In this document: one piece after another, positions 1 through 64,000 of the stretch
Layout of the letters: each line of letters opens with the position of its first letter
Numbering within the stretch: the stretch's first letter is position 1
Origin: Fistulifera solaris
Taxonomy: Eukaryota
DNA: 64,000 bases
Reading direction: 5' to 3'
NCBI GenBank assembly: GCA_030295235.1
Contig: AP026164.1
Location: 1,984,001 to 2,048,000, forward strand
Position numbers and translations under genes: made by a program
Notes under the pieces: model-generated
The model's database searches: none
Told to the model about the DNA's origin: nothing
Seen by the model: the letters and a program-made list of their open reading frames with translations, nothing else

Positions 1-802
1 TCCAAAAGTATGCGTGCTGCAACGAATCAATTGACACGCACTGAAGGCAACGATGCGGCGTTCGCCCCAATCAAAAGCTCCAGTGAACCCATCCTTATAA
101 CAAGATCACCTAGTTTTCATCTAGATGAAGTTCTAATGGCCGAAGGTGCGTTGCAAATGAAGACCAAAGTTGCCTATGATGTGTTCACTCCTCTTCGCAA
201 GGTCTTTTCGGTTCCAATTGACATGGTACTATCGGAACGAAATCTTGTCAACATATATGCATCGGGTTACACTCGAGTCCCCGTTCACGCTGCGGATAAT
301 AAATCGGCGATACTTGGAGTCATGCTAACTAAGCAACTCATTGTAGTTGATGGAAAAGACAAAAGGCCACTCAGCACGTTGCCATTACGCATTCCAAATT
401 GTGTGAGTCCTACGATGCCGTTAGTTAATCTACTCAATCTGCTGCAAATGGGAGGCGAAAAAGGGAGGGGTGGTCACATGGCTCTAATTTGCGCCAGACC
501 TGACGTTGGAAACAGAGCCCTTTCTTTAGGACAGGCAGTGCCCGAGACAGCAGGTTTAATAGGCATCGTCACTTTAGAAGATATCTTGGAGGCCTTATTG
601 CAAGAGCAAATTTATGACGAAATGGACGCAAGAGAACGAGCAGCTTTGCGACTTGCCAGGATGGTAGTGAAAAGTGGCGGAAATATGTTCGTACAAGAAA
701 ATCCAAAACGCTGATACCGTCACAAAACAATCCCGCTCTCGTATCGGTGGTACAAACAGTAGTGGCAAAGAGGCCGCGGACGAGAGAACAGCGCTCTTGT
801 AG
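1..802 (+). CDS. CNNM/DUF21-CBS metal transporter, C-terminal part (5' end outside window; apparent frameshifts near 670 and 770)
   Basis: CBS-pair motifs GYTRVPV, ILGVMLTKQL, GIVTLEDILEALLQEQIYDE typical of CNNM/Mam3; reading continues in shifted frames to ...DERTALL* at 802. Confidence 0.8.
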
Positions 803-852
803 ATACTTGTACTCCTCTGATAGTCCTCGATTGACTCCTGAGAAGGTTTCGA

Positions 853-2487
853 CTATTTACACGGCGGAGATTTACGTCGCTGTGTAGTCTTCCGTTTAGG
901 TGGTGCAGTGGAGTCCTCATCTCCCTCGCTTCCTTTTTGATAGGCGGCCCCAGGTTTTCGTCCTAAACCAGGCGTATCACTAAACGATCTATATTTCCCA
1001 TCTGTTGCACTAAAGGCTGGCATTCCAACGTAGTTCCGCATTTCGCCGGTGAAAAATGGGATCGCCCAACCACTACCACAGTCCCCTCGTCGAAATCGTC
1101 ATCTTCTGAGAGCCACTTATCCAGCTTAGCCGATATATCGTCCGAGGCAACCTTCTTTTGACGATATCGTTCAGCCAAGACATTACCTTCTGTTTTTGAA
1201 ATGTTGTATCCACCACTTATGCCACGTTCACAAAGAAGGTTGACCATCTCCTGATTTAGCTCATCATCCATGGCTTCTTCTTCGCCTACTAACATAACTA
1301 AAGCATCGCAACCGAACTGGTTCACATTCAGTCGCCATTCCTCATCATTTCTACCCCATGCATTGCCCGACTGATATGATTTCTGATGAAACATCATGTA
1401 TTCACGGTTGTCTAGGTAGTCGTGCTCCACTGCTTCAGTCGTTAAACCAGCAATCTTTTCATCCTTACTCGCACCGGAGGATACTAAATGAAGGTCGGTT
1501 ACCTCGAAGGTGAGAGGCTCCCAAAGCGCACGTAGTTTTCTGGCTGTCTCCATGGCACTTGTTACTGTATGAAAGGCAGCAATAGGGACGAGAGGTCGGA
1601 AAACATCTTCATCCAAACTTTGTAAAACCGATTTTGGCAGTCGTAATGCACCAGAGACTGTGCTACTGGGAGAATACGCGCCGGTAAAGAAAGACCGTTC
1701 ATCCTTGTTTTGAAAAAGTCCCTCGATTATTTTTTCTGCGAAGGTCCTTGAGTTTCTCCTTGCTTTCTGGGTCTGGCTCCAAAACAACTACAGTCGGCCC
1801 GTTAAACTCTTCGTACATTTGCTTTTGCTTCTGTAGCAAGGCTCTCGCATTGCTTCTTTTGGGATTTGTGCCGTTTTCATTCTCGGTTTCTACAGTTGTT
1901 TCACCATTTCCGGCCATCCTGTCTTTCCTTTTCTCACGCCCGATCCTTTCTTCTCTCGCGATCAATTCCTGGATGGCTCGATCTTCTTCACTCATTGGAA
2001 TTTCACTAGACTCGCTGTCATCACCATGATCGGGTAATTTGCGCATAGCCTCCCAATCCATTTCCAGCGCTTCGACGTGCGGAATGATACTCCATTGATT
2101 CAGCTGGATAGTAAAAGGTTCTATGTTTTCCTTTTCAATGATCTCCGCTATTTTCAAGGCCGCTTCGTGTGTATCTCTTACGAAAGGATGTAACAGTCGT
2201 ATTGCGGGCGGCCATCTCGTATACGATCCATCCCGAGCCAAATGTCGCGCTCGTTGTAAGCGATCCCATGCATCATCCGGAGGGACTACAGCGAGGCACG
2301 TTTCCATCGAAGCTAGTGCTTCAAGATCTTTGTTCTTCCGTGAACCAAATAATCCGAAATGTTTGCTTTCATGAAATTGTGAACTCAGCCATCCTTCGGC
2401 AGTGTGCGAGGATAGCAGAAAGAAGACCGTGACATCGACCCGGAAAACGAAAACAGCACAAAGATGTCTCAGCTTCCGCGTCCACAT
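853..2487 (-). CDS. 2H-phosphoesterase (2'-5' RNA ligase-like) fold protein, probably organelle-targeted; split by frameshifts (~1735, ~1050)
   Basis: LAVVPPDDAWDRLQRAR...D.SY.RWPPAIRLLHPF resembles the N-terminal lobe of LigT-like/LENG9-type 2H domains; hydrophobic N-terminus ending AEG-W; three consecutive minus-strand ORFs. Confidence 0.55.
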
Positions 2488-3025
2488 TTATTCGTTCGTT
2501 GCTCTTTCTCCTTTGATGAAAATAGAAACAAGAAGCTCTTTTAGTAATTGTACGGCTTCCAATGTGGTTAAAAATGACGACGATTCGTTCTGGATGCTTT
2601 GCAATGCGTGCATTTCGCATCTTCTTTTTCCGAGGAATAATTCGCGTCGTGACGACTCGTGACAAGACTAATTTTGAAAGCACCTATGATGTCGCATAGG
2701 TTAAGTATGCGGCAACAGTAAAATTAACTTTTACCTGCTACCACTGAGAGAATGCTATCATCCGTTCGGCAAGAATTACTTAGAGTTGAAATGGAACAAA
2801 AATCATTGAGTAACGATAATATGAAGTACTTTTGGAAAGGCAAGCCACAAGTGTAGTAGGCATGAGTGATTCGAAAGGCATAAGGTATGGCATAATATTT
2901 GATATTATCTATGTTTACGCTTCCACGTCATTGTGATGCATGTAATCGACAAATATTACGGAATGATAATAACGCTGTCATTCTGCATTTATGAAACTAT
3001 GTTGTTTGTGTTTTTGTTTGACAAG

Positions 3026-3697
3026 CTACACATCGTATGGTCCGTTGCGATATCTTGAACCGCCCGTCGACCGAATTTGGCACTCATCTTCTTCGTCGTC
3101 TTCCGAAACCTCCTTGGAGAGATCCGCGACAAGCCCTAGTAGTATGTACACAGATAGAATGACATTGAGGGGCAAAAGAGCGAAAAACATTTTGGAATTG
3201 GTGCCCATGAGAAGATCGACCACCAACCAGAGGAAGCCTGCGCCGAAAACGGCCCCCAACACGAAATGTCCCTCAAATTGCGCAAGGTTCGCTTTGAAAT
3301 GTTTATCGTCCTCAGATTCTTCATCGTCTTCGTTTGATTGGCGACCGATGCGGTTGGCCGATTGCAGTACAATCCTTAGGATGGCGAGAGTAGACCAAAT
3401 AAAGCTGAGAGTCACGGCGTTGTAAATGATGGGTAATCCGACGAGACTGAAATGAGTCTGCTGCAACACATCAGCTCCAAAGATTGTGATAGTCAAAGTG
3501 GTAATACCCACAGTAGCCAGTTGAACGGCAACTCCAATCAACAAACCCATTAGGAGAGCCGGACCGCGCCAGCTGGTCCGACTTTGATTCTGTCTGCCGG
3601 CATCGAGCAAGGGCAGAGCCGCGTCGCCTTCAAAGTCAATTATCTTCGTTTCATTGATTTGGTGCATCGACATTGCAATTATCGTTTTAAAATTCAA
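3026..3697 (-). CDS. Hypothetical four-TM membrane protein
   Basis: 223 aa ORF with four hydrophobic segments and acidic loops. Confidence 0.6.
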   Translation of the reverse strand: MNFKTIIAMSMHQINETKIIDFEGDAALPLLDAGRQNQSRTSWRGPALLMGLLIGVAVQLATVGITTLTITIFGADVLQQTHFSLVGLPIIYNAVTLSFIWSTLAILRIVLQSANRIGRQSNEDDEESEDDKHFKANLAQFEGHFVLGAVFGAGFLWLVVDLLMGTNSKMFFALLPLNVILSVYILLGLVADLSKEVSEDDEEDECQIRSTGGSRYRNGPYDV

Positions 3698-4414
3698 GGC
3701 GATTGCAAATGGCTTGCAACTTACGAGGTGACGATGGTTTGGGTTTGATGCTGATGAGGAAGACTGACAAAGAATTTGACCCTGCTCAATTTTTGCCCCT
3801 CTCCTCTCATCAAGAACAACATGGACTGGTTTGACCGCCTTCGACCTTCGGTGGCGAGCGTCCCTTTAAGATTTTATAAATGCCACCGCCATCTATAGTG
3901 AAATAGTACTACGAATGAAACGCTGGAGAATTTTACTTTTGGTTCTACGACCAAAGATTGAAGCCATCCACGCCCAAAGAACAAACAAGAGAATAATTAT
4001 CACGAACTATGACTTATTATCAATGACCCATTTTTCCAGTCCCGGGGCCAATCCTATGGTTTTGGCACTTCACGATTCACGATGCATTCACGACCAAGAT
4101 GCTCTTCCGGGTTTACGAGCGTCCGATGCAAAGTTACAGTAACTGTGGCAGTAACAAACGAAGAGCTGGAATATCGTACTAATACTCATCCAGTTATTGT
4201 AAACCGTGCTCTTGGAACGCAAGTTGTAGTGTGATGTCATAAAGACGTTTGAACACGGAAGAATTCAAACGGACGAGTTCGAAGTTGGCAAACCAAACCG
4301 CAGCACAAACGTTGCAAAGGAAATAGATTTGAAGGGAATAACATTGCAGTCCAAACAACTTGACTGAATATAGCCATATATATCTTCTGTTGCTGATTCA
4401 AATCAAGCGTTACT

Positions 4415-4976
4415 ATGAGCAGTAGCTTTATCGAAAGTAGTTTCGATTATCAAAGCCTTCTCCCCTCCCGATTTCGAAGCGACCGGCTTGATGTTGAATC
4501 GATTGAGGAGCCCGTCGACGAGACCGGAGAACCGTGTAGCTGTTTTCCCGAAATGACCTGGCGAGAAAGGTTGCTGGGATGTGTAACCTGCATGCTATGT
4601 GGTTACATGCTTTCTATTGGAAGTTTTTGGCGCATCAAGGATCTAGTGATCAATCATGATCCTCTTCCTTTTGTTTTGAATGCGACGATTGGCAACATCA
4701 TCGCTCTTGCGGGGTCTTTTCTTTCTCACCGGACCCAAAGCGCAGTGGAAGAACATGTGGCTAGAGAAACGACGTATCGCAACCGGATTATATCTCGGAT
4801 CTCTGTTTTTGACGTTATTTGTGGCGTTTCTGCCGATTCCCGGACCGGAAGGCTTCTATTTGCTTCTGCTCATGCTCTGTCAGTATATATCCATCACGTG
4901 GTATACTCTTTCGTATGTTCCATTCGCTCACGACATTATAGTGAGCTTTGTGCGACGAAGAATTTCGGTGTCCTAA
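4415..4976 (+). CDS. SFT2: SFT2/Got1 family vesicle transport protein (frameshift ~4720)
   Basis: MTWRERLLG...GNIIALAGSFFLTGPKAQWKNMW.EKRRIAT..Y...WYTLSYVPFA, diagnostic SFT2 motifs across two frames. Confidence 0.85.
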
Positions 4977-5341
4977 ATCAACAATTTGATTCCCAGCATC
5001 ATTATGGGCCTTGAGATTTTGAAATCTTTATAGAGCAAATTTCACGACTATGACCTCCACTTTACTGAATATGGCTTCGCTCCCAAAGCGACTTGTTCAG
5101 TAAGCAAGACGCTTGTCGAACCTATCGCTTTGTGCTCTCCATGACTTGTTCTTAGGCATCCACAATTTCCGATACACAAGCTTACGACATGGACGTCAAA
5201 CGTCAAAGTTAAGCGTTATGAAGGCGACCGCGGAAGTCACAATTTACCCCTGACTCGAAAAAGTTATCCATCCCCCACATGGACAGCTTGAACAAATACG
5301 CCGGTTCATCGCTGATCTCCGATTGTCACCTTTTCGCTTTT

Positions 5342-5539
5342 CTGCGGAGAAGGCTTTCTCTTACTCTCCATCCTCTGGAAAAAGAAACGAGGTATCGTCA
5401 GCCCATCGAATTTCATCGAAGAAATTGGCCGAGAGGAATTGCTGCGGAGAAAGCTTTCTCTTACTCTCCATCCTCTGAAGAAAAGAAACGAGGTATCGTC
5501 AGCCCATCGAATTTCATCGAAGAAATTGGCCGAGAGGAA
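5342..5539 (+). repeat. ~100 bp tandem duplication at the 5' breakpoint of the GTPase pseudogene
   Basis: ctgcggaga...ggccgagaggaa at 5342-5438 and 5442-5539, near-identical with one indel. Confidence 0.9.
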
Positions 5540-6535
5540 GTTGGTTAGTTCAAATGGAAGAACACTAGCGGAGATAAGAAAAACCAAGCCGTCAGTGAAG
5601 AAGGGCACTACAAAGAACGTCATGAGGCAACGGACTTCAATAATTTTCTCGGAGCTTTGAGGGACTTGATTGGCGACAAATTGTCTCAACTGAAAACTAT
5701 ATAGGAGCAGGTGAAACTTTCATTGAAGAACTTATCTCTTGTACAAAGCTTGGCGGACCAATTTCAGGCAGCTGATGAAAAATCCAAAGCTGTGGGTAGG
5801 CAATCGGCTAATATCCTTACTTCTGGAGGACGTACGACGAACTTGAAAAGCCTGTGACAAGCGATTTTTTGGGGTCAACGCCTAAAGACGTTCTTTCGAA
5901 GGGATGACTGAATCAAAGTGCTTTTAAACTTGGACCATCAAGCCTCTTGGGAACGGGAGCAGAACAAGACTCTTGAGAGCACGAGAGGTCTCATTCGTCG
6001 CCCACCTTGTCTTTGAGAAGGCGTCCGAATGTAAGAACAAGATGGGATCTGGTGCTTACCTCCCAAATCACCACCACACGAGTGGTCTGACCTATCTCCT
6101 TTGGACTGGCATTCAATCTTCATATCCATTTTAGTTGATATCATACAACAAAACGTTCTGCTGCACCTTTGGCTATGAAAAGAGTCTGGTTGAGATCATC
6201 AAAGACAGTTTAAGTATTTCATCATTGAGCTGCGCATATTGTTGCTAGAGGCTTACATGGGCAATGTCGAAACAGATTCGGTAGTTGTGGAAACTGTAAC
6301 TATGGTAGTACCTACCGCTCTCACATCGTTGCAGTGATTTCGGGAATCAAGCGTCCCACCCCAGCAATATCTTTGCTTTCACTCTTGATAGTAAAACAGA
6401 GCTGTGCACCGTCAACAAAAACCTTTTTTGCACGCATTCACTCTGCCAACGCCGACGTCTTTTTCCGATCCTAAGCACTGGGGGCACCTCGCGTGGGTGT
6501 ACTGTGAAGTCATCGACTCCTCACAGGCGATGTGA
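5413..6535 (+). pseudogene. Degraded copy of the C-terminal two-thirds of the dynamin-like GTPase gene
   Basis: Collinear DNA similarity to 7963-8989 (IEEIGREEVG*FKWKN...DLSPLDWHSI...SDPKHWGHLAWVYCEV) with in-frame stops and indels; no G domain. Confidence 0.9.
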
Positions 6536-7122
6536 ACCCTGAGAATTACGTAGGTCCCCTAAAACTTAAACAACATATAATTACAGATTCGTTACCAGGT
6601 ACTCACAACAAATATTGTGGTTACAGGTTACAGGTGGTTGTCCCATAGAATCCATGCGTGAGCGACGTCCAAAGTGGAATAAACATAGCCGTGCAAGCAA
6701 TAAACAGCATCAACGCAAGGCTAAAATTTCATCGTTCTAAACGACACGGAGACTTTCAAGCGACTGCACAACAGAAGTTGGAATATCCAGGACATGGTCC
6801 TTATGGCAATCATTCAAGCTATTCGTCTAGCAATTTTTTTGGAAGCTCTAGAAATCTAGCCACGTTCTGATGATTGCCGGTTGGACATTATTTCATGAGG
6901 AACATTTTCTACAGCTATGTTCGCCATTCACTTGCGTGCTTTTTTTATTAGAATAAACCAGCCATATACTCGTTTGGAAAAACAACGAACAGCCAAAAAA
7001 GCAAACCCAAGGAAAATTTCACCAACCAATCAAATTGAAGCAGATATCGCTTCGGCTCCATTTTTTGAACGGCCGAGACGTTTTACGCTTTCATTTTCTT
7101 CTGACAAGATCTCAAAAATACA

Positions 7123-8989
7123 ATGATGGTGCACGCCAAGACTGACATCAAAGTTGCCCTGATCGGGCACGTTTCGGTGGGTAAGACGACGGTCCTTAAT
7201 GCGTTGTTTCGTGACAAGTTCGGCGAGGTTTCGATGAAACGAACGACTGCGGGAATTGACTATTTTCGTATCATCCCCAAGCAAAAGGATGCAAGCAAGA
7301 AGCTCAACGGAGAAAAGAATGCGAAGGGATCGGTGGACAAAATTGGTAAACAGTGGGTCGATATTGCGTCTTACGATACAAAGTCCGCAGGAGCGGTTCT
7401 CAAGGAGATTACGGTCGACAACATGGCCTTTCGAAACTCTTCGGCTATTCACGAGAAATTCTTTGACATTGAACTTGATGAACCGCTGTGTGACATGCGC
7501 AAGGATACAGATCTTGTTGTGGTTGACGTACCGGGCATCAATGAGGCCGGCGCTGGCAGCAAGTATCGGGACTTTGTCGAGAAGAAGTGGGACACGTTTG
7601 ATGTTGTTGTCCTGGTGATGGACGGGAAACAAGGGGTCAACACGGAGGAGCAGTTGAAGCTCCTTCAGTTTGTCAAGAACAACCAAGAAAACGAAACGGA
7701 GAGTTTCATTGATTATTCTTTTGAACAAAGTGGACGATCCCGATGATGAAGAACAGTCCAATCTGGTCGACGAATCTCGCAAGGAGGCAGAGCGGCAATT
7801 CAGCTGCACGCTCGAAAAGCTCCTTCATAGTACTCAGAAGAGCACCAAGAGTAAGACGAGCAAATTTACCCCAATCCTTATTCCGACGTCTGCCATGCAT
7901 GCCTACTTCTATCGTACCGCGTCGTTGATGACCTTCGATCAGTTCAAGAAGTTCGACAAGGATCTCATCGAAAAAATCGGCCGAGAAGAGGTTGGTAAGT
8001 TCAAATGGAAGAACCTTAGCGGGGATAAGAAATACCAAGCCGTCTACGAAGCCGTCAGTGAGGAAGGACAGTACAAGGAACGTCTCGAAGCCACGAACTT
8101 TGACAAATTCCTCGAAGCATTAAGGGATTTCCTTGGTGACGAATCGGGTCAGCTGAAGATTTTACAAGAGCAGGTCAGGGTTTCATTGAAGAACTTATCC
8201 CCTAAGCAAGGCTTGGCGGATCAATTTGAATCTGCATACGAGAAGTCGAAGGTTGTCCGCATGCCCGCAACAGACCTTAGCAGTCACTTCTGGGTCAAGT
8301 ACGACGACTTAGAAAAAAGAGTCATCAAAGACCTCGTAGGACCCGCATCGATTTGCATCTTGTCTGAAGCAATGAAAGAACTAAAGAGCTTCTATGAAAT
8401 AGCGCACGGCGCTTCTTGGCATGAGGATCAGCAAAAGGCCCTTGAACGAATGAAAGGTCTTGTGCGTCACCCACTGCTACCTTTGTTAGAGAAGGCGACA
8501 GCATGCAAAAATCAAATGCAAGGAGGTGCTTTTACCGCGACGTCTCCCCCAACTCAATGGGCCCATTTATCTCCTTTGGACTGGCATACGATCTGTAGTT
8601 CTTTTTTGCTGCTTTCGTGCTACAAATCATTTTGCACAACCTTTGGCTATGAAAAGATGTTGGTAGAGATGGTCAAAGACAGCCTCAGTTCGTCTTTGTT
8701 GAGCTTCACGTACTGTTGCTCCAAGGTTACATGGGAAGGTCAGGAAAGGAACGGAATTCGTGATGGAGGATACACTCGTTGCGGTAGCTGCGGCCGCCAA
8801 TATTATAACACACAGCAAGCGAATATTTTCGCTTTTGAGTTGAACCGCAATTTAGAGCTACTTCCCAGCAATAAAAATGTTTACACCAGCGCGTTCACTC
8901 AACCAATTCCGACGACCATATCGGATCCAAAACACTGGGGACATCTTGCTTGGGTGTACTGTGAGGTCGTGGAGTCCCATACAGCGTGA
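7123..8989 (+). CDS. Dynamin-like (Dynamin_N/TRAFAC) GTPase with helical C-terminus and Cys-rich insert; one frameshift ~7690
   Basis: G1 GHVSVGKT, G2 KRTT, G3 DVPG, G4 NKVD (just after the shift at an A-run); two ORFs join into ~620 aa. Confidence 0.8.
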
Positions 8990-9429
8990 TCTCTAAAAGA
9001 ATACATATTACACAAAGTAGCAATGATTCGTTATCATTTTTTCGGCAACTCGTTAGGGACGAGAAGCTCATTGCAATTCGAAAGCGTCGTTGATACGTAG
9101 ACCACAATTTTGTCTCGTAACGCAAAACCTTCCTTCAAATCCAGGGCGCTTGCTTTATGGACGTTTGTTGCGGTGAACGAAATAGGTTAACATCTCATTG
9201 AATGAGAAGTATGATCCGGTTACGTGTGTTTATTCTTTGCGTCGATAACCTTCCAAAAAGTCAAAAGTCAAAAGTCGTCGCAATTACAGTAGGAGTAAGT
9301 GTATGAAATGAGTGACTGAACTGGCTCGGTCAGGCGTCAGGCATAAGCACGTCAACATGATCATCTCCATGATCAGACGGTGTAACGTAATTCATCGTGT
9401 TGCATGCCTATATTCTTTATTCATTCTAG

Positions 9430-10684
9430 TGGTGGACGATCCAGATGATGAAGAACAGTCAGTTCTTGTCGATGAATCGCGTCAAGAAGTTGAAAAGGAA
9501 TTTGGCTGTCGAATCGAAGAACCCCTTACCACGCATAATGAAGCTCGTAAAGAGGGGGATGCGCCCATCCCCGTTCTCATGCCGACGTCTGCCATGCATG
9601 CCTACTTCTACCGTACTGCGTCACAGATGACTTTCGATCAGTTCAAGTTGATCGACAAAGAGCTCATTGAAAAAATCGGCCGGGAGGGAGTTGGCAGATT
9701 CAAATGGAAGGAACTCAGCGACGATAAACGCTTTCAAGCCGTTTATGATGCAGTCAGCGGGGAAGGGCAGTACAATGAGCGTCTCGAAGCTACGAACTTC
9801 GACAAATTTCTTAGCGCTTCGAAGAAAATCATCGGCGATGAGCAAACTCAACTTATGACCTTGCGAGAGCAGGTCTTGGTAACATTAAAAAACCTCCCGA
9901 AGAAGCAAGGGTTAACTGATGAATTTAAGTTTATCTACGAGAAATCGAAGACAGTGGGTATGCCAGCAGAACCTCTTCGCGATATTTATTGGATTATGTA
10001 CGGGGAACTGGGAAAGCGAGTTGTTTGTGCCTTCATAGGACCCAAAACGAGACACGTTTTGTCAGAGGCAATGATTGAAATTGCACATTTCTTCGAGTCA
10101 GCATGTCGTGCATCGTGGGAAGACGACCGGAATAAATCTCTCGATCGTATGAGATTCCTCACTCGCCACCTCCTGGTCTTTATTTTCGAAAAGGTGAAAG
10201 AATGCAAAGAAAAGATGAAAACGGGCACTGTTGTTCCGAAGTCTCCCCCACTTGTATGGGCAGACTTATCTTCTTTGGACTGGGATTCAATCTGTAGTTC
10301 CATCTTGTTGCTTGGGTACAGCAAATCTTTCTGCAGCACTTATGGCAGTGAAAAATGCTGCTTGAAATTTTGAGAGACAGTCTCATGGCCTCGTCCTCGT
10401 ATTGTGCTCATTGTAAATGTTGGGTGGCTCGCAATAAGAATGTCAATTATGGCAGCAGCGACTATCACGCTCAAGGCCGTTGCAGCAAGTGTGGCACGCA
10501 ATAGACCGAATCATCCAGTAGCTTCACTTTTGCCTTGGACGAAGAACTAGAGCTTATTCCCACTGATAACACACTCTTCTCAACTGTCTTTACCCAGGCA
10601 CTCCCGACGGCGTTCTCGGATCCTAAGCACTGGGGACATCGTGCCTGGTTGTATTGTGAGGTCGTTGACTCGCATACAATATAA
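9430..10684 (+). pseudogene. Third GTPase paralog lacking the G domain; frameshift ~10352 and in-frame TAG ~10502
   Basis: Homology starts abruptly at VDDPDDEEQ and runs to SDPKHWGHRAWLYCEVVDSHTI*; no G1-G3 motifs upstream. Confidence 0.8.
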
Positions 10685-10806
10685 AGTATTTGACGGATAA
10701 CTTGGACGCGCGCGCTCATCGACCTGTCTATCATTTCTTGTTTGAGCCATAAGATCTATAAAACCAATGATACGAACAGCTATGTCATATATATATGCGT
10801 CTTATT

Positions 10807-12441
10807 TTACTCAAACATTGAGAAACCCATTCCAATCTGAAAACTTCTACGGTGGTCAACAGGTCCATATCGCAAAGGCCAGGCATAGGTAACGTCCAAG
10901 CGCGGACCTAACATTGTTGTAGAAAGACCAACGCCCACAGACGAACGGCTACTGGCCAGAACGTCACGGGGGGACACCACTTGCCACCGTGGTCGTGAAA
11001 GTATTTCAGCGCAGGTACCAACAGTTCCGAAGACAAACATGCGCGTTCCGGGTGCGGGAACAGCTGCACTCATCATAGCTGTGATCTTGTAGAAAAAGTC
11101 ACCACCAATGGCGTCTCCTGTAGAAGACTTGCATGTTTTGGCAGCTCGTGGACCCATGCCAGCTGGAGAAAATCCCTTAAAGTTCGATGGTCCTCCCATC
11201 AAGAAGCGATCGCTAAAGGACGCCGACGTTCGACACAGACCGTCAAAAGAAATCGTTTTCAAAACCCCGACAGATCCCATAGCGTGGAACGAGAAGGGTA
11301 ACGAGCTGTTTTGGGACCCTAAAAGCGACGGAACAGGGACATGTAGCGCCACATCGGCTTGGCTCTTTACAAAACCAGCGTCACCTGGCGGCACAGCCGC
11401 CTCTGTCTGTATTCGATACTGATAGCCACTCGTGGGAAAGTAGGGAGACGCCTCTGGATCAAAGCATTGGTTTCCTTCGACTCGCAGCGAGACACTGTGC
11501 TTGACGGATGGGCCCGAATGAGCTAAAACCTCTGGAGACGCATCAAAATGATAAGGCAAAGACGCGTGCCTTCGTGGTATAATATCACGAAACAACAAAC
11601 TCCATTCAATGCTAGCTCCGAATGGTGGAAGCGTCCGACGAGTTGTACTTGCGGTCACTGAAAGAAGCCTTTGGCATTCTCGGAAACTGCGGGTGAGTTC
11701 CCAATCCACAGTATCCCACACAGCCTTCGAGAGAAGTGAATATTGGCTTCCCGAAGGCAAAAGAAGAATCCAGTCGCGTAGAATAAATCCCGACGGCAAA
11801 GCGCTGTACAAAGGGCGCTGATGTTGCAGCGACCATGATGATATTTGGTGTGTATCCAGTGTGTATTGTAAATCGGTCGTATCCAAATACCCAGAAATGT
11901 TTCTCAGTCCAACACTGGCTTCGAGTTCCGCCGTTGGCAAAAAACTTGTATCATGTGTACTGCTGGCTCCAAACGGCGTTGATGTCTGTTGAAAGGCGTC
12001 GCGTTTAAGTCCACCGCCCAGGTAGAGCTTGTACCAGTTCTTTTCGTCCAGAGTCACGGTTAGCTTCCGTGATGGATCGCTTTTCTCGTCTTCAGAGCTT
12101 GTTGATCCTCCTAATTTAACCTGCACCGCATCAAAGCATCCCGATGCTTCCAATTGCTGCACAAAGCCAGCAACGGCTTCGACGGTTTCTCCCACCGATG
12201 TGGGAACCTCAAACAAAAGACCGGCTTCCAGCAATCGGTGCTGAATGAGTTCGGAATCCGTTCGGGGAGCGATACCCGCCTTGGTACTTTCAACAAGCGC
12301 GGGGAACGAAAATTGCGTTAGATATTGCGCCGCAAATTGCTGTACGCGTAGCTGCTGTTCAAGTTGCGCCTGCTCTTGCTGGAGCTGACGCATCCTGGCT
12401 TCGGTGGCTTGTTGTTGCGTCACAGAGGGAACTAGATTCAT
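10807..12441 (-). CDS. SAM50: Omp85-family beta-barrel, SAM50-like
   Basis: POTRA-like N-part, DRFLMGG..FKGF...GMGPR, GDAIGGD, RSSVGVGL, C-terminal FQIGMGF beta-signal. Confidence 0.8.
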   Translation of the reverse strand: MNLVPSVTQQQATEARMRQLQQEQAQLEQQLRVQQFAAQYLTQFSFPALVESTKAGIAPRTDSELIQHRLLEAGLLFEVPTSVGETVEAVAGFVQQLEASGCFDAVQVKLGGSTSSEDEKSDPSRKLTVTLDEKNWYKLYLGGGLKRDAFQQTSTPFGASSTHDTSFLPTAELEASVGLRNISGYLDTTDLQYTLDTHQISSWSLQHQRPLYSALPSGFILRDWILLLPSGSQYSLLSKAVWDTVDWELTRSFRECQRLLSVTASTTRRTLPPFGASIEWSLLFRDIIPRRHASLPYHFDASPEVLAHSGPSVKHSVSLRVEGNQCFDPEASPYFPTSGYQYRIQTEAAVPPGDAGFVKSQADVALHVPVPSLLGSQNSSLPFSFHAMGSVGVLKTISFDGLCRTSASFSDRFLMGGPSNFKGFSPAGMGPRAAKTCKSSTGDAIGGDFFYKITAMMSAAVPAPGTRMFVFGTVGTCAEILSRPRWQVVSPRDVLASSRSSVGVGLSTTMLGPRLDVTYAWPLRYGPVDHRRSFQIGMGFSMFE

Positions 12442-12871
12442 GGTGCTGATTCCGCCTCGGTCCTCGGGCTTTTGATTATATACAGATTTATTTACAGGAG
12501 AATGGATCGATTTCCTCAAGGTAAGTCTTTTGTATTACTGAAGTATGGAATGCCTCCAATTCGATGTCGAAGTTGATGGATAACAAACACAAATGTGCGT
12601 CCGTTCCGAAATAAGCACACGGGACACGGGCACACGGCACATCACATACACGATACACGGGTGACCGCCGCCGTCTGATCGTCAACGGTAGAATCTTTTC
12701 TATGCAAGCCAAGTCATGAGTCGTCAGTCATGATTTGTCTAAAGAATAGCACTGGGCATTGGAGATGGGATTTGGTCATAAACCAGCATGACAACCGTAA
12801 GACATTTGAATACGGCTCAATCTTCATAAGTTACTACTCCATACATTTGTTATTTGCATTACTAACTCGAT

Positions 12872-13705
12872 TCATTCATCCATTTCCATAGTAGCCGCTG
12901 TCGACGGAGTGCCCTCTTGCAAAGGTAAATCCTTGAGTAGTGATTGAGATTGATCGATCATCGGCTCTGTGTTTTCCACGGTCGCATCACCCCATGGAAT
13001 TGGAAATTTCGTCACGCGTGGCTTATCGGCCAAGATTTGCCGTTGCACGCGTCCCAAATGCCGGCTCGGATCAAAGTTCTTTTGCGCCAGCTCCGGATCT
13101 TCCGTCGGTTCTTCCGGAATGTATTCGTTGTTGACGTAGTACCCAATACGCACAAACTCTCTTTCCCGGTACGAACAAGTCACCAAGACAACCGTGACGC
13201 CTAAAATTTCTTCCGCCGGGAGTTTGTCGACCCGTGGCGCGTCGGCTTGGAGGACAAATTTGTTCAAACCGACGGGGACGGGGCCGACGAGAATTTCGTC
13301 CAGTACCTGGTCTTGGTGAGAATCGTAAGCGGATCCAACGTATAGAACTTTCCATTCGAGGTCTACAGGTAATAGGAAAGAAATGGTTTGTGAGTCTTTG
13401 CGTATATTGAACGAGAAATGTACTGCAATGTCGGACGAGCATTGTGATCATAAAGTCTTTTTTGTCTTCTGCATTGCTCACTTGTCATCAAAACCAGCAG
13501 CACTTACCATCGTCGAGCTCTTGTAAGCATTCGAATGTAATTTCAAATTGAAAAGGATTCGAAAAACTGGTTGGATTGTCTAAAACGGACTATCATTCGC
13601 ATTCGGAGCAATGAAAAGCGTGAGAAAATGGTTCTTTCGCAAAAAGTGGAACTATACGAAATAAAGCACTTGACCTACCATGTTAGTTACATTTACCAAA
13701 GCCAT
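12872..13705 (-). CDS. ASF1: Histone chaperone ASF1 (3 exons)
   Basis: Exons MALVNVTNM / SVLDNPT.F.NPFQFEITFECLQEL / DLEWKVLYVGSA...DQVLDEILVGPVPVG.NKF...EFVRIGYYVNNEY...PRVTKFPI; GT-AG introns ~13678-13591 and ~13507-13364. Confidence 0.95.
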
Positions 13706-14130
13706 GATGACAAATTTAATTAAAATTTTGAAAAGAAAGAATCAAAGACGATGGTCACGTTCCAAATATAATGAATGAATGAATGGTGCAGTTGCGTGCA
13801 ACGTCAAAGAAATGAAGCGCTTTTTTGTCCTGTCGACCATCTCTTGCATAAAACCGGCTCACATTATTTTTTCCCGCCAAAGGCGGAAATTCAAAGAAAC
13901 TGTAAGTGCCGTATCCTACTTTTTTTACACTTTAAACAAAGCTCAGTTGTATCGGCCCGCGTCAATCCCACCATTTAATTAGAAAAATATGTATCTGACC
14001 GGTGTCGATATTTTTAGACTCATAGGTCAGACTAGTAACAATAGTTAGGTAAGGAGTTGTCTCTAGTTAGCTTCAAGAGCACTGCACAAGATACATTTTC
14101 AGACTTAGCCTATCGTTCCTAAAAGAAAAC

Positions 14131-15158
14131 TTAAGCGAGTTTTGTCCACCATTTTGAAGAAAGACTTGGTGAAGGCAAAAACTTGTCAAGATCGTAATCT
14201 GGTTCCAACTGACGCATTCTGCCCTCATCGATGGACAACAAAATATGCCCCCAGCATATCAAGATACCCAGTTTCATAGGAAGAACAAAAGTAGCAACTT
14301 TTCTGCGAAATCCTATCGGATAATGCGTATACAAACTCCAGAAAAAGGACCCAACCTAGGGGAGTTCACAGGGAAAACAAAAGCGTCGTCAATCTTCATA
14401 GCAACGTGATTTTGATTCTGGTCCAAAATCAGCATAAAAGTGTCTTGCTGCTTAAGCCATCTATGATATATTACGAGATCGCCTCCGGATTCGGACCCGA
14501 AGAACTTTGCGGCAACTCTCTCTCGCAATCGAATACCCAGACCAAGATGCTCATGATTTCTGGCGGGGCCACAATGAGATTTGCGGACTGCGTGTCATTG
14601 TTTTTTAAGTAGAACCTCATGTTATGCCAGCAATGCGGTCTAAACTTCTGCGGTAGTCGTTGGACGGCTGTCATTTTGTAGCTAGGTCAGACCTTGTAAA
14701 TCCAATAGTGAAAATGCTAGCTCTCTTGCTGGTACCGTTGATACAAGCCCCTGTCGCTTTTGTTGACACCATTCGCTCCTACTTTCTATCAAGAAGTTAT
14801 GAAAGTTGGGCAGTTCTCCGCTTCGTCGAGTAGCGGAGACTCGCGGGACTGGTTGCTTTGTTGTGTTTGTTGCTTCGACCCTTCTTTCCCTTGTTGCGTC
14901 CTTTGTGGTGCGGCATGTTTCATTGTTCAGAGGTTGCCATTGAAAATCGACAGAAGAAGATACAACATACGATGACGATTGCGAAATACAATCTTAGTTT
15001 TCTCTCACACGCAAGGATTGCGGAGGCAGAATCATCCTTTCTTCGCTCATCACACTTCGGTCAGTGAGAAAAATCATTGCCGTTGACAAGTATCTGTCTG
15101 AACGGTTTCACACCCCCGCACCGTCCGCAACGCGGCCCGGCCTTGCCGAAACATCATG
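14131..15158 (-). pseudogene. Possible decayed gene (fragmented minus-strand ORFs)
   Basis: Chain of short protein-like minus-strand ORFs starting MMFRQGRAALRTVRG; no recognisable family. Confidence 0.25.
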
Positions 15159-15600
15159 GTCGTAGGTATTCGTAGAAATATGAGTGTTATAGAGAAGAAA
15201 TGTTGCAAAAGGTTCAAACGAGAAGAACTACGTGCAAGAGTCGAACGATTTTTTTTGAAACCACGGTTCCTCGCCTCGCCTCGCCGTGAGAAAGGGAGTA
15301 AATAATTAGAATATCGTACTGGTACCGGTACCTGGTAGCTATTTCGTAGCGTTTGCCCCTAGCTCTCTTCCGTCTGGGCTTAAATGATACACAACACACA
15401 ACCCGAGTAAAGACTGGACTAAGAGCCGTTCCTCCGTCACTACGAAGTGGAGAAAATAATACTAAAAGGACAAGTTTGAAAAACATAAAAATTATCATAA
15501 GGTACCGTTGTGATAATTTGTCAGTAAACCTAACCCAGCGACCAAAGTCCAGCTAGGGAAACTTTCTTCATTCGAATTTCTAGTCGTTTTCTTACTTCAA

Positions 15601-17697
15601 TCAAATAATGAATAATAGAGAACGTTGATGATCTACAAAAGCTTGCGCTTCTTTTTTCTTCTTTTGTGCCACAGCCGTTGGCACTTCCACGTTCTCAAAC
15701 GACATTTCCACTTTTTCAACCTTCATATCATCCACATCCACGAATTGACTACGGCGAATCGGTTCCGCTTCTCGAGGGACGTAATTATGTTGATGACGGA
15801 CTTCATCCCTCCGTGATCGCATCATCATTTCCCGCTCTTGTTTTTCCTTTTCCTGTCGCTCCTCTTCCCGTTTCCACAGGCCAGGTTCGGGATCCACACA
15901 ATCGGGAACTTGGCCGATCACGGATGCCGCCACGAATCCAAATCGACTCCCGCAGTCGACCAACACATCCGGCACGGGTCGTTCACTTGCGGCTTCCCAT
16001 GCTTTCATCATGTACTCGTCGTGCACTTTCGCTTGTTCGGCGGAAAGATACTCAACATGCTTCTTGAGCAGATGTTTGTGCAAAAAGGAAGTGTCTTTAA
16101 AAAGTTTGTGACAGAAGTGGAAGGAGCAACGCGCTCTTTGATCGTCATCAAGCATGGAATGATCGTGGAGCCATTTATCGCGAACTTGATCTTCGGCGGA
16201 TATTATCTCGTTGGCCTCCTGCATAACTTCTGGTGCAAGTCCCAGCTCTAGTGACACTTGTTCGTCACCCGCGACAACAGAGACCAATCCATCAACTCGC
16301 TCACATTCTTCCAGTGCTCGCTGTATACTGTCATCTAGTCTCTGTACAAGCAAATCTTTTACGGCTTCTCCATTATTGTCCAAATTCTTAGCTTCATCGG
16401 CGGCCCGTTTCAGCGTGGCATCTGCATCTTGTAACCGCAGGTGTATCGTACTGGAGGGATGTCGGCCGGTTAGAGTATCGACGACTGCTTTAGCGGGCTG
16501 ATCACACCCGTTGTAAAAGGAAACCAAATGAACGCGTCTTAGATAGGCAATGCAAACGTCTAACACGTCTTCCACACTGGCGTCATTCAACTTGTCGCCA
16601 AACAATTTTCCCAGCACGGCATCAATTCCACAGTCGGTCGGGATATGTCGCTTGCGGTCTAACGATTGTGCCAATCGGAGTGCGGCAGCTTGATCTGTCG
16701 CGCAACGCGTCGTGGAACTAAGAGCCGCCGTTAAGACGGACGTGGTTGTAGACCCCGTTCGTAGACGCTGGACCGCGACAAACGATTTTTTGATGGGAAC
16801 CGTCGATCCGTTGGGTGGTGCACCCCCGCGACCGTCGTCATCGTACTCGAGTCTTCCATACGGATCTGAAGAATCGACATCTAAATTGATTATTTCGTCC
16901 AGGTCATCTTCCTTACGGGGCACGGAACGATTCTTGCGCGATGACGAAGTTTTGCACAAAGTGGTCCATATATCTTGTACAACGGAAGCTTGTCCCACCA
17001 CAATGGCTTGCCTTTGCAAAACAGAAGCCCCCGTGGTGGGGATGAATGATCCCGCATAAACTACCAAATCAGGTTGTTTCAAATCAGGGAGAGTGGAATG
17101 ATTCAGAATGGCGATCACTAGCTGTTCATTTGTCACGACACTGGGAATATCCGAAATCAAAAGAGCTGTTTCAGTACTACCGGGTTGTTGCCAAGAAAAC
17201 AAATGCGAAATGGGCGGCGCCGAAATGTTGCTTGATTTGACTCCACCACCGAGCTTGGCTCCTGTCAGAAAGGACGCTTCGTCTTTGACCATTTGTTGCC
17301 ACAATGCCCGAGCTTCTTCTACCGATCGATTGCGTTCCAAGACGACAAAGCGTTGTCGTCCTAATGGAGAGTAACGCGATCGAAACCACGTATCATCGAG
17401 GTGCTTGTTGAAGAAAGCACGAATATAGTTCAAGCAGTAACTGCGTCGATACGCCTCGTATGCCGTCTCGTCTGTCGGATTGTTCTTTTCTTTCCACAAG
17501 AATTCGCAGAGCAGAGGTTCCTTTGCGTATTCAAGTGAAGGGTGCACATTTGTTTTCCTCCGTTCGGGAGACATGTGACGCGGTGAAGCCGTTGATGGCC
17601 GATGTCGGTGATGATGATGATGCGGCCCTCGACGCTCATAGAAATCATCCTCGTTACGGCCTCCAGGAACCTCACGACCAAATTCGTCGACGACCAT
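15601..17697 (-). CDS. SRRT: SERRATE/ARS2 RNA effector
   Basis: Y..YRRSY...IRAFFNKHLDDTWFRSRYSP, LDVCIAYLRRVHLVSFY, C2H2 finger CSFHFCHKLFK...LHKHLLKKH. Confidence 0.9.
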   Translation of the reverse strand: MVVDEFGREVPGGRNEDDFYERRGPHHHHHRHRPSTASPRHMSPERRKTNVHPSLEYAKEPLLCEFLWKEKNNPTDETAYEAYRRSYCLNYIRAFFNKHLDDTWFRSRYSPLGRQRFVVLERNRSVEEARALWQQMVKDEASFLTGAKLGGGVKSSNISAPPISHLFSWQQPGSTETALLISDIPSVVTNEQLVIAILNHSTLPDLKQPDLVVYAGSFIPTTGASVLQRQAIVVGQASVVQDIWTTLCKTSSSRKNRSVPRKEDDLDEIINLDVDSSDPYGRLEYDDDGRGGAPPNGSTVPIKKSFVAVQRLRTGSTTTSVLTAALSSTTRCATDQAAALRLAQSLDRKRHIPTDCGIDAVLGKLFGDKLNDASVEDVLDVCIAYLRRVHLVSFYNGCDQPAKAVVDTLTGRHPSSTIHLRLQDADATLKRAADEAKNLDNNGEAVKDLLVQRLDDSIQRALEECERVDGLVSVVAGDEQVSLELGLAPEVMQEANEIISAEDQVRDKWLHDHSMLDDDQRARCSFHFCHKLFKDTSFLHKHLLKKHVEYLSAEQAKVHDEYMMKAWEAASERPVPDVLVDCGSRFGFVAASVIGQVPDCVDPEPGLWKREEERQEKEKQEREMMMRSRRDEVRHQHNYVPREAEPIRRSQFVDVDDMKVEKVEMSFENVEVPTAVAQKKKKEAQAFVDHQRSLLFII

Positions 17698-18041
17698 GAT
17701 CCCTTTTGATTTACAATTTCTTTAAACGAAAACACACAACGCGGGCCTTTATGTTTATCGATTGATTAATAGCAACGATTGCATTGCGGAACGTCGCAAT
17801 GGGCACTGGAGGCAGAGGCAGGAGGCAGTAGATCTGCGGGTAGCTGACGGACGGAATTACTTCCACGTGGCATTCCTTTATAAGAAACTTGTTTCATGTC
17901 ACATCGAGTATGATCAGTATAAACACAAAACGATCGAGGAGTAAGGAGAAAAAGTCACCTTTCGCTCTCACCATGGCAAAACACCACGATACACAACAGA
18001 ACAGAAACGACAATCAATCATTAAAGGTCATTGCACATAAA

Positions 18042-18796
18042 ATGTTCCTCCTACTAACAATTCTCCTAGCTACCTTAGGAGTGTCAAGCGGTACGTGAAA
18101 ATCATATCGATCATTTTAGCACGGTTTGTTCATCGTCGAAATTCCCTCTTTTGCGCCGTTTCTACAGTCTTTACTCAGCGTTTTGCGCTTTCTGCAGCGG
18201 ACGAAAATGCCGTCACGTGCGGATCGGTCATTAAAATTCAACAAACTGATACAGGTTACTTTCTAAACTCCGAAACGAAGAATCTAAACGCGGGAAGTGG
18301 TCAACAAATTGTGACGTTTGTGAGTGACGCGGCGACGCACAATACGTTGTGGTGGGTGCGGCCCGCCGATCATGCCACACCCAGCAGTGAATATCCCGCC
18401 GGAGCCACCTGTCGATTGGCGGAACCGATCAAATGCGGCTCTTTAATTCGCTTGACGCATCAATCGACTCGACGTAATTTGCATTCACATAAAGTAGAAT
18501 CAGTGCTCAGCAAACAGCAAGAAGTCACAGCATTCGGTCAAGGAGACGGGTTTGGCGACGGAGGCGATGACTGGAGAGTTGTTTGTCATGATAAATATTG
18601 GATGCGCGGTGCACCGGTGCGGTTGCAGCACAAAGACACTGGCTTCTTTTTAGGGACGGCCAAGTCGTTGGAGTTCAATCGGGATACTTGTGGAAGTCAT
18701 TGCCCTATCATGAACCATCTGGAAGGTTTTGCACGAAAAGAAGAAGACAGTCATTCCTTGTTGAAAACAGAAATGGGAATTCATATTTCTAAGTAA
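18042..18796 (+). CDS. SDF2: Stromal cell-derived factor 2-like MIR-domain ER protein (intron ~18091-18197)
   Basis: Signal peptide exon MFLLLTILLATLGVS; VTCGSVIK, GSGQQIVT, IKCGSLIRLTH..TRRNLHSH...LSKQQEVTAFG. Confidence 0.9.
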
Positions 18797-18977
18797 ATAA
18801 AACGACAATTCAAAGAGTTATAAAGCATTAGAGAGTCATTTTGTGCAACCTATTGTAACAGTTACATGCGCATCTATAGCTGGGATGAGTGAGCTTCATC
18901 ACGGTGACGCTTCCTACTCGCAACTGCTGTCATCCTCCCCATAACTGTCTTCATCATCTCCCAAGCTGCTGATGTCG

Positions 18978-20483
18978 CTATCGCATCGCTTCAGAGGCTC
19001 GACCGGCCATGGGGCGGTGGAAAACAAGACTTCCGTTTCCAAAGCCTCCACTTGTTTTTTGCAACGCAGTCAATCCTTCGGCGCAATCATTGTTTTCGAT
19101 ACGAGATAGTAGGTCTTGCGCTCTTGCAAACTGCTCGATCGCGCGAGCCGGTGTGCCCATACATCCGATGGTTCGTGCGTCCTCGCGGAAGCAAATAAAG
19201 GAGGGAATGGAGTTTTGCTTATGATTTTCTGGCAACGAGTAGAGAGGAGAGCTTTGTAACACCATTTCCCGAAATGCATCTTGTGACATATTGTGGAGGT
19301 CATCTTTCTTAGCGGCGGCAACAACACGAGCAACCAAAGGTGTTGCGATAGGGGACAAGGCTTCATTCTTCGGCCGAATTCGAGACTTTGGAGCGAAACA
19401 TGGCGTTGTAGGCACAAAGTCGCTACCTAGTTTCGATTCAACAACTTGACCCTCCGGGGTTGTTGTCGCCGGGGACGACGCTGCATTCTTTGCTCGCCTG
19501 GGTGACTTAAAGGAAAAACAGGGTGTCGCAGGCTCAAATCCCTTGTCCAGAACCGGAGGCGCCGATGATGACGTGCTGGCGGCACTTGCGTCCAAGAGGC
19601 TGTTCTGGATTCCAGAATCGACCAAACCTTGACTATCAAAAGCTGAGTCCTGTGGTTGGTGGACACGGCGAGAAAAATCCACGAAAACGGAACGTTGCGC
19701 CTTTACCGGCGGCAGTTCGAATGTCTGATCGTGCTGGCTACATCTCGTTGCAATGCGTTCTGATGCTTGATAACCACCGTTGCTAGCACACAAGACAGAG
19801 TTAATCTTTGCTGCTAGCTCTTTGTCGTGCAGAATGCCGTGTCCCGGGGAAAGCCTTGTGGTACTCCTACTTAAAACATAGTTGATGTTGTCGGCCAAAG
19901 TATCGTCGTCACTGATATTGAGATGTTTGGTGGACGTCCCGCTCAAAAGAAAATCAATACTTTCAGCCAGAATGCTGTCTTCGTCACAATTTTTCAGCAT
20001 ACGGTCTTTCTTCATGCTAACAGATTTCCGCGAGTGGAACGACACTTGACGGGGACAGAACGACAACTCACGCACGGGCATTTCCCGGTCGGAAATGAAC
20101 TCTTTCACAATGCGCTTAGGATACTTCGATAAAGAGTCACGAGGAGAACTCGATTCGGTTGTCGAAACAGATGCCACCTGGTCCGTCGTGCTACTGCCTT
20201 CGTTTCTTGGGTAAAACGTTTGTGTTACAGATGCATTCTCGATGACGCTTTTCTTGGAGCCCTTTTCAAAAATGGCTCGAAAAAGCCAGCGTGCACTTGG
20301 ATTATTGGATAATCCACGAAGGGAGTGCTGTCGTCCTGAGTTGTATCCCCTCGACTTGAGCTCAGTAAGCGAAACGGGAGCGGAATCATCAGACGACACA
20401 GAAGTATGAGATGCTTGGCGATTTCCTTTCAGCATAGACCGACGATCGTGGTGCATGAAACCGCCAGAGTTCTCTCCTTCCAT
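18978..20483 (-). CDS. Hypothetical low-complexity protein with three D-x-x-LA-x-x-I-x-x-x-L repeats
   Basis: 501 aa uninterrupted ORF, Ser-rich. Confidence 0.7.
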   Translation of the reverse strand: MEGENSGGFMHHDRRSMLKGNRQASHTSVSSDDSAPVSLTELKSRGYNSGRQHSLRGLSNNPSARWLFRAIFEKGSKKSVIENASVTQTFYPRNEGSSTTDQVASVSTTESSSPRDSLSKYPKRIVKEFISDREMPVRELSFCPRQVSFHSRKSVSMKKDRMLKNCDEDSILAESIDFLLSGTSTKHLNISDDDTLADNINYVLSRSTTRLSPGHGILHDKELAAKINSVLCASNGGYQASERIATRCSQHDQTFELPPVKAQRSVFVDFSRRVHQPQDSAFDSQGLVDSGIQNSLLDASAASTSSSAPPVLDKGFEPATPCFSFKSPRRAKNAASSPATTTPEGQVVESKLGSDFVPTTPCFAPKSRIRPKNEALSPIATPLVARVVAAAKKDDLHNMSQDAFREMVLQSSPLYSLPENHKQNSIPSFICFREDARTIGCMGTPARAIEQFARAQDLLSRIENNDCAEGLTALQKTSGGFGNGSLVFHRPMAGRASEAMR

Positions 20484-21134
20484 TTTTATTCTGATGCTCT
20501 TTATTAGTCTTCAACGTCGAAACTTTACGCTATGAAGGCTAACAACGGATGAAACGAATGATACGTTGATGTTTTGTTGATGACAAGGGCTTTTCCGCCT
20601 GCGAGCTAGGAACAAAACGAAAAATGCCTCGCAAACTGAAAAAACTAGACACTCGCAGCTCGCACTACTCAAAGTCCCAGTATCATCCAGTCACCGATCC
20701 CCAAGGCCGTGTCTCAACTGATAGTTGGGGAGTGCAACTGTGAATCTTTAACCATTTTACTTATTAACCCCACATGGCGCGCGCTCATTCATCCTTCATC
20801 CTGCCCCTAACCTTACTTCGAGGTGGAGAAGCGTACTACGTACAAAGTACTCCGTACTCATTATTAGCGTTACAAGATTGTAAAGTACTACCAGTACCGT
20901 ATCTAACAAAATCATCTCCCGTCTACGTTACCTGTATGGTACCGGTTCTCGAGCAAAAATAATTTTCTCACTCAAAATCATCTTTCCGCACCAGTTGCTG
21001 AACAATTTTATATGGATAGTGCAAAACAAGGAAGACACCAACTTTCATGCACACTACAGCTAGACACATCTGTTACGCCATGAACGTGAGTGGCAACAGG
21101 GCCATTAAAATTAAATTGTGAGAAGGCTTATTAA

Positions 21135-22703
21135 CTACATTAGAAGCCGGAACGACGTATTTTCAGGTATGCAGCTTGCCGTATCATCCTCGTCGTATCC
21201 ACATATTTTTTCAATATCTACCACTGTGTGAGAGATGTCAATTACACGAGGCATACCAGGAGGTAGATTGGCTCTGCAGCCGGAAAAAGAATTCTCCTCG
21301 ACAATCCCATCAATTTTTGGCCACACTTTGGTGTTGCTCCCAAAGGTACTAAGAGAATTCATGGATAACCTTCTCTTAGCACTCGTTCGCTTCGACGCAA
21401 CGTAACTTTCCAGTTGTCGCAATGTGTGTTTGAGTCGCTGTATCTCCATTTCCTTGTCTTCGGCGTTCCTCATCGCATCCGCAGCAATCAACACAATCTG
21501 AACGGCAAGCTCCTCTTGGCGAAGAACCAAAGAGTCTATCAATTGGGCCACGTGATTTTTTCCCAACTGGCCCAGATCGGAACAATCGAGAGACGAAAAC
21601 GAATCTGACAACTCTCCGACTACTAGGGATGAATCGGATGCATACTTAGTTGATGCATTGGAAGCTGCGGAAAATTTGTCTCCACGTTTGACTCGGAAAA
21701 GGTAGTTCTTCTTCAGCTTTCGGAAGGACAGAAGTGACCCATCATCTTTCGTGGCACTGGATGCCTCCGAAATATCTTCACCGTGACAGGCAGCCAAGGG
21801 GATTCTTTTCATTCTATTCTTCTTCTTCAACCTCTGAAGAAACGTTGGTTTTAAATCAATTTCGAGTTCTCTTTCATCCGCAAGTTTTGCCATACCCAGC
21901 GTTAATTCACCGAGTGCTTTCGAAATATCATGCTGAGACTGGAGGAGCTCTGTGAGAACTCGAGCGGAATTTTTCTTAGCGCTGGACTGTCCACTGATTT
22001 CTATTTTTTCATCTAACACCGATGTTTGCGAGAAGCGAGAAGCTGACAAGTCGAATTCGGTTTGTGTTGTAGAAACCGGCGGAAACATAGCATCACTGTC
22101 ACCCTGACAGGATCCGAACTCATTCGGAGACTGCTGATCAAAAAAGAGAGAATGTTCAACACCCTTCGCAGAAGATGAGTCGAGTATCACTTCACCGCTT
22201 GTCGTAGAACGAGCACCAGAATTTCCGGCCAAAATAGCATTGATCCTAGCAGCGAGTGCTATATCGTTGAGCGTCTTGTTTCCACTGAGTATGAAGTCGA
22301 TGCGATTAGCGAGAGTGGTGTCGTCCTGACTATCCAGCTGAAAAGTTTGGCTATCGACACTAGAATGAGGAAAGCTCTGTTTTGATGGTTGCAATCGATT
22401 GGGATTGAAAGACTGTTGAAAATTTTCCCGTCTCGAAGTGAACTTTCTCAGAATTCTTTTAGAATCAATTGTTGGAGACTGTCCACCGATTTTATTCCCC
22501 TCGTCAGAATTCTCGAGATTTGTGACATCTTCAACACGGGCTTGACCAGGATGGCTCCAGGACACATCGTGCGATGCACTGCATTCAGTATACAGCGTCA
22601 TATGCGAAGCACTTCCATCAGGTGATGTCTGGGTCCCAATTTCTGTTCGGTCTATGTTAGGATCACCTTTTAACTGGCGCGAAGCATCAAGTTTTCTCCT
22701 CAT
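21135..22703 (-). CDS. Hypothetical protein with two D-x-x-LA-x-x-I-x-x-x-L repeats and two coiled-coil segments
   Basis: 522 aa uninterrupted ORF. Confidence 0.7.
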   Translation of the reverse strand: MRRKLDASRQLKGDPNIDRTEIGTQTSPDGSASHMTLYTECSASHDVSWSHPGQARVEDVTNLENSDEGNKIGGQSPTIDSKRILRKFTSRRENFQQSFNPNRLQPSKQSFPHSSVDSQTFQLDSQDDTTLANRIDFILSGNKTLNDIALAARINAILAGNSGARSTTSGEVILDSSSAKGVEHSLFFDQQSPNEFGSCQGDSDAMFPPVSTTQTEFDLSASRFSQTSVLDEKIEISGQSSAKKNSARVLTELLQSQHDISKALGELTLGMAKLADERELEIDLKPTFLQRLKKKNRMKRIPLAACHGEDISEASSATKDDGSLLSFRKLKKNYLFRVKRGDKFSAASNASTKYASDSSLVVGELSDSFSSLDCSDLGQLGKNHVAQLIDSLVLRQEELAVQIVLIAADAMRNAEDKEMEIQRLKHTLRQLESYVASKRTSAKRRLSMNSLSTFGSNTKVWPKIDGIVEENSFSGCRANLPPGMPRVIDISHTVVDIEKICGYDEDDTASCIPENTSFRLLM

Positions 22704-23398
22704 TTGAATTTGAACTTTTCTTTAGTAAGCCACCTATCGAGTTTCTTCGAAATACATTATGCAGTTTCATTCTAGCCAGATACTCGCTTGTAGTCGTTTG
22801 TAACCGTTCGATCGATTATGCTCTTGGGCAGCGATGTAATTTGCGGGAAGACACGCCCTTTTCCTACAAGTACGAGTCTCTAAACGTTGCGTGTCAAAGA
22901 AGAGGGTAATGCGAAGAATGCACCTTTCTTGTTCAAATTGCAACCTGTTCATCAACAGACCAAAACCAGCGAAGGGAAAATGTGCATTGAGCTAACGAAA
23001 ATCAACGAAAAAAAACTACGTAGTAAAAGCGAAAGATGAGTTCTCTACTCTTTTGAGGCGGGCTATAATGAATACGAGAAAGCGGGAGCGCGTCATCTTC
23101 TAAGTAATGATTTCAGAACCTGCACAGTCTCGTTCCATTACAGAAAATTGTCGGATCGGCAAGACGTCTAAGTTCTTGCAGTACTTTTACCGAACAGACC
23201 ATGGACATATTTTATGCCGAATGAACGGGGGCAATAATCAAGTATCGGATTTGCTGTACTAGTTAAAGGAGGTTTTGCGAAAACGGTCGACAGTCGACAG
23301 TCGCGCTTTGAAAATTGTGCTTGTGGCTTGTGGTCTACTGTATTTTCATTTTTAGTTAAGCTTAAAGCTTTCAAGTTGTAGTCTGGTACAAGTTACAA

Positions 23399-23494
23399 TT
23401 GACAATCTTGACACTTGACACTTGACATGGACCATGTACAACGTAGAACAGATAACGTGACAGCTTAAAGTACCAGGTACCAGGTACCAGGTAC
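23399..23494. repeat. Short tandem repeats (CTTGACA)n and (GTACCAG)3
   Basis: ttgacacttgacacttgaca and gtaccaggtaccaggtaccaggtac read directly. Confidence 0.85.
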
Positions 23495-23747
23495 TTTGTT
23501 ACCTGTTGCAGAGCATGGAGTAATAAATACGGAGTATTAAGAAATCATTCACGAATTGAATTTCAAAAGTTGTCTCCTCCAGATCATTGCCCTACGCCCT
23601 ACTATACCTATAACTCACGGGACACGCAGCCCAGTCCCGCCGACTCGCAAGATGATTAGACTAGCTACAGCAGTACCTGGTACGGGGTACTTGTAACTCA
23701 TAAACATCTAACGTCGTTATAGTTAGGCAATTATGAAAGTCATTTTA

Positions 23748-24917
23748 CTAATGATTTCGAACATGATGAACTTGCAACTTCACGAAACGTTCCTTGCCAA
23801 ACATGTCATAATGAGAGCTCACAAAAGCGACATGAGGATGCGATGCTAAAAGCTCTCGAAGTATTGCAGGCTGACTGGGATCTACTTCCATCCAACATGT
23901 AGCTGATACATTACACCAGTAGGGTAGTTTTGCGATAATTTCGCGGATCACATCTAAGCCATCTTCCGAAAGACCCGACAGTGCTTGATGACTTTCATAG
24001 TCTTTGACTTCTTTGTCAAGTTTGTTCATGTCCGCTGAGGGGATGTAAGGTGGATTGCTAGCCACTAAATCAAATCGACGGTCAACCATAAGGTCTTGAG
24101 CAGTGCACAGCCGTGCATCGTATTGCTCCTTCCATTGACTCCCGAGTATTAGACGAGCATTTTCTTGTGAAGTTTGAACTGCCACGGGCTCCAAATCAAT
24201 CGCGGAGACTTGAAGGTAAGGAAACTTGGTGGCTAACGAGATACCAATGCACCCAGTGCCGCATCCGACATCGAGAATGTGCTGAATGGATGGGTTGTCA
24301 GATATTTCCTGTGCGACCAATTCGACCAGTTCTTCCGTTTCCGGCCGCGGGCACAAAAGGGGGGCGCGTACGAGAAAGTTGTAATCTAGAAAATCCCATT
24401 TACCGATGATATGCTGAATTGGCTCCTGTCGCTTGCGACGATGTAATTTATCGGTCAATTCTTCAGCTTCTTGCGCAGTGATCAAGCGACATGCCAGTTC
24501 CGTCAAATGCTGCGGAACTGCGTGCTGATTTGTAGCAATGGAGGCCAGATCTTTATAACCAGTTGTCCACGGTAAATCTAATATGTCCGCTAATATGTTG
24601 GTGACTGACATCATAGCTTGTTCGTCTTCGACATCTTTCAAATCGTGAATGGCTTGCTCAAGGACGAGCGCTACCGAAATACCCGACGGGTAAACGCCGC
24701 CGTCGTGAGTAACCTTTAGCGAAGTGGAAGAAGGTCTACAACAGCTTCCTTTCGACAAAAACCGCGTCCAACGTTGTCGGTGGAAAGAAACCTGACGAAA
24801 GTTCGTAGACGAAAACCCAGAGGTCAACAAGGGAAGTTGGCGACTCCGTATCAGACCACCGCTCCAGAAAAGTAGCCCGATCAGCCTTGAATTGCGTTTT
24901 CGCAAAGTAGATTGCAT
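23748..24917 (-). CDS. HEMK1: Release factor glutamine methyltransferase PrmC/HemK, organelle-targeted
   Basis: RR..QEPIQHIIG.WDF, PRPETEELVE, LDVGCGTGCIG, SNPPYI; likely start MQSTLRK. Confidence 0.92.
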   Translation of the reverse strand: MQSTLRKRNSRLIGLLFWSGGLIRSRQLPLLTSGFSSTNFRQVSFHRQRWTRFLSKGSCCRPSSTSLKVTHDGGVYPSGISVALVLEQAIHDLKDVEDEQAMMSVTNILADILDLPWTTGYKDLASIATNQHAVPQHLTELACRLITAQEAEELTDKLHRRKRQEPIQHIIGKWDFLDYNFLVRAPLLCPRPETEELVELVAQEISDNPSIQHILDVGCGTGCIGISLATKFPYLQVSAIDLEPVAVQTSQENARLILGSQWKEQYDARLCTAQDLMVDRRFDLVASNPPYIPSADMNKLDKEVKDYESHQALSGLSEDGLDVIREIIAKLPYWCNVSATCWMEVDPSQPAILRELLASHPHVAFVSSHYDMFGKERFVKLQVHHVRNH

Positions 24918-25282
24918 CTTCCTATTCAGATAGGTAATTTTATCGACAAGGCACACTACTAACAGGTATACCTGGTATTTTATTGAGTGTTTGTCGAATG
25001 GATCCAATGGTCGGCAGAAAGGCAAGCATGGAGGCGGACGAGCAACAAAAAAACCACCTATTGTCGCACCACCACTAAACAATTTGTAATTTATAACTGG
25101 TACCACTATGATAACATTTCGGATTGTTGCTAACACGGCAATGATATTTCGCCAAAAATTGACGAACGATGCCAAACAACGGTCACTTTGACGCAAACAT
25201 AAAGCATTCGCATTTTTCCACTTTGTGCCTTTCAACTTTATTATTCATTTTTCCTCGGCTGTTCTTACCAAAAAGCTAAAGA

Positions 25283-26512
25283 ATGATGAAAGTGCTGTTG
25301 CTGTGGTTGTCATGCGTGTTCACACGAGCGCTCGAGGAACAGACGTGTCTATTGAGCAACGACGGATCGTGCCTGCCTGAGGATCTTCCTCCGATTGTGG
25401 ATGAGTATATTGACGTCGGCTTTGGTGACAGGCAACAAGTTACCGGCTCGCAAGAAACAATTGACGCAACAATGAAACAAATACATGAAATGGTTCGGTA
25501 CATGCAAGGTACCGTCATGAAGGACCCCTCTTTCGAGGAGATTAAAAATGAATGCGCCAATCGCAATGAGCTCTGTGCCTATTGGGTAAGTGAGAAGCCG
25601 TCTTATGCGATTTCTTTTGAGATCCTTGATAAGACTCACATCTATCGTTCCCATTGCGTAGGCATCGGTGGGGGAGTGCGAGGCTAATCCTAAATATATG
25701 AAAGTAACGTGTGCACCAGCTTGCTTAACATGTGATCATTTAAAGTTCGAAACACGGTGTCCGATTGATGAAGAATACTTAAAAGAAGGAATTTGGGGCC
25801 CGGGAGATCTTGATAAGATGTTCCGACGCATTGTGAACGACTACGAGAACGTGACGGTCATGTCGAGTCCTGAAATGCGCTTGGAGACATACGCGTATGA
25901 CAATCCGCCTTGGGTCGTGGTGGTGGACGACTTTTTGACAGATGAAGAGTGTCAAGCACTTATTGATTTGGGCGCAGCGAGAGGATACGAACGATCGAAA
26001 GATGTCGGGACACGGAAATTTGATGGAACGTACGGTTCGGTCGAAAGTACGGGCAGGACGAGCAGCAATGCCTGGTGCGTCGACGAGTGCTACGACGATC
26101 CCGTCGCCAAACAGGTAATAGATAAATTAGAAAAGCTCACGGGCATTCCTGATGCCAATGCCGAGTATTTGCAGATGCTCAAGTACGAAGTCTCACAACG
26201 ATACGAATCGCACCATGACTATATCATTTTCCACAACCGTCGGGCACAAGGTGTACGGATTCTGACAGCATTCCTGTATTTGAACGACGTAGAAGAGGGA
26301 GGTGGCACGCACTTTAACACGCTGGATCTTACTTGTATGCCCAAAAAGGGCGAGTTTTGCTGTGGGCCTCGGTGAAAAATGACAAGCCCCATGAGAAAGA
26401 TCGAAGGACGATGCACGAAGCTTTGCCAGTACTCAAAGGCATTAAATACGGCGCCAATGCTTGGTTCCACCAAAGAGACTTTAAAGCGCCCTTTGCTAAC
26501 AATTGCATTTAA
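25283..26512 (+). CDS. Secreted/ER prolyl 4-hydroxylase with ShK domain (intron ~25586-25661; frameshift ~26345)
   Basis: Signal peptide; CANRNELCAYWA..GECEANPKYM..TCAPAC ShK; RTSSNAWC, YESHHDY, RILTAFLYLNDVEEGGGT, HEALPV..G.KYGANAW. Confidence 0.9.
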
Positions 26513-26650
26513 GCAGATCGGCTACGATGATTAGGGAAAGTTATTAGGCAAAACCTTATAATGCGTTTACAGTTTGAGACATATTTAGCGCCAGATTCAA
26601 TGCAACTTGGACTATTTTAACGCTGAATATTATGTCATAAATTCACTTTT

Positions 26651-28752
26651 TTACGCTTCAGGCTGAGTATCGCCGGACTTGCTGGGGTATTCTAGCACCG
26701 CATGCTTATAAATGATATCTTTGGGAGGGTCGATTTCCGGAAGCGATCGCACTAGTTGCTGCCATTCGGCGGTGTCACGACCATTGTGGTGCCACGGTCG
26801 TACCTCCGTAGGTAATCCGTGCTCCGCCAGATGCTCCCATGCACACTCTCTCCACGAAACATCGCGATAGATTTGCGGTTTCATGCCGAAGAAGTCAATG
26901 AGCAAACGCGTTTCTCGGCATCGGAGCACCACGTTGTCCACTCGCACAAACAAACGAGCTAGAACGTAAGCGCAGGTCGGCATCACTCGGAGTTTCACGG
27001 AATATTGCGCTTGTCCATTATCGTGTAAATCGTCCTCGTATATCACGATGTCATCAAAGAAAAGGATGGGAATCGACTGATCTGTCAAAAGTTCCATCCT
27101 CATTCCCGATTCATCGAGCTCAACCCATTCCCCTCCTTCGACAGTGCCACAGTAGGGCGTACTGAATGTCCAATCGTAGTGAAATACCGACGAACTGTGC
27201 TCGTTGGTCGTAATATGTTTTCGTCGGGATTCCCACTTCTTCGCATCGCTGGACTTGATGACGTTCACACCTTGATACGGAAGACGACTCATATGTGGGA
27301 TCATACTGTGGCACTGTGCCCAGCTGTTGAGAGCAGCTGTTGCGTCCCAACTCAGCCAAACTCCATTACCTTCCAAAGCAACGTGTGCCACGTTGAAGAC
27401 CATTTCTGGGAGGCAAATTCTGCGCAAAGGCTTCGGTGTACTCGGTGATTGGGCCATTTCTTCCATAGACTCACCGTTTTCCTTGTACCAGGCTTCGTTT
27501 GCGATTGGGCCTTGACTGGTTCCGATGTAAAAACCAGCAATGGTGACACCGACAAGAGCACCTTCCCACATGATTGGCTTGGCATACTGTTCGAGCCTGG
27601 TCGATACATGTCGCTTTTTGGAGATATCGTTCGGGATGGAAGTTTGATCACTAGAGGCAACCGGCAACTCGCTGGCTGCTTCCACTTCAGGGGCCTTTTC
27701 GGCGTAACCTGCTTCATCATTCTCTTCTTCAAATACAAGAATACCTTGGGACGCTTGCATGAAAGCATCATCTTCTGGATCGCCATCCTCGTCATGTGAA
27801 TCGCCGTTTGTCTGGCGAGGACTTACGGTATCAATTCCCAAATCCTTCGCGAGAGTGCCATCCTGGTGTGACATGTCAAACAACTCCCATCCACCCCAAT
27901 AAGAGTTCGTATTTCCGACAGAAACGAAAATGCGCGGGTAGTCTCTCTGTCTGTAAGACAAAGCCATGAGCTCGTTGCGGGCAGGATGCCCGGGAGCATC
28001 AGCATTCACCTCTTCGAACGGGATATTCTCTTTACGGAGCACAGCAGCTATTTGTTCTTGATAAGACACTTGCTCCTTAGTAGTCGATTCCAATGATGTT
28101 AGGACAAGAACCTTTACAGGGCTCTGATTCTGCACAGGAACAGGATTCGCTACCTCTTGTTGAACTGGACCTGTCATGACAGTGTCCTCATCGGCGTTGG
28201 CGTTAGCTAACCGTGCTTCTTCACCCTTAGCTCTTGTTTCGCTAGCACGCTTGGCATCAGCAGAAGGAACTTCATCTTCCAGCCATGTTTCGTGAACATG
28301 GATCCAGCTGAAAGGCTGCGTCTTATCTTGCCGATACAACAAACAGGTACTCAAGCGACCGAACTGTTGCGTTTGGTTGGTGTCCATATCGCCGCTAGCA
28401 CTGTCGTCCATTTCTTGCTGCCAGGACTGCCATTCTTCGTAAGTTACGAGGAACTTGTCTCCGTCACTCCATATCAATTGTACGTTGTAAATGTCAATTT
28501 CGAAGACACGATCGTGGTAGCACCCGTATTTGTCTTCGAGATGCCCGAGAAGAATCTGCCGACCCGACAAAATTGACCATTCGGCGCCACATGCGAAAAC
28601 GAGTCGGAAAGTCGCAAACGAAGTTCTTCCTGAAGCTCCTCGAGAGCACGTGTTCCCCGAAACCATTGCACGAAGAGACCGTGTAAGTCTTCGACTTGCT
28701 CGGCACACATGCCTTCGAGCTCGGTTTTATCGAGATTTTTGAGAATTGACAT
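26651..28752 (-). CDS. TIP41/TIPRL-like protein fused to N-terminal NTF2/SnoaL-like and SH3BGR/glutaredoxin-like domains (frameshift ~28570)
   Basis: C-terminal LPEMVF, YDWTFSTPY.G, PILFFD...YEDDLHDNG....VKLRVMP...RLFVRVDNV..R.RETR are TIP41 signatures. Confidence 0.8.
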
Positions 28753-29266
28753 AATGCTTCCTGCTGTTGCGGTTTTCAACTATAGATTGGTAATGCAAAG
28801 TATCACTAAACGAAAAGGAATCAAGCTTGATTGACAATTGCCACTACGTCTTGTGCGTTCAAATAATAGCCGAGATCCGCTTGACGCTTGACGTTGCGGT
28901 CATCGATGATCCAGCATCGATGACCGCGAAAAAATGTTGGGATTTTTGGTGCTTACGGCAACGTACAGAGTAGAGACCGTTCGGCTACTTATAGTTCAGT
29001 ACTCAGCTTCAGTCGCGGTTCAGTGGACTTCTTCTCAAAAAAGCGAAAAAAGTCCACCAGTCCACCAGTGACGGGAATGCGTTTTCGTTTTAGGCGACTG
29101 CCTTGACCACTTTACATCTTACACTATAGTGACTTTTGGTGTGGCTTGCGCGGCAAAGAACTGCGCGGTCGGCGGTGACGTTGAAGTGCGACAAGTGATG
29201 ATGAATGAATAATTCTTGATCGGCATTTCCTGCTGCCAAAAGAGAAATGAACGACAAATAATCATC

Positions 29267-30039
29267 ATGAAGAAGGTATTTTTATTCTTGACGCTCTCTT
29301 TTATCAATGCTCAAGGTCAGAAGAAAACAATCAATTTAAACGACCTGGGCGAGCTCGGCGGACTATTCGACGCTCTCTCAGGGACCTCGCAACAAGCGAA
29401 GGACGGTTCCTGTCCTCACAAATGCAAAGACGATTTGTATCCCATCCCAAAGAGAAGAATACGGCCGTATTCAAACGGCTGCAGCGTGCCTGAGAGCATG
29501 AGAAAAGGCTTGGGCGATTATTCGCATTTTGAGGTGTGCTGTGATTTGCATGACGCTTGTTATATGAGCTGTGGGGTACACAAGCCGCTGTGCGAGAGCG
29601 AATTCCAGAAGTGTATGAAACACCAATGCAAAAGCTGAAATCAAAGCGAAGAACTCAGGAATGTGAAAGTATGGCTAATTTATTCGTAACAGGTACATCT
29701 ATCTTTGGCTGTAAAGGTTACATGGAACTGCAAGATGAAGGTTGTGATTGCGTTTCCAGAATTGACGCGGAAGCTCGTGCAAAAGAATACGCGGAAGAGT
29801 TCTACGCAACCTACAACGGTACCCATGCACTGCCAGAGACTTTCACGACCCTTTATTTTGACGTTTCGCCCAAAATGAACCGAAAGGATGTGATCAAAAA
29901 GTATGGAGAGATGTTCTTTCGACTCTATAGAAAGTATCCGCATGCCATTCATGTCATTTCGCGTGATGGTAAAAGTGGAAGAAAGGAATCAAGCCATTTT
30001 CAGCCACCCTCTTCGAATGTGGTCAGCGATGAATTTTAG
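29267..30039 (+). CDS. Group XII-like secretory phospholipase A2 (frameshift ~29632)
   Basis: Signal peptide; NGCS...CCDLHDACY.SCG..K..C...F..CM catalytic HD motif; FGCKGY..LQ...C.C. Confidence 0.85.
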
Positions 30040-30145
30040 GCGTAGGGCGATCTACAAGAGCATCAGCAGGCGAACAAAATCTATAGTTTCGATGCGTTGA
30101 GATGGTAGAATATAATAGCAGCACTATAATAAACACTATAAATAC

Positions 30146-32313
30146 TCAAGCCGTCGGAGTGACAGATACATGCCGCTGCATCTGATATTGGACCTGGTTT
30201 GCGACGGGTCCACCGCCCAAGAACTTCCGTATCACATCTCCACTGCGCCCCTTTCCGAGTTTGTAGTGGATCATCGCAAGCTTCCTGTCTTCTTTCTCGT
30301 ATAATCGTTCTCTTCTGCTTGCTTCTCTCTCGCTGACTGCCGCGGACTCGAACAGTCGCTCCGTAGCTGCCTCCCAAGAAAGAAGATGGGACAGATTTTG
30401 ACTGAGCGGTTCGGGGTCAGTCGAACGAGCTTTGCTGACTTGCTGAACAAACTCGGAAGCGTTGCTGTAGAAAAGGGCATTGGGAAAGGATTTGAAAAAA
30501 TCATTTGACGGGTGTTCCGGCAAAACAACAAACTTTCCCATCGCCAAAGCTTCAGCAGTCGTGGTGCAGAGAACTTCTGAAATACTTGGATTGACAAAAA
30601 TCTTATACTCTGTGCCGATCGATGCATGGTCTGTCCGCCCCAAGAATTGAACCGGAAGTGGGCAACCTAACAATCGTCGTCGTTGCAAGAATGCCCAATA
30701 AGTCGGCCTTTTCGCGGAATCTTTCGTTTCATTATTGTCAGAGGCCTTTGGTGCGCCAGAAGTGCGGAACTCACTGTTGTCGGTCATGGTTGAGATTGAA
30801 CCGCTACTTGCACTAAGAGAGCCCAAAAGCGCGTTTCTTGTTCCCCTGTAAGCAGTTTCGATTTCATCTTTTCAGGTCCGCTTCCAAAAATATCCATGGG
30901 CAAATACTCTCCCTTGGAATGCTTGTAGCACTCTTGCAGATACAATAGCTGATCCAAGCCTTTAGCCCAAAGAAGTTTTCCTAAAAAGTAAATGCGGTTA
31001 CCATCGGGAGGAGCGCAATCCAGAAATTCATTTCGTATGCCGTGCACGTTGCATACCACTTCTTTATGCTTTGCGTACTCCTGAAGCACATCCGACAACT
31101 TTATTACTTGATCACAGTACGCGCACACCAAACCTGCTGAAACTGCTTCAACGATGGGTGCAGAAAATAAACCGGTTACATGTTGCTCTGCGTAATATTT
31201 ATAATTCGTGTGCACTATTCCAATGGTGTAGAAAGAATCGTAGGAACAAGACGATGAAGGGGCGCGAAAATAGTTCAAGTGCTCCGGCTCCTCTAGAATG
31301 CAGACGACTCGTTTCTTTTGCGAACTGCTGTCGCAGTTCTCTATTTTACTCTCAATAAGTTCAAAAATGTCACCCATAGCGAAAATGCTGGACAGAGCCG
31401 CATGATACCGCGCGGGGTAGTAGTGAATGTTTAGCTCGTGAGCAATTGAAGGTAAATGTGCCGATGTCTCTATCCAATCTCGAATAAAGTCGGTCTGAGT
31501 TTCTGGTGTAGCGTGTCTCCAGTCTTCTCCATACAAGGCGACTCGATCATCTGGCGATTCTAGCCATGGTATTACGAGATGAACAGGGCCGGCATGCAGT
31601 ACCGAACCTACTCGTTCCTCTTCCTGTCTGTACTTTAGTAAGTATGCGGCGCGCAACAATGGATTAACAGCCGTTCCGGTGAACCACGGTAGAGCTGCAG
31701 TAGTGACAATCCAAATAGGACGACTGGAATCTCGGAGATTGGAGGTAGTGGTTGGTATGGTTTCCGACATCAATAGTTCTTCGTCAGTAAACTCATCCGA
31801 GAAGGACGCCTTGGACCAATGTCCGGCTTCCGTCGAAAAAGATGAAAACGACAGCCAAGAACTAATCTTGGCCAACGGCGAAAAGGTTTCGTCCGTGTTT
31901 TTCTCCGCATACGAGTTGTGGTCGTCAGAAGTGATTGATAGCCTATTATTTGGCGTCCGCGTCGTAATCATAATCGGAAGTGAAGAACATATAGAAGCTC
32001 TTGTCATTCCCCTGCAATCATAGTCCTGCTCGCATTCATCCTCCTTTGTCGCTACTTCGAAAGCTGGTTGTCGCTTCGTTAAGAAGAAGAAGGGTCGCGG
32101 ACACAGTGGATGCAAATTCATGCCTTTTTCTTGCTTCAAGCAAAAGGAAAACGTTTTGAAGCTATCTACTTCATCAGCATCAATGGGACTAGCCGCCGTT
32201 AAAGTAGCAGACCCGCTACTCGAGGAAAAGGACAAACTGTTGCTCGAACTATCTTCCAATTCAGACTCGGCTTCGTTGCTCTCCGATACTGAACAAATGC
32301 TTAAATTACCCAT
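30146..32313 (-). CDS. DGD: Digalactosyldiacylglycerol synthase (GT4), frameshifted ~30870-30830
   Basis: IVTTAALPWFTGTAVNPLLRAAYL, LEEPEHLNY, GIVHTNY, NVHG.R.EF, GKLLWAKG, EVLCTTTAEALAMGK, LSWEAATERL. Confidence 0.93.
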
Positions 32314-33231
32314 CCTCTAATTCGGTGATAATGGTGAAAAAATGTTTTGAAGTTTCACTTTTGCAAAGTATTGTTGTCTTGGACGAAACAATGTGAAAAA
32401 GAATTATTCGATCATCCAAGGAGCACCACCAGCAACACGGCGCACGCGCACAGCGTAAAATTTACCTGATACCAGGTACCATGGTACTGGGCAGGTCACG
32501 GGAAGCATTGCGCTCGTTCAACTTTTCAAACTTCTTTCCCAACAGACAAAACAACAGCGCCAACTTCAGTGCTCGCGAATTCCGCTCTCATTCAGAATGG
32601 TAAACACAGTAGACGTGTGGGACTCAACGTGCAGCCAACGGGTGAGAACACTGGAAACACTGGACTTGGACAGGGAGCAGACGCCGCCGGCTTACCACTT
32701 ACCAGGCGAAACGAAAACCTAAACGCTATTGATCTGACTCACGGTAGACGGAAAAATGGGTCTAGACTTAAGACGCCTAGACAATAAAAATCCTCGTGTC
32801 TTACCAAATGAACATTAATCTAAGCACCATGTCACATTCACGTTTTTGAATTAGAGTAAGACTACTAACAGGGATCTTGAAGTACAATATCAGGAAAGAT
32901 TCTCTCCAAAAATTTCCAAATGACAATCAAGTTAAGACTATAGCATGTTCTGTATATTTACAACCGCTGCGATATCAGCTGGTCAAGCCAAAGCGTGCGG
33001 AGCCGGAGTCCTGCGGTTTTTCGCCTTTTTCATTCGATTCCTTTCTACCGAACCAAGTACCATCACAATCGAAAAATAATCGAGATTGAGGGGGGAAAGG
33101 GGGGAGTCGACGACAATATCACGAATAAATCCGTGCAGTGAAGCAACAATTTGAGAGTTTGTGACAAAGCTGGTGGACGTATTCGCTGTGGATTGGAAGA
33201 GAGCTATTACTACTTTTCAAATCACCCCAGG

Positions 33232-33848
33232 ATGGAGAAATACCGACTTGTGCAAGAACATAAAGTAGAAGGAAGTGAAACGGAGGGTTTCGCTGCTACG
33301 GATGCTTCGGGATTCCCGGAAGTTCGGATCACCCAGCAAGGAAAACCGAGGAATTACATATCGTATGCAATGAGCTTGTTTGTAAGTCCCAGAAAATGGA
33401 GATCGGCTGGTGAAACAGTCTCTCGCGCGAAATAGGAAGGCTTGAAATGCGAATGTCGAACTCAATGTGACTAATCTGTGCGTTTTCAATTGTTCAGACG
33501 GATGGATCGACTACTATAGTTTTGAAAGCTATGGGGCGAGCTATCAACAAAGCCGTCACAATAGCAGAGATTTTGAAACGAAAGATACCTTTGCATCAAC
33601 AAAATACCCTTAGCTCCGTTGAGATGGTGGATGTTTACGAGCCGATGGAAGAGGGCCTCGATGTTGTGACTAGTCGAAGATATGTATCGTGCATGACAAT
33701 AACACTAAGCCAAACACCCGAGGCTTTAGATCCATCTCATACTGGCTATCAACCACCTCTTTCGGAGCGTGATATTCATCCAGGAGACTATCACGCTTCC
33801 GCGAGAGGAGAGGCAACCAGAACCACACAAACATTAATATACAGCTAA
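33232..33848 (+). CDS. Alba-domain protein (Rpp25-like), intron 33382-33497
   Basis: EVRITQQGKPRNYISYA / LKAMGRAINKAVTIAEILKRK..LHQ...P.EEGLD.V...R.VS. Confidence 0.9.
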
Positions 33849-34048
33849 GCAAAAATAAGGGATTCAATATGTTGAAGCAGCCGCGGACGATGGTTCACCT
33901 TGAGCACATTTGGATCCAGCCGCTGGCAAAACATCTGTAAATTAGGCGGACAGAGAGAGACTAGACACAAACTTAATATATAGCAGTCCGGCTTTAACCA
34001 ACAAAAATGTGTAGTTGAATTATTTTGTATTCTTTTATTGTAGAGAGT

Positions 34049-36409
34049 TTAGTTACTCTCCATTCCAAATAAGCGTTGGAAATTATCCCATCCAACAGAT
34101 CCGCTTTCGCGCAAATCTAGCAAATCAAACAAATCGTGGACATCTTCTTCAGTACAATGAGGGTTGAAATTTAAGAGCAGCTTTCGAAGATCGGCAAGTT
34201 CAAGTGACCCAGTACCCTGTGTCATGAAAGAGTCGTACGTAGAACGTAGTTCCATGCTGGACTGAGGAAATGGTTTCTCTGTAGCAAGGCAAATAGCCTT
34301 TTGGAACTCTCGACGAAGCGAATTTTCGCGTATGCATTCGTGGAAAAGGGGGTTGGTGCTGACCAAAGCATTAAAGTCTTTTGCAGTTATAGTCCGAATT
34401 GAGCAGCGGTCACTTGTACAAGTAGCTACTGCATTCCGACGGGAATTGAAAAGAAATGCCGCTTCGCCGAAAGTAAAGCCTGGTCCAATGGACGATACCA
34501 CGTGATTAGTATCTGTGGAAATGGTAACCCGCCCGTCAAGTAAAAGAAATACATGCTCAGCGATCTCGCCCTTGGTGAACACTCTCTCTCCTTTCTTGTA
34601 ATTTTTTCAACCATTCTTTCCTGACAGTAATCCTCCAAGATTTTTCGCACTCTCTCTTGTCGCCGACTGTTATGCGTCGACCGCAAATGTAAGTCCACAT
34701 CCAGATCTTCAGTCAAATATTTCTCAAAGTACTCTCTAGATACTTCGATGGCGTGGACTGGAGTAAGACATTTTATAGTGCCCGATCGGACGCGGTCAGG
34801 ATGCAACAATGCGCCTTCGCCGAAAAATGATCCCGGTTCTCCCAAAGTGGTGCGGAATCCGTCTTTAGTTGAGACTTCTACTTTGCCCGAGTTCAAAAAA
34901 TACATGGCATTCCCATGGTCACCCTCGTGATATATTACATGACCCTTCGGATAGAACCTGTTTTTCATGTGCTCTGATAGTAGATCGTAGAAATCTGAAA
35001 GTGTCAAGTGCTCGTCTCCGCTGTCAGTTTCCACTTTGATAGATCCACCTTGTGCTAGCTTTTTCAATTCAGCTACTGACAGGTACCCATCATTGTCGGC
35101 ATCCAAATCCCTGAAAGCGCGCTCTAAAAGATCTCGTCGTTTGGTGTCCCCTCGTTCTGACTTCGCTCGCCCCAAAGAGAGCATATCTTTGAAAACAGCC
35201 CCTCCGATCTTGGTTCGAAATTTACGTTGTGCCAGCAATTTTGTATTGATGTGTTCTATCTTGCCTTTTCTAGCGGTCTCGCCACGAACCCAAGGATGTT
35301 CCAGCAATTGATCTGCTGTCCAACGCTTCCGAGGATTCCACTCGAGTAATTTTTCAATAACGAATATTGCGTCCGCTGACAAATGCGAAGTTAAAGGCGA
35401 ATCGCGAAGCGGGGCTTTTCCCCGGATATGATGGCATCAATAACTTCATCATTCGAAGCATTTCCGTACAAATCAAAGGGATGCACACCCGTCAGCATGA
35501 TGTACATGATCACACCCAGTGCCCACATATCAAATCTAGCATCAACTGCAACTGGGTTTTTTGCACGTTGTTGTTTGAGGACTTCGGGTGCGCTGTATGC
35601 CGGAGTAGTCGTAAGCGAACTACATTTTTGAGATGAGATGCTGTCCGGATCGTCGACGACTTGAGCGCATCCAAAGTCAACTACTTGGATAATGGCGTCC
35701 GAGCTGCTGACTGAAGTCAACATGACATTTTCAGGTTTCATGTCCCCGTGTATGATTCCTATTCCATGGAGAAAGGCTAGAGCACTGGCGACTTCACGAA
35801 CAAGTCTGGCGGAATCGGCTTCCGAGTACGCCCCATGCGCACACAACTGATCAAACATTTCTCCGCCCTGAATCAAATCGAGCACTAAATAGTAAAAATC
35901 CCCCTCCTCAAAGTTCTCTCGCAAGCCACAGATATTTGGATGACCACCAGCATCTCGTAATCGCAAAGGGCACCCATTTCCCTTTGAAACGTCTCATTGT
36001 CTGTAAATCGTTTAGGAATCTTCTTCACAGCGACTTTTTCACCGGATACATGATCGACTGCTTCGTAGACAGCACCAAATGTTCCTTCCCCCAGTGGCTC
36101 GGACCAGTTAACTTTGTATTTGGACTTCAAAGTGACGCGCGTCGCGGATTCTTCCATCTTTTCAATCGTCCTATGGCGCCGTAAACCAGATCGTTGACCC
36201 ATGAATGCTCCAAAATCACACGCTACTGGATCGCGGAACGGAAGTAGCATGCGGTGATCCGATGCAGTTAAGGATGCATGCACTGTATCTTTGTCTCTTC
36301 CATTCTCGAGATTCGACGTGCATGCTGCATAGACCGCGGGGGACGACAGGACGGCGAGATCCCATCGAAATGAGCATATCTTGGAGAAAGTCTTTCTAGA
36401 CCAACTCAT
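34049..36409 (-). CDS. CAMK-type Ser/Thr kinase with EF-hands and two cNMP-binding domains (3 frameshifts)
   Basis: LGEGTFG, VAVKK, HGDMKPEN, DFG, APE, DMWALG; EF-hand DADNDGYLSVAE; cNMP FFGEGALL..RSGT and FGEAAFLF..RRNA; C-terminal EF pair. Confidence 0.85.
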
Positions 36410-36864
36410 ATCCTTGCCTAGTTCGTGAGCTGATTACGATGGTCAGCTTAAAAATACTATTGAAAGAAGCAACTTTGTGTTACAGAAGGGAAAAAGAGAA
36501 CAAGGAGTTTTCAAGTTGGACGAGGAACCATAAAAGCCTTCCAAACTCAACTGAATGAGTTGCCGAGCAACGTTAACAAGAAAACGTGAACCACGTTTTT
36601 GGTGGTGTCGGTAGGACAACGTTCTTCCTTCTTCCGGGCAAGAGATGCCAAAATTTTAACCTTACCGGTGAAAGAATGGTTCTGGAACAGCCTGGAATTC
36701 GACTGTGTTCTCTGCTTACCTACCAGTACTGGCACATAGCTCCATTTACCTGTGTTGCTCTTGTTCTTTACCCTATACACATGGCATTGGGCAAAAAAGA
36801 ACAATTGATTTTCCTTATCTACTCTCAAGTGATTGTTTTCCTTGCACTTTTTAGGAAAGAGACA

Positions 36865-37964
36865 ATGAATAGTGTGGTAGCGCATGCTATCTCATCATCA
36901 ACCCGACGAGTGGGTACCGCTTCCACGAATGTGCTAGTTCGTGAAGTTTCCTTGCCGGTATGTTTCGCTTTACCGTGAACTCTTGCTAAATCAGTTGGTG
37001 GCTTGTACGTATTCTGATTTTTTTGGTCTTCAATCCACAGTGCGGCGACGGAATCACGATCGCGGGGCAGTTGTATACTTCGGCACATAACAATTCATTG
37101 AAAACGAAGCAGCAGCCTCATCGAGTGTTGTGTTTACATGGTTGGCTCGACAACTGTCACTCGTTTTCTCGCTTAGCACCTCGTTTAGTGGAACACTATT
37201 CGTCCTCCGCGCCAAGAGATGTGGAGCTCGTCGCAATCGACTTTCCTGGACATGGAAAATCATCACACAAACCTGTCGACGGACCACAAGTAGTCCTTTC
37301 CGAAATGATCTATTATGTGGCGGAAGCTGTACGACAGCTGGAATGGACTCGAGAATCGGAAAAATTTAGTCTTATTGGTCATAGCATGGGGGCATCACTT
37401 GCCTCCTTGTATGCCGCTTCCTTTCCCGAACAAATTCGCAGTTTAGTCCTTCTTGACGGTGCTGGTCCACTTTCGAGGCCCGCTCGTGACATTGCAAAAC
37501 ACGTGCGACAGCACGTGCTAAGAAGACAAACTGTATCAAATAAGCCGCCGCGCGTCTATCCATCCATTGAACAAGCTGTCGAAACGCGCTGTCAAACAGC
37601 AAGAAATTTTCCAGGAAATCAGTGGCTCAGTACGGAGGCCGCTCGTGATATGGTAGAGCGTGCGACTATTGTAGAAGAGTCGGGTGGAGTACGATTCGTT
37701 CACGATCCGCGGATGCAGTGGCCTTCGGTGCAATATTTTACCGACGAACAAACGATCTCCGTATTTAAAGACATACAATGTGCCACGGCGCTTCTTTTAG
37801 CAAGGGATGGATGGCCGTTTCCAGACGATCAGTTGAAACAAGTGCTGGATGTACTACTTCCTACGAAGTTCGAGAAGCTGCCAGGGAGTCATCATTTCCA
37901 CGCGGATCCCGACAGTTATCACCGCGTTGCAGAGGAGATCGTCAGTTTCTTGCTCGAGATGTAA
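36865..37964 (+). CDS. Alpha/beta hydrolase (SERHL-like), intron 36958-37040
   Basis: LHGWLDNC.SF, DFPGHGKS, GHSMG nucleophile elbow, GSHHFH. Confidence 0.9.
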
Positions 37965-38097
37965 AATATTAACTTGTAAAGACTGGTTCTTCTCACTTTG
38001 TAGACAATTCGTTACCTGTCAACGTTGTTTGAACCATAGAAGTACAACTGAAAGAATGAAGGTGCATTATTTATCATAGTATACGCACAAGCTGAAT

Positions 38098-38637
38098 CTA
38101 TGATTCAGCTTCGACAGGCGGCGGTGGAAAGGAACCATTCTCGATTTTCTCCAAGGTCCCTGGGAGTCCTACCAGGATAATTTTATCCTTGTCTCGAGCT
38201 TGAATCAACTCAATTCCTTGACTGGCGCCGCTCTGTACGGCAAACTTCTTGAGCTCTGCAAATGTTTCCTCGAGAGGTATCCGGCTATTGTTTACTTTGA
38301 CTTTAACTACGGTGTGAGCGTTCAGTAGTTCACGAAGAGAATTGCCATGAGAGAGAGCCGTGCCTTTCGAACCGATTCGAACCATTGGCTTTTTCACGCT
38401 TCGCCAAGTACGTTCCAGAGCACTGAGCTCCCGAGCACTTTCAGACGGAATCTCATTCAATGTATCCACATTGTCGCTAAACTGCAATATTATCATTGTT
38501 TCTGTATGACAAATCATCTGTTGTGCAATTTTTCGATGTTGGATGGGTTGTAACACGAAGGCCGACAGACTTGTAACAAGTTGGAGTACCAAGATGCACC
38601 ATTCGACGCTCCTGAAAGCTTTTCCGTATGACCTCAT
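38098..38637 (-). CDS. Plastid-targeted CRM/YhbY-like RNA-binding protein
   Basis: Signal peptide + LSA-FVL motif; KPMVRIGSKG...L...L.AHTVVKVKV. Confidence 0.75.
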   Translation of the reverse strand: MRSYGKAFRSVEWCILVLQLVTSLSAFVLQPIQHRKIAQQMICHTETMIILQFSDNVDTLNEIPSESARELSALERTWRSVKKPMVRIGSKGTALSHGNSLRELLNAHTVVKVKVNNSRIPLEETFAELKKFAVQSGASQGIELIQARDKDKIILVGLPGTLEKIENGSFPPPPVEAES

Positions 38638-39126
38638 TGTGTACTTTCGGTCTTTTAGATGTATCGACGATAGCGGAAAGTTTTAGGTTCACTTCTCTGG
38701 GATATGAAATTAGCATCGACGACACCTTGCACTTTTCAAAGAAAATGAAGAAAAAACAAGCGGTGGCGCGAGCTTGCGAAAATGGCGCGGGCTATGGGTG
38801 AGCGGGTGAAGGCAAGACATCACAAACAATCGCATCGGTTATCACAAGTGATCTCTGAAAAATACTTGTAAAGGGTTTAGTTTACCAGGTACGCCGTACC
38901 TGGTACGACTCAGAGAGCGATTGCTATAACGACTCAGCGGAAGATAAAGGCGTTAAAACAAGCCCACTCAGTATATTGTACAAGTACAAGTTATTGAGTA
39001 AAGGTAGGGTACGACGCAAAATCGGCCTCGTCGACTTCATACTCGCATCCGGCACTGAGGATAAAAAATTGTCCATCGGCTTGTAAATCGTGTGATAGAG
39101 ACAATGCGGGAACTTTTAAAACCGCG

Positions 39127-40138
39127 TTACAGGTCCAGATTGCCAAAATCCATGCCGTCATCGCCATCCAAGTCCAAATCGAACAGAGCGTCGTCATCCA
39201 TTAAGTCAAAACCATCGGACGACAACATACTAGCCGCCGCTTGCGTATCTTCATCCACCATCTCGGAGCTGTTATCTTCCGCGATGGCTTTCTTTAATGC
39301 ACCCTGTTGTTTCTTCTCTTTTCGCTTGGCAGCCTTTTTTATTTGTCAATTCCTCTTTCATCCTCCTTTCTTCGTCCTCGGCTTCTTTCATTTCTTGAAT
39401 TACTGAAGGCTTCAACCATATTTCGGGATGAAGACTACAAAGTTGGCTGTCGGTGTCAAATTCAATTCCATGTGGTTGTTTTCCATAATCGCTCATCCAG
39501 GGCTCGTAATCTACCACTTCCTCCTCCACTTCTTCAAGCACTTTAGTCGCAGATGTCAATGTCGGAACTTTCGTAGCTTTATTTCGTTTCCCCTTGTCAT
39601 CTCTAGTCAACTTCTCCATAAGTTCTAATAACTCCGTCTCAACATACGCCGAGGCTGATCGTGGCGGCGGCATCGCCTTGTGCTCTCGTGCGGCAAACCG
39701 CCTTTCCACAATCCTTCGTGTCGGAGGAGTGAGACCGGAATGATAATAATTAAATCCTTCTGGTGGTTTCTCCTCTGCTTCTTCGAGTGCCATATCGTCT
39801 TCGTAGACAATCAGCATTTGTGCAATATCAACGCTTTTGATGTATATGGCGTGATCGTGTGTTTTGTGCAGTTCAACCGGGCAAGGCAGGTTCACCAGCT
39901 TGGCTGGATAGGTCGCTCCATCGCAATGAAAATTCCACAAAGTACCGTTCCTCGCAGCTGTTGGCTCACAACTCACACCCTCCAAGTCTAAATATAAGTC
40001 TTTTGCATTGGCACCGGTGGCTGTACAGGCGGCGGCATCTTCCATATCTTTCATTTTGTCTCGCAAGCGTGCTTCCAGACCTGGTACCAGAACGCGCAGC
40101 ACTAACGTGCGGTCGCGGATGGGAGCTCGGTCGTTCAT
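39127..40138 (-). CDS. TAF7: TFIID subunit TAF7 (frameshift ~39340)
   Basis: LVLRV, YPAKLVNLPCPVELHKT.D....KSVDIAQML, HSGLTPP...VERRF (TAFII55_N); acidic tail in shifted frame. Confidence 0.85.
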
Positions 40139-40395
40139 TTTATTATCTTAAAAATGATAGAGCTGACAAATCAAACATTCAGGTTGGGTTTGAGGATGAA
40201 TATAACAAATAACAACTGAATCATTGCAGCGCGGAGGGGGCCATGGAAACGCAATGGTTTATTTTCCCTACCTGGTATGGAAAAGGAAAGCTCGTCTCGG
40301 TTTTGAACGGCGGGTCGCTCACGAAGGAAATTGATCAAGATGTAGATCGCAGCGGTATATCGAGAGTATTCGAAAAGAGTGTGCAATTTTATGAT

Positions 40396-40403
40396 TTTAT
40401 AAA
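40396..40403 (+). promoter_or_regulatory. TATA box of the U6 (Pol III type 3) promoter
   Basis: tttataaa ~28 nt upstream of the predicted U6 +1 G at 40426. Confidence 0.65.
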
Positions 40404-40425
40404 GCATAAATTTACAACTTCTTGC

Positions 40426-40533
40426 GTCCGGGTTTTACCCGGACATCAAACAAACGCTTAAATATACAGAGAAGATTAGCATGGTCTCTGAACTAAGAAT
40501 GACACGCAAATCGAAGAGAAGCGAACCTTTTTT
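40426..40533 (+). ncRNA. U6: U6 spliceosomal snRNA (divergent ISL)
   Basis: 5' hairpin GUCCGGGU-UUU-ACCCGGAC; UACAGAGAAGAUUAGCAUGG core; AUGACACGCAAAU; GAGAAGCGA complementary to a U2 5' end of the AUCGCUUCUC type; T6 terminator; 108 nt. Confidence 0.93.
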
Positions 40534-40711
40534 GTGTTTTCATCGATTACTAATACTATGATAATGCTACTTTCTTGGCTTTGGAATTTTGTCTCGTTAT
40601 ATTAGACTAGGGTCCTCTATGGTGCAGACGTGTGCTATCTTAGACTTACGCTTCGAACCCGATAATAGCTAAGGTACAGTACCAGGACAAAAAAATGACC
40701 ACACACCCCTT

Positions 40712-41938
40712 TTAGTTTTGAATCTCTCGAACCGGAACGGTCTTCAAGCATTTGTCCCCAATGCCACCACAACTCAAAAATGGTCGGTCTTCTGAATGTT
40801 CATCTCCCCAGCACAATACGGTAGGCCGACATCGTGGACAAACCAGCACCAAGATGCGACACTGAAAACATCGAGACGCGCAATTTTCAGCGGGTGCATG
40901 ACCATTATCATAATCGTCGTGAGGTTCCTCGCATACAAGACAAGAGCCCGTAATGGTATCTCCGTGTACTGGATCTGTCCGACGCCAGTCAAAGACAAAG
41001 TTCTTGCCCTTAAATTGATTGAAGAGTGCATCGTTTGTGGACGCCGCTTCCAAATACTTTTGAATGCCTCCGTGCAATTGATAAATCTGTGGCTTTGTCT
41101 TAATTCCAGAAGATTTAGCCTTGTTGCGCTCTTCCAACAACTGATCCAGGAATTGGGTTGCTCGTTCACATCGTACACCACCGGTACAGAAAGAGAAGAT
41201 ATGACTGCATTTGGCCAAACGATCAATCTGATCGATAAATACCTGGGGTAATTCGGAATATTGACGCGTGTTGGTCAGTAAAGTAGTGGTGTTGGGATAC
41301 CGAAAGTAGCCCACGTTACTTTCGTATACATTGCGACAGTCTAAAAGAACGATGTCGTTTTTGTTGTCGCTGGTGAGGGTAAATAATTTTGCACTCCATT
41401 CTTCAGGAGATAAATGAGGAGCAGGGTGCTTCCCATGTGAAGCTTGCGCAAGGCTCTTTTGATAAATAGACGAAATGGTTGTCGACTCTGGTTGGCGCTT
41501 GTCTTTGCCTCCTCCATTCTTTGAGCGAAAGACACAATCACAATCGATGCTTGTCTGCTTCGCTAGATCAAAAAGAGATACGACTTGATCGGTGGGACGA
41601 ATAGATATTGATGTGAACAGCTGTGATTCTATAGACAGGTCCGTTCTCAAATGGCAGTATTTCATGTCGAGATCCCAATTAGTACCATCCGATCTTGAAC
41701 TCATCAATTCTGTCAAAGATTCCTGTAACTCTTGTTCGTAGCAAATCAGATTTGATTTAGTGCCGGAAAGAACTCCATTGATGCCTTCAGCTGCTACACG
41801 TATCCGACCACACAAATCCAAGCGACTACATGTTTCTTCATGAAAGGCAATGTGATCTTGGACTGCTTCCTCAATAGGAATATAGCAATAATACAGCGCT
41901 ATGCGAAAAACGTCGTGTTTTGTCGGTGCCGTCTCCAT
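40712..41938 (-). CDS. TrhO/YceA-like (TSTD2) rhodanese-domain protein
   Basis: LYYCY, GRIRVAAEGING.LSG, LLDCRNVYE..VGYF, CTGGVRCE, QLHGGIQKY, FKGKNFVFD.R. Confidence 0.9.
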   Translation of the reverse strand: METAPTKHDVFRIALYYCYIPIEEAVQDHIAFHEETCSRLDLCGRIRVAAEGINGVLSGTKSNLICYEQELQESLTELMSSRSDGTNWDLDMKYCHLRTDLSIESQLFTSISIRPTDQVVSLFDLAKQTSIDCDCVFRSKNGGGKDKRQPESTTISSIYQKSLAQASHGKHPAPHLSPEEWSAKLFTLTSDNKNDIVLLDCRNVYESNVGYFRYPNTTTLLTNTRQYSELPQVFIDQIDRLAKCSHIFSFCTGGVRCERATQFLDQLLEERNKAKSSGIKTKPQIYQLHGGIQKYLEAASTNDALFNQFKGKNFVFDWRRTDPVHGDTITGSCLVCEEPHDDYDNGHAPAENCASRCFQCRILVLVCPRCRPTVLCWGDEHSEDRPFLSCGGIGDKCLKTVPVREIQN

Positions 41939-42311
41939 TGCAAAAATAGTCGAAAAGGTAAAGAGTCACAAGGCGAAGCGAACAGCTTCTTTTCAATGAA
42001 TTCTTTTCAATGAAATGAAAAAGTGTGAGGTGCGTGCCTTTTTTTCGCGTGCTTGGTGCTTGTGCTTACTTTTGTGGATGAGCCACGTCACATTAAGGTT
42101 AAGGTTGTATAGTAACACCGAACACCGCAGTCGCAGCGCCGGTCGGACTACCATTTTTTTTTGATCATCGCAGATCGCAGCTCTAGATTGGACGAGACGC
42201 GAGAGATCCGTCAACAGTCAACAGCTCCAATCAAATCCTTCTGTTCTGCTAGAGAGCAAACGGGCACTAACAAAATCTGACAGGCTTAGCGTAAGAAAGG
42301 AACGACAGGTG

Positions 42312-44547
42312 ATGAGCACGAAAGAGGAGACGATGAGCCCCTCTCGGGAAAGGACCCCAATTCAATCGTCAAAGAAACGAAAATTGATGAATGAAAAGCA
42401 GAGTCGACACCATAAGGATGAGAGTACTAGCGACCATGCTGAGATACAGGAACTTCGTCGGAATCTTCCAGTGTACGGTTTTCGTAAAAAGCTGGTCGAA
42501 AGCATCAATGCAAATCCTGAAAACAAAGTGCTCCTGGTCGCCGCCGAAACGGGGTCAGGGAAATCCACTCAAATTCCCGCTTATATGTTACCCTACACGG
42601 GACGCGTGGTCGTCACACAGCCTCGTCGAGTGGCTGCCGTGACACTCGCGAGCCGAGTGGCCCTGGAACATGGCTGCAAGACGGGTCAGCGGGTCGGCTA
42701 CCGTGTTCGATTCGACGATTGCACATCAAGGGAAACGCAACTCATTTACGCCACGGACGGAATGCTACTTCGAGAAGCCATGGCCGATCCGTTGCTGCAA
42801 GCGTACAGTGTAGTTTTTCTTGACGAGTGTCATGAACGCTCGCTACAAACTGATATACTAATAGGCGTTGTACATTGTGCGCGCAAAGCGCGGAAAGCCA
42901 AACGAATGGAAGCCCTACAATTAGTCTTGATGTCTGCAACATTGGAAATCAACAAATTCAAAGAATTCTTTGGGTATAACAATATAACTGTGGTGAAAAT
43001 TCCTGGTCGTCAGTATTCTGTACAGACATTATATGCGAAGAGCCCGGTAGATGATTATATGGAGGCAACATTGGCGACTATAGTCCAGATTCACACCCAT
43101 GAGCTTCCTGGAGACATTCTCGTGTTTTTAACCGGACAGGATGAAATCGAAAACATAGCGCGCTTACTGCGACAAGTCTTACAGGAAGGAAACGAACTGA
43201 GTAAGCAGCAGTGGACAGGGGATCAAGTTCAGTCACTTCGGGATATGCAAGACATGCCATCGTCGCATTCAGTTGTTAATGAAGTCTCCATTTGTCCTTT
43301 ATATGCTGCTCTCCCACCTGAACAGCAACTGCTTGCATTCGAGGAGAAACCACCGGGCTGTTCTCGAAAGATTGTTCTAGCAACGAACATAGCCGAAACG
43401 TCGGTCACCATTCCCGATATAAAATACGTTGTAGATACAGGGAAGCACAAATGTCGTCAAGTCCTTTCAACAGGGATGGAAACGCTACAGATTCACGACA
43501 TCAGTCAAGCGCAAGCAGCGCAGCGAGCTGGGCGTGCGGGGCGTGTTCAAGCCGGGTTTTGCTTTCGCCTGTTTACGGAAGATGCCTTTACAAAGCTTCC
43601 GGAGGCAAGCCTTCCTGAAATATTGCGGGTTAGTCTCTCTCAAGTGGTCTTGCAGCTGAAGGGTATGGGCATAGAAGATCCGCGAGAGTTCGACTTTGTA
43701 ACTCCTCCAGAAACGGATGGCCTTCGTCGTGCCGTCGAACTTCTTTACGCATTGCAAGCATTGGATGAGAAGCTTAAACTGACAGATTACGGGAAGAAGC
43801 TTGCCAACCTACCTCTCGATCCTATGTATGCTCACTTACTACTCCAAAGTACTGTTTATTCCTGCACGAGGGAGATATTGACTGTTGTCGCAGTTTTATC
43901 CTCAGATCATTTACTTTTCCGACCAAACAGTGAGCTCGCAGCAAAAGCAGTCGCTGCGCATCGTCGGTTTGCGAGCCATGAGGGCGACTTCCCGACTTAC
44001 TTGAATGTGTACAATTCATGGCAAAATGAGGCCATTTATGTGCCGGCATCCGCAGGGTATAAAAGCGCAAACTAAAGTTTGGCGTCGGGACTCGACAAAA
44101 AGGCTTCTTCACTTGGACTGGTGTCACCAGAACTTTGTTTCTAGTCGGTCGCTTGTCCGCGCATTTGACATTCGTCAACAATTAGAACAGCTGTGTTCTA
44201 GCTCTCGCACTGGGTTGAACATAGATACAACAACATCATGTGGGAAAGATCAAATCAGATTTTTGAAATGCATTGCTGCTGGCTTGTTTTTACAAGCTGC
44301 TGGTCGACAAGTGGCTCCCGAGATATCTGGAGCAGGGCGCGTTGGATCATCGCACGGAAAGTACCTTACCACGATAGGAAAAGAAAGTGTGTCGATCCAC
44401 CCTACCAGTCTCATGTTTGGCCGACAACCCCCGCCATCATGGGTTGTTTATTCTGAACTCATCGCTACGAAGAGGATTTATATTCGGGGCGTGACTCAGA
44501 TCAAAGAAGAATGGCTAAAAGAGGTCGCCCCGAATTTTTACCGCTAA
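42312..44547 (+). CDS. DEAH-box RNA helicase (DHX33/Prp-like), frameshift ~44065
   Basis: ETGSGKSTQ, TQPRRVAA, DECHER, MSAT, TNIAETS, QRAGRAGR, HA2 and OB-fold IHPTS. Confidence 0.92.
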
Positions 44548-44570
44548 TAACTTCAGCTTACAAATGATAT

Positions 44571-45106
44571 TTATACGGAATCCCACTTGAATTCTATGTT
44601 TGATACCGAAACAGCTAAATCATTGTCAGCATCGTAATCAGCCCAATCACCTTCGCTGAAGTCCACTGCCTCGGTATCAAACTCGTATCCACCTTCACTT
44701 GTAGCTGTAAATTCCTGTCCCATCGGGAAGAAAGCGAAAGGCTCCAACCCGCGACATTCTACAGCTAAGATAGGTACAAAGTTGCCGCTATCTTCTGACG
44801 AGTAAGCATCTTTCGGTAAGACCGACCCTTTCTTCTTTTGAGAATTGTTTTGATCTGTTCCGCCGTCAACACGGTGAGCGTGCTTCTCTTTTGCTGCCCT
44901 CCCAGCTAAGGGCAAAATTATGATCTGGTTCTTTCGAATTTTCTGCTTGTTCCACAAATTCGGTCGGATTAACAATGATTTTCTCGCGTACCTCAAAAAT
45001 CAGAAAGAGGATTTTTAACGCTGAGTCTCAGATTCTCGTCCTTTTTTAGTTGCAGCGAGGCAATGTTTTCCAAGTCGGCTTTCATAAATAGCATAAAAAC
45101 GACCAT
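44571..45106 (-). CDS. DUF866/C1orf123 (CZIB)-like protein, two frameshifts
   Basis: MVVFMLFMKADLENI; ECRGLEP..F.P...F.A.SE.G..F....DFSEGDWADYD......VSV. Confidence 0.8.
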
Positions 45107-45351
45107 GGTTGATGTCCTTTTGCTCACTCCGAAAACAGTGCTACCGTATGGTCAGGGATTATAATCGTGTTGATCCAAAGCACTTGTTTGTTCTCGGATG
45201 AAAAAGCTTCGATTTTGTTCTCGTTGTGATACTTGATACTTACACCCACCTCCCACCATTGTCTTTCCGCATCATCATCGCGATGATGTTGATGATGATG
45301 ATGATTCGTCTCACGCGTCGCGCGATCGATGCGATCTGTCCTTCAGACCGT

Positions 45352-45435
45352 CTGGGAAGGACGTTAAAATTCTGCCTCCCAGTACAAGATTCTACGTAGC
45401 GTCTACGACGAGGCAGAATTTTAACGCCGTTCCCT
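45352..45435. repeat. Dispersed stem-loop element, copy 1
   Basis: 17 bp perfect inverted repeat cgttaaaattctgcctc / gaggcagaattttaacg; near-identical to 57979-58056. Confidence 0.85.
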
Positions 45436-45712
45436 GTGCGACTGCGAAAATCCACGTCAGCAGTCAGCTACTCTCGTTTTATTCCGCGTGTTTAGTATCT
45501 GCCGAAAAGAACCATTCGTTACCAGTACGATCTTTCCATGTACAATGCGAATGGTGCGGCTGGAACCAAGAAAACAAAAACATCTGCTGTCGTCCGTGGT
45601 GCATCGAAACGAAGCCGTACGTGGTCCCATTGTATTTGGCATCTATTATTTCTTGCGATCAGGACTGCTGTACCGCTATTCAACATAATCAGGGTTGGTT
45701 TTTAGTTTCGAG

Positions 45713-46394
45713 ATGAACAGTAGCGCGGACGAATCGGACTCGGGGCTCCTCTTCCTGACTTTCGCACGCAAGGGCTCCAGTTGCAAACGATTGCTCCTGC
45801 TTTGGGGGTCATCAACCAGAAGGCTTCGCCCGATTATCTTGACTATGATGTAAAAGGACGAGGAATATTCAGTACCATGTTTGCGAATAGCGGAATGGCG
45901 TATTTACTCGGAATATCAGCGGGGGGAATTTACGGTTTTCGACAAGGGTTGGCCGCTACTCCTTCGACACGGTTCCGAGTTCAAGTGAATTCAGTTCTCA
46001 ATCATTGTGGAAGATACGGGAGTCGAGCAGGAAACGCACTTGGTGTATTCGCCGTCTTGTATTCATTCTACGAGGGAGTTTCAGATCGCGTAAGTATCTT
46101 TTATCTCTGTTGTCGTTAGCGAACATTGCCTCATTTCCTGGCTTGTGTCTCCGTAATGTACAATAGTATGAACCAGAAGAACTACTTGGGCTAACGAGAC
46201 AATACCCCTCTCTTGCAGCGTTTATCTCTCCAGTGTTTGGTGCTACAATGGCTTCGGCTACTTATTATGCACCTTCGGGAATACGTGTAGCCGCTCTGGC
46301 TGGCGGTCTCGGAGCAGCAAGCGTTGCTGTTACTTACGGAGGTTACAAAATGCTGGGAATTCCTTACGGCAAACTTGGCTTTTTATTTCTTTAA
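45713..46394 (+). CDS. TIM23: Mitochondrial translocase Tim23 (Tim17/22/23 family), intron ~46090-46166
   Basis: PDYL...RG....F.N.G.AYLLG...GG.YG...G......RF...NSVLN..GRYGSR.GN.LGV.A.LYS. Confidence 0.85.
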
Positions 46395-46505
46395 TTATCG
46401 CGATTCTCAAGAACTGTCATCCCGATGAATGCATAGAATTTGACTTGTCGTAGAATTGTTTTTCTGGCAAATAAGAGTCAGAAACGGTATCTATTTTTTA
46501 TGATA

Positions 46506-47550
46506 TTACTGCATTTGTTGTAAACGTTTTAAATGGATGCGCATGGAAACTGCACTTCGCAAGGCGTCATCCAATAGGCCGGTGAATAGGCTCTCGTCAT
46601 CCTCCAATGTTGTTGACCAGTGTGGATCGACGAGGTCCCAGTCAAGCAAATCATCGGCTGGATTGTCTGTCAGCCAAAATCCGTATCTGTCGAACAAGTC
46701 TAGACAGGTTGCCCTTCCATCATTGTAGCCTATCGTTACCTGTTCTCCGGGTTCAATGTCTCGCGTTGCCACTAGAGCGTGCATGGATTCATCGTCAGCG
46801 TCGGGTATGATGATTGACTCTACCTCGACATTTGGATCAATGTCATGATTGGCCATGTCAACAAAAGGCACCAACATTCGTCGGAGACGATTCGTCATTC
46901 CCTCCGTCTTGTGATATCATTTGAACGGTGGTGAATCTCCGAGAACGCACTATCCACGTAGCCCATTTTAGTTCTGCTGGATCAATCCTGGTTCTCTCGG
47001 CGACAACGGCGATTTCATGTTGCCTCTCCAGACAGTCGCTGATCAAGCTAGGTATTTCGAGTTCTTTGACGATGTCTGGGTCCCAAAAATCTGGGGTTGC
47101 ATCGAAGTTGCGATCATTTATCTTGGGTAAGCAGTTCAAATAAGGCTCCCAATGTGGATCAATTGCGTATGTTGTTAAAAAGTTGATAGCTTCTTGAATA
47201 TCTTCATTGTCAGAAACAGCTTGGCTGCCGTCATTTAGGCTGTCAGAGATCGTCAAGGACGAAGTGATCGGTATGGCCAAGATAAATTCGCCTGCCATTA
47301 TTGGTTCTTCACCGCAGAATAAGCCTCTACACGATGATTCCCTGTCGATGTCAACCTTGAGCCGGCTCAGGCCCTCACACTCCATTCCTTCCAAAAATTT
47401 CTCCAGTTTGTCAAAGCGATCGGATTCGTCCTGAGAAATTGATTTCGAACCAAATAATGGTTTGTTGAGGCGTTCTTTCGTCTGACTGTGGGAAAAGGCA
47501 GAGAAAAAGCTACCGGTAGTGGACGATAATAGCCAGACCTTGTAAATCAT
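46506..47550 (-). CDS. SET-domain (Rubisco LSMT-like) methyltransferase, likely plastid-targeted; frameshift ~46895
   Basis: RGLF, W.PYL..LP, WA..IVRSR, LVPFVDMANH, ATRDI.PGEQVTIGY, YGF; FSA-F motif. Confidence 0.85.
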
Positions 47551-48017
47551 CAACAGCTTCCAAGGGGCACGATTAGTTTTCAAGCCTCGGATCATTGGAG
47601 GACAGGATGCAAAGGTGCCAAAGTCAATGTCTATGGAGGATGATGCCGCAATCAGCAATCAGAAGCAACACATCAAGGAAGGATCGACAAATTATTTTCT
47701 TCCTTGGTTCTTCGACTACTTCGACATTTCATTAGTCGTGTCGTAGCGGCTGCTATTTTCTAAAGGAGTGACAATTACTTAGTACTACGTGACAACAATT
47801 GCTGTGTCAGCCAGTTAGTTAAGTCACGGTTAGGGAAGTCGGATCCGTTTGATTTTGATCAACACCATAGCCATTTTCTTTCTTGCGATATTGAAAGTTG
47901 ACCTCCAAGATGACGATTACACTATACTCAAGAATAATTGATAAAACATAGTATTACACATTCACGTCTCTAGATTTAGGGAAAAGAAAAATGGGGTAGG
48001 TCACATCAAAGAACGAC

Positions 48018-49640
48018 CTAAGGGCTTCCTTTTGACGCTGTGCCGACAAACTCTTGCAACAACTTCGGGCTCGTGCTCTCGAAAAGTATGTCATGCAAAA
48101 AACGCTCGAGCAGAAAAACTTTCAAAGACAAGTATCCGGCGTCCAAGCAGCGGAACCAACGTTGGCGCTTCTTCAGAAGCCTCCAGCTTGTGATGGCGTT
48201 CGGAAGGTGCTCGATTTCGGGCTCTTCTGTCACTGCCAGCGGAGAAACAGTCGCAATCACGGAGGCGCATCCTTCGTGTGAATGGGTGACTTTCTTTGCA
48301 AGCTCTTCAAAATCTCTGTAGCGTTTCCACACGCCAACCGTATCTTGAATGCTGCCTTGGCGATATATTACCAGGAACTGTGCGTATTTGTGACCATTGC
48401 TGCTTTCCACAACACGATAAGAGGCAATGCTGATGTTTATTGTCACAATTCCGCCACCTTTTTCGGCTGGTCTTGCAAAGCTCTTCGACACGGTAGTTCC
48501 GAACGCATTCATCCCACGAATTAGTACTGTCAAGTCGCCGTTGCTTCCATGGCCTCGTATTGTTTTTGGTAATATTCCCGATTCATCCCTACGCTGGTTA
48601 GGATCATTCATAAGCGAGACAAGAGTAGCTTCAGCGGCAGCTCCCTTATCTGCGACTTGTGGCTGAACAGCAGCGCCGGTGTAGTCATCACGCAAGTTCG
48701 GGCCATCGAACATACCATCGGCAAAAGGACTCAAAGAAATCGGCGATGCCGCTGTCAATACCTCGGACGGCATGCTATAATTGACTTGTGACCGCGCAAA
48801 ATTCTGGGCCCACATTTTTTCGTAAAAAGCTCTTTCTTCAACAGGCTGGGGTGGGCGTTGCCCAGCAGTATGCTTCCATAGATGCTGCGAGCTTAAAGAC
48901 TCTTCCAAGACGTACGTTGGTGCGGTGACTGCCATTGCGCCTGCATCTAACGATGAAAAGCGACAGCGGTTCTTAGATTTAAAAAAATTGACACAGAATT
49001 GTTTCGACTGCTGCTTACCTTTTGGGCTGCTGTCTTCGACTTCACCGCTTGATGCAATGCGTGGAACGAGCCCCGAACGCTTCGTGCTCTTCTTGTCTGG
49101 TTTCGGCGCCCTGTGCTCTGATCCATGCACGTCTTCGTACCATCCATAACCCCAGTCGTTGCTACTATTCTCACTTCTTGCTCGGAAGGAATCCGAACTA
49201 CCCGTAGCTGAATCGTCGTTACGATGTCCACCACTCATTCGGCTACCTTGTCGTTGGGTCTGAAAGTTCACAAATCGATTTTGAGCACTACGTAATGGAT
49301 TGCCAGTCGATTCCACAATGTTGTCAAAGTGGTATGTCTGGCCCGATACTTCGGCCATCTCTTCTTCTCGAGTAAAAGGTTCTTCCGGCAGCAAACCTCC
49401 ACTACTATCGGAAAGACTAGAACCGCTGGATATCGATCGTCTCATCGCAGTAAGACGCGTCGGAACCGCCATATTGTCGTCTTGATCGCTCGCACTGAGA
49501 GCATCCGTATTGTCGTATTCGACCATCATTTCGTTGTGATCAGGACTGTTGTCGACTTCCATGTCCACGTTATCGGTTGCAGAGACCACTCTGCGCATCC
49601 CTTCGCCTGATCCAGCTGTTTGATTTTGACTTGTCGACAT
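48018..49640 (-). CDS. PX-domain protein (probable in-frame intron ~49017-48947)
   Basis: YAQFLVIY...VWKRYRDFEEL...LERFLHDIL.......L.EF; GTAAGC...TTAG intron signals. Confidence 0.75.
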   Translation of the reverse strand: MSTSQNQTAGSGEGMRRVVSATDNVDMEVDNSPDHNEMMVEYDNTDALSASDQDDNMAVPTRLTAMRRSISSGSSLSDSSGGLLPEEPFTREEEMAEVSGQTYHFDNIVESTGNPLRSAQNRFVNFQTQRQGSRMSGGHRNDDSATGSSDSFRARSENSSNDWGYGWYEDVHGSEHRAPKPDKKSTKRSGLVPRIASSGEVEDSSPKGKQQSKQFCVNFFKSKNRCRFSSLDAGAMAVTAPTYVLEESLSSQHLWKHTAGQRPPQPVEERAFYEKMWAQNFARSQVNYSMPSEVLTAASPISLSPFADGMFDGPNLRDDYTGAAVQPQVADKGAAAEATLVSLMNDPNQRRDESGILPKTIRGHGSNGDLTVLIRGMNAFGTTVSKSFARPAEKGGGIVTINISIASYRVVESSNGHKYAQFLVIYRQGSIQDTVGVWKRYRDFEELAKKVTHSHEGCASVIATVSPLAVTEEPEIEHLPNAITSWRLLKKRQRWFRCLDAGYLSLKVFLLERFLHDILFESTSPKLLQEFVGTASKGSP

Positions 49641-50560
49641 TATGATCGACCTTAAATAATAATAATAATCAGTCAACTACCAAATTGCTTATTAATGTAG
49701 AATTATTATTTAGCTCGTGCAGCGTGCAAACACAACGTGGCTGTTCATGCGGTGCGACGACACGGAGCCGGAAAAGTCTTCTTTAGAAACCGAATCGTAC
49801 CGGTACAGGATACTAGGGTACCTACCGGTAACCGCAACAGCATATTCCTTTCATGAACTACCTCGTATCATCCTTCATTTGCTCATTCATTGCATCATTC
49901 AATCACTTTCTCTCTTTTTTTCGTATTGGTCAAGCAATATTTGGGTACGTACGTTGAGATAGCCAACCGATTTGTCGTTGTAGGTTTCGCTTCGTCTTTT
50001 AGTGCCTTCTGGCGGGAACTGCGAAGACATCGCATTTAGTTCTCCTTAATTTTGACTGGCTACGCTTCTGACCTTTTCTGCAACAGGTTTATATCAAAGA
50101 TGAAGCCAATCGTATCTCAGAATTCAGTGTCGAACCATCGAATGCGGTTCTCATGCTCATGGAGATATATGATTGTATGCTGGCTTTTTGTCCAACGACA
50201 GCAACTCTTTTTCGATGGATATCATCTGGAGCGCGAGTACACCATGAATGATCACAATATTAGGGAAGAAAGTGAACTACGCGTTATTTTGCGACGTAAG
50301 TAGCAATGAACGACCGTTTAGTCGCGAAACGATGGTTCGTTTTGAAATGCGCACCTCCGTTAAACGTTGTGAGTTGTGAATGCCATTCGCGCTGCGAGCT
50401 TGAACTATTTCCATGGTTTTTGGTTCCCCTTACTCCCTTTCATTTTTTTTGCGTGGAATGTATACGTCAAATTTAAGTCAGGCCAGTCCACCATCTGCTT
50501 CGCCTCGCACTATCACGGAAGCAATTGAAAAAGTAAAACGAATTCTAGACGCAATCAATG

Positions 50561-50633
50561 ACTCCTTAATTGCGTAGAACCATTGGCTGATGATCAACTA
50601 CTCCTTAATTGCGTAGAACCATTGGCTTATGAT
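50561..50633. repeat. 39 bp-period tandem duplication
   Basis: actccttaattgcgtagaaccattggct(g/t)atgat at 50561 and 50600. Confidence 0.9.
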
Positions 50634-51763
50634 GTACCATTGTGATTCTAAGACATTAAAGACCAAGATACCCTAGATTTGCGAATCGGAGTATTGTGCT
50701 CTTACATTTACCCCGCGGCACATTTGACAAGCCATAAATGGTGGCTGAGCTCAAACTTCGGGCTGCAACAATCCGCAACCCCATGATCAAAATCAACAGC
50801 TTATACGCCTCATCGGGAAGAATATTGTAAGGCGCGACCGGGATTTTGATGGGGGAGAAAGAGAAGAATGCTGGCGAATTCATTCGGACAATCAGTGAAT
50901 TCTGTCTTTGTCGGCGAGTCAAGTTGATTGCGTTTGATGACAAGGACGTCTACCTAGCAGCACTCCATGCGCATCACAATATGATGCACCCCGCGACAGA
51001 GGCAAAGAAGAGCGTCGATTTGTCTACGGCGGACAAATTGGATAAAGCTCCGACACAAATGTTGATCATGTAGGTGCCATGTCAAGTGAATCTTGCAGGC
51101 ATCGAATCGTCGGATTACCTTAGTTTGTTAATTTGTCGTAGAGTTCACATTGATTTATCTTGTCTCTCCGATTTTAAGGATTCTCTAATCAAACGTCCAG
51201 TAATAAAGAAGAGCATTGTCGAGGAGATAGCGATGCATTTGTCACGCTCTTAAACTGAAAAGCCCTTCAGTGCTGATTCTTTGTGACAGCCGGCTGGTTA
51301 CACTCTGCAAGATTGATTCCATCATCCTCTTACTCTCCGAAGATGTCGATCGGAATAAATGTTGCTTTAAGCCTTATTCCGTGCTACCCACAATCATTGT
51401 TTTCGAGGCTAGACCAACTTCTCAGATGTAATGGCGCTCTTTACCATCGAGAGTAATACACTTCGCCGTCACAGCTCACCGACGCCCCTGGACAGTTTCG
51501 TGCGATTTTTAGTGGACTTCTCTTTCTAATTCATGTAGTATCCGCTTTCGTATTGAGATCGGGTGAAATAGAATAATCTAACATGCTCAAAGTTGTTAAT
51601 GGTTGCAGCGCGGTGTGTTGTTTTCTCTAGGGTGCAGTCTGTACGCCTCCGTCCCTAAGACGAAAAATAATTATTGTGACGACGATGGATGATAAAAAGG
51701 GCAATAAATTTGACAAGTCTAACACTACGGATCTGGAGAGGTCATCCGAAGTCTGTCGGAAAT

Positions 51764-52255
51764 ATGATGACACTCAAATCAGGGGAGAGACTTCTGTCTG
51801 TATGTGCCTTCGCTTTGCTGGTCTTTCAGTCCCCTTGTTATGTTCTTAGGTCTCACATTGCCAGACGCACCATCCAGACTGTTTCTAAACGACAAATAGC
51901 AAGATTCGCTAGCGTTTCCGGGATAGTTTATTCGAGCGAAAGGTCTGCAGTTTCTGTTCGTCTTTTCACGAAAGAAGGATGCACGCTTTGTGATAAAGTC
52001 AAAGACGTTTTACTCGAACTCCGCGAGAGTCACCCTCATGGTCTCGAACAAGTTGACATCACAGATGAAGGAAACAAGGAAATTTTTGATCGTTACAAGT
52101 ACGACATCCCTGTACTGCACGTCAATGGATTATACTGGACTAAGCATAGGCTATCACAAGACGAGGCCATCCAAGCTCTCGTCGCCGCAGCAAATGGGTC
52201 TTTTGTGAGTCCCCCTGGCGAGCCAGATGCTTCTCGGCTGGAACGCAATAAGTAA
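51764..52255 (+). CDS. Glutaredoxin-like DUF836 protein
   Basis: LFTKEGCTLCD...VDIT......FDRYKYDIPVLHVNG...KHRL; N-terminal targeting-like sequence. Confidence 0.85.
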   Translation: MMTLKSGERLLSVCAFALLVFQSPCYVLRSHIARRTIQTVSKRQIARFASVSGIVYSSERSAVSVRLFTKEGCTLCDKVKDVLLELRESHPHGLEQVDITDEGNKEIFDRYKYDIPVLHVNGLYWTKHRLSQDEAIQALVAAANGSFVSPPGEPDASRLERNK

Positions 52256-52295
52256 TAGCAATCATACGTGAACCGCACAGCTAAGTAACGAAATT

Positions 52296-55200
52296 TTATT
52301 CCTGCTCATTATTGGTCTCGTCCTTCTTCTCGTTGACTTGAGAGTCGAAGAGGGGCTGAGAAATAGGCACATTCGAACTTCCAAACGAACCGAATGGATT
52401 TGTCCCCGACCCAAAAGCATTGAAAGGTGAGGTTGCTGGCGCCGGACCCGGTTGAGCAGGCGTCGGTAATTTGAACGAGGACGTGCCAAAAGAGAAGGAC
52501 ACACTGGATGAACTTCCCGGAGGCTTCATATCAAGAAATGAAGTACTGCTGCCCCCACCAAACACTGGGTTTGCGAATGTCGGCGCTTCGTCTTGTTCTC
52601 CCTCCTGTTTACCCCCCTACGCTGGGCGCTGTTGCTGTTGAAGAGCTAAAGATTGGGGTTGTCACTGTGTTGAAAGACAAGGAACCGCCGGAACCGAAAG
52701 CTGGAATGTTTGTGGAGGCAGGCGGTGCAACGAGCAAGTCCATTTTGGAGGCATCGGCAGAATCACTCATTGGTTCGCTTTGCTCGACGTCTACCTTCTT
52801 CGTAACATCGTCATCTTCTCCCTGCTCTTGCGCATCTAGAACAAGCGATTTCTTGTCGGGCTCGGTTTTTCTTAGTTCAGCATTTGATGAGTCGAGACTT
52901 GATCCAGGAGCGTCTCCCGTTTTCGCCCTTTTTTCATGGTCGTTAGACGGGTCTGACTGGGCATTCTGACTGGCCTCAATTTCAAGTTTTCTCTTGCGAA
53001 GTTTGGCTTCTTCGAGTTTGCGCTTCTTCTCTATTAATTTTTCTTTCATAGAGAGTTCCTTCTTTTCACCTGACATTCGCCTAGTTGGCTTTGGAATCTC
53101 TGCTTCCGAACCAGCTAAAGCTGAATCAGGAACAGCATCTCTCGTCGTCGCTTCACTAGACTTGTTCTTTGAGGGCACGTCACCAGTTGTGGATAGAACC
53201 TGCGGCTTTAGCTCACTGGTGTTTTTCCCCGGTGTGTATACCTCGGCTTCGGCTCGTAGAGGTGATCGTTTCTTAGATTCGACCAGTTGCTGCGTCTCAC
53301 GTGTACCGTCACTTGGTCCAAAGGTGAACCCATCTTCCGGAATCATAGGAAGTCTTTCCTCTAACACTTCTGCGTGCTTCTCGGAATCCGGGTTGCTAGA
53401 GGGTTTCAAAGCTTCGGTTGACACTTCATGGTCTGCAGACGAACTCTTCAAGGCTGCAAGCTGGTCTGAGAGCTTTTTCTCACTGTCTTTGAGTTCCCGT
53501 ATCGTTGACTGAAATTTCCTGAGCGTTTCACGTAGCCTATTATTCTGTTCGTTTGCCCCATCCAATTGAGTTTTGTGGGAAGCTGCCTCTCTTTTCAATT
53601 TGTCCACTGTTGTCTTTAGTTCCTGATGTTCCTCTAGAATCTTTGCGTTCGAAACTTTAATATTCGATAACTTTTCATTTTCCGCTGCAAGTCTTTCGAT
53701 TTCTTTTGTTTTCTCGTCGATTAAAGCTTTTTGCTCCCTGGCTTTCTGATTTAAGTTTTTAGCAATGTTTCTAATGCGTACACTTTCTTCTTCGGTCGCT
53801 TTCTTCCAAGCATTCAGTGACTCCTTTTCTTCTTCCATTGCGCGGATAGTTTCCTTTAACCGGCTATGCTCTTCTGGATCGATTTGATTGAACTTCGAAA
53901 CCAAATTTTGCACTCTTTCCTTCCAAGCTCCAAGGTCTCTTTTCAATCCGTCTCGTTCGGCATCCAGTGCAGCCACTTGTGCACGTAGCTCGCAAATAAC
54001 TGCCTCATTCGGCTTAGAAGACTCTTTCACCACTTCAATCTCTTGTTGCAAGTCCAAATTCTCCTTCTGTAACCTCTCTTTTTCGGTACGTAACACCTTA
54101 TTGCTATCTGTCAATACCATAACTTGTGCTTCTACATCATGGATCTTCTGAACAGCTTCGTTGCCTTGGTCTCCTTTGTCACGTGATTCGGAAAGTAGTA
54201 CATGAAGTTCGGCTCTCGCTTGATCCAGGTTTCTTTTCAAAACATTGCTTGCTGATCTTTCACGATCGAAGGACCGCTTTGTGTTGTCGAGCTCCGACTG
54301 AATCAGCTCGTTCTCGGATCGAAGGAAACGGACTAGTTCGCGTAACTCTGAAACTTCTTTCTGTTGCGCGTGACTGAGCTGCTCGGCTCCGTCATCCCTT
54401 AAGCTGGTATCTACAATGTTTGTCTGTGTTGCGTTTCGCAAGTTTTCAAGCTGCGTGTGTAATGCAGCATTCTGTTCTCTTGCATGCTTCAATGTTTGCA
54501 TTTTTATTTCAAGCGCCTCTTGAAGAGATGACTTTTCTTCTGCCCAGGCTTCACGGTGGCCCTCGCTTTCTCTTTGCAGCGTCAGAAAACTGCTTCGAAG
54601 CTCGGTATTGGTTTGCTCTTCTTTACTCAGCTTTTCCTGGACTTCTCGTAGCGAAGACCTTGCCTGAGAATGTAGACGAAGTTCTCGTTCATAGTTTCTC
54701 TGAGCGATCGTAATCTCGCTGCGCAAACTTTCAACATCTAATTTTAGGGTCACATTCGCTTCTTCTAATGCTTCGACGTCTCTCGACTGGCTTTCAATTG
54801 TGGCTCTCAACGTTGCGATCTCGGTTGTCAGTTTTGTCTCATTCTCACTTCTTTCGTCTCGGTAACCAGCTAAATCATTGGTAAGATCTTGAATAATTTC
54901 TTGCTTCGAAATATTCAAAGCTGACAAACTTTTCACCTTCTCCTCCAAGTCAGCTAATTCTCGTACTTGCTTAGTCGTATTCTCTTCGGTTAGTGCTTTC
55001 AGGGTAGCAAGCTCTGACTCACTAGCTTGGGAAAGGTTTTTGTAGGTCGTGATCTTTTCCGTCATCGAGGCAAGCTCAGCGTCTTTCAAATCAATTTGCA
55101 ACGCAAGACTGTCGATGCGTGCTTGCAGAGATGCGTAAACATCATCATCTCCTGTTAAAACGGCATCCGCTTTGGTGGTCACTTCAAGCTGCGACTCCAA

Positions 55201-57773
55201 TGATTTGCATTTGGACGCCAAACCATTCAATTCTGCCTTAACTTCCAATAAAGCCTTGTCGGCCTTCAACAAGTCGGCCTGAGCTTTAGAGCTTAAATGT
55301 TCGAGATCCTTGACCCGCATATCACTTTCACTCAATTGAAGCTGCAACTTCTCAACTTCACCAGAGTGCTTGTCTCGCTCCAGTTTCAATTGCGAAGAAA
55401 AGCGGGCGACCTCTTCATGGAGTTTTTTCTTGCTCGCTCCCAGCTTTGGTTGCGAGTGTTGCCTCGATGCGGCGTAGGTTATCGTTGACAGACCCATACC
55501 GAGCAACGTCGGCGCGTAGTTGGTGATTTTCTTCAACCGCACGGGCCTCAGAAGCTTTGGCGGTATCTACTTGAGCTTGCAGGAGACGAAGATTACTCTC
55601 CATCCGCCGGGAGTCTTCTTCGGCGCGGCTTAATCTTGAGTTCACTTGCGAGAGGCTTCGCTGAAGGTCCGCATTCATTCGTTCTAACTCGCTTTTTGCA
55701 TTCATGATGGACCGAACTTCACCACGAGAGCGCTCAAGAGCTGATTCCAAGCGTTCCGACTTCTCCTTATGATAGTCAGTCTCAGATGACCTGCGAGCCG
55801 CTTCGCTACGATGCAAAACCAGCTGGCTTTCTAAAGAGTCAACAGAGCTTCTCAACTCAGCTAACACTGATTCGTACCGACCAATACGTTCCGATAAGCT
55901 CTCTTTTTCTCTCAAAGCAGAATTATAATCCGACTTGGCAGCAACCAGCTGGTTTTCTAACTCTTTGTTGCGTTCTTCAAGAGCCCTGGACCGGTCCGAT
56001 TGCCGTTTTAACACGGCCAAAGCGTCTGCTTCGTCCTGAAAAGAGCCTAAAATGTTACTATCCTTTGATACCAACAGCGATTTATATAGATCGCGCTGCA
56101 TAGCAATTTGAATCGCAAGACTTTCCTGATCGCGCTGCTCCTGTCGAAGAATATTCAACTCGGATTCTTGATCCTCAAGCTTCCGCTGTAGGTCGTCATT
56201 GTCGATTTTTCGCTCAAGATCTTCAATGACTAGCATCAATCGTTGCTGCTCAGCAAGCAACCGCTGGTTCTGACTCTGCATTTGCTGGACAGACAAAGGA
56301 ACATCATCATCAACATTTCCACCGGAGCGGCTTGTGAGAAGCCCCTGTACCTGCTTTGCCAATTCTTCTGACTCCTTCTTCTTGGTAGCGAGGACGAGTC
56401 GCATAGTAGATATTTCATTCTGAGCATCTCTAGCTTCCTCTCTTGCGGTATCGCGATCAAAAATGACTTGCCGCAACCTCTGTTCATAATCGTTCATTTT
56501 GTCCATAGCGAGTTCGTACTCCTCAAGTTGGCGAATCATTTTTGGGCGAAAGTCCAAAATGTCTTGCTCTACCTGTCTGAACTGTAGTTGCCAATGTTTA
56601 CATTGAATCTTTTCCTGTCGAAGCGCCTGCTTTGTCTCTTCAAGTTTTGTGTACAGATCTGTCAATGACATCGGTTCTGCGTCTTTCTCGTCGTCAATGG
56701 CCATTTCGATACTATTTGCGATAGTGCCAACGTATCGTGGATTTGCTTGCAGCTCTTCTAGCTTCTTCTCGTAATCTTCTTTCTGCCGTTCGAGAAGTTG
56801 TTGTTTTTCAGTTTCCAATTCAAGACGTAAGCTACTAAGCTCCTCCTCGTTTGCCTCCATGGCACGTGCAGCTGCTTCTTTCATGTCTTCATTTTGACGG
56901 ACCACGTCATTGTACCGCTGTTGCCACCTTTCTAAATGATCCTTTTGCAATTGAACGAGTTTCTTTTCCGCTCTCAACTGATCTTCACTTGTCTCTTGAA
57001 CGGCAACAAGCTCCTGCTTTGTGGAAAGAAGATCCCGAGAAAGCCGGTCAACCTTTTGTTGCAATTCTACCTCAGTTTGCTTTACAATTTGAAGACTTGC
57101 TTCCACGGTCTTTTTTCTCTGTTGTGGTTTGGTCTATTTGCATGTGGAGGTCGAGCGTGCGGTCGCGCGATTCTTGCTGAAGGCGATTATAGTCTTCGGC
57201 TTTTTGCTGAAGTTCTTTCTCTAGCCATTTAGAGTGAGCTTGCAGGCTATCGATTTCAATTCGAAGACGTTGAGTTTCAAGGAAGAGGGGGATAGCCTCA
57301 GAATCTTTCAACTTGGTCTGAACCTCCAGTGTCGAAATGATCTTTGATTTCTCAGCATTCTGATCAGATAATCGACTTTGCGACAAGAAAACTGTTAAGA
57401 AACAATTCATCTTGCGAATGCGGTATCTTGGTAGAACGTACCTCAACTCTTCTCGTAGCGAATCACTTTCGGCTTGAGATCTATCGACTCGTTCTTGAGC
57501 CAACTTAATGCTCTCTTCCAGTGTCTGAATTTTTGACTGTGTGACCAACTTATTTGCTACTTCTTTCTCAAGTTCGATCCGTAATTGCGAGATCGTTTCA
57601 CTGGCATCGTCAACTAAATTCTCCTTAACCTCCAACAGCTCGTGCTCCAAGCGATCGCGTTCCTCTCGGACTGCAAAATATTGGCGCTCCAAGTCTTCCA
57701 GCACCGTTTGCGAAACCAAATCGTCACCGCGAGGGAACGGCGCCTCTGCTGAATCGTCAAAATCCGTGTCCAT
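52296..57773 (-). CDS. TPR: Nuclear basket nucleoporin TPR/Mlp1 (intron ~57441-57377; frameshifts ~57105, ~55430, ~52610)
   Basis: Very long coiled coil; SLTDLY, QNQRLL, QRDLYK.LL, AQRNYERELRLH, ELRELVRFLRSE.E, WKERVQNLVSK...IDPEE; FG-rich tail. Confidence 0.85.
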
Positions 57774-57978
57774 GCTTTCCAACGTTTCCTGTGCTTGCAA
57801 AAGTAAGTTTAGTTCACGAAAATAACTGATCAAATGGATGGGATTGTCCTTGTGTTTCTAGTCTTATCTTCGATCCGCTGCGCCAGAGAGCCCGCGAAGA
57901 CTTCACGAGGCCGAGAGCGGCAAACGGTAGTTAACTCGTACGACGCACGTACTAGCTAGGGATGCTGGGTTCTGGGAA

Positions 57979-58056
57979 CTGGGAAGGACGATTCTGCCTC
58001 CCAGTACAAGATTCTACGTAGCGACCACGACGAGGCAGAATTTTCACGCCGTTTCC
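57979..58056. repeat. Dispersed stem-loop element, copy 2
   Basis: ctgggaaggacg-attctgcctcccagtacaagattctacgtagcg...acgacgaggcagaatttt.acgccgtt, matches 45352-45435. Confidence 0.85.
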
Positions 58057-58954
58057 TAGGTACGGCAACGGACGGTAGGTTGTCGCCTAAAGTACAGTAT
58101 GGGAATCGGAACCCACCAAGTAGCCTCCCCTTAAATTTTGCGGGTTTCTTCATGTAAACGTTCTCGTCTGTGGATTAACAGAGAGACGATTTATTAGATA
58201 CGGAGTACATGGTTAAGTCTGATGATAATTGACAAATAATTACCATCACCGCATCGAAACGCTTGAATGTCATATGGTAGAAATGAATAGCAACGACTCT
58301 CATTCAGTGTTTGTTGACTATCCATTTTGTTAAGACCCAAAACTTTCTCAATACCTCGATACTCGGGTATCGTCGATTGGGGGAGCGTGTCCGATAGGAT
58401 TGATAATATCGCCAACGCTTACAAAGTCTATAGGGGCATGCTTAAGGAGAATATTTCCGTGGTCGTGTTGGACAGCTTTGCGGGGACTGAGGTTTTTTAA
58501 GTGGAAGGACTTTGAGTTTAAGGAAGATGAAACACGAGGAACATACTGGTACTTGTAGAACTCCATGGAGATGTTACAGTACTGTATCCTGTGTCTAGTT
58601 CAATGGTCGGATAAGGTTAAAAGTCTAGCAAGGATTATCGATGACGGTCCCTATTTAAGAGTTCAACGGAAAGAGTAGTAAAAACGTGGACAAATAGCTA
58701 TAGTTCAAATATAGTTGAGATAAAAATTGTACAGCGTATGGACACAACAAAACAACCTTGAAAGAAAGCAATGACGACAAGAAACCGAAATAAATAGTGA
58801 AACATGAAGATGAAGGTAGGGTACCGGTACCTCTTCAACGTATTGAAGCGATTGACAGAAAAGGGCGACGGAAAAAGACTCATTTGCTCTTGGCCTGGTG
58901 TTTAATTCTGTATCTTTTGCTAACTGAAGACTTTGGTCAAAAGAAATTTGAAAG

Positions 58955-59782
58955 ATGTCCGACGGTCAAAATAATGTTCTTGTGGCACGCAACAACACTT
59001 TAGTCGCCGAATCAGACCTTGATGCAGCCGCCTGTGCCATAAATCGCTGCTTTGAGAAGGAGATGTCAAAGCTGCAAGATGCACTCTCGGATGACGAGGC
59101 GGCACGACACTATGTAAAGCTGCTTACAGCTTGCCGCGATAGTCTCCTCTCCCACATCGGACGTGTCGTTGAGCCTGTTTCTGACGAAGCTTTTTTCCAG
59201 TTCGTCAATAATGAAGTTCTATCAAAGTCAGAGGGCTTGCAACTGAAGCCTAAAGAGCAGGATAAACAACAGTCTGTCTCGACCAATAGCGATGCGCGAT
59301 ACGAATTTGATGTGGAGGATTTGATAGATGAACAGGCATTTCTGCGCGTGCGGGAGTTACGAAAAAGCGCACGTGACGAAGCACGACAGCTCCAGGACCT
59401 CCGCATTGCTGTGATCGATCGTGCAACGTCCTTAGCGCAAAGACAAGTCGATGTACTTACAAAACATCCAAATGACAACAGCGCTCCGATCGAAAATGTT
59501 TCCAGTGCCCTTTTGAAAAAAGTTTCGAACGAAGCCGATGCAAAATTAATCGACATACGCGAACAGGTATCTGTGCTATGCTCCTCTTTGCAAAAACATG
59601 CCCAAAATAGTGTCGCAAGCAGTATTTCTTCCCTAGATGAAACGGTTTCAAATGTACGCCATGGCCTTGAAATGCAGATTAGCTCGAAGACCAGACAGGC
59701 AATTCTGAAGCGCAACTCGACCAGCGCAAATTTGGAGCAAATCAACACCTCTGATCACTTCGTTCAATTTCTTGGTCAATAA
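58955..59782 (+). CDS. Hypothetical helical/coiled-coil protein (weak resemblance to kinetochore Nsl1/Mis14)
   Basis: 275 aa ORF; EFD.EDLIDEQAFLRVRELR followed by coiled coil; family call is tentative. Confidence 0.55.
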   Translation: MSDGQNNVLVARNNTLVAESDLDAAACAINRCFEKEMSKLQDALSDDEAARHYVKLLTACRDSLLSHIGRVVEPVSDEAFFQFVNNEVLSKSEGLQLKPKEQDKQQSVSTNSDARYEFDVEDLIDEQAFLRVRELRKSARDEARQLQDLRIAVIDRATSLAQRQVDVLTKHPNDNSAPIENVSSALLKKVSNEADAKLIDIREQVSVLCSSLQKHAQNSVASSISSLDETVSNVRHGLEMQISSKTRQAILKRNSTSANLEQINTSDHFVQFLGQ

Positions 59783-62171
59783 AAACAATAATGGGAGTTC
59801 ATTAAAGCAGCAGTAATTCAAATATCAAGTTTATTCCCTAATTTCCTGAAAGAAAGAATCCTTTTTGACATTCGGACTAATTTTTCCTTTTCCATTTTCA
59901 TTTTGTCACAAATAATTCAATAAGTTCCCCAACTCAGTCAGCCCCCTGTAAAAAAACGGTAGTCCCATTCCTCCGTTAGTTCTCGTGGCAATCTTCCTGC
60001 ATTCGGTCACCAGCAATCTTATATGTCTAGACCAAGCCGTTAAAGTACAAAGGCTACAGAGACTTCAAGAAACGGTATCCAAGTACTTGAATTGTGTATT
60101 TTAAATATCATCCCAATGCAGTTCTCGCCAACTTGCAAAAGGAAACTGCAACGATGGTGCGGACTATAATCTGAAATTTAGGGCTTCATCAGACATCGTC
60201 TGAGCTCTCGTTGATTCGATCGGTAAGCATGCTATTTCGAAGTCAAAGAGATGTAGCGCCACAGGGCAATCCACCGCACAAGGAATCTGGTGCAGGTTTG
60301 TCACTTTCCTACTATACTTCTGGTAGGGTATTTCAAAAACGGGGCTTTTAAATACAAGAAAGAAGCCAAGGAAAATATATAGCACCATGAATATATTTCA
60401 GACTTCAGGAAAAAAGAAAAAAAGAATAAGGTTAAATATGAAATATTATTGATCGTTGGTCGGTTAAACTTTCCTTCAATCAGATAAACCGATATATTAT
60501 GCGACAAGCTTTCCTATCAAGAGATGCGTTATACTTTATAAAACACTCCTCTCACAAACAAAAAAATAAGTGTGTATAGTGAACTCCGCGATCTGGTAAC
60601 ACTTGAAATTTTCGTTCGCTGGTTTTTTCTCATTTGATCATGAAATAGGCCTTTTATAGGGGAGAGCGACGGAAAGCAACACTGCAAGTGGCAAGAAGAC
60701 AAAATGAATTCAAAACTACGTGAAAAGTCAGCTTGCTATGTGCTCTCTTCTGCCCACTGATATTGAAAAAGCATCGTCATCGTGCATTGACAAACGACAA
60801 CAAAAGGTCGACCATACAGTATCGCTCTGCAATAAAACATTTATTATCAACAGTGTACGTATCTCATTTTGCTGATTCACCACGAACATCGCTACATGTA
60901 ATTGATCAACAATTTTTTAAGCAGCTTTAAGCAAAATACTGAACTTCAAAAACCATTCTGATAGACTCATTTCAGTGATCTTTTGGTGCAACACCCACAG
61001 ATTGTTCTAGCTGAACTGTCTAAATTGATCTAATAGGGAAAAACGGAGGTTTTTGGTTTGATCAACAGACTTTCAAACCAATACGTTGCGAAAACAACGA
61101 GCGCAAAAGAAGAGTTAATTCAGACAATATTTTTATCCTCCTTATCATATATTTGTAGAATTGAATACATCACCGACGACTGAACTAACAAAGTAACTGT
61201 AAAAAAGATCGCGAAGATCGCATTGTTTTTTTTACGCCAGGCTTGAGCCCTGTCGAAGTAAACCAGAAGTGAGTTCACAGTAATGTTGCGACTAAATAAT
61301 GGTTACTTTGGGATAGGATTAACCTTTCGTTTAATAAATTTATTAAGTTCTTGCATTCTTGCAACTAATGATTTTTGCCAAGCCAGAGGTCAACTAGTTA
61401 AAAATAGATTTTCTCGTATCATTTATTGTTCGAGTCGGACAGATCTTCTAAATCGAAATTTTAGAAATTGGGCAAAATCAGCGCCAATGCAATCAACGAA
61501 AATTGTGTAAAAAAATTAACAATATAAGCTACAGAATCAAAGAAATCCCTGCTTCTTTGAAGCTTTGCCCCAATTACTGATATCTCAGAGGGTTATATGT
61601 ACTTTAACCAGAGAAATTTGAATCCGGGAATCGGGTAATGACTGCTTGGACATAACACAGGCTCTTTTGATTTGATTTATGTTTTCTGATTATGACAGAT
61701 AAGCGTCGCTTGCTTTAACACGAACTGACCTTGTTTTGGTTAGCAATTATCATCATAAGATGCCAAAGCTGATTCCTTAAATGTTACAATAACTCAAGTT
61801 TGTTTTCTACCATTAAATTCATATTTTGTTGCTTGCATTTGGATATTTTTCACACCTTACCTCTTTCTACTTAACATGCGACTGACGGAAGTTACCAGCA
61901 CGCTGGAACAATGACCATGATGTGGAAGAGGTTGCGAATCAGTCGATTTTGAAGCGGGGAAGTTTTGTAGAGAATAAGAATATGGCGATAGATTTGGAAA
62001 GTTTGCTGGTTGTGGTTCCGTGAAAATGGATGTTGGTTGGAAGAGCTGTTGCAACACAATTCGGATTCATGTTGGCCTACAAAGCCTTTTTTTTACATAC
62101 ATTTCACCGTTTGAGTGGAAAAAAACTTGTGGTGGACGTAATTTTTGAGAAAGCGTTTTCTTGTTATTTAT
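59783..62171. other. AT-rich gene-free island, candidate centromere
   Basis: ~2.4 kb without credible ORF between convergent genes; several hand-counted 60-nt lines at 27-30% GC. Confidence 0.45.
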
Positions 62172-64000
62172 TTACGACCTTAAGAGTTTACGTGAGCAAA
62201 CTGAGAATAGGGAGTTCAATTGAGTGTTTTCGTCTAAGCAATCAAGCAATTCTTGCGATCGGTTCGAACAGTGAAGGCATACAAGAATATAAATGATTTT
62301 GTCGGGTATTTGTTGTTTCTTGTGCAAATTTTCACATGAGAGCACGGCGAGGTCGGCTATTGCGCTTGCAGCGCTTGGCTTTATCTGTTTTGCGCATTCT
62401 AGAAATTCTCGTCTTAGAAAGTGAATGACACTGCCCATTTCGGGTTCGAGTGATGATGATAGGCAGGTACTCGAAGAAAACATGCGCGCAATTCGGCTCT
62501 CAGTTGTCAGCTTCGTCCCCCCGCTTTCCATTCCTAGCAACAGCCTTGCCGTTAACGCACCACGTCTCCAGTTTGTCTCATCGGAAGCAGGAAGAACTGC
62601 TTCAATGAGAGCGTCGACTGTGCAGCGTGCAACATCATGGTAAGAGCCAAGTGTGGCTGAATACTGGTAGTCCTCGTTACTCGATGTGAAACTCCATGTT
62701 GAAGAATCGTCATCAAAGCCGCTGATAATAAAGGTAGCAGCTGCTTCTCCTATCGTCGCTTCCCCTTTTCCACGAAAGAAGATTTTTGGTAGAAAACAGA
62801 GTGCTGATAGGCGCCGGATCTCTTCGTCGTCATCCGATGATGATTCGTTCGTACAAGTATCCTGAGCCACCATGCCGTTGCCTATTTTGGATGCATATCG
62901 AAATACGTCTCCAATTATGCTCATTTCGTGCTGGAGTCTTGATCCCATCTTTGGTCTCGTTCCGTTCCCTCGCACTAGTTTATGCAATAGCTCGCGGAGA
63001 ATATGGTAGGAGTATCGAAAGGTGACTTGCTGAGATGTTAGCATTGGTAAGGTGCCCGTGGCAACATCAAGCGCACCTTGGTCTAAAGCCATTTCGAGCA
63101 AATCGAGGACTTCTTCATGGCCCATCATCCAACACGAACTTGGGAGGGGGAAGAGCTTTCCGAAACTGCCCGGCTCGATTTGGCGCCCCACCTCCAAAAA
63201 GAACATAGAAAAATGAAAGGGTGAAGAAGCCATTCGCGCGCTGTCTACGCTGGTGGCTAAAAGTCGTTGTAGCAAACATTGCTTTTGGTCCAGTATGGAT
63301 GTCTCGTTTTTGGTCAGTTTTTCGAGCATTCTGAGAAAAAACACTTGAATCGCTAACATGAAAGCTTCATGAGAAGTACTTTGTTCGAAAACGCGAACAG
63401 GATAATTTTGAAGGATTGTTGTCTGGTTCCAAATATCCGCAGCAATCGTTTGATTCGCAACAGAGAAGAATGTAGGTAACAAACCCGGTGGTTTGACGCG
63501 AAACGCGCTCGGAGCAAATATTTCGTTCTTAAGAAAATCGCACCTGAATAATAGGCTCTCTTGTCGATCGTCGAAAGATCGGTGAAGGTTATGGCATTGT
63601 TGAGTCACGGCGATCATACAGTCGGCCGGTCCAAGCTGGAGAGGACCTAATGTGAATTCCGTACTAGTTGTCGCAACAGGAACTTGCATCCAATCGGTCG
63701 CTTTTCCAGAAAAAGCACTCCATCCCAGCTTAGAGTTGCATGTGTGTACTGGCGAAAAAAGATTATCCTTTGGGATACTTGATTGCGTTGCTTCGAAACA
63801 AAGCTCGCTGTCGAAATCTCCTTCTTCGTTGTTTGAAGACGGTACTATCCAGGTAACTATTTTATCGTCAAGTAGATGAATGGTCCATACTGTTACCGGC
63901 TTTGACGTTGTGGGTGCGCTTGAAACTATGGACCAAGACTGACATATGCTTGATACTGACGACGCCCTAGCGTCCCTACAATCAGAGGAAACGATTTCGC
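62172..64000 (-). CDS. RIC1-like (Rab6 GEF subunit) C-terminal region; gene continues beyond window
   Basis: FFLEVGRQIEP..F.KLFP...L.E.AL..G.L..A...L resembles the RIC1 domain (CARK.E...W..LF equivalent). Confidence 0.6.
   Translation of the reverse strand, partial: EIVSSDCRDARASSVSSICQSWSIVSSAPTTSKPVTVWTIHLLDDKIVTWIVPSSNNEEGDFDSELCFEATQSSIPKDNLFSPVHTCNSKLGWSAFSGKATDWMQVPVATTSTEFTLGPLQLGPADCMIAVTQQCHNLHRSFDDRQESLLFRCDFLKNEIFAPSAFRVKPPGLLPTFFSVANQTIAADIWNQTTILQNYPVRVFEQSTSHEAFMLAIQVFFLRMLEKLTKNETSILDQKQCLLQRLLATSVDSARMASSPFHFSMFFLEVGRQIEPGSFGKLFPLPSSCWMMGHEEVLDLLEMALDQGALDVATGTLPMLTSQQVTFRYSYHILRELLHKLVRGNGTRPKMGSRLQHEMSIIGDVFRYASKIGNGMVAQDTCTNESSSDDDEEIRRLSALCFLPKIFFRGKGEATIGEAAATFIISGFDDDSSTWSFTSSNEDYQYSATLGSYHDVARCTVDALIEAVLPASDETNWRRGALTARLLLGMESGGTKLTTESRIARMFSSSTCLSSSLEPEMGSVIHFLRREFLECAKQIKPSAASAIADLAVLSCENLHKKQQIPDKIIYILVCLHCSNRSQELLDCLDENTQLNSLFSVCSRKLLRS

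Follow-up and report, generated by a model that had tools for sequence, protein, structure and literature searches.

The 64,000-nucleotide stretch of Fistulifera solaris DNA analysed here (the window; G000:C4:1984001-2048000, from a 51.7-Mb genome, G000, of 62 contigs) carries an array of dynamin-like GTPase genes whose closest relatives found are GTPases of giant viruses (Nucleocytoviricota), a viral link that is new here. We tentatively read the products, with a confidence slightly short of even, as soluble proteins engaged in host-virus conflict that join a conserved GTP-driven engine to a variable recognition tail. Contigs C3/C4 and C1/C2 of this genome form collinear pairs at ~82-90% identity; the species is described as an allopolyploid in the accessible part of PMC5935921, and the subgenome labels (L for the window contig C4, H for C3) were taken from record names.

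Three paralogous stretches, all on the same strand, lie between an SFT2/Got1-family gene (4415..4976, + strand; Pfam Got1, 3.6e-15) and a SAM50/Omp85-family gene (10807..12444, - strand; Pfam Omp85, 1.2e-21), as a preliminary description of this DNA had stated, and its term "intronless" is true of these copies. No viral genes were seen among the flanking genes tested with Pfam. An apparent frameshift in the SFT2 gene at 4717, where the X1 and X3 contigs lack one letter, is an assembly error; these contigs come from unchallenged or unlabelled runs, and X1 may be the window's own source sample.

The middle gene, copy B (7123..8989, + strand), encodes a 621-aa dynamin-like GTPase (P0123 = FisN_20Lh269). 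In the window it is split into two frames (7105-7746 and 7658-8989) by a homopolymer at 7688 that has one A too many. This letter is missing from all three X1 contigs that cover the site, and the 621-aa P0123 of F. solaris has no break there; the gene is therefore intact and the frameshift an assembly error. The earlier claim of a full gene with G1-G4 was right as to motifs and intactness. The motifs G1 (GHVSVGKT, 7165-7188), G2 (MKRTT, 7234-7248), G3 (DVPG, 7525-7536) and G4 (NKVD, 7724-7735), all on the + strand, were read from the sequence and are conserved in the family alignment, and the Dynamin_N domain (PF00350) passes its cut-off (47.4 bits versus 27). The predicted structure (pLDDT 88.3, pTM 0.85) comprises an enlarged G domain of the dynamin-type fold followed by packing helices. 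A helical insert at residues ~278-298 (7955..8017, + strand) was placed by joint alignment with giant-virus relatives, and the compact helical C-terminal half (8216..8986, + strand) includes a variable Cys-rich hairpin, with cysteines at 8714-8719 and 8780-8791, for which zinc binding is putative; the conserved end motif DPxHWGHLAW lies at 8924-8962.

The copies on either side are true pseudogenes, each stripped of its G domain by deletion. Copy A (5510..6535, + strand) is the orthologue of the intact P0001 on C3, with 82% DNA identity to that homoeologue, comparison with which reveals 4 premature stops and 9 indels that shift the frame; ~1 kb including the start and the G domain has been lost, the homoeologue alignment jumping from C3:2049215 to 2050248. 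It had been described as a decayed copy at 5413-6535; the decay is confirmed and the start is not, as homology begins at 5510 and the part upstream is a 100-bp tandem duplication across the deletion junction (5339..5539, + strand; 96% repeat, 5339-5438/5439-5539). Copy C (9431..10684, + strand), rightly described beforehand as lacking a G domain, is missing that domain up to G4: ~840 bp (start and G domain) are gone, with 192 bp of filler in their place, and it also lacks 1 bp near 10350 and has a TAG at 10502, its junction and lesions being matched by X1 contigs. Over 5510-6091, 6070-7206, 8719-9782 and 9956-10565 the X1 contigs are identical in letters to the window, with no internal gap in copies A or C, and assembly error as the cause of these lesions is therefore ruled out. 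Within the filler (9239..9434, no strand assigned), a 77-bp piece (9358-9434) is 82-86% identical to the direct repeats at the ends of dispersed 5-6 kb elements. One such element, L043, has 184-bp terminal repeats and a 4-bp flanking duplication; because Pfam found neither integrase nor RT in three of its ORFs, we only infer that insertion of an LTR retroelement, followed by deletion, left this LTR-like remnant.

On the H chromosome all three copies of the array retain a G domain (P0001, 627 aa; P0002, 620 aa; P0126, 520 aa), of which the first two are intact and the third is truncated by a 5-bp deletion. This deletion is absent from copy C, which bears lesions of its own, and the two copies therefore decayed independently. 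A fourth family locus lies on C1/C2; in total the genome holds eight copies, three matching full-length records (P0001, P0002 and P0123) and five broken, truncated or unverified. Between paralogues A and B on H, 92 of 1088 sites (8.5%) are different before position 8215 and 283 of 769 (36.8%) after it, whereas the control pair, B(H) and B(L), is even (9.2% and 9.4% on the two sides). Position 8215 (residue ~365; no strand assigned) is thus the boundary between a converted 5' part and a divergent 3' part of A and B, the likeness of the two proteins being 92% over residues 241-365, 61% over 366-520 and 46% over 521-590. Runs of shared sites point to gene conversion postdating the split of the two parental genomes, and these comparisons indicate that conversion keeps the G domain of the paralogues alike and leaves the tail free to diverge. 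The birth-and-death array that had been proposed is borne out by copy gain, loss by deletion, conversion and two dead copies; the dead copies may in part be due to the loss of genes from one of the two subgenomes after allopolyploidy, and not to an arms race.

A family search among 50%-cluster representatives gave 249 matches at E<=1e-30 and 711 at 1e-10. Among the matches listed, all those with names were from diatoms (Fistulifera, Cylindrotheca, Seminavis, Epithemia, Amphora, Entomoneis, Asterionellopsis and Extubocellulus), and they span three classes: raphid, araphid (Asterionellopsis) and polar centric (Extubocellulus). In a FastTree phylogeny of 225 rows, Fistulifera (4 rows, support 100), C. 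closterium (5, 99) and Epithemia (3, 97) each formed a single group with respect to the other named rows, and the 8 Seminavis rows required three groups. These genus-wise groups support a multicopy, lineage-specific expansion: the family has grown separately in several diatom genera. A second tandem copy was present at 4 of 33 metagenome loci (L075, L076, L080 and L100), of which L075 and L076 look like one locus in two samples; the flanks of the nine metagenome loci >7 kb looked eukaryotic on visual inspection. Near-full family rows kept G3 in 128 of 130 cases and G4 in 125. Some relatives look interrupted after G1, unlike the intronless Fistulifera copies. Relatives were found in MMETSP culture transcriptomes, so known infection is not required for expression. 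No description of the family was found by topic in the literature searched, nor in the accessible portions of PMC11043551, PMC12305248, PMC10570341 and bioRxiv 10.64898/2026.10.11.758280.

Judged by sequence and structural model, the diatom/giant-virus GTPase would belong to the BDLP/mitofusin-like (DLP_2) branch of the dynamin superfamily; the PF00350 match, G1-G4 and the predicted fold uphold the dynamin-superfamily G domain first proposed. In the model the first ~365 residues of copy B fold like the G domains of SynDLP and mitofusins. The match to bacterial DLPs and mitofusins (SynDLP 7zw6, BDLP 2j68, IniA 6j72, MFN1/2, Fzo1) is limited to residues 1-382, a long helical stalk was not recognised in the model, the mitofusin/Fzo transmembrane segment is absent, and bacterial sequences score far below viral ones (best 8e-8 across 401 genomes from a single bacterial phylum and 2e-4 in plasmids). 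The Dynamin_N domain is shared with Mx, MidX, MADS/group D, PADS and classical dynamins; the accessible parts of PMC10280142 and PMC11789081 describe host-virus sharing for MidX, MADS and PADS, and those of PMC11789081 describe gene turnover for Mx and a location near the nuclear pore for MxB. Assignment to classical dynamin/DRP1/Vps1/Mx was rejected, since neither frame had a Pfam match to Dynamin_M or GED at E<=1, and the preliminary description was correct in setting the first three aside: the genome has separate members, and its own DRP1-like gene has a G1 of the GxQSxGKSS type (182 bits versus 47), in contrast to GHVSVGKT. GBP/atlastin was likewise rejected, since Pfam gave no match at E<=1 to the GBP N-terminal domain, as was the LeoA/LeoBC antiphage system, which gave 25 bits over residues 6-39 of a 559-position model (the G1 region only), the neighbours here being SFT2 and SAM50.

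The giant-virus affinity raised in the preliminary description emerged from fold, profile, shared insert and joint clade. Fold comparison to Nucleocytoviricota GTPases gave E 1.5e-16, and profile matches, with E down to 8e-44, were reciprocal and reached beyond the P-loop. The insert at residues ~278-298 is common to diatom and giant-virus proteins and gapped in the bacterial DLP, FZL-like and DRP1-like rows shown. The joint diatom and virus clade had support 98/95 with 7 distant rows as outgroup; within it the two were sister clades, neither nested (viral side 95/79), although nesting with one long-branch viral row was not rejected (p-AU 0.343). The viral relatives (Hyperionvirus A0A3G5A8L0, Satyrvirus A0A3G5ACP1, Tupanvirus A0A6N1NTC4, mimivirus R618a and GVMAG ORFs, of DLP_2-like type) and the diatom proteins have in common G1 (G.VS.GK[ST]T.LNA), a K-R-T-T G2, D.PG.N at G3, NK.D at G4, the post-G5 insert, helices to residue ~430 and a length of 580-750 aa, at ~21% identity. 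They differ in the end motif DPxH[WF]G, which none of the 39 viral rows has, and in CxxC, which is rare there; whole-model alignments covered 570-664 columns, but the diatom C-terminal half searched alone had no viral match (best E 0.4). One major viral clade was placed near DLP_2 sequences in the accessible part of PMC11915834 and is probably the clade found here. As far as their accessible parts tell, PMC10280142 surveyed 123 viral dynamin-like proteins with a tree of core classes only, mitofusins and BDLPs being excluded, and PMC11789081 omitted highly divergent GTPases; the word "diatom" occurs 0 times in the main texts of PMC10280142, PMC11789081 and PMC11915834. No function for these viral GTPases was described in the literature searched, and giant-virus infection of diatoms is suggested only by insertion signals in the accessible part of PMC10570341. 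The eukaryotes named among the relatives are all diatoms, and for this reason a putative single, old exchange with giant viruses is more likely to have run from virus to diatom.

A defence role for the family is conceivable, and we hold it at somewhat under even confidence. The N-terminal ~365 residues, with G1-G4, would be the GTP-hydrolysing engine, kept uniform by conversion and, by analogy with other dynamin-superfamily proteins, self-assembling in a GTP-dependent manner; the tail, a compact helical domain of ~255 residues that diverges from one paralogue to the next, would bind the target. Foreign modules entering flexible loops might add target recognition. Copies of the gene are gained genus by genus and lost by deletion. 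As for the innate-immunity locus originally envisaged, lineage-specific gain, loss and conversion were found, but a direct sign of immunity was not, the dN/dS of copy B (0.13) lying in the range of its neighbours. Against a conflict role stand this overall value, clades that are sister and not nested, a tail without a viral match, the position of both dead copies on one allopolyploid subgenome, where duplicate loss is expected, Fistulifera proteins without FG/GLEBS segments, and the transcription of relatives in cultures.

The selection data accord well with the main alternative, which we find plausible if rather doubtful: the protein may serve a housekeeping or stress task of the diatom (in membrane traffic, or in remodelling organelles or wall vesicles) and have been acquired from giant viruses or be common to both. 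On this reading a single copy is required, and the spare ones arise by tandem duplication and decay neutrally, with allopolyploidy speeding the loss. Both subgenomes retain copy B, and B(L) versus B(H) gave dN/dS 0.13 at dS 0.35, indicating purifying selection like that on SAM50 (0.12) and Serrate (0.10) among eight neighbouring gene segments (0.07-0.40). The variable hairpin gave 0.21 between B and its homoeologue, and paralogue pairs gave 0.05-0.37 where dS was unsaturated; positive selection was not seen, pairwise dN/dS being <0.4 in each region computed, an average that is blind to site-level selection. Of the single-copy, purifying-selected gene once posed as the alternative to an immune array, the selection was thus found and the single copy was not, the family being multicopy. 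A housekeeping task is also favoured by occurrence in all three diatom classes, by transcripts from cultures and by the nearest solved folds, which are membrane-remodelling proteins. It fits poorly, however, with separate expansions in several genera, a highly variable tail, repeated capture of foreign modules, the lack of a hydrophobic membrane segment (the top 19-residue hydropathy mean, 1.34, lies in the P-loop strand) and the DRP1-, EHD-, FZL- and DRP5-like genes (labels from motif reading) that the genome already has.

The captured modules raise a further alternative, in our judgement improbable, of a nuclear-pore or mRNA-export GTPase that acquired FG/GLEBS segments because docking to Rae1/nucleoporins improves, whether or not it serves in defence. 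Large inserts in the family cluster at flexible sites (residues ~238, ~465 and ~560, and both termini); 6 of 30 long members, chosen by hand, pass the Pfam GLEBS cut-off, the tree requires 12 changes for 16 FG/GLEBS rows and 4 for 5 GLEBS rows, and the whole genome has only 2 GLEBS matches. Yet FG- or GLEBS-rich inserts occur in 22 of 269 rows (near-duplicates included), leaving about nine in ten without, and are absent from all three full Fistulifera proteins; furthermore, FG-rich low-complexity tails were counted without a diatom-proteome control, and some terminal extensions may be gene-model fusions. For the preferred conflict reading, Nup98-like segments in some relatives might act as nuclear-pore anchors or decoys, a notion that is attractive because viruses of animals target the RAE1-NUP98 GLEBS (PMC12666860, accessible part), even though the Fistulifera copies have no insert. 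A nearly neutral relic of giant-virus insertion, persisting through repeated duplication with no specific cellular task, would agree with the viral kinship and the five imperfect genomic copies, but is highly improbable and largely refuted by strong purifying selection, the retention of G3 and G4 and of the family in three diatom classes, and flanking genes tested without viral ones.

That diatoms domesticated a viral GTPase as an antiviral family, with a viral-type engine, a diversifying tail and captured FG/GLEBS segments as decoys or pore anchors, is unlikely as a whole; if true, it would be an algal parallel to Mx made from viral parts. To our knowledge, the defences of diatoms against viruses have been little described. 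The three intact copies are a concrete, knock-out-ready candidate for such defence, CRISPR editing of F. solaris having been reported (PMC13276009, accessible part). Even if its task is housekeeping, the family offers a dynamin-like GTPase with a C-terminal domain poorly matched by any solved fold. Through it, a giant-virus GTPase clade left out of the dynamin surveys cited above gains a eukaryote branch, and a transfer from virus to host, should this be the direction, would make the family a record of old contact between diatoms and giant viruses.

A 6.7-kb stretch on contig C1 of the Fistulifera solaris assembly (G000:C1:2037648-2044312), is absent at the corresponding position of the collinear contig C2. 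The fourth GTPase copy has its 5' end in this stretch, which also contains three open reading frames that gave no Pfam match. Two elements bounded by direct repeats and measuring 5.4-6.3 kb were located in the same assembly, at L043:776-7113 (G000:C4:1932776-1939113) and at L044:648-6074; both are recent, as evidenced by the 98-100% identity between their bounding repeats. The L043 element has the ends ACAG...CTGT and a 4-bp flanking duplication, and a Pfam search of three of its open reading frames for retroelement domains gave no match.

Within the window, a gene with a 2'-5' RNA ligase-like (2H) domain (Pfam 1.1e-9) lies on the minus strand at 1702-2484, close to the GTPase array, and the ASF1 and Serrate genes are found on the opposite side of the array. 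A stretch of ~5 kb at 53001-58000, exhibiting strongly negative AT skew (to -0.35) and GC skew, probably encodes a long, repetitive protein-coding region in the minus-strand orientation.

Among relatives of the array GTPase, P0113 bears a fused SUI1 domain (Pfam 2.5e-19), P0038, P0050 and P0059 carry 4-7 CxxC motifs arrayed in the variable hairpin, and two viral members (L150:3002-5785 and L224) have a ~300-aa N-terminal extension, which in L150 consists of short tryptophan-rich repeats that recur in a neighboring open reading frame. The loci L047 (G000:C18) and L061 (G000:C17) form an apparently frameshifted homoeologous pair, the G1 region of which appears Mx-like by motif reading.

Comparison of the assembly with sequencing-run contigs revealed single-base homopolymer errors interrupting intact genes at window positions 4717 (SFT2/Got1 neighbor) and 7688 (GTPase copy B), and comparison with protein records P0002 and P0126 revealed the same type of error, likewise breaking genes, on C3 near 2052548 and 2055670. 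Other apparent pseudogenes of the F. solaris genome need to be checked against reads.
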